Shown here: piece after piece, positions 1-64,000 of the stretch
Layout of the letters: the number at the start of each line of letters is the position of its first letter
Position numbering within the stretch: position 1 is the first letter of the stretch
Assembly (NCBI GenBank): GCA_965116795.1
Contig: OZ220716.1
Location: 651,362-715,361 of the forward strand
Source: Gammaproteobacteria bacterium
GTDB lineage: Bacteria > Pseudomonadota > Gammaproteobacteria > JAJFKG01
Direction: 5' to 3'
Length of the DNA: 64,000 nucleotides
The notes under the pieces: generated by a model
The model's input: only the letters and a program-made list of their open reading frames with translations
What the model was told of the DNA's origin: nothing
Database searches by the model: none
Position numbers and translations under genes: made by a program

Positions 1-10026: not shown

Positions 10027-10551
10027 TTAACCCTGATGCTGATTTTTTAAAGTAACATAGTGTTGTGCGCTATATAAAATGCTGGCCTTTTCATCAGCAG
10101 TGAGTGGGCGTATTTGCCGTGCTGGACTACCCATCCACAAGTAACCGCCTTTAATAATTTTCTTGCTAGGGATCAAACTCCCCGCTGCAACAATGGTATC
10201 AGATTCAATCACTGCATCATCCATGATGATGCTACCCATGCCGATTAAACAACGCGATTGCACAGTGCAACCGTGCAAAATAACTCGATGACCGATGGTC
10301 ACATCGTCGCCGATTGTTAACTGTGAACTGGGATGGTACGGGCTACCGATGTGATTCACATGTCCAATACTGTGATCTTGAATGTTTGTTCGATCACCAA
10401 CGGTGATCGTATTTACATCGCCGCGTAATACTGTCATTGGTAAGATAAAACAATCTTGTCCTAAGGTGACATTGCCTAACACTAATGCGGTTTCATCGAT
10501 ATGAGTACCGCGACCGATGTGTGGTGTACTATTGGCAAATGCTCGAATCAT
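10027..10551 (-). CDS. Gamma-class carbonic anhydrase / hexapeptide-repeat family protein (YrdA-like)
   Basis: Left-handed beta-helix hexapeptide pattern (IGDDVTIGHRVILHGCTV). Confidence 0.7.
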   Translation of the reverse strand: MIRAFANSTPHIGRGTHIDETALVLGNVTLGQDCFILPMTVLRGDVNTITVGDRTNIQDHSIGHVNHIGSPYHPSSQLTIGDDVTIGHRVILHGCTVQSRCLIGMGSIIMDDAVIESDTIVAAGSLIPSKKIIKGGYLWMGSPARQIRPLTADEKASILYSAQHYVTLKNQHQG

Positions 10552-10859
10552 GTTGATGCCGTTTTGTAATCATTGGCTAATTGGTACAAGTATTCCCAGG
10601 TAAATAAGCCAGTGTTATGTCCATCATCAAATGCAAATTTGATTGCGTAATTGCCCACAGGCGTTATTTCAATAATATTAATGCATTGTTGATTATTTGC
10701 TGATGCTGAGTCATTAGTACGTTGTTGTTGATTATCTGCTGATGGTGAATTAATTCGTAAATAAGCGCACGGTAATTTAACGTGTAGCCCATTACTAAAG
10801 GTAATCTGCACACAACGTGATTTTTGTAATACTTGAATGTCAGTAGGAATGGGGTGCAT
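10548..10859 (-). CDS. DUF971 family protein
   Basis: IEITPVGNYAIKFAFDDGHNTGLFTWEYL, the DUF971 signature. Confidence 0.6.
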   Translation of the reverse strand: MHPIPTDIQVLQKSRCVQITFSNGLHVKLPCAYLRINSPSADNQQQRTNDSASANNQQCINIIEITPVGNYAIKFAFDDGHNTGLFTWEYLYQLANDYKTAST

Positions 10860-10882
10860 TATTTTATCCTAAATAAACGTTT

Positions 10883-12238
10883 CTAAAGAATATAACGACT
10901 CCAATCTTCATCATCCGCCAACGCTTTTAATGCTTCATTAACGTATTGTTTATCAATATTGACTTGTTCGCCTTCTTTATCCGCAGCGTTAAATGATAGT
11001 TTCTCAAGTAACCGTTCCATCACTGTGTGTAATCTGCGTGCACCGATATTTTCGGTTTTTTCGTTAACGTGTGCAGCAATTTCAGCTAAGCGTTCGATCG
11101 CATCATCAGTAAATGATAACGTCACACCTTCGGTTGCCATCAAGGCAATGTATTGTTTAGTCAACGATGCATCTGGTTCAGTTAAGATCTTAATAAAATC
11201 TTGTTTTTTTAACGCGGCCAATTCAACGCGAATCGGTAAACGGCCCTGTAATTCAGCGACCAGATCAGACGGTTTAGTCATGTGAAATGCGCCAGAAGCA
11301 ATAAACAAAATATGATCTGTTTTTATCATGCCGTATTTAGTTGATACCGTGCAGCCTTCAACCAAAGGTAATAAATCGCGTTGTACGCCTTCACGTGATA
11401 CATCACCGCCACTGACATTATCAGCACGTCGACACACTTTGTCGATTTCATCGATAAACACAATGCCGTTTTGTTCAACATTATGTAACGCATTTAATTT
11501 AACCTCATCATCATTGACTAATTTTGCGGCTTCTTCATCGCGCTTTACCCGCAACGCATCTTTGATGCGCATTTTGCGTTTTTTAGAACGTGATGGCCCC
11601 ATGTTTTGTAATAAATCTTGTAGTTGGTTAGTCATTTCTTCCATGCCTGGCGGTGCCATGATTTCAACACCGACTGAATTAGCTACTTCAATTTCAATTT
11701 CTTTATCATCTAAGTCACCTTCACGTAACTGTTTGCGAAATAATTGACGCGTGCTGTCATCAGTTGTCTTATTATCAGTTGGTGCATTTGCGAAACCTTT
11801 GGGTTGTGGTAATAAGGCATCTAAGATCCGATCTTCTGCGGCCTCTTCAGCAAGGTAATGCACTTTTTTCATCGCTTGTTCACGCCCATGTTTCACCGCC
11901 GCTTCGACCAAATCACGAATAATCGATTCGACTTCGCGTCCAACGTAACCTACTTCAGTGAATTTAGTTGCCTCAACTTTAATAAACGGTGCATTGGCTA
12001 ATTTAGCAAGTCGTCTGGCAATTTCCGTTTTACCCACACCAGTTGGACCAATCATTAGAATGTTTTTCGGCATGATTTCATGGCGCAATGCTTCATCGTC
12101 AATTTGTGTGCGTCGCCAACGGTTACGCAATGCAATAGCAACCGCACGTTTTGCGTCATCTTGTCCGATGATAAAACGATCTAGCTCGTGAACGGTTTCT
12201 TTGGGTGTCATTACTGATGATTCAATAGGAATAGCCAT
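10883..12238 (-). CDS. hslU: ATP-dependent protease ATPase subunit HslU
   Basis: Walker [16 protein letters not shown] and HslU I-domain. Confidence 0.9.
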
Positions 12239-12267
12239 GGTATTACTCTCTTGTTGTGTGCGTGTTA

Positions 12268-12801
12268 CTATAATTCTTCAATAACGAAATTATGATTAGT
12301 GTAAATGCAAATATCGCCGGCAATGGTTAAGGCTTTTTCAACGACATTGCGCGCACCTAATTTAGTATTATCCAATAAGGCGCGTGCTGCTGCTCGTGCA
12401 AATTCACCACCGGAGCCAATCGCGATTAAACTGTCTTCTGGTTCGATCACATCACCGTTACCGGTAATCACTAACGATGTGGTTGCATCGGCGACGGCTA
12501 ATAATGCTTCTAAACGACGTAACATCCGATCAGTGCGCCAATCTTTGGCGAGCTCGACCGCAGCGCGGGTTAAATTACCGTGATGTGCTTCTAATTTTCC
12601 TTCAAAGCGTTCAAATAAGGTAAATGCATCGGCAGTACCACCAGCAAATCCGGCAATCACTTGATTATTATATAAACGACGCACTTTACGCGCATTGCCT
12701 TTCATGACGGTATTGCCTTGGGTTACTTGGCCATCACCACCGATCACGACATTGTTGCCACGACGTACCGACAAGATAGTTGTTCCGCGATATTGCTCCA
12801 C
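12268..12801 (-). CDS. hslV: ATP-dependent protease subunit HslV
   Basis: Start resembles the Thr-protease N-terminus (TTILSVRRG). Confidence 0.9.
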
Positions 12802-12872
12802 TTACTGTTCCTCATTTATTAACTACGCGAACCATGCCATATGGGGGTGTTGGCGTAAAGTTCAAGCCGGTC

Positions 12873-13445
12873 CTACCCGACTTTACGTAATAAACTATTG
12901 ATATGCTGTTTAGTTAATTCAGCTTGTGCACGACGTGCAGACTGTGCAGAGGCATAAGGGCCTACCCAAACGCGATACCATTGTTGTTGTGCCTGTTGAT
13001 AATGACGCACATTGACGTCAAAACCAAGCAAGCTTAAACGGGCTTTTAATGCATCAGCATCTGTACGGTTTTTAAATGAAGCAACTTGCAACACATATTG
13101 TGTGCTCGCTGGTGTTGCTTTGTTTGGTGCAGTCGTAACAGGCACAGGCCGTTTGGTTTTGGGTGCTGATTCTGTGACAGGCACTTCTACAGCAGGCAAC
13201 ATTTGATAAAAATCAAACGTTGGCTTTATCCGTGGTGTTGTTTCTGATGTTGTTATAGGTTGTTTGCTGAATACGCCTTGACGTTGCAAATAAATCACTG
13301 TCGTTATTACCACCAAGGCCAATAATCCGAATAGCCACTTCATCCACGGTGCTGTACTGGTTGTTGTCGCTTGTGTCGTGCGAGTTGATGCACGACGTTT
13401 TTTATTTGATGTTTTTGTCGCACGTTTTTTGGTTGTTTTTGCCAT
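12873..13445 (-). CDS. SPOR-domain cell-division protein, FtsN-like
   Basis: Basic N-terminus, a TM segment, a Pro/Thr-rich linker and a C-terminal SPOR domain (YVLQVASFKNRTDADALKARL...WYRVWVGPY). It lies upstream of hslVU as ftsN does in E. coli. Confidence 0.6.
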   Translation of the reverse strand: MAKTTKKRATKTSNKKRRASTRTTQATTTSTAPWMKWLFGLLALVVITTVIYLQRQGVFSKQPITTSETTPRIKPTFDFYQMLPAVEVPVTESAPKTKRPVPVTTAPNKATPASTQYVLQVASFKNRTDADALKARLSLLGFDVNVRHYQQAQQQWYRVWVGPYASAQSARRAQAELTKQHINSLLRKVG

Positions 13446-13455
13446 GATTAATTAC

Positions 13456-15216
13456 CTACATTTTTTCTGGTGCACTAACCCCAATTAATGATAATCCATT
13501 TTGCAGCACAATTTGTACTGCATTAACTAAACACAAACGCGCATCGCGCACAGCATTATCATCTACAATAAACTGCTGTGCATTGTAATACGCATGAAAG
13601 CTGGCGGCTAATTCACGTAAATAATGCGCGATCCCATGTGCTTCTAATGTGCTAGCACCATGAACAATCATCTCAGGATAACGGGCTAACAAGGGTAACA
13701 ATGCTTTTTCAGTTGGATCTGATAACGCCGCTAGATTTGCCAAACCGTTACGCATATCGTGACGGATGCCTTTCTCGGTCAATTGTCGCCAAATGCTGCA
13801 AATCCGCGCATGTGCATACTGAATATAATACACTGGATTATCGTTGGTTTTTGATATTGCCAATGTCAGATCAAAATCCATGTGTTGTTCGTGTTTGCGC
13901 ATCACATAAAAAAATCGTGCAGCATCATTACCGACTTCTTGACGCAATTGACGCAACGTCACGTATTCACCACTGCGCGTTGACATCGATACCTTTTGTT
14001 TATCACGCCATAAAATCGCAAACTGTACGAATGAAACAATAAAGCTGTCATCAACTTGTTTACCCATTGCGGTTAAAAATGCACGTAATCTAGCGACATA
14101 ACCGTGGTGATCTGCACCAAATATGTTGATCACTTTAGTAAAGCCACGGTTATATTTATTCATTTGATAAGCGACATCAGAAGCAAAATACGTGGTCTGA
14201 CCGTTTTCACGCACCAATACCCGATCTTTGTCATCACCAAATGCAGTTGATTTAAACCACAGTGCACCATCACGTTGGTAAGTGTGTCCACCGTCAGTTA
14301 ATTGTTGAATACCCGTTTGAATATCACCGCTGTCGGTTAAACTGCGTTCAGAAAACCATTGATCAAATGTCACACCAAATTCAGCCAAATCATCGTGAAT
14401 GTCTTGTCGTAACGTATCTGCTGCTATGGTTTGCAATTGCCAATAGGCATCACTAAGACTGTTCTTAGCATACGCAATTAATGCATCGATATACTGATCG
14501 TTAGTCTTTTCTGTGTCTGCTGGTAATGTAGCTGTTATCTCAGTTGCTGATCGTTGTAATACAGTGCCAATATCATTAAATAACAACTTGGCAATGGTGT
14601 GAATGTAATCGCCTTGATAGCCTGCACTCGGAAATGGCATGGCTTCATTACACAATTGTAAATAACGACACCATACACTGACTGCCAAGATCGACATTTG
14701 TCGACCCGCATCGTTAACATAATATTCACGATGCACTTGAAAATCAGCAGCAGTTAAGATATTTGCAAGCGTTGCTCCGTAAGCTGCTCCACGCCCATGC
14801 CCAACGTGTAATGGACCAGTAGGATTAGCAGAGACATATTCAATATGTATACGTTGTTGTTTGCCATAATCGCTGTGACCGTATGTATGTTTACGTTCAA
14901 GAATCTCAGTGATTATTTGCAAGTTAGCATTGTCAGCTAAATAAAAATTAATAAAACCCGGTCCAGCAATATCAACCTTAGCAACGTTGGCGATCACAGG
15001 CAGTTGTGCAATGATTTTAGTTGCAATTGTGCGTGGTGGTTGTTTGAGGATCTTAGCTGCTAATAATGCAATGTTAGATGTCCAGTCACCAAATTGACTA
15101 TCACGTGTGCGTGTTAGTTGAACATTGCATTGTGTAGTGACATCACTTGCAAAATCACCGTTGTCATGCAATTCGGTTAACGCGTTGGTGATGTGCTCAG
15201 TTAATTGGGTCTTCAT
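13456..15216 (-). CDS. argS: Arginine--tRNA ligase
   Basis: 586 aa, HIGH motif region (PTGPLHVGHGRGA), KMSTRSG. Confidence 0.9.
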   Translation of the reverse strand: MKTQLTEHITNALTELHDNGDFASDVTTQCNVQLTRTRDSQFGDWTSNIALLAAKILKQPPRTIATKIIAQLPVIANVAKVDIAGPGFINFYLADNANLQIITEILERKHTYGHSDYGKQQRIHIEYVSANPTGPLHVGHGRGAAYGATLANILTAADFQVHREYYVNDAGRQMSILAVSVWCRYLQLCNEAMPFPSAGYQGDYIHTIAKLLFNDIGTVLQRSATEITATLPADTEKTNDQYIDALIAYAKNSLSDAYWQLQTIAADTLRQDIHDDLAEFGVTFDQWFSERSLTDSGDIQTGIQQLTDGGHTYQRDGALWFKSTAFGDDKDRVLVRENGQTTYFASDVAYQMNKYNRGFTKVINIFGADHHGYVARLRAFLTAMGKQVDDSFIVSFVQFAILWRDKQKVSMSTRSGEYVTLRQLRQEVGNDAARFFYVMRKHEQHMDFDLTLAISKTNDNPVYYIQYAHARICSIWRQLTEKGIRHDMRNGLANLAALSDPTEKALLPLLARYPEMIVHGASTLEAHGIAHYLRELAASFHAYYNAQQFIVDDNAVRDARLCLVNAVQIVLQNGLSLIGVSAPEKM

Positions 15217-15376
15217 CGATGTGTTGGTAGTTTGCTATTGAGTTGGCGATATTCAAATCACCAACGATATCAACGGGCTGCTATTGTCCCATCCTGATTA
15301 AATTTGGCAAGAATTTCTTATATTGTTCAATAAGTTATCGTCCTTAACCTAATTTTACCCTGAAAAAGAGTAGATT

Positions 15377-16639
15377 TTGTCCATAATTAAAGGAATGGGT
15401 GTACCTAATATTAATGTGGATTGCACGAAGGAGATTTCCCCGCCTATGCATTTTGATGACTACTTACAGCAAATGGTCGTGCGTGATGCCTCGGATTTAT
15501 ATTTAAGTGGCGGCGCAAAGCCGTCAATGCGAATTCATGGCGTCGTTCAATCAATTATTGAACAACCTATTTCAAGCGAAACCATCGCCCAATTTGCGCG
15601 TGATGTGATGACGCAAACTCAATGGCAGGATTTTGAAGCACGCCCTGAAATGAATTTAGCGGTGACTAGCAGTGATGGTAATCGTTTTCGGGTGAATATC
15701 TTTCGCCAACGCGATGAAGTTGCCATGGTATTACGCCGCATTCAAATCACGATTCCTACTTTTGAAGAATTAGGTTTACCAGATATTTTTTCCGATTTGG
15801 CTATGATGAAACGTGGTTTGATTTTAGTAGTGGGTGCAACCAGTTCAGGTAAGTCGACAACGTTGGCATCGATAATTGACTACCGTAATCAACATTGTGC
15901 TGATCACATCATTACAATTGAAGATCCAATTGAATTTATTTATGAACATAAACGATCAGTAGTCAATCAGCGTGAAGTTGGGATTGATACGATTGATTAT
16001 GCAGATGCCTTGCGCAATACATTACGCCAAGCGCCAGATGTGATTCAAATCGGTGAAATCAGAGCACGTGAAACCATGGAACATGCGATTTCGTATGCAG
16101 AAACCGGCCACTTATGTTTGTCAACATTACATGCTAACAATGCATCGCAAACAATCGATCGGATTATTAACTTTTTCCCGGCAGAAAGGCATGACCAATT
16201 ACTATTAGACTTATCACTTAATTTACGTGCCATTGTCTCGCAACGGTTAGTAAGTTCTAAAGATGGTAAACGTTTGCTGGCGTTAGAATTATTATTAGTT
16301 ACGCCAACTGTCAGCAAAATGATTAAACAAGGTGAGATTGAAAAAATTAAAGAAATCATGCAAAAATCCACAGAAGTAGGCATGAAAACATTCGATATGT
16401 CCCTTGTGGAATTATGTCATGCTGGTAAGATCACCCGCGAAGAAGCATTGCATAATGCAGACTCACAAAACAATGTGCGTTTGAGTTTGTCGTTAGCAGA
16501 AGGTGTCAAAGATAAAAATGAACGTGTTAAATTATCAGTACAAGGTCTTGCGACTACTGATACTGATACTAATACTGATCGCGGTAAATTCTTAGATTGG
16601 ACGGATAATAATGGCGGAGAACAGACAAAGTTCGATTAA
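15377..16639 (+). CDS. Type IV pilus retraction ATPase, PilT/PilU family, with a ~40 aa C-terminal extension
   Basis: Walker A GATSSGKST and the PilT-family core. The C-terminal TDTDTNTD tail is atypical. Confidence 0.8.
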   Translation: MSIIKGMGVPNINVDCTKEISPPMHFDDYLQQMVVRDASDLYLSGGAKPSMRIHGVVQSIIEQPISSETIAQFARDVMTQTQWQDFEARPEMNLAVTSSDGNRFRVNIFRQRDEVAMVLRRIQITIPTFEELGLPDIFSDLAMMKRGLILVVGATSSGKSTTLASIIDYRNQHCADHIITIEDPIEFIYEHKRSVVNQREVGIDTIDYADALRNTLRQAPDVIQIGEIRARETMEHAISYAETGHLCLSTLHANNASQTIDRIINFFPAERHDQLLLDLSLNLRAIVSQRLVSSKDGKRLLALELLLVTPTVSKMIKQGEIEKIKEIMQKSTEVGMKTFDMSLVELCHAGKITREEALHNADSQNNVRLSLSLAEGVKDKNERVKLSVQGLATTDTDTNTDRGKFLDWTDNNGGEQTKFD

Positions 16640-17246
16640 GCTTACCCAATTTAAACACATCGTTTTAGCCAGTGCCAATCCAGGAAAACTCCACGAACTA
16701 CAACAGCAATTAGCACCGCTTGCCATTGAGGTGACAGCACAATCACACTATGGTGTGACTAGTGTTGCTGAAACGGGTACAACTTTTATTGAAAATGCCC
16801 TATTAAAAGCACAGCATGCTGCGCGCGTTACTCAATTACCCGCATTAGCAGATGATTCTGGTTTGCAAGTTGATGTATTACAAGGTGCGCCCGGTATTTA
16901 TTCGGCGCGCTATGCTGGTGAACATGCCAGTGATGCAGATAACATCAATGCATTGTTGCGTGCATTAGCTGATGTACCGGAACAACAGCGTCAAGCTAGT
17001 TACTATTGTTGTTTGGTGTTGTGTCGTCATGCTGCCGATCCAACGCCGATCATTTGCCAAGGTCGTTGGCATGGACGCATTTTGTTTGAACCGCAAGGCA
17101 CACAAGGATTTGGTTATGATCCGATTTTTTTCGTCCCAGACTATCATTGCAGTGCTGCCCAATTAGATCCTGCCAAAAAAAATGTTATCAGCCATCGCGG
17201 TCAAGCGATGCAGCAATTGCAGCAATGTTTACGAGAAATTTGTTGA
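16611..17246 (+). CDS. rdgB: dITP/XTP pyrophosphatase (RdgB/Ham1 family)
   Basis: IVLASANPGKLHE...GFGYDPIF motifs. Overlaps the 3' end of the pilus ATPase gene. Confidence 0.8.
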   Translation: MAENRQSSIKLTQFKHIVLASANPGKLHELQQQLAPLAIEVTAQSHYGVTSVAETGTTFIENALLKAQHAARVTQLPALADDSGLQVDVLQGAPGIYSARYAGEHASDADNINALLRALADVPEQQRQASYYCCLVLCRHAADPTPIICQGRWHGRILFEPQGTQGFGYDPIFFVPDYHCSAAQLDPAKKNVISHRGQAMQQLQQCLREIC

Positions 17247-17280
17247 TAATAATGTAGTAGCCAAGTAACACTAAAAAAAC

Positions 17281-17326
17281 CGTCATCCTTGAGAGCCCGT
17301 GGAACGGGCGAGTCAAGGATCCAGTC
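17281..17326. repeat. MITE-like repeat, family A variant
   Basis: cgtcatccttgagagcccgtggaacgggcgagtcaaggatccag. Confidence 0.6.
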
Positions 17327-17419
17327 TTTAAAATTTTGTAAAATAACAGAAATAAAGTTTAACATTTTTGAACACACATAAAAATAATAGTCTCATTTAC
17401 TAGTTAGATAAGACAAAAG

Positions 17420-17522
17420 ACTAGATTCTGGATCCTTGACTACTCAAGGACAAGCTCGCATCCCTGGATAATCTCCGATTTCCAGGGCAAGGTTTTATAC
17501 ATGCTCTCCAGAATGACAGCCA
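17420..17522. repeat. MITE-like repeat, family A (long copy)
   Basis: Shares ctggatccttgactactcaaggacaagctcgc and ctctccagaatgaca with the 57082 copy. Confidence 0.7.
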
Positions 17523-17577
17523 CCCACTATACTCAATATATTTATGCATGAAACAACGCAACAGGGATTAGGTTAAC

Positions 17578-18939
17578 ATGCACCAACAACGTCAATCGCA
17601 ACATGGATTATGGTCGTCGCACTGGGTATTTGTATTAGCAGCAACCGGTGCGGCGGTTGGATTAGGTAATGTGTGGAAATTCCCGTATATCACCGGTGAA
17701 AATGGCGGTGGTGCGTTTGTGATATTGTATTTGATTTGCATTGTGATCGTTGGCATTCCATTAATGATGGCAGAAGTGTTGTTGGGTCGACGCGGACGGC
17801 AAAACCCAATCGCAGCGGTGCGAACGATTGCATTAGAAAATAACCGTAGTCATTGGTGGAAAATAGCAGGTGCAACCGGTGTAATAGCCGGTTTTTTAAT
17901 TTTATCGTATTACAGTGTGATCGCGGGTTGGGCATTATCCTATGTGTTTCGCGCGATGTTTGGTGACTTTGTTGATGCCAGTGCAACACAAATTACCGAC
18001 ATGTTTAATCAATTCATTGCTAGTCCGTGGCGTTTATTACTATGGCATTCGATCATTGTATTAACCACTGGCATTGTGGTTGCTCGCGGGGTTAAACGTG
18101 GCATTGAAGAAGCGATCTTAGTCATGTTTCCACTCATGTTGTTATTGTTGTTGGTGTTAGTGGGTTATGCAGTGGAAAGTGGTTATTTCATGCAAGGTGT
18201 ACGCTTTTTATTTTCACCTGACTTTTCTAAGTTATCAACAGAAGGGGTGTTAGATGCATTAGGCCATGCCTTTTTTACGTTAAGCTTATCAACCGGTGGC
18301 ATTATGATGTACGGTGCGTATTTACCACAGAATGCATCGGTGATCAAAGCCTCTATTGCGATTGCTGTTGCTGACACCGGGATTGCATTACTTGCTGGGT
18401 TAGCTATTTTTCCAATTGTATTTGCTAATCAATTATCACCTGGTGCTGGTCCTGGTTTAATCTTTCAAACCTTACCGATTGCATTTGCACACATGCCTTA
18501 CGGTAGTTTGTTTGCAACCTTATTTTTTGTGATGTTGGTGTTTGCTGCATTTACATCAACGGTATCATTGTTAGAACCACCCGTCGCTTGGTTTATTGAG
18601 CGTGTAAAAATAAGCAGACAGCAAGCAGCATTATTTGTTAGCATTGGTGTGTGGTTATTAGGTATTATCACCATATTATCATTTAATAAGTGGCAACACA
18701 TACGTGTGTTTGGCAAAGATCCATTTGATTTATTAGATTACATCACTGCCAATATCATGTTGCCATTAGGCGGCTTTTTAGTGGCATTGTTTACTGGTTG
18801 GTTTCTGTGTCGTGAAGATGCACTCGATGAATTGCAATTACCCGATCGCTGGTTGTTTGCTAAATGGCGTTTCACCATTCGTTATTTAACCCCAGTGGCA
18901 ATTTTAGCCGTATTTTTCAAGGTGATTGGGGTTTTTTGA
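17578..18939 (+). CDS. Sodium-dependent transporter, SNF (neurotransmitter:sodium symporter) family
   Basis: GLGNVWKFPY motif and multiple TM segments. Confidence 0.8.
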   Translation: MHQQRQSQHGLWSSHWVFVLAATGAAVGLGNVWKFPYITGENGGGAFVILYLICIVIVGIPLMMAEVLLGRRGRQNPIAAVRTIALENNRSHWWKIAGATGVIAGFLILSYYSVIAGWALSYVFRAMFGDFVDASATQITDMFNQFIASPWRLLLWHSIIVLTTGIVVARGVKRGIEEAILVMFPLMLLLLLVLVGYAVESGYFMQGVRFLFSPDFSKLSTEGVLDALGHAFFTLSLSTGGIMMYGAYLPQNASVIKASIAIAVADTGIALLAGLAIFPIVFANQLSPGAGPGLIFQTLPIAFAHMPYGSLFATLFFVMLVFAAFTSTVSLLEPPVAWFIERVKISRQQAALFVSIGVWLLGIITILSFNKWQHIRVFGKDPFDLLDYITANIMLPLGGFLVALFTGWFLCREDALDELQLPDRWLFAKWRFTIRYLTPVAILAVFFKVIGVF

Positions 18940-19030
18940 TTTACCCTACCCTAAATAACTGCATAATTCCGGTTGATCCTTCATCCAATAATCGTCATGA
19001 TAGATCCTTTGGCTAAAAGACGAGGGGCAT

Positions 19031-21073
19031 ATGACATCCAAAGGCGTGCAACCGACCAAGGCATCGCATCACTATTTTATTTCTCCAAAAACAACACTTC
19101 CTGAAATCACCATTAAAGTCACGTTGATTTCGTTGGTATTAACCATTGTGTTGGCGGCGGCAAATGCGTATTTGGGATTAAAAGTTGGGTTAACCATCAC
19201 CGGTTCAATTCCTGCGGCGATCATCGCAATGGGGTTGTTGCGTTTATTTAAACATTATAATGTTTTAGAAAATAACATTGCACAAACCGCCGCATCTGCC
19301 GGGGATACCTTAGCTGCGGGGATTATTTTTACCTTACCGGCTACATTAATCATCGGTGCGTGGACGGATATTGCCTATTGGCCAACCGTCATGATTGGTT
19401 TATTAGGTGGTGTATTAGGTGTGTTGTTTGCCGTTCCTTTGCGTCGCGTATTACTTGATGATCCAAATTTACATTTCCCAGAAGGTGTTGCTATTGGTGA
19501 AGTGTTAAAACACACTGCTGGTGGCGATACCACCGGTTTAGGCACATTAGTCAAAGGCAGCTTGTTTGGTGCAATCATCAGTGTTGCTCAGATTGGTTTT
19601 AAACTGATTGCTGACGGGTTATCGTATTGGGTAAAAATCGGTAGTAGTTTATGTGGCATTGGTTTAGGGTTTTCACCAGCATTAATTGGTGCGGGTTTTA
19701 TTGTTGGTTTTGGTGTGAGTTTCAGTATCTTAATCGGTGTGATCTTGGGGTGGATCATCGGTGTGCCGATTATTAGTGCGCATCAAGGCGTGCCTGATTT
19801 ATTACATGATAATACGCAAATTGCTTATTACTACTGGATGCATTACATCCGTTATATTGGGATTGGTACGATGATTGTTGGTAGTGCCTCGGCAATTATC
19901 TGTTTATTTAAACCAATGTTTCGCGGCATTCGTGCATCGATAGGTGCAATGAGTCAACACGATGATTCAATTTTACGTACTGAACGTGATATCCCATTTA
20001 ACCAAGTGTTAATTGGCAGTGTTGTCATTACCTTAGCGATTTTTGTGATGATTTACTTATTTGCGCAACATAACATGCCAGAATTTTCGTTGACTCAACA
20101 TATTATTTTTGCTGCCATCAGTGCATTATTAATTTATGGCTTAGGGTTTTTAGTCGCGGCTATTTGCGGTTATTTTGCAGGATTGGTTGGATCATCGATC
20201 AGCCCGATCTCTTGCATGATTTTAATTGCCACTATCAGTGTGAGCTTAGTGTTATTAGTGCTTGCCTCGGTTTGGCATTTACCCAAAACCCAATTAGCCA
20301 GTTTTGCAGTGCTAGCGGTGTTGATCAATGCTGTCATCGCAGCGGTTGCGGCAATCAGTAACGATACCATTCAAGACTTAAAAGCAGGACAAATTATTGG
20401 AGCAACCCCGTGGAAACAACAAGTAATGTTGTTTTTTGGGGTGGCAGTCGCTGCATTTGTGTTACCGTTTATCATTAAATTGTTATATCACGCTTACGGC
20501 ATTGCCGGCGTGTTTCCGCGCCCGGACATGGATCCCAGTCAAATGTTATTGGCACCACAAGCAACGTTGATCGCAACCGTAACCAAAGGGGTGTTTACCT
20601 TGTCATTGCCGTGGACCTTGTTAGGGATTGGGATGGCGATTGGGTTACTGGTTATTGTGTTAGATAAGTGGTTAAAACCACGTGGATTGCATTTGCATAT
20701 ATTAGGTGTCGGTACCGGTATTTACTTGCCATTTAGTGCGACGGTGCCGTTAATCATCGGTGGGTTTACCGCTGGTTTTGTCGGTTATGTGTATCGCAAA
20801 CGTAAAGCAGCATTGGCATTGGCTGATGACAGTGACCATACCGTCAAACAAACGGGTTTATTAGCCGGTTGTGGATTAGTGGCCGGGGCGTCGATTTCTG
20901 GGGTATTACTTGCCATTCCCTTTGCTATGTTCGGGTCATCTGATGTGTTACGATTGGTCGGTCCAGGCTTTGGGCCGTATGCCAGTGTATTAAGTGTGCT
21001 TACCACAATTGCATTAGTCTATTGGATTTACCGCGTCACGTTATCGTCGGTTTTCAATAAAAAACCATATTAA
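19031..21073 (+). CDS. OPT-family oligopeptide transporter
   Basis: 680 aa polytopic membrane protein with OPT-family conserved stretches. Confidence 0.75.
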   Translation: MTSKGVQPTKASHHYFISPKTTLPEITIKVTLISLVLTIVLAAANAYLGLKVGLTITGSIPAAIIAMGLLRLFKHYNVLENNIAQTAASAGDTLAAGIIFTLPATLIIGAWTDIAYWPTVMIGLLGGVLGVLFAVPLRRVLLDDPNLHFPEGVAIGEVLKHTAGGDTTGLGTLVKGSLFGAIISVAQIGFKLIADGLSYWVKIGSSLCGIGLGFSPALIGAGFIVGFGVSFSILIGVILGWIIGVPIISAHQGVPDLLHDNTQIAYYYWMHYIRYIGIGTMIVGSASAIICLFKPMFRGIRASIGAMSQHDDSILRTERDIPFNQVLIGSVVITLAIFVMIYLFAQHNMPEFSLTQHIIFAAISALLIYGLGFLVAAICGYFAGLVGSSISPISCMILIATISVSLVLLVLASVWHLPKTQLASFAVLAVLINAVIAAVAAISNDTIQDLKAGQIIGATPWKQQVMLFFGVAVAAFVLPFIIKLLYHAYGIAGVFPRPDMDPSQMLLAPQATLIATVTKGVFTLSLPWTLLGIGMAIGLLVIVLDKWLKPRGLHLHILGVGTGIYLPFSATVPLIIGGFTAGFVGYVYRKRKAALALADDSDHTVKQTGLLAGCGLVAGASISGVLLAIPFAMFGSSDVLRLVGPGFGPYASVLSVLTTIALVYWIYRVTLSSVFNKKPY

Positions 21074-21139
21074 GAAAACGTTAATAAAACTGGGCGTAGC
21101 ATGGCAATGACGATTGGGCAGACCAACGAGGAGTCAATA

Positions 21140-22522
21140 ATGAAACAACTTAGAATTACAACCAGGTTAAACCGTTTTGGTCTATGCATGGCCGTATTAT
21201 GTGCCTTGGTAAGCCATGCTGCATGGGCAGCAACTACTAATGCAACCGACAAAGGCATTTTCAATTCTGGTGTGTTTGACGTGGGTGCGTATGGTAATAC
21301 CGAGTTTGGCTTCATCCTGCAAACTAAGCTATCTGGCTATTTAGGCGACAGCGGTCGTCAAGCAATGGCGCTGGAATTAAGTGGTGGCCCTAAAACAATG
21401 CGGGTTAATGCAACCTATGGATTAGCATTAACATCAAAGCAACGCCTTAAATTAACCTTTGAACGCTTAGATCAAGAACTTGATTTTGACTTTGATTCTG
21501 GCAACGTAAGCCGTTGGGTCGGGCAAAATGCAGTGGGTGCCGGTTATGCATATTTATTTGATAACCCGTATATTAATGCATTTAATCTGGGTGGTTATTT
21601 CTCAAATTCGCCAAGTAGACACCTTTCTTCGAAAGATAAGCCATTTGATGATGAGACTAACACCGGTTATTTAGAACCGGAAAAACGTCATATCGCCGGT
21701 GCTAACAGTGGTAATGTGCATGCTGATCTAACCGTGACTCCATGGCCGTACGGCCGTTTAACCGGCGGTATGGATTACGACATTGTACGCTTTGATACCA
21801 AGTATCGTGATTATGATGTCGATGGCTTAGGTGGCCACGTGAGATTAACTCAGCGTATCTTCCCACAATTAAAAGCCACCTTTGCGTCTGAGTTTCGCCA
21901 AAATCAACGTGAATACCTAGGTGAAATTGGTTGGTTGTTACCATCACCACGTGGCACACAGTTAGAGTTGGTAGCATTATTAGATTATGTCGATAATTTA
22001 GCAACTGAACGTGACTTTTACACCAGCGGTGCACGTTTGAATTTATCACTCAATCCAGGCGATGGCACTTATAGTGAGTTAGCTAAACAACGTCATGCTG
22101 ATCTATTAACGTGGACACGTACTCCAGCAGTACGTATGTCGACTGTGTTGGCTGTGACGGATAACAAAGTGTCGGCGTATATCCGAGGGTTGTATGTGTC
22201 AGAACTTGTTGATGGGCCTGTTGGTAGAGTTGTGCGTGGTTGGACAGTAACGGAAGCGCAAGGCTTCAATCTTAACGAAGCTATTGCGATAGATTTATTT
22301 AACTATAATAGCAATTCTGGAGAGGCAGTTATAGAGTACATAGACTCGCCAACTGGTGGAATTCAAAATCTCAGAATCACCCGTTCGGATGTTAGAGGAG
22401 TGGTAATAGACTCTAATTCTGCGTGGGTAGCCACTAGTACAGGATTTAGGTGTGATGTGCCAGCTGTTGAAGTTGATAACGCTATAAATAGATGCCGTTT
22501 CCTCGCAGCAAAGCAGCATTAA
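21140..22522 (+). CDS. Secreted / outer-membrane-candidate protein, paralog A of a two-member family, function unknown
   Basis: RBS gaggag then ATG at 21140. Signal peptide MKQLRITTRLNRFGLCMAVLCALVSHAAWAA. Shares a ~330 aa beta-rich core with the protein at 27775 (AYAYLFDNPY, LGGYFS-SPS, REYLG-IGWLLPS, WTRTPAVRMS-VLA). Confidence 0.8.
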   Translation: MKQLRITTRLNRFGLCMAVLCALVSHAAWAATTNATDKGIFNSGVFDVGAYGNTEFGFILQTKLSGYLGDSGRQAMALELSGGPKTMRVNATYGLALTSKQRLKLTFERLDQELDFDFDSGNVSRWVGQNAVGAGYAYLFDNPYINAFNLGGYFSNSPSRHLSSKDKPFDDETNTGYLEPEKRHIAGANSGNVHADLTVTPWPYGRLTGGMDYDIVRFDTKYRDYDVDGLGGHVRLTQRIFPQLKATFASEFRQNQREYLGEIGWLLPSPRGTQLELVALLDYVDNLATERDFYTSGARLNLSLNPGDGTYSELAKQRHADLLTWTRTPAVRMSTVLAVTDNKVSAYIRGLYVSELVDGPVGRVVRGWTVTEAQGFNLNEAIAIDLFNYNSNSGEAVIEYIDSPTGGIQNLRITRSDVRGVVIDSNSAWVATSTGFRCDVPAVEVDNAINRCRFLAAKQH

Positions 22523-22581
22523 GCAACACTCTGTGATGTGTGTTAGTTAAGAATAGAATTCACATCCCTCAACTCAGACAA

Positions 22582-22620
22582 ACCCCAGAAAGGTAACTTT
22601 CTGGGGTTTTTTCTTTCTTT
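22582..22620 (+). terminator. Rho-independent terminator after paralog A
   Basis: Stem aaccccagaaag/ctttctggggtt followed by tttttctttc. Confidence 0.7.
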
Positions 22621-22629
22621 TCCATCATC

Positions 22630-22821
22630 CCAGCGGCTTGACCCAAAGGTTTTTATACAAGTAATACACCGACCTTGCTCTCCCCAGCCATCACCTCGCG
22701 GCTTGACTCAAAGGCCTCTACGCAAGTAACGCAACTATCTCCTCCCATGGTCGTAACCACAAGTAATGCACCTATCCCCTCCCTACGGCCGTCACCCCGC
22801 GATCAAGTCGCGGGGTGACGG
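22630..22821. repeat. Repeat family C: tandem degenerate units ending in hairpin ccccgcgatcaagtcgcgggg
   Basis: Repeated cgcggcttgac.caaagg...tacgcaagtaa.gca.c...cctccc units. Related copies at 27068 and 39131. Confidence 0.65.
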
Positions 22822-22916
22822 TTGTAAGAAAGCGACAGATACTTGCATTAATAGATTTTTTGTGCAATAAGTATAGGAAATTCCTATACAGCTCTATAAG
22901 ATAATCTTACATACCC

Positions 22917-23155
22917 ATGAAAGAAATTACGCGACATCTCGAAAGCTATATTATTCAATCACTTACGTCATTTCCGGCGGTATACATTGCTGGCCCTAGG
23001 CAATCCGGCAAGACCACCCTGGTACGACATATTGCCGCCAATCACCATCCGGCACGTTATATTACCTTTGATGATTTACAAATGCGTTCAGCAGCGGAGC
23101 ACGATCCAGACGCATTTTTACGCAGTCTAACCGGTGCAGTGGTATTAGATGAAGT
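22917..23155 (+). pseudogene. AAA+ ATPase (DUF4143 family), N-terminal fragment disrupted by an IS66 insertion
   Basis: Walker A GPRQSGKTTL. Reads ...VVLDEV and then enters the IS. The C-terminal part resumes at 25863. Confidence 0.75.
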
Positions 23156-23339
23156 GTATGCTTCCAGTACCGTTGCGTGACAGCCATCAATCTGTCAATT
23201 ATTCTGTGTAGGGGCAATTTATTTTTTTGATTTTGCCATTGTGCTTTTTTCCGACTTGCAATTTGAAAATAATGGGATCAGACTTGTTTCCAGGTCAGGT
23301 TATTTCTGACTGACCAATGGATGAAACAAGGATTATGTT

Positions 23340-24973
23340 GTGAAGAAACCGGAAACGATTGATTTAAGCCATGCAGAAGCAGAGTCATTACTGTCACGAC
23401 TTGAAACAGGTAATCTATCAGACACCGATCGCAAGCTATGCAGCAGTGCACTACGCATGGTATTTTGGTTGCAAGGTCAATTAACCGAAGCCAAACTCAG
23501 TATCCGTCGATTGAAGAGAATATTTGGGATCTGCAGCGAAAAACAGGGGTAAAAGGTACATCAACGTCGGCAAGTTCTTCTGACAAAGTGCCAAAAGACA
23601 CTGACAACGTTAAGGAAGATGATGTATCTGAGCAATCAAACAAAGGGCATGGACGCTATAGCGCAGATGATTATGTTGCAGCAGAAGTTCACAAAGTGAG
23701 TGATGAACGTTACTACCCAGGTGCACATTGCTTACATGTTGATTGTAAAGGCCGTTTATATTTATGGAATAAACCATCAAAAGTGATCCGTTTGTTAGGC
23801 CAACCAATGGCGCGGGTTGTACGTTATGACAGAGAGGTCTATCGTTGCGGATTGTGTTTAACGTTATTTACAGTGCCGTTACCAAAAGAAAGCGGCAAAG
23901 ATGTCTATAGCGATAGTTTCAAAGCGGTATTGGCGGTGAATCACTATGTATTTGGTTTGCCATTTTATCGGATAGCGAAGTATCACGAAGCGCAAGGCAT
24001 TCCATTACCGACATCGAATCAATTTGCGTGCATGGAGACGGTGTTTAATCACGTACTTCCTGTTTATCAAGCATTGCAACGTACTGCGGCCAACGGCGAG
24101 TTGGTCCAATACGATGACACCACAGCGAAGGTCCAAAGCCTCGTGTTAGAAAACCAGGCGCTAGAAGAAAAAGCACGTCGTGGCATATTTACAACAGCGG
24201 CACTATCAAAAGTAGGTGATAACGAAGTGGTATTAGTCTTTACAGGTCGCTCACATGGTGGTGAGAATATCACAGCGTTATTGCGCAAACGTGATACTGA
24301 GTTAGGGTCTGTTATTTTAATGTCAGATGCGCTGAGTCGAAACCGCATCAAAGACGAGTCGATTGCCGAACAGACGCAAGTTAGCTATTGTTTAACCCAT
24401 GCCAGACGCTATTTTTTCGAGTGCAAAGACGTTTATCCGAAGGTATGTCAGCCAGTACTAAACTGGATTGGGCAAGTGTATCGACACGAGCGTCATTGTA
24501 AAACATACGGCTATACACCAGAGCAACGCCTGCATTATCATCGTCGTCATTCGAAACCGATAATGAAACAGCTACGGCGATTTTTAGAACAATGTGTTCG
24601 AAAACGCTGGGCGGAGCCTAACAGTAGTGCTGGCAAAGCTATCAATTATATGCGCAACCATTTTCGAGAGTTAACGTTATTTTTATCTGTTCTTGGTGCA
24701 GTGCTAGATAACAATGATTCTGAGCGTTTAATTAAGATTGCACCCGTGATGTATCGTAAGAATTCACAACAATATCGTACCACTTATGGTGCTATGGTTG
24801 GCGACGTGTTGATGAGTGTATTATTCACGGCGCAATATGCTGGTGTTGACCCAGTGGATTATTTACAAAGTTTATTGTTGCATAAAGATGAGTTACAACA
24901 GCGTGCTAACGATTGGTTACCTTGGCATTATAAGGACACACTCAACACCAAGGCATTAGCCAAAGCGGCCTAA
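23340..24973 (+). pseudogene. IS66 TnpC transposase, apparently frameshifted near 23440-23550
   Basis: The N-terminal leucine-zipper part sits in the 23340-23552 frame and the remaining 511 aa in the 23438-24973 frame, with a CxxC zinc-finger region (YRCGLCLTLF). Confidence 0.65.
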
Positions 24974-25332
24974 GCCGCTTTGGCAGGTAGAGACTTCCAG
25001 TTTTGTTGACAATTAGCGGTAATGGGATTGCCGTTATACAGTAAGATATTCAGTGTGCTGGCAGTTAATTCAATCGTCGTGCAATTATCTTGTGGCCACC
25101 ACTGAAGTCGTCCTCTGGACAGTCGTTTATGACATAGCCAGAAACCTTGGCCATCGTAGGTCAGCAGTTTGATGGCGTTACGACGACGATTGGTAAAGAC
25201 AAATACCGTGCCATTAAAGGGGTCATTGTACATGTTAGCTTGGCAGACTCGACACAAACCTTCGATACCGGCTCTGAAGTCCACCGGTTCTTTGGCTAAT
25301 AAAATGCGGTGTTGAGGCGTTATTTGCAACAT
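24970..25332 (-). CDS. IS66 Orf2 (TnpB)
   Basis: DFRAGIEGLCRVCQ...DPFNGTVFVFTNRRRNAIKLLTYDGQGFWLCHKRLSRGRLQW, the classic IS66 Orf2. Confidence 0.8.
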   Translation of the reverse strand: MLQITPQHRILLAKEPVDFRAGIEGLCRVCQANMYNDPFNGTVFVFTNRRRNAIKLLTYDGQGFWLCHKRLSRGRLQWWPQDNCTTIELTASTLNILLYNGNPITANCQQNWKSLPAKAA

Positions 25333-25342
25333 CCGTTTATCC

Positions 25343-25780
25343 TCAGCACAGTGTTTTCAATAGTTGGGCTGTTGATGTGACATCCGCTAGACGAATAGCC
25401 ACATGCAGACCATGTGGGTAATGGATAGTCAACTCACACGCGGCCGTTTGTATTGCGATGTTGGTTTGAGGTGCTTTGTTCTTAATTGGTTTGACGGTGA
25501 CAAAGTGTGGTGTTGTTTTACTTGATACGGCTTTTTGCTCACGCCAGCGTTTTAGTTGAGAATGATTTATTCTTAATGACTTCAGTTTTGAGAATGGTAT
25601 GCCGTTATTAAAGGCGCGAACAGTTGCTTGGCGTAACGCTAGTGGCACAGGCGCATTGCTAGATTTGTTAGCCCGCCATTGTTCAAACTGTTGTTGCAAT
25701 TGATCGAATGATGACGAATTTGCAATCTGTTTTTTACTACGTAAAGTTGTGCTGTGCGTTTTTGATTTCCTTGTTCCCAT
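25343..25780 (-). CDS. IS66 Orf1 (TnpA)
   Basis: Its ~145 aa size and position immediately upstream of Orf2 on the same strand are as expected for Orf1. Confidence 0.6.
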   Translation of the reverse strand: MGTRKSKTHSTTLRSKKQIANSSSFDQLQQQFEQWRANKSSNAPVPLALRQATVRAFNNGIPFSKLKSLRINHSQLKRWREQKAVSSKTTPHFVTVKPIKNKAPQTNIAIQTAACELTIHYPHGLHVAIRLADVTSTAQLLKTLC

Positions 25781-25862
25781 TAAAATGTCCTCTTGATACT
25801 GTTAGCAACTTCAGGCTAAACCATCAAAAAACACTATGCACGCACTTTTGCGGGAAGCATAC

Positions 25863-26882
25863 GATGAAGTGCAATTAGTGCCAGAGATCTTCAGGCCATT
25901 AAAAATCATGATTGATCATTATCGTGGTGATGCTGATGGCGGTCGCGGAAAGTTTTTATTAACCGGTTCAGCCAGCATTATGGCATTGCCTGCATTATCA
26001 GATGCCTTAGTTGGACGCATGGCATTACATACCCTCTTACCATTTTCTATGCGCGAAATTAGTGTGTGTGGTGCAAATGATTTTATTGAACAAGTGTTTG
26101 CGGCTGATTGGGATGTTACCCAAACTGATACCACTGATCTCAATACCATGTTAACTAGAGCATCATTTCCCGAGTTGTTATCATTAAATACAGTAGAAGC
26201 ACGCCATACATGGTGTGATAGTTATTTAAATACATTGTTGCAACGCGATGTGCGCACTTTATTAGAAGTTGATAAACTCGCAGTTTTGCCCAATTTATTA
26301 CGTTTAATAGCAACGCATAGCGGTAGCATATTAAATACTGCATCGTTATCTCGTACTATTGGTTTAAATCATGTTACAACTAAAAAATATTGCCTATTAC
26401 TGAATAGTTTATTTCTAACCTTATCTATACCGGCATGGTCGGTTAATCTTGGTAAGCGCTTAGTGAAATCTCCAAAGATATATTTAACAGACATCAATTT
26501 ATTAGGGTATTTACTTAATATTCACCTCAATGAATTACATCAACAAAACCCGATGTTATTGGGCCAAGTCTTAGAAAATGCGGTTGCCATTGAATTAAGT
26601 AAACAAATTGCATTCTCAAAAACACGCGTGCATTTGTACCATTACCGCACCAGTGCTGGGCAGGAAGTCGATTTTATTCTAGAAGATAGTCGTGGTCGTG
26701 TGGTTGCTATTGAAGTTAAAGCTAGCAGCAAAGTAACGGCCAATGATTTTCGGCATGTATTAACCTTAAAAGACGCATTGGGTAAACGCTTTCATCGAGG
26801 TTTTATTATTTATCAAGGCGCTGATAGCGTGGCATTTGCTAATGACTTATTTGCTATTCCGTTTAATGCGTTGTGGGCGTGA
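25863..26882 (+). pseudogene. AAA+ ATPase (DUF4143 family), C-terminal part. An ATG inside the IS right end at 25836 creates an in-frame ORF
   Basis: Resumes ...DEVQLVPEIFRPLK, so IS excision would restore LDEVQ (Walker B). The DUF4143 C-terminal region is intact. Confidence 0.75.
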
Positions 26883-27067
26883 TGTATGCGGTATGCTTGA
26901 ATTGGCTTTGTTGGCTGTGTGATGTTGTCACGGTTATGTATGTCCACTCCACACTAAATTGCACTAAGTGCAACCTACTGTAGAGTAGATTGCTAGGAAC
27001 TCCGATAACATCATCATGTTATGGGATTTTTTATGCTGGGGCGTTGTTCCTAAACCCCGCAAACCAA

Positions 27068-27141
27068 GCCTATAGATCTCTACACAAGTAATGCAACTAC
27101 CTCCTCCCGATGGCTATCACCCCGCGGCTTGATCGCGGGGG
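27068..27141. repeat. Repeat family C copy with hairpin ccccgcggcttgatcgcggggg
   Basis: tctacacaagtaatgcaactacctcctccc, near-identical to the 22700-22760 units. Confidence 0.65.
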
Positions 27142-27701
27142 CCAGGGAATCGTGTGTATTTTCTGATGCTTACTATGGTTTTATCTCTGAGCTTGATCCA
27201 GGAACGGAAAAAGAAAGAGTCATAGGGTGACGCCAATCAGAGAATGATCGAGCCACAGATGCTTATTCTGAGTGTGGATTGGGAACAAGCGCCAACAAGA
27301 AATCATAATCTTCATTTTATCCCATAGTTACGCTCACTTAGACGTTAACAGGCTCGTCAAAAATGCCTCGAGAAACTTCAGAATAGTGCTTATTTTGACC
27401 AGAAAAGGTGTGTTTTGGTCATAACTATTGCAATTGTGTTTATTTTTTGATACCTTTCCTCTCCGCTTAGACAAGCGATTGTCATTACGGACAACACGAT
27501 AAATCTGCTCACAATGGAGCCATTGCAGATACAAAGCAGCAGAAGTTGCTTGGGATATTAGATAGCAAGGTTGCATATCACTCGCGCAGGCAAGCGCACG
27601 TTAAAACATTATAAAACAGCAATTTGACACAATACTGAATAGATAAATCAAGATGATTTGTTTTTAATTAAAACTAATACCAATAGTGTATTTGGTTTTA
27701 A

Positions 27702-27732
27702 TGGATAATTATTCACAGTGAATAATCATCCA
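27702..27732. promoter_or_regulatory. 31-bp near-perfect palindrome, candidate operator ~45 bp upstream of paralog B
   Basis: tggataattattcacagtgaataatcatcca with one mismatch between arms. AT-rich hexamers loosely resemble a Fur box. Confidence 0.3.
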
Positions 27733-27774
27733 GCAATAATTTTATTTTAATAATTATTATATAAGGGGTTAATA

Positions 27775-29316
27775 ATGAAAACAGGCAATGCTTGTAGTAA
27801 GCAATTTATTTTCGGCACATTAATCGCAGCAACTATCATGGCAGTTGGTTTGATATCAAGCCAAGTAATCGCTGAGGTAGCAGAACAATCGGCGATCCAA
27901 CCAGCACCGATCCAAGCAAATTACAGTGATACTGGCAGCCATTTATTTAGTTCAGGCACATTAAGTACGGGTGGTTATTACGATACGACATTGGGCGCGT
28001 TTGCCGATGGTAAGTTGTCAGCCTATCTTGGTGGCAGTGACCAACATGCTGTAGCGTTAGAATTTGTCGGTGGTGCTAACCAATACCGAGTGAATACAAC
28101 GTACGGTTTTGCATTAACCGATAACCAACGAATTAAACTCACCTACGATTATCTAACCCAATACCACAATTTTAAGTTTGATTTAGGCGACACTAATCGT
28201 TGGGTAAAACAACATGCAGTGGGTGGTGCGTACGCGTACTTGTTTGATAACCCCTACGTAGAATCGATTGAAGTAGGTGGTTACTACTCGACATCACCAA
28301 GCCAAGGCTTATCAACTCAAACTGAAACAACAGACACAACTATCAAAACCAATGAACGTCGTATTGCCGGTGCTACCAGTTGGCATGCCTACACTGATTT
28401 AGCATTACGTTTATGGCCGCACAGTCGTTTGATCGGTGGTATGGACTATGACTATGTCAATTTTGATACCCAGAACTCCAACACGAAAACGGTTAACGGC
28501 GTTGGTGGTCACGTACAAGTGGAACAACGTGTACTACCACAAGTTAAAGTGACTGGTATGGCACGTTTCCAACAACAACAACGCGAGTACCTGGGTTCAG
28601 TAGGTTGGTTATTGCCATCACTACACGGGATGCAATTGGAGTTAGCTGCGGTGACGGATTACATTGACAGCATTGCTACCAAACGTCATTTCTTTATTAA
28701 TGGTGCACGTTTAAGTGTGGCATTAGGTACATCAAATGGTCGTTATGCTGAGTTAGATGATAACGGTAAACAAAGTCTATTAGCCTGGGTGCGTACCCCA
28801 GCTGTGCGTATGAATGATGTGTTAGCAATTGCAGATGGGAAAAGCCAGTTCCTAGATATTGATCCACAGTATGAATCAAAAACACTCATACCAGAAGCAA
28901 ATCGGATTCGGTGTAGTGCTAACAAAGATGGAGACGGAAATGTAACTAGCATTACTTGTATAAGTGATGATGGACTTTGGAAAGGAACGGTAACTGAAGT
29001 GGATTATGAGGGTTTAGATGCTCTTGTTGATGAAGAAACAGGTGAAGTGTTGGTGAATTTGAAATTCATAGAAGCAATCTACATCCCTGATGGTACAGAA
29101 CATTTATTAATGGCTAAATATAAAGATCCAGGAACTCTTTTCGAAGCAACTTTAACATCGAATTCTAACAGTTATTTACAGGTTATTGATGTTGATAAAG
29201 AAAGTGATAGTAGTCTATGGACTCCTACTGATGAAGTAGATGGCCATCTATCGTGTTCTTTTGGAGAGAATATCACTGTTGACCAATGCCAATTCCTCGT
29301 ACCAGCAGGTAGTTAA
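27775..29316 (+). CDS. Secreted / outer-membrane-candidate protein, paralog B (513 aa), function unknown
   Basis: Signal peptide. The core is homologous to paralog A, followed by a distinct acidic Cys-containing ~150 aa C-terminal domain. Confidence 0.8.
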   Translation: MKTGNACSKQFIFGTLIAATIMAVGLISSQVIAEVAEQSAIQPAPIQANYSDTGSHLFSSGTLSTGGYYDTTLGAFADGKLSAYLGGSDQHAVALEFVGGANQYRVNTTYGFALTDNQRIKLTYDYLTQYHNFKFDLGDTNRWVKQHAVGGAYAYLFDNPYVESIEVGGYYSTSPSQGLSTQTETTDTTIKTNERRIAGATSWHAYTDLALRLWPHSRLIGGMDYDYVNFDTQNSNTKTVNGVGGHVQVEQRVLPQVKVTGMARFQQQQREYLGSVGWLLPSLHGMQLELAAVTDYIDSIATKRHFFINGARLSVALGTSNGRYAELDDNGKQSLLAWVRTPAVRMNDVLAIADGKSQFLDIDPQYESKTLIPEANRIRCSANKDGDGNVTSITCISDDGLWKGTVTEVDYEGLDALVDEETGEVLVNLKFIEAIYIPDGTEHLLMAKYKDPGTLFEATLTSNSNSYLQVIDVDKESDSSLWTPTDEVDGHLSCSFGENITVDQCQFLVPAGS

Positions 29317-29414
29317 GCGATAAACCAAACTGGTCATAACTATAAAAGGATATAGGTTAGTTTAGGTTACACAATTTATTTTTTAGTAATTAGATAACAA
29401 CAAGGGTGAAAATA

Positions 29415-39219: not shown

Positions 39220-40203
39220 ATGATGAAAACGACTACAGCAACAACAACAGTAGCATCTAATCATAAAACAGCAACATCATCGTATTATCATTCCACATTA
39301 ACTACCTTGTTCATCCATCATCGTCAATGCGCATATTTAAGTTTAAAACGCATGTGTCAACATCCACTTGCCAGCTTATTAACATTATTAGTACTTGCAG
39401 TGTCATTAGCCTTGCCAGCGTTATTAACCGTACTGCTTAGCAATGCGACTACCATGAGTCATAATTGGAATAGCAGTGCACGTATTTCAGTGTATTTATC
39501 GGTTAACAGTAATCAACAGCGTGCTGAACAAATCGTCACTTTATTGAAAGAACGTTATCAGTTGCAGGCTATTCGCTATATTTCACCGAGTGAAGGATTA
39601 GCTCAATTTGAACATGATACTGGAATTGAACATGTATTAGCTCAGCTGCAACGCAATCCCCTGCCTGGCGTGATTGAAATAACGCCAGCGACTACAGTCA
39701 CTGCTAAACAATTAGAAACGTTATCCGAGCAAGTGCAACAATTTCCAGGTGTTGATTCAGTGCAATTAGATTTAGCCTGGGTAAAACGATTGCATAATAT
39801 TATTATCTTTGCTAAGCGAGTGATCAGTGTATTAGCAATATTATTGGCATCAGCTGTGTTATTGGTAGTAGGTAACACGATTCGATTGGCTACGCAAAAT
39901 CGTCAACAGGAAATTATGGTGATGAAGTTAATCGGGGCAACCAATGCGTTTATTCGCCGCCCATTTTTATATACGGGTATATTTTACGGGACGTTTGGTG
40001 CATTAATGGCTTGGGTAATGGTAACAGTCGTGATCATGTGGCTAAGGCAACCGGTTGCACGTTTGGCAACGTCATATCACAGTGATTTTCACTTGCATGG
40101 TTTACTATTAACGGGCGGTTTACAATTAGTACTGATCGGGGCTGCACTTGGATTAAATGGGGCAGCATTGGCGGTGAACCTGCATTTGCGCCAACTTGAT
40201 TAG
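39220..40203 (+). CDS. ftsX: Cell-division permease-like protein
   Basis: Follows ftsE, has four TM segments, and has a Thr-rich N-terminal extension. Confidence 0.85.
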   Translation: MMKTTTATTTVASNHKTATSSYYHSTLTTLFIHHRQCAYLSLKRMCQHPLASLLTLLVLAVSLALPALLTVLLSNATTMSHNWNSSARISVYLSVNSNQQRAEQIVTLLKERYQLQAIRYISPSEGLAQFEHDTGIEHVLAQLQRNPLPGVIEITPATTVTAKQLETLSEQVQQFPGVDSVQLDLAWVKRLHNIIIFAKRVISVLAILLASAVLLVVGNTIRLATQNRQQEIMVMKLIGATNAFIRRPFLYTGIFYGTFGALMAWVMVTVVIMWLRQPVARLATSYHSDFHLHGLLLTGGLQLVLIGAALGLNGAALAVNLHLRQLD

Positions 40204-40257
40204 GATGACGATGCTTTATAATAGGTATGTGTATAGTAAACACAGGGAAGATAACCA

Positions 40258-41385
40258 GTGACAACTGCTATTACGGATCAACACGCTACTGTTGATATTC
40301 AATTAGACGCCAGTCGCATTCAATGCCGTGGAACCTGGACAACCGATAGTGTTGCTAGTGTGCAACAACTGTTACAAAGCGTTACTTGGTCTGGTACACA
40401 ACCGCTGACAATTGATGGTAGTGCAATCACACGATTAGACAGTGCTGGTGCATGGTTAATTCGTAAAATCATGCAAGTGATTCATACCCAAGGCGGTTCA
40501 GTAGAGTTGGTTGGGTTTAGCCGTGAACAAACCGATTTAATTCAGTTATTACAACAACAATCAGTCCCCGATCGTGTTAAGTCTAAAAAAATATCATGGC
40601 TATCTATGATGGGGTTACGTATTTGTTATGCTGTCACGCATGGTTGTGCGGTGCTTGCATTTATTGGTGAAACAAGTCACTACTTATTGCGCATGGTATG
40701 TCGCCCGACACGCTTACACGGGCATGAATTAGCGAGAGTGATTGAACGAACAGGTTATCATGCGTTACCAATTATTGCATTATTAGCCTATTTAATCGGC
40801 GTGGTATTGGCGTATCAAATGGGGATCCAGTTAAAAAATTATGGCGCTAATATTTATATTGTTAATTTGTTAGGGATTGCTATTTTACGTGAATTTGGTC
40901 CGTTAATTACAGCGATCATTGTCGCTGGTCGTACCGGTGCAGCCTATACTGCTGAAATTGGTACGATGAAAGTTAATGAAGAAATCGATGCGTTACACAC
41001 ATTAGGCGTTGCTCCAGCAGATATTCTCAGTATCCCACGTATCATCGGTTTAATTATTGTTGTACCACTACTGACTATTTGGGCTGATCTGTTTGGTTTA
41101 TTAGGTGGTATGGTAATGGCAAACAGTATGTTAGATATCGATTTTTATAGTTTCTTGCAAGAATTCCAAGAAGTCATTTCATTTCGCACGTATTACCTTG
41201 GCATGATCAAAGCGCCTGTATTTGCATTATTAATTGGTGGTGTCGGTTGTTACCATGGTTTTCGAGTCAAAGGTGGCGCTGATAGTGTTGGCCATGAAAC
41301 TACTAAAAGTGTGGTGCATTCTATTTTCTTAATTATTGTCGCTGATGCGATCTTTTCGGTGATCTTTGGATGGCAAAACATATGA
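40258..41385 (+). CDS. MlaE/YrbE-family ABC permease with an N-terminal STAS (anti-sigma-antagonist-like) domain
   Basis: The first ~100 aa form a STAS-like domain (TIDGSAITRLDSAGAWLIRKI), then the MlaE permease core. Confidence 0.8.
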   Translation: MTTAITDQHATVDIQLDASRIQCRGTWTTDSVASVQQLLQSVTWSGTQPLTIDGSAITRLDSAGAWLIRKIMQVIHTQGGSVELVGFSREQTDLIQLLQQQSVPDRVKSKKISWLSMMGLRICYAVTHGCAVLAFIGETSHYLLRMVCRPTRLHGHELARVIERTGYHALPIIALLAYLIGVVLAYQMGIQLKNYGANIYIVNLLGIAILREFGPLITAIIVAGRTGAAYTAEIGTMKVNEEIDALHTLGVAPADILSIPRIIGLIIVVPLLTIWADLFGLLGGMVMANSMLDIDFYSFLQEFQEVISFRTYYLGMIKAPVFALLIGGVGCYHGFRVKGGADSVGHETTKSVVHSIFLIIVADAIFSVIFGWQNI

Positions 41386-42173
41386 ATGACCAACAAAATA
41401 CAACGCCATCACCGGTTGTGATCGATGTACGCGATTTACAAGTTTGTTTTGGTGAACAAACCGTATTAGATGGGGTTAATCTAACAATACATGCGGGTGA
41501 AATCGTTGCGATCGTTGGCGGCAGTGGTGCGGGTAAATCAACATTGTTGCGTTGCATGGTGATGTTACAAGCCTTTACTGCGGGTACCATTAATTTATTA
41601 GGTAAAGACATTGTCCGTTTGACTCGATCAGAATTGATGTGGTTACGCCGTCATTGGGGGATGATGTTTCAACATGGTGCATTATTCGGTTCAATGACAG
41701 TCGCACAAAATGTTGAATTTCCCTTACGAAAACATACTAATTTAAGCCGTGCAATGATCCGTGAATTGGCCTTGTTAAAGATTGTGATGACGGGGTTGGC
41801 AGCGGAGGCTGCAGTTAAATACCCGGATGAATTAAGTGGTGGCATGCAAAAACGGGCTGCGTTAGCGCGTGCACTAGCATTGGATCCAACATTATTGTTT
41901 TTAGATGAACCAACAGCCGGTTTAGATCCACAAGGTGCAAATGGTTTGGATGAATTAGTGCTGGATTTGCGTTCAAGCCTTAATTTAACTATGGTCATAG
42001 TGACGCATGACATTGACACGTTATGGCGTGTTGCTGATAAAGTAGCCTTTTTAGCGAATGGTAAATTGATTGCAGTGGACACCATGCAAAATTTAGTAAA
42101 CAGTCAGGATCCGATTATTAAACGTTATTTTAATGGGCCACGTGCTAGGGCAGCACAGGTGGAATATACATAA
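41370..42173 (+). CDS. MlaF-family ABC ATPase
   Basis: Walker A GGSGAGKST, signature LSGGMQKR. Confidence 0.85.
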   Translation: MAKHMNDQQNTTPSPVVIDVRDLQVCFGEQTVLDGVNLTIHAGEIVAIVGGSGAGKSTLLRCMVMLQAFTAGTINLLGKDIVRLTRSELMWLRRHWGMMFQHGALFGSMTVAQNVEFPLRKHTNLSRAMIRELALLKIVMTGLAAEAAVKYPDELSGGMQKRAALARALALDPTLLFLDEPTAGLDPQGANGLDELVLDLRSSLNLTMVIVTHDIDTLWRVADKVAFLANGKLIAVDTMQNLVNSQDPIIKRYFNGPRARAAQVEYT

Positions 42174-42346
42174 ACCCCAGTTCGGAGTTTTTTCACTATT
42201 AGGTCAAGTAGTTAGCTTAGGTTCAAGGCAAAACTTGAAAAAAAGCGTAGGACTAGCAGCGCTAATGCGAGCATTTTTTTCAAGTTTTAACGCAGAAATT
42301 GGGCTAAATGCGCCGAGCTAATAGTGAAAAAACTCCGAACTGGGGT
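42173..42346. repeat. ~170-bp palindromic element with 30-bp perfect terminal inverted repeats and a nested inner palindrome, between the MlaF and MlaD genes
   Basis: AACCCCAGTTCGGAGTTTTTTCACTATTAG ... CTAATAGTGAAAAAACTCCGAACTGGGGTT. Inner pair aaacttgaaaaaaa / tttttttcaagttt. Confidence 0.8.
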
Positions 42347-42370
42347 TACATAACCATAGGATAGTATAAC

Positions 42371-43279
42371 GTGGGTGGTAGAGTAAATTACGCAATTGTT
42401 GGTGTGTTTGTTATATTGCTAACAGCAATGGTGATCACTGTTGGTTTATGGTTAAGTGAATTGTTAACCCGGCATGCTGCTTATGATACATATATTACGT
42501 ATTTAGATGAGTCAGTGTCTGGGTTAAATATTAATTCACCGGTGAGACTGAATGGCATTGTTGTCGGTTTTGTTGAACAAATCTCACTTAACAAAAATAA
42601 TCTCAAGCAAGTTAAATTAGTGTTAAATATTCAACAAGGCACGCCAATTACTGAAGATACCCAAGCATCGTTGCGTATGCGGGGGTTAACCGGCATTGCC
42701 TATGTTGAACTTGATCCACAGGGTAAGAATAATCAGTTGTTACATCCAACCTCAACTAACCCGACGCCAGTGATCCAGTCGACAACATCGTTTTTTAATA
42801 ATATGCAAACAGAAGTCACTAAGCTTGCCAAGAATTTAACGGATATCAGTGACAGTTTGCATGATGTATTGAACCATGAGAATCAACGAAACTTGCAACA
42901 AGGGTTAGCTAAACTAAATCAAACATTGGATTATGTAAACAAAATTGCGCATAATACAGAAATGGCTAGCCATCATTTTCCCGAAGTTGTGGACAGTATT
43001 CAGCGCAGTGCAGACGCGTTTGCGACCATGACAACGAATATTGATCAAACCAGTGCGCAAGTTGCGCAAACAATGCAAGATGGTGAACTGGCAATTGAAA
43101 CAATGTCAACGCAAGTGATGCCAGTCGCCGTTGATTTGCTGACAAAATTGCAAGTTGTGATGACAAATTTAGGTTTATTAAGTGGTGAATTACGCCAAAA
43201 TCCATCAATGTTAATTCGAGGCCGTAACATGGCAGCATTAGGTCCTGGTGAACAATCAGTACAGGAAAAACAGAAATGA
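42371..43279 (+). CDS. MlaD/Mce-family periplasmic substrate-binding protein
   Basis: N-terminal TM followed by an MCE domain (SGLNINSPVRLNGIVVGFVEQI). Confidence 0.8.
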   Translation: MGGRVNYAIVGVFVILLTAMVITVGLWLSELLTRHAAYDTYITYLDESVSGLNINSPVRLNGIVVGFVEQISLNKNNLKQVKLVLNIQQGTPITEDTQASLRMRGLTGIAYVELDPQGKNNQLLHPTSTNPTPVIQSTTSFFNNMQTEVTKLAKNLTDISDSLHDVLNHENQRNLQQGLAKLNQTLDYVNKIAHNTEMASHHFPEVVDSIQRSADAFATMTTNIDQTSAQVAQTMQDGELAIETMSTQVMPVAVDLLTKLQVVMTNLGLLSGELRQNPSMLIRGRNMAALGPGEQSVQEKQK

Positions 43280-43917
43280 TCCGACGTTATTATCAATATA
43301 TATTAGTCAGCATTAGCTGTTTAGTATTATCAGCTTGTTCGTTGTTTAAACCGGTAAATGTGCCACCGTTGCAAACCTACCGGCTTGATCCCTCACCAGT
43401 TGCTATTGTTAAGGGCAAGAAAACCCATGTGAGTCTGTTAGTACAAATGCCAAATATGAATCCGGGTTTTCGCACGCAACGCATGGCATATGTCACTCAA
43501 GATTTTAAAGTCGGTTATTACAGTCAAAATCAATGGGCAGGTTCAACCAGTGATATGTTGTTACCATTGATCGCACAGGCATTGGAAAAAACTGGTCATT
43601 ATACTGCAGTGGTAACACCACCGTTTGCTAGTTTTGTTGATTTGGAATTAGATACGCAAGTATTATCGCTATATCAAGATTTTCGTGAAAAGCCCAGTCG
43701 CATCCACTTACGTATTGTTGCGCAATTATTAGATCGGCGTACCAATGCCGTTGTCGCAACCCGCGATTTTGTCATCGATCAAGCAGCACCGGCTGATACA
43801 CCTTATGGCGGTGTTGTCGCTGCAAATAAAGCCGCTGCTAAATTCTTAACGCAGTTAACCCAGTTCTGCGTTGCATACAATGTAAAACCCACTGTATCTA
43901 AGCATTCTACTACATAA
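43276..43917 (+). CDS. ABC-transport auxiliary lipoprotein (DUF330 / LinN-like)
   Basis: Lipobox LVLSACS. Position after the Mce gene matches LinKLMN-type systems. Confidence 0.7.
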   Translation: MIRRYYQYILVSISCLVLSACSLFKPVNVPPLQTYRLDPSPVAIVKGKKTHVSLLVQMPNMNPGFRTQRMAYVTQDFKVGYYSQNQWAGSTSDMLLPLIAQALEKTGHYTAVVTPPFASFVDLELDTQVLSLYQDFREKPSRIHLRIVAQLLDRRTNAVVATRDFVIDQAAPADTPYGGVVAANKAAAKFLTQLTQFCVAYNVKPTVSKHSTT

Positions 43918-43963
43918 CGCGTCATGCCCGGCCTGTCTCGGCGTAGCTGTAAGCGGAGCCGGA
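43918..43963. repeat. Repeat family D copy overlapping the 3' end of the EnvC-like gene
   Basis: cgtcatgcccggcctgtctcggcgtagctgtaagcggagccgg. Its reverse complement encodes the C-terminal SGSAYSYAETGRA and stop of the 43922-45127 CDS. Related copy at 57209-57257. Confidence 0.65.
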
Positions 43964-45127
43964 ACACCACTGCATTGGATTAACAGCAACACCATTATGT
44001 CGGATCGCGAAGTATAACCCGGGCTGTGCTTGTGCACCGCTTTGTCCAACCAATGCAATGGCATCGCCTTGACTAACAACATCCCCGCTGTTTTTTGTTA
44101 ATAATTGATTATGACCGTATAAACTCATATAACCACCACCGTGATCGATAATCAACAATAATCCCATGCCACGTAACCAGTCAGCAAACACAACTTTACC
44201 TGGTGCAATCGCTTTCACATCTTGTCCGGCTGGTGCGGCGATGATCATCCCGTGCAGTGATAAGTCACGTTGATTGGATAATGAATCATTAAAGCTAACA
44301 ACGGTTCTGCCTATGGTTGGCATCGGCAATTTGCCTCGGTATCGCTTAAACGTAGTGAAGTCGGTTTGATTGCTTGCAGCCCTTAATTTTTTGAGCAATG
44401 CAGTTAACGCTTTTTTATCACTATCAAGCTTATTAAGTTGTTTATTTTTAGTGTTTAATTGGTTGCGTATTTCATTCAACAATTTCTGCTGTTTTTGTTG
44501 TTGTACTAATAATATATTTTTTTGTTTAGCTTGTTTTTGCTTAAGCGATGTCAATTGTACTGTTTGTAGTTGAATAGTTTTTTCATTGTTGTGTAATGCA
44601 GATAACGTCGATCGCATCTGATCAATGCGTTGTGAATGTGCTTGATTAACATAACGGTAATAAGTCAGTGTGCGACTTATGTCGCTAATAGATGATTTAT
44701 TTAATAAAAGTTTCATTGGATCATGTTGGGTTAATCGAGCAGCATGACGTAACTGTTGCGCTAATGTATCACGTTGTTTGGTTAAATTATGTTGTAAGGT
44801 TGCTTGTTGTTTACGTAAATTTAACAATAATTTAGATTGTTGTTTTAATTTTTTTTGAGTAACCGTTAAATCAGCTGCGCTAGTAGCAACAGATAAGTCA
44901 ATGCGTTTTAATTTGGTGTTGCTATATTTTACCCGTGTTTTTGCATCGACTAAGTCAGTTTTTAATTGTTTGATTTTGGTTAATACTTTTTTTAATTGTG
45001 AATCCGTTTGACTAATATTAGTTTGTGCCATTGTTGCTAGTGGCAACAGTAGGATTATAATGATAATTACACGATGCAGTTGATAAGTTATAGTTCGCAT
45101 TAACGTCTCAATTAATCTAATCATCAA
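43922..45127 (-). CDS. envC: Murein hydrolase activator, EnvC-like (coiled-coil plus M23/LytM domain)
   Basis: Long Q/K-rich coiled coil and a C-terminal LytM domain (IDHGGGYMSLYGHN). Lies upstream of gpmI, as in E. coli. Confidence 0.8.
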   Translation of the reverse strand: MMIRLIETLMRTITYQLHRVIIIIILLLPLATMAQTNISQTDSQLKKVLTKIKQLKTDLVDAKTRVKYSNTKLKRIDLSVATSAADLTVTQKKLKQQSKLLLNLRKQQATLQHNLTKQRDTLAQQLRHAARLTQHDPMKLLLNKSSISDISRTLTYYRYVNQAHSQRIDQMRSTLSALHNNEKTIQLQTVQLTSLKQKQAKQKNILLVQQQKQQKLLNEIRNQLNTKNKQLNKLDSDKKALTALLKKLRAASNQTDFTTFKRYRGKLPMPTIGRTVVSFNDSLSNQRDLSLHGMIIAAPAGQDVKAIAPGKVVFADWLRGMGLLLIIDHGGGYMSLYGHNQLLTKNSGDVVSQGDAIALVGQSGAQAQPGLYFAIRHNGVAVNPMQWCSGSAYSYAETGRA

Positions 45128-46643
45128 GCTTAAAGATAGATTGCCCCGTCATTTCAGTTGGGATTGCTAAGCCTAACAATGATAATACCGTGGGTGCAAT
45201 ATCAGCAAGAATGCCTTGTTGATGTACACAATGAGCTGGACGGCCTTTGTAAATAAACGGTACCGGTTCACTGGTATGTGCAGTATGTGCTTGCCCACTC
45301 GTTGAGTCAGCCATTTGTTCAACATTACCGTGATCAGCGGTAATTAATAATTCGCCCCCAACAGCTGTTAATGCGGTAAGTACGCGCCCAATGCACTTAT
45401 CTAACACGGTGACTGCTTTAATGGCTGCATTTAAATTACCAGTGTGGCCAACCATGTCCGCATTTGCATAATTACAAATGATCATATCGTATTGTTTTTT
45501 ATTAATGGCTGCAATTAATGCATCCGTTAATGCTGGTGCACTCATTTCAGGTTGTAAATCATAAGTGGTTACTTTCGGCGATGGGATTAATTGACGCTCT
45601 TCTAATGAAAATGGTTGTTCAATACCGCCATTAAAGAAAAAGGTGACGTGTGCGTATTTTTCCGTTTCAGCTAAACGCAATTGATGCAATTGCTTACTGG
45701 CTAAGTATTCACCTAAACAATTATGAATGACTTGCGGTGGGTAAACAACAGTTGTTAGTAGATCATCTGCGTATTTAGTTAAACTTAAAAAGGTTGTTAG
45801 CGGAATAATTGGCGTGTCGCGTTCATTTAACGTTGGTTCGATGAATATTCGAGTTAATTGACGTGCACGATCAGCGCGAAAGTTCATGAATAATACACTG
45901 TCACCAGCGCGGATCGGATGGCCTTTGCCGATTTGTGTTGCTTGCACAAATTCATCGGTTTCACCACGTGCATAGGCAGCGCGTAATCCTGCTTCAGCGC
46001 TATCAGCGCTGTGTATTGTGTGGATTCCTGTGAGTAGTTCATATGCTTGTTTGATCCGATCCCAACGATTGTCACGATCCATTGCATAATAACGTCCAAT
46101 GATACTAGCAATCTTACCAACGTTAGTGTGTTGTAATTGTGCTTCTACTGTTTGTAATGAAGCTAATGCACTTTGTGGAGGGGTGTCACGTCCATCTAAA
46201 AACGCATGCACGGCAACATTGTGTAACTGTTGTTGAGCAGCTAATGTGATTGCGGCTTGAATATGTTGTTGGTGACTGTGTACACCACCTGGTGATAATA
46301 AGCCTAAGATGTGTAAGCATCCATTATTGGCTTTGGTACGTGCAATTGCATCGAGCAATACAGGGTGTTGGTAAAATTCACCGTTGTTAATCGCATGAGT
46401 GATCCGTGTATAATCTTGCGGCACGATGCGCCCAGCGCCTATGTTTAAATGCCCGACTTCAGAATTACCCATTTGCCCGCTAGGTAGGCCGACATCATCA
46501 CCGGAGCCGCTGATCAATGCATGTGGGCAGGTTTGCCATAAGTGATCCCAATTCGGTGTATTGGCTAATGCAATCGCATTATTATCGGATTGTTCACGGT
46601 AACCCCAGCCGTCTAAGATCATCAATACTAGTGGTGTCGTCAT
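45117..46643 (-). CDS. gpmI: 2,3-bisphosphoglycerate-independent phosphoglycerate mutase
   Basis: 508 aa with the typical iPGM N-terminus (LMILDGWG). Confidence 0.9.
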   Translation of the reverse strand: MTTPLVLMILDGWGYREQSDNNAIALANTPNWDHLWQTCPHALISGSGDDVGLPSGQMGNSEVGHLNIGAGRIVPQDYTRITHAINNGEFYQHPVLLDAIARTKANNGCLHILGLLSPGGVHSHQQHIQAAITLAAQQQLHNVAVHAFLDGRDTPPQSALASLQTVEAQLQHTNVGKIASIIGRYYAMDRDNRWDRIKQAYELLTGIHTIHSADSAEAGLRAAYARGETDEFVQATQIGKGHPIRAGDSVLFMNFRADRARQLTRIFIEPTLNERDTPIIPLTTFLSLTKYADDLLTTVVYPPQVIHNCLGEYLASKQLHQLRLAETEKYAHVTFFFNGGIEQPFSLEERQLIPSPKVTTYDLQPEMSAPALTDALIAAINKKQYDMIICNYANADMVGHTGNLNAAIKAVTVLDKCIGRVLTALTAVGGELLITADHGNVEQMADSTSGQAHTAHTSEPVPFIYKGRPAHCVHQQGILADIAPTVLSLLGLAIPTEMTGQSIFKLDD

Positions 46644-46772
46644 ATTTATTTCATACTAACAATAATTACCATTGCAATCATAGCAAAATAGCCTACCGCT
46701 TTTATAGGGTTTTTGCTACAATTACTCGCATTTTCTTAAATTACACTGGATAACTTACAAAGGCACATTGCA

Positions 46773-47192
46773 ATGGATCAATTATTATCTTTTTTCTTGG
46801 AACACTGGATACTGTCCAGCGCGTTTATTATTGTATTAGGATTACTGATAACAACTGGGCAAGCATCCGCTGCACATGGAGTACGTTTGTTAACAGCAGA
46901 TGACATGGTGATGTTGATGAATCGTGAAAAAACCACTGTGATCGATATTCGCTCTGCAGATGCCTTTAAACAAGGCCATATTTTGGGGGCAGTTTCCCTA
47001 CCTGATGCTGAGCCTAGTGCATTTGCATCTGGTTTTGATAAAACCGTACCAATGGTGATCGTTGGACAAGCTGAAACATCTGCACTACGCTTAGCAAGCA
47101 AATTAGTCAAACAAGACTATAAACAAGTATGTTGTTTACGTGGTGGGTTAGCAACATGGCGTGAAGCAAATCTGCCGTTAACTCAGCAATAA
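46773..47192 (+). CDS. Rhodanese-domain protein (YibN-like) with an N-terminal TM
   Basis: Rhodanese active-site region CCLRGGLATWREANLP. Position before secB-gpsA matches E. coli yibN. Confidence 0.7.
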   Translation: MDQLLSFFLEHWILSSAFIIVLGLLITTGQASAAHGVRLLTADDMVMLMNREKTTVIDIRSADAFKQGHILGAVSLPDAEPSAFASGFDKTVPMVIVGQAETSALRLASKLVKQDYKQVCCLRGGLATWREANLPLTQQ

Positions 47193-47227
47193 CATGTAGA
47201 CCAATTAACTTATTTAGGGACATAATT

Positions 47228-47746
47228 ATGGTGAAAAAAACCACTGCTAAAAAATCAACTGCTAAAACCAAAGTGGCTGCATCAACTGATGCGACATCGT
47301 CGCAACAAAATAATAAAGCCACTGTCGACATTCAAAAGATTTATATTAAAGACGTTTCTTATGAAGCACCAAATACCCCTGCAATGTTTCGTGGACAATG
47401 GCAACCACATGTTAATTTAGAATTAAATACAAGTAATTCATCCTTAGATAACGATGTACACGAAGTCGTATTAGATGTAACGGTAACGGTTACGTTAGAA
47501 GAGAAAATAGCGTTTGTTATTCAAGTAAAACATGCTGGGATCTTTGCCATTGCTGGTCTTGAAGGTGACATATTGGAGCATACCTTAGGTAGTTTCTGTC
47601 CGAATATTATCTTTCCTTATTTGCGCGAAGTCGTATCTGATCTGGTTATTAAAGGTGGCTTTCCGCAATTGAATTTAACACCGATTAACTTTGAAGCGGT
47701 GTACCAACAATTCAAACAACAACAAGATGACAAACAAACCAAGTAA
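47228..47746 (+). CDS. secB: Protein-export chaperone SecB with a ~30 aa Lys/Ala-rich N-terminal extension
   Basis: IQKIYIKDVSYEAPNTP...GIFAIAGLEG...CPNIIFPYLRE matches the SecB core. Confidence 0.85.
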   Translation: MVKKTTAKKSTAKTKVAASTDATSSQQNNKATVDIQKIYIKDVSYEAPNTPAMFRGQWQPHVNLELNTSNSSLDNDVHEVVLDVTVTVTLEEKIAFVIQVKHAGIFAIAGLEGDILEHTLGSFCPNIIFPYLREVVSDLVIKGGFPQLNLTPINFEAVYQQFKQQQDDKQTK

Positions 47747-48740
47747 CACACATGGGCTGTGTATAGTAGGTGCAGGTTCTTGGGCAACTGCATTAGCCAT
47801 TACCAGTGCGCGTAATCATCAGTCAGTATGTCTGTGGGCACGCGATCCAGATGCGACCGCAACCATGACAGCTACGCGAGAAAATCAGCGTTATTTGCCC
47901 GGAATCACATTACCAGATGACATTACCTTAACTGCTGATTTAAAAACAGCAATACAATCGACACGTGATATTGTAATTTGCGTACCTAGTCATGCGTTTC
48001 GCGGATTACTACAACAGTTAGCACCATTATTACACCCACAACACCGTTTATGTTGGGCAACCAAAGGGCTTGATCCCAATACCAGTGCATTGTTGCATAC
48101 AGTCGTTAGTCAAGAGATCCCAACATCACCTACGATTGCGGTATTATCTGGACCAAGCTTTGCCACAGAAGTGGCTAAAGGATTACCCACCGCAATTACC
48201 ATTGCTAGTGAAGATGATCCATTTGCTGATGCATTGATTGGTTATTTTCATCATCAACGTTTTCGCGTGTATCGTAATCGTGATGTGATTGGGGTTGAAA
48301 TCGGTGGTGCGGTTAAGAATGTGTTAGCCATTGCCACCGGTGTTAGCGATGGATTAGGGTTTGGTGCCAATGCGCGTGCAGCGTTAATTACCCGAGGTTT
48401 ACAAGAAATTATTCGTCTAGGAACTGTATTAGGTGGGCAGCGTGACACGTTCATGGGATTAGCCGGCTTAGGTGACTTAGTATTAACCTGTACCGATGAT
48501 CAATCACGTAATCGCCGTTTTGGTTTGGCTATTGGGAAAGGACAGGATCGTCAACAAGCAGAAAAAGCCATTGGTCAGGTGGTTGAAGGCATCCGTAATG
48601 CTGATGATGTGTACCGTTTAGCGAAGCAACATCAGATCGATATGCCGATTGTTGCGCAAGTGCATGCTATTTTATATGACAATAAATCCCCTGAAGCTGC
48701 CGTAATATCATTAATGCAACGTGTCCCGACAGTGGAATGA
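47727..48740 (+). CDS. gpsA: NAD(P)H-dependent glycerol-3-phosphate dehydrogenase
   Basis: IVGAGSWATALA Rossmann motif and the GpsA core. The ORF begins at 47691, but the homologous start is the internal Met. Confidence 0.85.
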   Translation: MTNKPSNTHGLCIVGAGSWATALAITSARNHQSVCLWARDPDATATMTATRENQRYLPGITLPDDITLTADLKTAIQSTRDIVICVPSHAFRGLLQQLAPLLHPQHRLCWATKGLDPNTSALLHTVVSQEIPTSPTIAVLSGPSFATEVAKGLPTAITIASEDDPFADALIGYFHHQRFRVYRNRDVIGVEIGGAVKNVLAIATGVSDGLGFGANARAALITRGLQEIIRLGTVLGGQRDTFMGLAGLGDLVLTCTDDQSRNRRFGLAIGKGQDRQQAEKAIGQVVEGIRNADDVYRLAKQHQIDMPIVAQVHAILYDNKSPEAAVISLMQRVPTVE

Positions 48741-48786
48741 TAAATACTTCCAGCATTATTACATTTTTTAAAATACAACTTGCCTG

Positions 48787-49268
48787 TTTTAGAGCTCAGC
48801 TACGTTTACAACCCTGCGGGTCCTGTCGCTTGTGTCACCCCGCCGTACTCGCAAGCTGCGTGCGACGGGGACCCCACTCCAGCGCCACCCGCAGGGAAAT
48901 ACTAACGAATTACTTCATAATTTCTTATGGACTACCAGTGAGTTAATCTGGACTTAAACTGATGATCACTTAACAGTGTCTAGAGTCGACCACTGTTCTA
49001 GTTTTCCTTCTCTAATCAAATAATATGACTGTTAATTTAGCCTGGATGAGTTTAGCGATCTTATTATTGATGATATGTAGTTATTTAAATCGTAATAGAG
49101 AAATAAAATAGAGTTCATATATTTAAAGTTGTTAGGGAATTTTCAAGTTAAGTGGGCTTCAACTCATTGGCAAGTAATGGGGATTAAAGATGTACTGATT
49201 TAGTATTCCCCTGTGGGAGGCGCAAGCGACAGGACCCGCAGGGGTTCTAACGTAGCCCAAATCTAAAA
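48787..49268. mobile_element. Non-coding ~480-bp element bounded by ~45-bp imperfect terminal inverted repeats, MITE-like
   Basis: Left end ttttagagctcagctacgtttacaaccctgcgggtcctgtcgcttg. The right-end reverse complement is ttttagatttgggctacgttagaacccctgcgggtcctgtcgcttg. The interior is AT-rich with no ORF. Confidence 0.6.
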
Positions 49269-49284
49269 AAGTAGACTAAGGAAA

Positions 49285-64000: not shown

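Follow-up and report, generated by a model that had tools for sequence, protein, structure and literature searches.

An apparent two-gene cell-envelope module pairing a type Ve-like barrel protein with a large membrane-anchored partner

Inverse autotransporters (type Ve secretion; PF11924), such as intimin, invasin and YeeJ, are made of a signal peptide, a roughly 12-stranded N-terminal barrel, a linker and a C-terminal passenger, which in intimin-type proteins is Ig-like or C-type lectin-like. A peptidoglycan-binding domain may precede the barrel, as the LysM carried by intimin and YeeJ. In type Va autotransporters the order is reversed, the barrel being C-terminal and the passenger N-terminal. 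KdgM-type porins are barrels of about 210 aa, and lack extensions. ZirT-type inverse autotransporters feature short C-terminal extensions, and are co-encoded with downstream substrates, ZirS and ZirU (PMC4943183, PMC2270342). Inverse autotransporters reside in Gammaproteobacteria (PMC4943183), as does the family of proteins described here, which has a similar layout.

The window, meaning the whole 64,000-nucleotide stretch of DNA analyzed, hosts two members of this family, called A and B. Gene A (21140–22522) encodes 460 aa from the ATG at 21140, and stands alone; gene B (27775–29316; 513 aa) is the first of a two-gene cassette. Both ORFs were confirmed at the coordinates first given, on the plus strand, and all genes, protein segments and signals located below lie on the same strand. 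Pairwise alignment, proposed along with the claim of paralogy, gives 49% identity over 313 aa (BLASTP, E 1e-101), a similarity far beyond chance which indicates that A and B are true paralogues. The strings once quoted as long identical stretches are not fully identical in the two proteins, but shorter identical runs exist (YAYLFDNPY, 9 aa; RTPAVRM, 7 aa; GGMDYD, QREYLG and GWLLPS). At least seven paralogues, A and B included, are found in one genome of 2,447,832 bp, and A and B resemble each other about as much as each resembles the paralogues located elsewhere in this genome. The exact 460-aa product of A is present in a public protein collection. The family had been called lineage-specific, which holds for close relatives of A and B, of which a collection of 5.8 billion proteins contains just 9 clusters, none of them named, but not for the barrel family, which is broad.

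The interval between A and B contains, as anticipated, an ATPase gene (AAA_14/DUF4143; 22917–26882) interrupted by an IS66-family element (inverted repeats at 23156–23179 and 25839–25862), and this gene is no part of the module. The best plasmid matches of the IS66 transposase are in Legionella, at 35% identity. No functional meaning was found for the flanking of the ATPase by A and B, which are old paralogues of different passenger classes, with the partner located beside B only.

The N-termini of A and B are Sec-like by inspection, in agreement with the signal peptides first assigned to both. The predicted signal peptide of A (residues 1–30; 21140–21229) reads MKQLRITTRLNRFGLCMAVLCALVSHAAWA, and would be cleaved after HAAWA and before A; that of B (residues 1–33; 27775–27873) ends in FIFGTLIAATIMAVGLISSQVIA, with predicted cleavage after SSQVIA and before E. 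Residues 7–35 of B, spanning the predicted signal peptide, are modelled as a helix by AlphaFold. Of the two folds originally envisaged for the core, an outer-membrane barrel or a secreted beta-sandwich, the model of B indicates the former, and argues against a soluble sandwich. The barrel of B (residues 91–317; 28045–28725) is modelled with pLDDT values mostly of 80–90 and 14 strand elements, according to DSSP; a barrel of about 12 strands is proposed. The barrel core of A (residues ~74–304; 21359–22051) has approximate bounds, transferred from B by alignment to the modelled barrel. The fold by itself does not tell intimin apart from KdgM/NanC porins or from the barrels of classical autotransporters. 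The linker follows. In A (22052–22162) the invariant motif W-TRT-PAVRM-ST-VLAV-T-D is defined by invariant alignment columns and family conservation; in B (residues 318–354; 28726–28836), alignment and model place W338, P342-A-V-R-M346 and V349-L-A-I-A-D354. The B linker lies beside the barrel, with pLDDT values of 74–84 up to residue 350.

A profile search identified 774 relatives (representatives at 50% identity) sharing the barrel. The linker is the most conserved segment of this family, W-x3-PAVRM-x2-VLA[IV]-x-D being nearly invariant. The barrel is always N-terminal, and is followed by the linker and by a C-terminal extension; it starts at a median of 58 aa from the N-terminus, and 84–4,742 aa follow it in complete proteins. 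The extensions of scanned members are often Ig-like arrays (He_PIG, Big_9, Big_1, Invasin_D3 or TIG), as in inverse autotransporters, and begin directly after the barrel in several of them. In 3 members the barrel is preceded by AMIN, a periplasmic, peptidoglycan-binding domain, in the place of the LysM of inverse autotransporters. The family is large and unannotated, and has the layout of type Ve secretion.

This layout bears on whether A and B act as simple diffusion channels, either 12-stranded KdgM/NanC-type or MOMP-like porins, with the C-terminal domain in the periplasm as in OmpA. The barrel fold would suit such channels, but an extension is always present in the family, reaches 4,742 aa and often consists of Ig-like arrays typical of adhesins, and the invariant linker right after the barrel has no role in a porin. 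KdgM/NanC proteins, unlike the A/B family, have neither linker nor passenger. No Pfam or NCBIfam family, porin families included, matches A or B, and a strong match to any known outer-membrane protein family was likewise missing in these collections. Porin function is improbable. A and B had been viewed as a porin/adhesin module or as a secretion partner for the repeat protein; the plain-porin part overlooks the defining layout (N-terminal barrel, invariant linker, C-terminal passenger), while the adhesin or secretion-partner part has a precedent in ZirT (PMC4943183).

Similarity to the IAT_beta profile is weak. Comparison of the two profiles by hhalign yields a score of 41.7 (probability 65%, P 6e-5), reversed-profile controls scoring about 22; in a permissive alignment the profiles are co-linear over 263 columns, and VLAIxDE faces the IAT motif IVLEYRK. 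The linker motifs differ, as PAVRMxxVLAIxD is found in the A/B family, RxDLVxRNNxIVLEY in inverse autotransporters. Pfam IAT_beta matches neither A and B nor any of 25 scanned relatives, searching every PDB sequence with a profile returned nothing at E <= 10, and comparison of the family alignment with the lone YeeJ barrel sequence gives a probability of 0.2%. Given these three results, a common origin with true inverse autotransporters is unproven, and convergence could explain the layout.

The barrel core is Cys-free in both proteins, and all Cys residues of the mature products (2 in A, 4 in B) reside in the C-terminal domain, a distribution that favours the barrel assignment. The A passenger (about 119 aa; 22163–22519) is of class I (2 Cys, YIRxLxxSEL type), and ends in a C-x13-C-x-F loop. 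The B passenger (159 aa; 28837–29313) is beta-rich. Divergence and presence of Cys are as first described; acidity is strong in B (pI 4.05), but mild in A (pI 5.3). Both passengers are small and, in contrast to those of intimin-type proteins, neither Ig-like nor C-type lectin-like. No solved structural relative of either passenger was found.

The partner gene (29415–32846) encodes 1143 aa. The ORF is open from a GTG at 29406, but the ATG at 29415 is the likelier start, having AAGGG 8 nt upstream. The B stop ends at 29316, leaving 89 nt to the GTG and 98 nt to the ATG, in accord with the 90 bp initially reported. B and the partner are probably carried by one transcript. A appears to be monocistronic, with a terminator of its own, as an intrinsic-terminator-like hairpin (13-bp stem and T-run) is located just 3' of the gene (22580–22609). 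A sigma-70-like match (TTCACA-17-AATAAT; 27712–27740), found 35 nt upstream of B, is a lead only, since such matches are not in excess in the region (26 found, 27 expected).

The association of B with the repeat protein encoded downstream is real, and is conserved in other organisms. A partner adjoins all 12 loci having class II or B-type passengers and readable flanks (window, L002, L003, L004 twice, L005, L009, L010, L011, L012, L015, L016); gene order is reversed, with the partner upstream, in L005. It is absent in all four class I loci (A, L008, L013, L014). The Fisher exact probability is 1/1820, a figure in which 12/12 vs 0/4 overstates independence, as the context loci all derive from a few related uncultured lineages. 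Because the gene of a large membrane protein invariably neighbours those of the B class, B and 29415–32846 may be considered a cognate cassette, apparently a two-gene module of the cell envelope not described before.

Alternatively, A and B may be self-sufficient type Ve-like surface adhesins, each exporting its own small passenger, which would recognize a ligand of the host or the environment, the partner being co-regulated or co-inherited with no contact. The architecture of the family suggests that each protein exports the passenger at its own C-terminus, four class I paralogues (A and three more) occur without a partner, and no sequence similarity was found between the B passenger and the partner. 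However, passenger class perfectly predicts the partner in the 16 readable loci, reversed order included, and the spacing of 40–100 nt in most loci, with no terminator-like hairpin between B and partner in the window, is hard to account for without a functional link. Self-sufficiency is therefore rather unlikely.

The partner begins with a basic N-terminus and a weak hydrophobic segment; a beta-helix with SP repeats on either side follows, then a transmembrane helix and a helical tail. The first hydrophobic segment (TM1, residues 55–73; 29577–29633; mean Kyte-Doolittle 1.63) has no visible equivalent in three other partners (L003, L010, L016). The first S/P-rich spacer (30012–30743) includes 27.8 copies of a 24-nt unit (30051–30704). 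The conserved, Cys-containing central domain (30744–31592), homologous between loci (E 1e-9 to 1e-28), is predicted by profile matches to be a degenerate pentapeptide-repeat-like beta-helix. Its best, though weak, matches are pentapeptide-repeat proteins, which fold as quadrilateral beta-helices (Qnr, Rfr, thylakoid lumenal TL15; E 0.006–0.16 against known structures); Pfam Pentapeptide families match some partner central domains, but most members score under curated thresholds. In contrast to those proteins, the domain has conserved Cys residues and is set between low-complexity stalks of a membrane protein, a setting in which this fold is not known to occur. The second S/P-rich stalk (142 aa; 31593–32018) adjoins the membrane anchor, TM2, a strong transmembrane helix (32052–32108; Kyte-Doolittle 2.05) followed on its C-terminal side by basic residues. 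The C-terminal domain (32109–32843) is variable and helical, has a Glu/Asp-rich end, and matches no Pfam family to a notable degree.

The paralogy of A and B, the fold of the barrel, the architecture of the family and the conservation of linker and adjacency are observed, and the reading preferred here (probability about 0.5) is that A and B are type Ve-like, and that the passenger of B docks a membrane-anchored partner. Sec signal peptides would deliver A and B to the periplasm, where the N-terminal barrel, of about 12 strands, would insert in the outer membrane. The linker most likely runs from the last strand back through the barrel lumen, and the small, disulfide-bonded passenger may be handled at the barrel, or exported through it. 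In B, the passenger would be the docking module for the stalk-borne beta-helix of the partner. The latter would be anchored in the inner membrane by TM2, with the tail in the cytoplasm, and the Pro/Ser/Thr-rich stalk would extend through the periplasm, bringing the beta-helix to B. The outcome would be an envelope-spanning two-partner assembly. Several points weigh against it. The partner neither resembles the B passenger nor is a soluble Sec substrate. Sec export of the beta-helix is hard to explain for the three partners without an N-terminal hydrophobic segment, and the widely spaced conserved Cys residues of the beta-helix would hinder transit through a narrow barrel.

The same three partners, lacking a Sec-type N-terminal signal, would fit an intimin/Tir-like pair, in which the partner is a translocated effector (Dot/Icm-type, for example) serving as receptor, in the host or vacuole membrane, for a surface-exposed B passenger, a receptor thus provided by the bacterium. 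Like Tir, the partner has an exposed domain set between two hydrophobic segments, and variable terminal domains, and is encoded alongside an outer-membrane protein with the layout of an inverse autotransporter; its basic N-terminus, weak first segment, second TM and variable tail recall the Tir hairpin. tir and eae are neighbouring genes, and the partner of L005 lies upstream, as tir does relative to eae. Glu/Asp-rich C-termini recall the E-block, a signal of Dot/Icm substrates, the spacers consist of mucin-like S/T/P repeats, ankyrin repeats, a Ser/Thr kinase, PP2C and Fic are encoded next to related loci, and the transposase has its best plasmid matches in Legionella. However, no secretion system was found in the window, and neither one nor a host is known for the organism; in particular it has no known type III system, unlike attaching/effacing E. 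coli. The exposed loop of Tir measures about 100 aa; that of the partner would be 3–8 times larger (300–800 aa) and contain a folded, Cys-bearing beta-helix, difficult to move across a host membrane from the cytosolic side. Several partners have a weak first hydrophobic segment or none, a difference from Tir. TM2 is strongly hydrophobic, and the tip of the B passenger is not C-type lectin-like. An effector role for the partner is accordingly improbable.

The envelope-spanning assembly favoured here would be ZirT-like, save for the membrane anchoring of the partner. Both systems keep their pairing in different genomes. ZirS and ZirU are soluble and exported by Sec, and their IgSF domains resemble those of ZirT itself; the partner of B, in contrast, measures 500–1400 aa, is membrane-anchored, combines a pentapeptide-like beta-helix with an S/T/P stalk, and resembles nothing in the passenger of B.

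Two plus-strand open reading frames had been placed at 21140–22522 (gene A) and 27775–29316 (gene B), and both were found there; the ATG start of A, which gives a 460 aa product, is the same as in the public annotation, and B encodes 513 aa. That the two products are paralogs was confirmed by pairwise alignment (49% identity over 313 residues, E 1e-101). Identical stretches are shared as originally noticed, although shorter than quoted, the longest being YAYLFDNPY and RTPAVRM. On inspection both proteins feature the expected signal peptide, made by a basic n-region, a hydrophobic core and an AxA-like site; cleavage is predicted at AWA-A in A and VIA-E in B, and an N-terminal Sec signal peptide, a mark of type Ve proteins, is recognizable by eye in both. 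Cysteines of the mature proteins (2 in A, 4 in B) all reside in the C-terminal 120–160 residues, and the shared core has none. Of the C-terminal domains, described as divergent, Cys-containing and acidic, the divergence and the cysteines were retrieved; acidity is strong in B (pI 4.05), mild in A (pI 5.3). A recent tandem duplication has been rejected as the origin of the pair, because A and B are each about as close to other paralogs in the genome as they are to one another. A terminator with a 13-bp stem follows A, and no terminator-like hairpin is found between B and the next gene; A is well supported as a stand-alone paralog. On the whole, the observation on the pair is confirmed, and its interpretation is right in part.

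B was modelled with AlphaFold2 on an alignment of 10 sequences, at a mean pLDDT of 69, and of 80–90 in the core. Residues 91–317 are modelled as a run of antiparallel strands, followed by a well-placed segment extending to residue 350, a flexible hinge, and a separate, beta-rich C-terminal domain. The model is consistent with the N-terminal 12-stranded outer-membrane beta-barrel that marks type Ve proteins. Generic barrels only were matched when the whole model was compared to the PDB by Foldseek, which upholds an outer-membrane barrel, with no finer discrimination. Values in the fold comparison were 16.4 for the autotransporter EstA and for KdgM, 16.3 for VhGalP, 16.2 for NanC, 16.0 for intimin, 15.6 for NalP, 15.4 for AIDA-I, and 11.6 for the Legionella MOMP (9nh1). 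The barrel guessed in the original prediction was upheld, and its MOMP-type guess abandoned, neither sequence nor preferential structural similarity to Legionella MOMP-type porins having been found.

A word-indexed search among 5.8 billion proteins retrieved nine close clusters only, none of them named. When the family profile was used in an exhaustive HMM search, 774 representatives were retrieved, 457 of which below 1e-30. Relatives come from MAGs of uncultured 'Gammaproteobacteria bacterium'. No match was obtained by scanning JGI metagenomes with the close-family alignment, or by searching plasmids with B, and no paper was found that describes the family or links inverse autotransporters to Legionellales. 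At least 7 paralogs (A, B and the close-family proteins P0002, P0004, P0005, P0013, P0017) reside in one genome of 2,447,832 bp, suggesting for the family a major role in the surface biology of the organism. In the 155 best relatives the homologous region starts at a median of 58 residues from the N-terminus, and every complete protein continues past the barrel for 84 to 4,742 residues. Pfam was run on 25 of the longer relatives. Ig-like arrays (He_PIG, Big_9, TIG; weak Big_1 and Invasin_D3 in one protein) follow the barrel in about 10 of the 25, in several immediately, and AMIN, a periplasmic peptidoglycan-binding module that A and B do not have, precedes the barrel in 3 relatives. Parts are arranged in the family as signal peptide, optional periplasmic wall-binding domain, N-terminal barrel, conserved linker, C-terminal passenger. 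The linker, W-x3-P-A-V-[RHY]-M-x2-V-L-A-[IV]-x-D-[EQ], comes right after the last strand; no other piece of the family is as conserved, and in B it is modelled at pLDDT 74–84. Linkers of inverse autotransporters traverse the barrel lumen, and their end forms a short strand at the rim on the extracellular side (PMC4943183, PMC13078405); the linker of A and B would lie inside the lumen as well. A reading of A and B as plain porins is contradicted by both the universal C-terminal extension and the invariant linker. That A and B are outer-membrane barrels, from a large family with a type Ve-like layout and no annotation, is well supported.

Passengers of the close family are of different types. 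Class I passengers (A, P0002, P0005, P0008, P0013) feature only a terminal C-x(8-14)-C-x-[FY] loop and a Y[IV]xPLTxxEL motif. Class II passengers (P0003, P0004, P0007, P0009, MAG copies and others) have two further Cys, in the pattern CP...GGW...C.Y. The passenger of B is a four-Cys variant, and makes a type of its own. P0017, encoded in the same genome outside the window, shares barrel and linker, and carries a four-Cys passenger, helical-looking by eye, unlike those of classes I and II; within this one genome, therefore, the same barrel is joined to at least three to four small passengers unrelated to one another.

The gene downstream of B (29415–32846, + strand, hereafter the partner) is open from GTG 29406, and most likely starts at ATG 29415, with AAGGG 8 nt upstream. 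Its 1143-aa product begins with a strongly basic N-terminus, followed by a segment of weak hydrophobicity (Kyte-Doolittle 1.63) and a small Cys domain. Then come, in order, an SP-rich repeat of 244 residues encoded by 27.8 copies of a 24-nt unit, a Cys-containing domain of ~290 aa, a second SP-rich stretch of 142 residues, a strong TM helix (TM2; Kyte-Doolittle 2.05) with a basic C-flank, and a helical tail of 245 aa with a Glu/Asp-rich end. The exact product was not found in the public protein collection, and searches of Pfam and NCBIfam with it gave nothing usable. The tandem 24-nt arrays in the window, at 30051–30704 (27.8 copies) and 31647–31943 (12.9 copies), have a GC content of 52%, compared to about 41% elsewhere; they are likely to vary in length from strain to strain and to be difficult to assemble.

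A partner-type gene adjoins the barrel gene in 12/12 loci in which the passenger is class II or B-like and the flank is readable. Among related loci, it is present at L002 (one cassette), L004 (two cassettes), L003 (ORF running off the contig), L005 (partner upstream), L009, L010, L011, L012, L016, and at L015, where ~1 kb, hosting a 55-aa ORF fragment both basic and hydrophobic, separates the genes. In contrast, the partner is absent at 4/4 class I genes (A, and those at L008, L013 and L014). The Fisher probability of the 12/12 versus 0/4 pairing is 1/1820, as calculated on loci that are phylogenetically related. The central domains of the partners are homologous across loci (E 1e-9 to 1e-28), and the best PDB matches of their profile are pentapeptide-repeat beta-helices, at weak E values of 0.006–0.16. 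Among 7 central-domain members scanned with Pfam, Pentapeptide_4 was matched in one (3.9e-5), Pentapeptide in two (0.004); the central domain of the window partner matched none of the Pentapeptide families PF00805, PF13599 and PF13576, and retrieved nothing in the word-indexed search. Neither the N- nor the C-terminal region is conserved across loci, and the N-terminal hydrophobic segment is absent in the partners at L003, L010 and L016. B and the downstream gene are well supported as a conserved cassette.

In the L015 gap (7113–8089), the 55-aa ORF resembles a detached partner N-terminus, basic plus hydrophobic, and two short similar ORFs lie on opposite strands (…GDLSGSSRGMTGG… and …GDPSGLERGMTGV…), which suggests that a small inverted-repeat insertion split the partner gene. 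At L008, a very acidic ORF of 197 aa (2576–3169), with one hydrophobic segment and no Pfam match, is found 205 nt after the class I gene P0002, and might serve class I passengers as a partner of another, smaller kind.

In the interval between A and B, an AAA_14/DUF4143 ATPase gene is interrupted by an IS66-family element. The terminal inverted repeats (23156–23179 and 25839–25862), 24 nt long and 75% complementary, are embedded in the ATPase gene halves. Within the element (23156–25862), the DDE transposase gene tnpC (23438–24973) is on the + strand, TnpB (PF05717; 24970–25332) and a TnpA-sized ORF (25343–25780) are on the − strand, converging on tnpC. The three genes have the same direction in canonical IS66 elements, and the arrangement found here is unusual. 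The best plasmid matches of the transposase are in Legionella plasmids, a weak hint only at 35% identity. An ATPase gene of this type flanks the barrel gene also at L015 (3865–5133), an unrelated metagenomic contig. It was rejected as a conserved neighbor: the window copy (22917–26882) has 27–32% identity to it and the opposite orientation, so that the recurrence is probably a coincidence. About 360 nt downstream of the partner, on the same strand, is encoded a 111-aa HTH_3 (Xre-type) protein with an Arg-rich patch (33210–33545). The remainder of the window is ordinary chromosomal DNA, with glyS, trpS, hslU, argS, pilT, gpmI, ubiB and a B12-dependent ribonucleotide reductase, and a GC content of about 41%. 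A 482-aa ORF (59883–61331) had no NCBIfam match at 1e-5; the nine window ORFs scanned with it are all housekeeping.

Heinz et al. reported that some inverse autotransporters have short C-terminal extensions and are encoded beside downstream substrates, as ZirT, on which ZirS and ZirU depend, and proposed that the short extension is a periplasmic substrate-binding module (PMC4943183; PMC2270342). By analogy, a two-partner arrangement is the likeliest reading of the cassette. TM2 would hold the partner in the inner membrane, the basic flank and the tail being inside, and the proline-rich stalk would carry the putative beta-helix to the outer membrane, where the B passenger may dock it or hand it through. 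The stalk beside TM2 measures 93–190 residues across loci, corresponding to ~28–55 nm if the usual rise of an extended proline-rich chain is assumed. Against a two-partner assembly are the membrane anchor of the partner, its widely spaced Cys, the lack of an export signal in some partners, and the lack of any domain common to the B passenger, no similarity between the two having been found by BLASTP or phmmer. B may alternatively be an independent adhesin, B and partner never being in contact.

Genes for eukaryote-like or effector-like proteins neighbor the cassettes in related MAGs, at L002 (29–7525, 14600–16189), L005 (4214–5479) and L016 (19–642). Pfam identifies a Fic-domain protein among them; an ankyrin-repeat protein of 421 aa, a PP2C-type phosphatase and a Ser/Thr kinase-like ORF (the latter two from their translations) were recognized by eye, and a further product is 2498 aa long. 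Such neighbors fit with a host-associated lifestyle of these lineages. The partner might accordingly be viewed as a translocated Tir-like receptor, a reading favored by these neighbors (ankyrin, kinase, PP2C, Fic), by partners lacking export signals, and by their acidic C-termini and mucin-like spacers, but strained by how large the exposed region is; the organism has no known secretion system. The two-partner assembly is preferred as most likely. In an unlikely extension of it, the stalk might thread the B barrel, and one polypeptide would span inner membrane, periplasm and outer membrane, showing a beta-helix at the surface with a cytoplasmic domain attached. If true, a type V-like barrel would here assemble a direct link across the envelope, of which we know no example. 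The strict pairing of passenger class and partner provides a test case for short-passenger inverse autotransporters as two-partner translocators or docking devices. The cassette, with the topology and partner interaction that we infer, is relevant to type V secretion and envelope biology.

In keeping with the original prediction, no strong HMM match to a known outer-membrane protein family was found, Pfam and NCBIfam giving nothing usable for A and B. IAT_beta (PF11924), the barrel domain of inverse autotransporters, matched neither protein at E ≤ 1, and none of the 25 scanned relatives at thresholds of 0.001–0.01; E. coli YeeJ, used as positive control, was matched at 6e-114. PDB sequence searches gave noise only with B alone, and nothing at E ≤ 10 with the family profile. 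Aligning a single sequence to the YeeJ barrel by hhalign gave a negative result. Profile-profile hhalign of an IAT_beta alignment, made from 40 non-redundant YeeJ relatives, to 136 family barrels gave a weak signal (score 41.7, probability 65%, P 6e-5), compared to a score of ~22 and P 0.03–0.045 in reversed-profile controls. In a permissive run the profiles are co-linear over 263 columns, and VLAIxDE is opposite to the IAT motif IVLEYRK. Profile similarity is suggestive, short of proof, of a very distant common ancestry, and for this reason A and B are called inverse-autotransporter-like and kept out of IAT_beta. Inverse autotransporters, as defined in a published survey by the invasin_beta Pfam domain, are almost exclusively found in Gammaproteobacteria (PMC4943183). 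By this criterion the A/B family would have escaped the survey. If the assignment is correct, type Ve-like autotransport reaches past the IAT_beta family recognized by current annotation, to 774 or more sequence clusters, for the most part of uncultured Gammaproteobacteria, now 'hypothetical' or named for Ig domains only.

Among known systems, intimin-Tir combines a lectin-like passenger tip with a translocated receptor made by a two-TM hairpin, and differs in this from the cassette. ZirT-type proteins have a short C-terminal extension and a directly adjacent partner gene, as B and unlike A. The ZirT partner is a soluble Sec substrate sharing the C-terminal domains of the translocator, whereas the partner of B is anchored by a strong TM helix and has a tail of cytoplasmic type. 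Type Ve passengers, which are exposed on the cell surface, are typically Ig-like, with or without a lectin tip, whereas those of A and B have another fold, with no PDB match. In inverse autotransporters the slot before the barrel may host a periplasmic LysM, to which the AMIN of 3 relatives is analogous, although a different domain. The defining parts of inverse autotransporters have the same order in the A/B family, which is a deep unannotated branch, or else a convergent analogue, of these proteins.

Follow-up and report, generated by a model that had tools for sequence, protein, structure and literature searches.

Does an insertion sequence that lands in an ATPase gene simply break it, or has the open reading frame (ORF) that starts inside the element and continues into the gene become a new gene? 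The question is raised by a 64-kb window (the whole stretch of 64,000 nucleotides that was analysed, 41% GC; all coordinates are positions in it) from a 2.45-Mb contig of an uncultured gammaproteobacterium. We conclude, with a probability of about 0.93, that an active IS66-family element interrupts a solitary gene of the candidate defence family PDC-S01 (a 416-aa ATPase-nuclease) within its Walker B codons and is flanked by an 8-bp duplication, that the gene is most likely inactivated and that the resulting 348-aa ORF is incidental. The insertion itself is ordinary biology; the gene layout of the element is unusual.

An IS66-family element interrupts the Walker B motif of an ATPase gene

The insertion is delimited by the following features:

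22917–23155, + strand: 5' part of the ATPase gene, covering residues 1–79 plus 2 nt (from the ORF list, AAA_14 in the restored protein and PDC-S01 profile positions 10–87)
23148–23155: left copy of the 8-bp target-site duplication GATGAAGT, in codons D78-E79-V80 of Walker B
23156–25862: IS66-family insertion sequence, 2707 bp (from its ends, length, protein families and identical copies)
23156–23179, + strand: left terminal inverted repeat
25839–25862, − strand: right terminal inverted repeat
25863–25870: right copy of the 8-bp target-site duplication GATGAAGT

The 2707-bp element is bounded by perfect 10-bp terminal inverted repeats, GTATGCTTCC on the left (23156–23165) and GGAAGCATAC on the right (25853–25862), which continue with mismatches to about 24 nt (18 of 24 positions agree). 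The octamer GATGAAGT stands immediately outside both ends, as the initial annotation had described. The 64-kb window contains 6 occurrences of it, and the chance of finding it at both exact junctions is about 4^-8 (1.5e-5). Size and repeats agree with those of IS66 elements (about 2.5–2.9 kb, repeats of about 20–35 bp), and so does the duplication: 8 bp is given for the IS66 members ISPpa5a and ISPpa7, and members of 2731 bp and 2829 bp are available for comparison (PMC3281130). The family assignment was borne out by both transposition proteins, which pass curated cutoffs: TnpC matches DDE_Tnp_IS66 (PF03050, 2.5e-45) and NF033517 (186.2 bits, cutoff 180), and TnpB matches TnpB_IS66 (PF05717, 2.3e-29) and NF033819 (96.4 bits, cutoff 50).

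Deleting 23156–25870 in silico yielded one full-length ORF of 416 aa from 22917, reading ...GAVVLDEVQLVPE... with its frame restored, as had been predicted. The restored protein carries AAA_14 (residues 20–143) and DUF4143 (residues 204–365), and the target is thus the DUF4143 AAA+ ATPase gene named in the initial annotation. The insertion point falls within Walker B (D78-E79-V80). Walker A (GPRQSGKT) sits in the 5' fragment, whose ORF runs past the junction to a stop at 23180 within the element and thereby encodes 87 aa.

Residues 2–416 of the restored protein align with positions 10–419 of the 422 in the PADLOC defence-candidate profile PDC-S01 (E = 2.7e-136), and this full-length match, together with the pairing of an ATPase and a PD-(D/E)XK-like domain, places the protein in that family. 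PDC-S01 has been ranked the fourth commonest "defence" across prokaryotes, and its defence activity is without experimental validation (PMC12988326). Like other PDC-S01 or COG1373-type AAA_14-DUF4143 ATPases, the restored protein joins an ATPase to a PD-(D/E)XK-superfamily domain (PMC12988326; PMC3424549), and its gene is solitary, as are those found in unrelated contexts in other genomes. The copy in the window differs in being disrupted.

Full-length copies of the element, 2707 bp and 100% identical, are present in L001, L002, L004 and L005. Because identical copies sit in other genomic contexts, the element must have been active recently. Together with the perfect duplication and the restorable frame, they uphold the earlier claim of a recent insertion. 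At least six TnpC sequence variants are recorded from the source contig. Among metagenome contigs, the inverted-repeat pattern matched 17 loci, of which L020 is the only true relative and the others are chance matches. The flanks of L001, L004, L005, L010 and L020 on metagenome contigs form no direct repeats, and L004 and L005 have a common left flank and different right flanks. In our view these mismatched flanks reflect either repeats collapsed during metagenome assembly or copies recombining with one another.

The 348-aa ORF is most likely incidental

One ORF spans the right junction:

25836–26882, + strand: 348-aa chimeric ORF, 9 element codons (25836–25862) followed by ATPase residues 78–416 (25863–26882)

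It begins with an ATG 27 nt inside the right end of the element. The initial annotation was right that this ATG is in frame with the ATPase C-terminus; the native part, given there as 340 aa, comprises 339 residues (78–416) after MHALLREAY. The ORF holds everything from Walker B onward, including the DUF4143 PD-(D/E)XK domain, and is without Walker A.

The insertion might have created a new functional gene, in which the element's ATG starts a truncated protein that has lost Walker A, keeps PD-(D/E)XK and has a new or deregulated activity. The ORF is indeed intact and in frame, appears in the protein collection as a called gene product (P0001, from NCBI and ENA) and retains about 80% of the PDC-S01 profile (4e-109). 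Expression of the 3' fragment is also conceivable, because read-through from the promoter of tnpC or of the ATPase gene, both on the same strand, could transcribe it; a stable hairpin at the end of tnpC (see below), however, stands between the tnpC promoter and the fragment. The interrupted allele is moreover the sole allele seen, in three assemblies. The uninterrupted allele, for which the initial annotation suggested looking in related strains, did not turn up in the databases searched, where the best full-length homologue of the restored protein is 66% identical, and a 29-nt junction pattern for the empty site had 0 matches in metagenome contigs. Against a new gene, we found no Shine-Dalgarno sequence within 20 nt upstream of the ATG, and a promoter and terminator scan, whose overall counts did not exceed those of shuffled controls, gave nothing promoter-like on the + strand from 24800 to 25862 and nothing facing out of the right end. 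Nor is the start codon conserved: L020, the nearest relative, has ACG in its place, and the ATGs of L008 and L010 lie in other frames. An in-frame fusion is expected by chance for one in three insertions, and the P-loop required for ATP binding has been left on the other fragment. A new functional gene is accordingly very improbable in our judgement. Less probable still, and effectively refuted, is the proposal that the two fragments are naturally separate genes or that the junctions are an assembly chimera flanked by a coincidental 8-mer. Its one favourable point is that the protein collection lists each fragment as a gene product of its own. The restored protein, however, has 5691 homologues at E ≤ 1e-30; among the matches listed, typical lengths are 413–421 aa, and with homologues of these lengths the restored protein is colinear. 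The close homologues listed are each one undivided protein of about 416 aa, which counts against the separate-gene alternative raised in the initial annotation. Across the restored junction, the alignment with nine homologues has no gaps, and D78, E79 and Q81 are invariant in it; the odds of the octamer at both exact ends, given above, speak against coincidence. Two independent metagenome assemblies contain the interrupted allele again, with identical junctions, and an assembly artefact is thereby excluded.

We thus favour an inactivating insertion with an incidental ORF. An active IS66-family element has transposed into the Walker B codons of the solitary ATPase-nuclease gene, making the 8-bp target duplication usual for IS66. 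The gene has thereby been cut into an 87-aa N-terminal stub with Walker A and a 3' fragment that by chance came into frame with the right-end ATG, yielding a by-product that annotation and defence-finding pipelines will still call. The ATPase gene has most likely lost its function. As judged from its sequence, the truncated ORF most likely arose by accident and is a trap for annotation, and it is probably not expressed.

The element has convergent genes that meet in a palindrome

The element carries these features:

23340–23552, + strand: tnpC orf1, 70 aa, GTG start; N-terminal leucine-zipper/FGxxSEK part of IS66 TnpC
23538–23552, + strand: candidate −1 frameshift site, GAA AAA at 23538–23543 and frame-0 stop TAA at 23550–23552
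23543–24973, + strand: tnpC orf2, −1 frame; zinc-finger and DDE_Tnp_IS66 catalytic part (orf2 as called: 23438–24973, 511 aa)
23555–23628, + strand: predicted stem-loop, 11 nt past the AAA codon; outer helix of GGTACATC (23555–23562) with GATGTATC (23621–23628)
24960–24985: palindrome GCCAAAGCGGC-CTAA-GCCGCTTTGGC at the convergent tnpC/tnpB junction
24970–25332, − strand: tnpB, IS66 accessory protein, 120 aa (PF05717, NF033819), convergent with tnpC
25343–25780, − strand: tnpA-like ORF, 145 aa, upstream of tnpB, with position and size kept in relatives

The element shares with canonical IS66 elements (IS66, IS679, ISPpa5a and ISPpa7) a DDE_Tnp_IS66 TnpC, a TnpB and a small upstream TnpA-like ORF, as well as a length of about 2.7 kb, 8-bp duplications and inverted repeats of about 20–35 bp starting with GTA. 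It differs from them in that tnpC lies in two frames and in that TnpA matches its family model weakly (NF047595, IS66 TnpA: 24.3 bits, cutoff 74) and no Pfam family. Its gene order also departs from the canonical co-directional tnpA-tnpB-tnpC, which is found at L011, L012, L034, L036 and L037: here tnpA and tnpB lie on the minus strand and face tnpC. Co-directional order is typical of IS66 and not strictly defining, the ISBst12 group not being known to carry tnpA and tnpB. The convergent layout recurs in the relatives L008, L010, L013, L020, L031 and L032. The initial annotation mentions neither this layout nor the palindromic hairpin and the split tnpC described below.

Convergent IS66 copies also exist in public genomes (Legionella pneumophila LPE509 plasmid NC_020522, L. 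longbeachae CP082851 and the Ca. Megaera polyxenophila plasmid AP017965) and at the metagenome-assembled loci L006, L007 and L013. In all of them tnpC faces tnpB-tnpA and the 3' ends overlap, and the convergent copies cluster with the window element in a neighbour-joining tree of 13 TnpC sequences. They differ in having an unsplit TnpC ORF of 540–557 aa (truncated to 361 aa in Megaera), and in some of them the 3' overlap is 45–60 nt, compared with a 2-nt overlap of stop codons inside the palindrome of the window element. The TnpC proteins of L006, L007 and L013 are 37% identical to that of the window element, and the TnpB proteins of the Legionella and Megaera copies are 42–55% identical to its TnpB. 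A TnpC search of representative genomes, a set that does not include the source species, returned only two relatives, at 37% identity. No description of convergent IS66 layouts was found in the literature searched, an absence that does not prove novelty.

At the junction, the loop of the palindrome holds both stop codons, and TnpC and TnpB each end in AKAA. The 11-bp palindrome is predicted to form a stable hairpin (ΔG −22.1 and −22.9 kcal/mol, z about −4), which is 100% paired in five elements, with three pair types at one of the pairs. Rfam gave no credible match within 22600–27300.

A conserved −1 frame change splits tnpC

Orf1 contains the residues that do not vary among unsplit TnpC homologues, and a conceptual 544-aa orf1-orf2 fusion is colinear with those homologues. 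The 3' end of orf1 reads GAA AAA CAG GGG TAA, and the pattern GAA AAR CAG GNN TAA is kept in five elements whose TnpC proteins are 68–84% identical. The 8-bp outer helix of the downstream stem-loop is predicted in all five and is invariant even at synonymous sites, against a background identity of 15% at four-fold degenerate codons (joint chance about 0.01). We propose this conserved frame change as a candidate programmed frameshift.

At the level of sequence, the window element resembles the IS3 and IS1 families (e.g., IS911 and IS1), which use programmed −1 frameshifting: its catalytic ORF lies in the −1 frame behind a short upstream ORF, the overlap includes an A-run that finishes with AAA or AAG, a frame-0 stop is close by, and a stem-loop is predicted downstream. 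A small protein and a fusion transposase would be the expected products. The element differs in family and in its run of only five A's or A4G without a tandem-slip heptamer. The literature searched held no report of frameshifting in IS66, which does not by itself establish novelty.

The split could instead be an inherited frameshift mutation, with a zipper-less truncated TnpC doing the work, or the two ORFs could be translated independently as two proteins; we put this at somewhat under even odds. The site, C GAA AAR, departs from the canonical X XXY YYZ heptamer and would allow slippage of just one tRNA(Lys); the helix follows after a long spacer of 11 nt, and its predicted pairs show no covariation across the five elements. 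A precedent for two proteins comes from Firmicutes IS66 elements (some Bacilli), in which the leucine zipper is reported to be an independent ORF (PMC3971601). Compared by description only, these elements likewise encode the zipper part of TnpC apart from the DDE part; the overlapping, conserved −1 ORFs and the gammaproteobacterial host set the present case apart. These alternatives are countered by the lack of any conserved downstream start codon in the −1 frame of the five elements, and GAA AAR always falls within the frame overlap. The split is also kept at 68–84% identity in elements with identical multi-copy insertions; such insertions imply that split-tnpC elements are active. The helix arms, moreover, are invariant at synonymous sites and the linker is otherwise variable.

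A programmed frameshift could be part of a wider picture. The window element and its relatives on metagenome contigs may form an undescribed IS66 subgroup, with inverted, convergent tnpA-tnpB, a shared stop-codon hairpin as a possible bidirectional terminator and a full-length transposase made only by programmed −1 frameshifting at GAA AAR, stimulated by the stem-loop. As a whole, this proposal is tentative and on balance unlikely.

Implications

Automated defence censuses would count the disrupted PDC-S01 gene as present, because the 348-aa ORF still scores 4e-109 against the profile. For the organism, the locus adds to the examples of candidate immunity genes eroded by active insertion sequences, here in a small (2.45-Mb) genome with many copies of the element. 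For the family, genes that converge, meet in a palindrome and include a transposase gene split by a conserved frame change would add modestly but concretely to what is known of how IS66 elements regulate transposase supply. If the frameshift proposal is true, translational control of the IS3/IS1 style would have arisen independently within IS66.

Insertion of the element into the ATPase gene

A recent IS66-family insertion most likely inactivated a candidate defence ATPase gene (22917-26882). The features that bear on this reading are:

23148-23155 and 25863-25870: 8-mer direct repeat GATGAAGT, abutting both element ends
23156-23165: left terminal inverted repeat GTATGCTTCC
23538-23628, + strand: candidate -1 frameshift region of tnpC, with GAA AAA, a stop two codons on and a stem-loop 11 nt downstream
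24960-24985: 26-nt palindrome, overlapping tnpC and tnpB stop codons in its loop
25836-26882: truncated ORF of 348 aa, its ATG 27 nt inside the element's right end
25853-25862: right end GGAAGCATAC, the reverse complement of the left end
Residues 20-143 of the restored protein: AAA_14
Residues 204-365 of the restored protein: DUF4143

The terminal repeats delimit 2707 bp, and beyond the perfect ends the inverted repeat runs imperfectly to ~24 nt (18 of 24 positions match). The 8-bp direct repeat reported by the initial annotation was found at both exact junctions; this 8-mer occurs six times across the 64-kb window, and a match at both junctions has a chance of ~1.5e-5. Deleting 23156-25870 in silico yielded the predicted single ORF, 416 aa long with its start at 22917. 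The restored junction (...VVLDEVQLVPEIFR...) aligned without gaps to nine relatives, in which D78, E79, and Q81 are invariant. Thus, the element sits inside the Walker B motif, and excision restores that motif as had been proposed.

The element encodes an IS66-type DDE transposase (PF03050, 2.5e-45; NF033517, 186 bits, cutoff 180), a TnpB_IS66 protein (2.3e-29), and a 145-aa ORF that matches TnpA weakly only. Its 2.7-kb size and 8-bp duplication agree with described IS66 members (PMC3281130). The TnpC and TnpB profiles, the size, and the duplication all fit the family originally assigned.

We found copies identical across the full 2707 bp in other contexts in metagenome assemblies. A 100%-identical copy lies inside a prophage portal/terminase region (metagenome locus L001, 3719-6425); its flanks carry no matching 8-bp duplication, possibly because copies recombined or because the assembly, at 3x coverage, is chimeric there. 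In the protein-cluster table, the source 2.45-Mb contig has at least six variants of the 511-aa TnpC, one truncated TnpC, and one 86%-identical TnpC. These identical copies and TnpC variants indicate that the element is multi-copy and recently active. Two other assemblies carry the identical interrupted allele with identical junctions, and the junctions are therefore not an assembly artefact. That the duplication is perfect, the fragments undamaged, and the sister copies identical argues for a recent insertion, as the initial annotation held. No uninterrupted allele was present among the relatives listed (best full-length homologue, 66% identical), and a 29-nt empty-site pattern had zero matches in metagenome contigs. 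Close strains are unsurprisingly absent, because the best match to the host ArgRS stands at 73% (leaving out two same-organism matches) and the figure drops to ~57% for named lineages.

The interrupted gene

A search of 5.8 billion proteins returned 5691 relatives of the restored protein at E <= 1e-30, nearly all of those listed being 413-421 aa long. The restored protein matches the PADLOC PDC-S01 profile over its full length (E 2.7e-136). PDC-S01 denotes a "phage defence candidate" made up of one gene, whose product joins an ATPase to a PD-(D/E)XK-superfamily domain; prokaryotes carry it very commonly, and its defence role is a candidate one, without experimental validation (PMC12988326). 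Elsewhere, the homologue is a solitary gene whose surroundings are unrelated between genomes: at two loci (L038 and L039) it separates sucA from sucB in the 2-oxoglutarate dehydrogenase operon, and at a third (L040) it is next to ftsH. Copies of a 37-nt direct repeat (4787-4823 and 6262-6298, 84% identical) lie on either side of the L040 homologue (63% identical), the second copy overlapping the neighbouring gene's 3' end. These repeats and the sucA/sucB placement fit the idea that PDC-S01 genes move as solitary cassettes.

Direct repeats also flank the ATPase locus in the window (22716-22817 and 27078-27142). They contain a 24-nt motif, CAAGTAAYGCAMCTAYCYCCTCCC, whose only occurrences in the 64 kb are at 22723, 22760, and 27085, and a GC-rich hairpin (CACCCCGCG...CGCGGGG) follows on each side. 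The gene could be a small mobile cassette with att-like sites; alternatively, the motif could be a local REP-like repeat.

Several other features of the window were recorded. Paralogous 473-aa and 513-aa ORFs of no Pfam family (21101-22522 and 27775-29316), with hydrophobic N-termini that look signal-like by eye, bracket the locus. A 1146-aa ORF without a Pfam match (29406-32846) holds two tandem-repeat blocks (~24-nt, 8-aa unit; ~29985-30805 and ~31584-31984). The arms of a 45-nt, 96% complementary inverted repeat (17415-17459 and 57109-57153) lie 39.6 kb apart.

The truncated ORF

As originally described, the right end of the element supplies an ATG at 25836 in frame with the C-terminal part of the ATPase. 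The resulting ORF joins nine element residues (MHALLREAY) to native residues 78-416. The protein collection includes it as a called gene product (P0001; sources NCBI and ENA), and it matches PDC-S01 at 4e-109. It might conceivably be transcribed by read-through from the tnpC or ATPase promoter. We found no Shine-Dalgarno sequence upstream of the ATG and no promoter-like site facing outward from the right end. The ATG is replaced by ACG in the closest relative (L020), ATGs in two further relatives (L008 and L010) lie in other frames, and the P-loop is on the other ATPase fragment. Together, these sequence features argue against a function; the ORF most likely arose incidentally, in frame by a one-in-three chance, and is an annotation trap.

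A convergent gene layout

In the element, tnpC lies on the + strand, and tnpB and tnpA, on the - strand, converge on it. This layout is kept in L008, L010, and L020 (68-84% TnpC identity), in a fourth member of that group whose contig ends within tnpB, in three loci with 37%-identical TnpC, and in public records of Legionella pneumophila, L. longbeachae, and a Ca. Megaera plasmid. Thiodictyon, Vibrio, Shewanella, and two metagenome loci instead have the canonical co-directional order. The convergent elements cluster in a 13-sequence NJ tree of TnpC (without support values). The sharing and the tree grouping show that the layout marks a real subgroup, already in public genomes. No description of it appeared in the searched literature. 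The element is a new IS66 member in a little-noticed convergent-layout subgroup. A 2.6-kb linear "plasmid" record of L. longbeachae (NZ_CP082851.1, 2647 bp) is essentially one convergent element; possible explanations are a repeat contig left unplaced and an intermediate of transposition.

TnpC and TnpB both end in AKAA at the junction palindrome. Its hairpin (dG ~ -22 kcal/mol on either strand, z ~ -4) is 100% paired in all five elements, one pair occurring as three standard pair types, and relatives show a compensatory change. No strong U-tract accompanies it. A bidirectional terminator or an RNA-stabilising hairpin is a reasonable inference, confounded by the dual coding constraint.

A candidate frameshift in tnpC

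tnpC is split. The 70-aa orf1, which holds N-terminal residues invariant in unsplit homologues, ends GAA AAA CAG GGG TAA, and the catalytic ORF resumes in the -1 frame. With a conceptual -1 slip at the AAA codon, the two ORFs join into a 544-aa protein, which is colinear with unsplit TnpC (533-577 aa). Five of five elements keep the split, and in each the GAA AAR motif is present, a stop lies nearby, and the -1 frame stays open through the site; no downstream start codon is conserved among them. All five also have a predicted 8-bp helix (G[G/A]TACATC with GATGTATC) 11 nt past the AAA codon. The helix codons ACA, GTA, and GAT are invariant (joint chance ~0.01); other conserved-residue codons are identical in 15% (4-fold) or 47% (2-fold) of cases. 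A separate leucine-zipper domain has precedent, since that of IS66 elements forms an independent ORF in some Bacilli (PMC3971601). Because the helix shows no covariation among the five elements and the slip site is not a canonical heptamer, the motif and helix remain a candidate programmed -1 frameshift.

The initial finding is right and biologically ordinary; the possible frameshift control is the sole aspect that a specialist might find mildly surprising.
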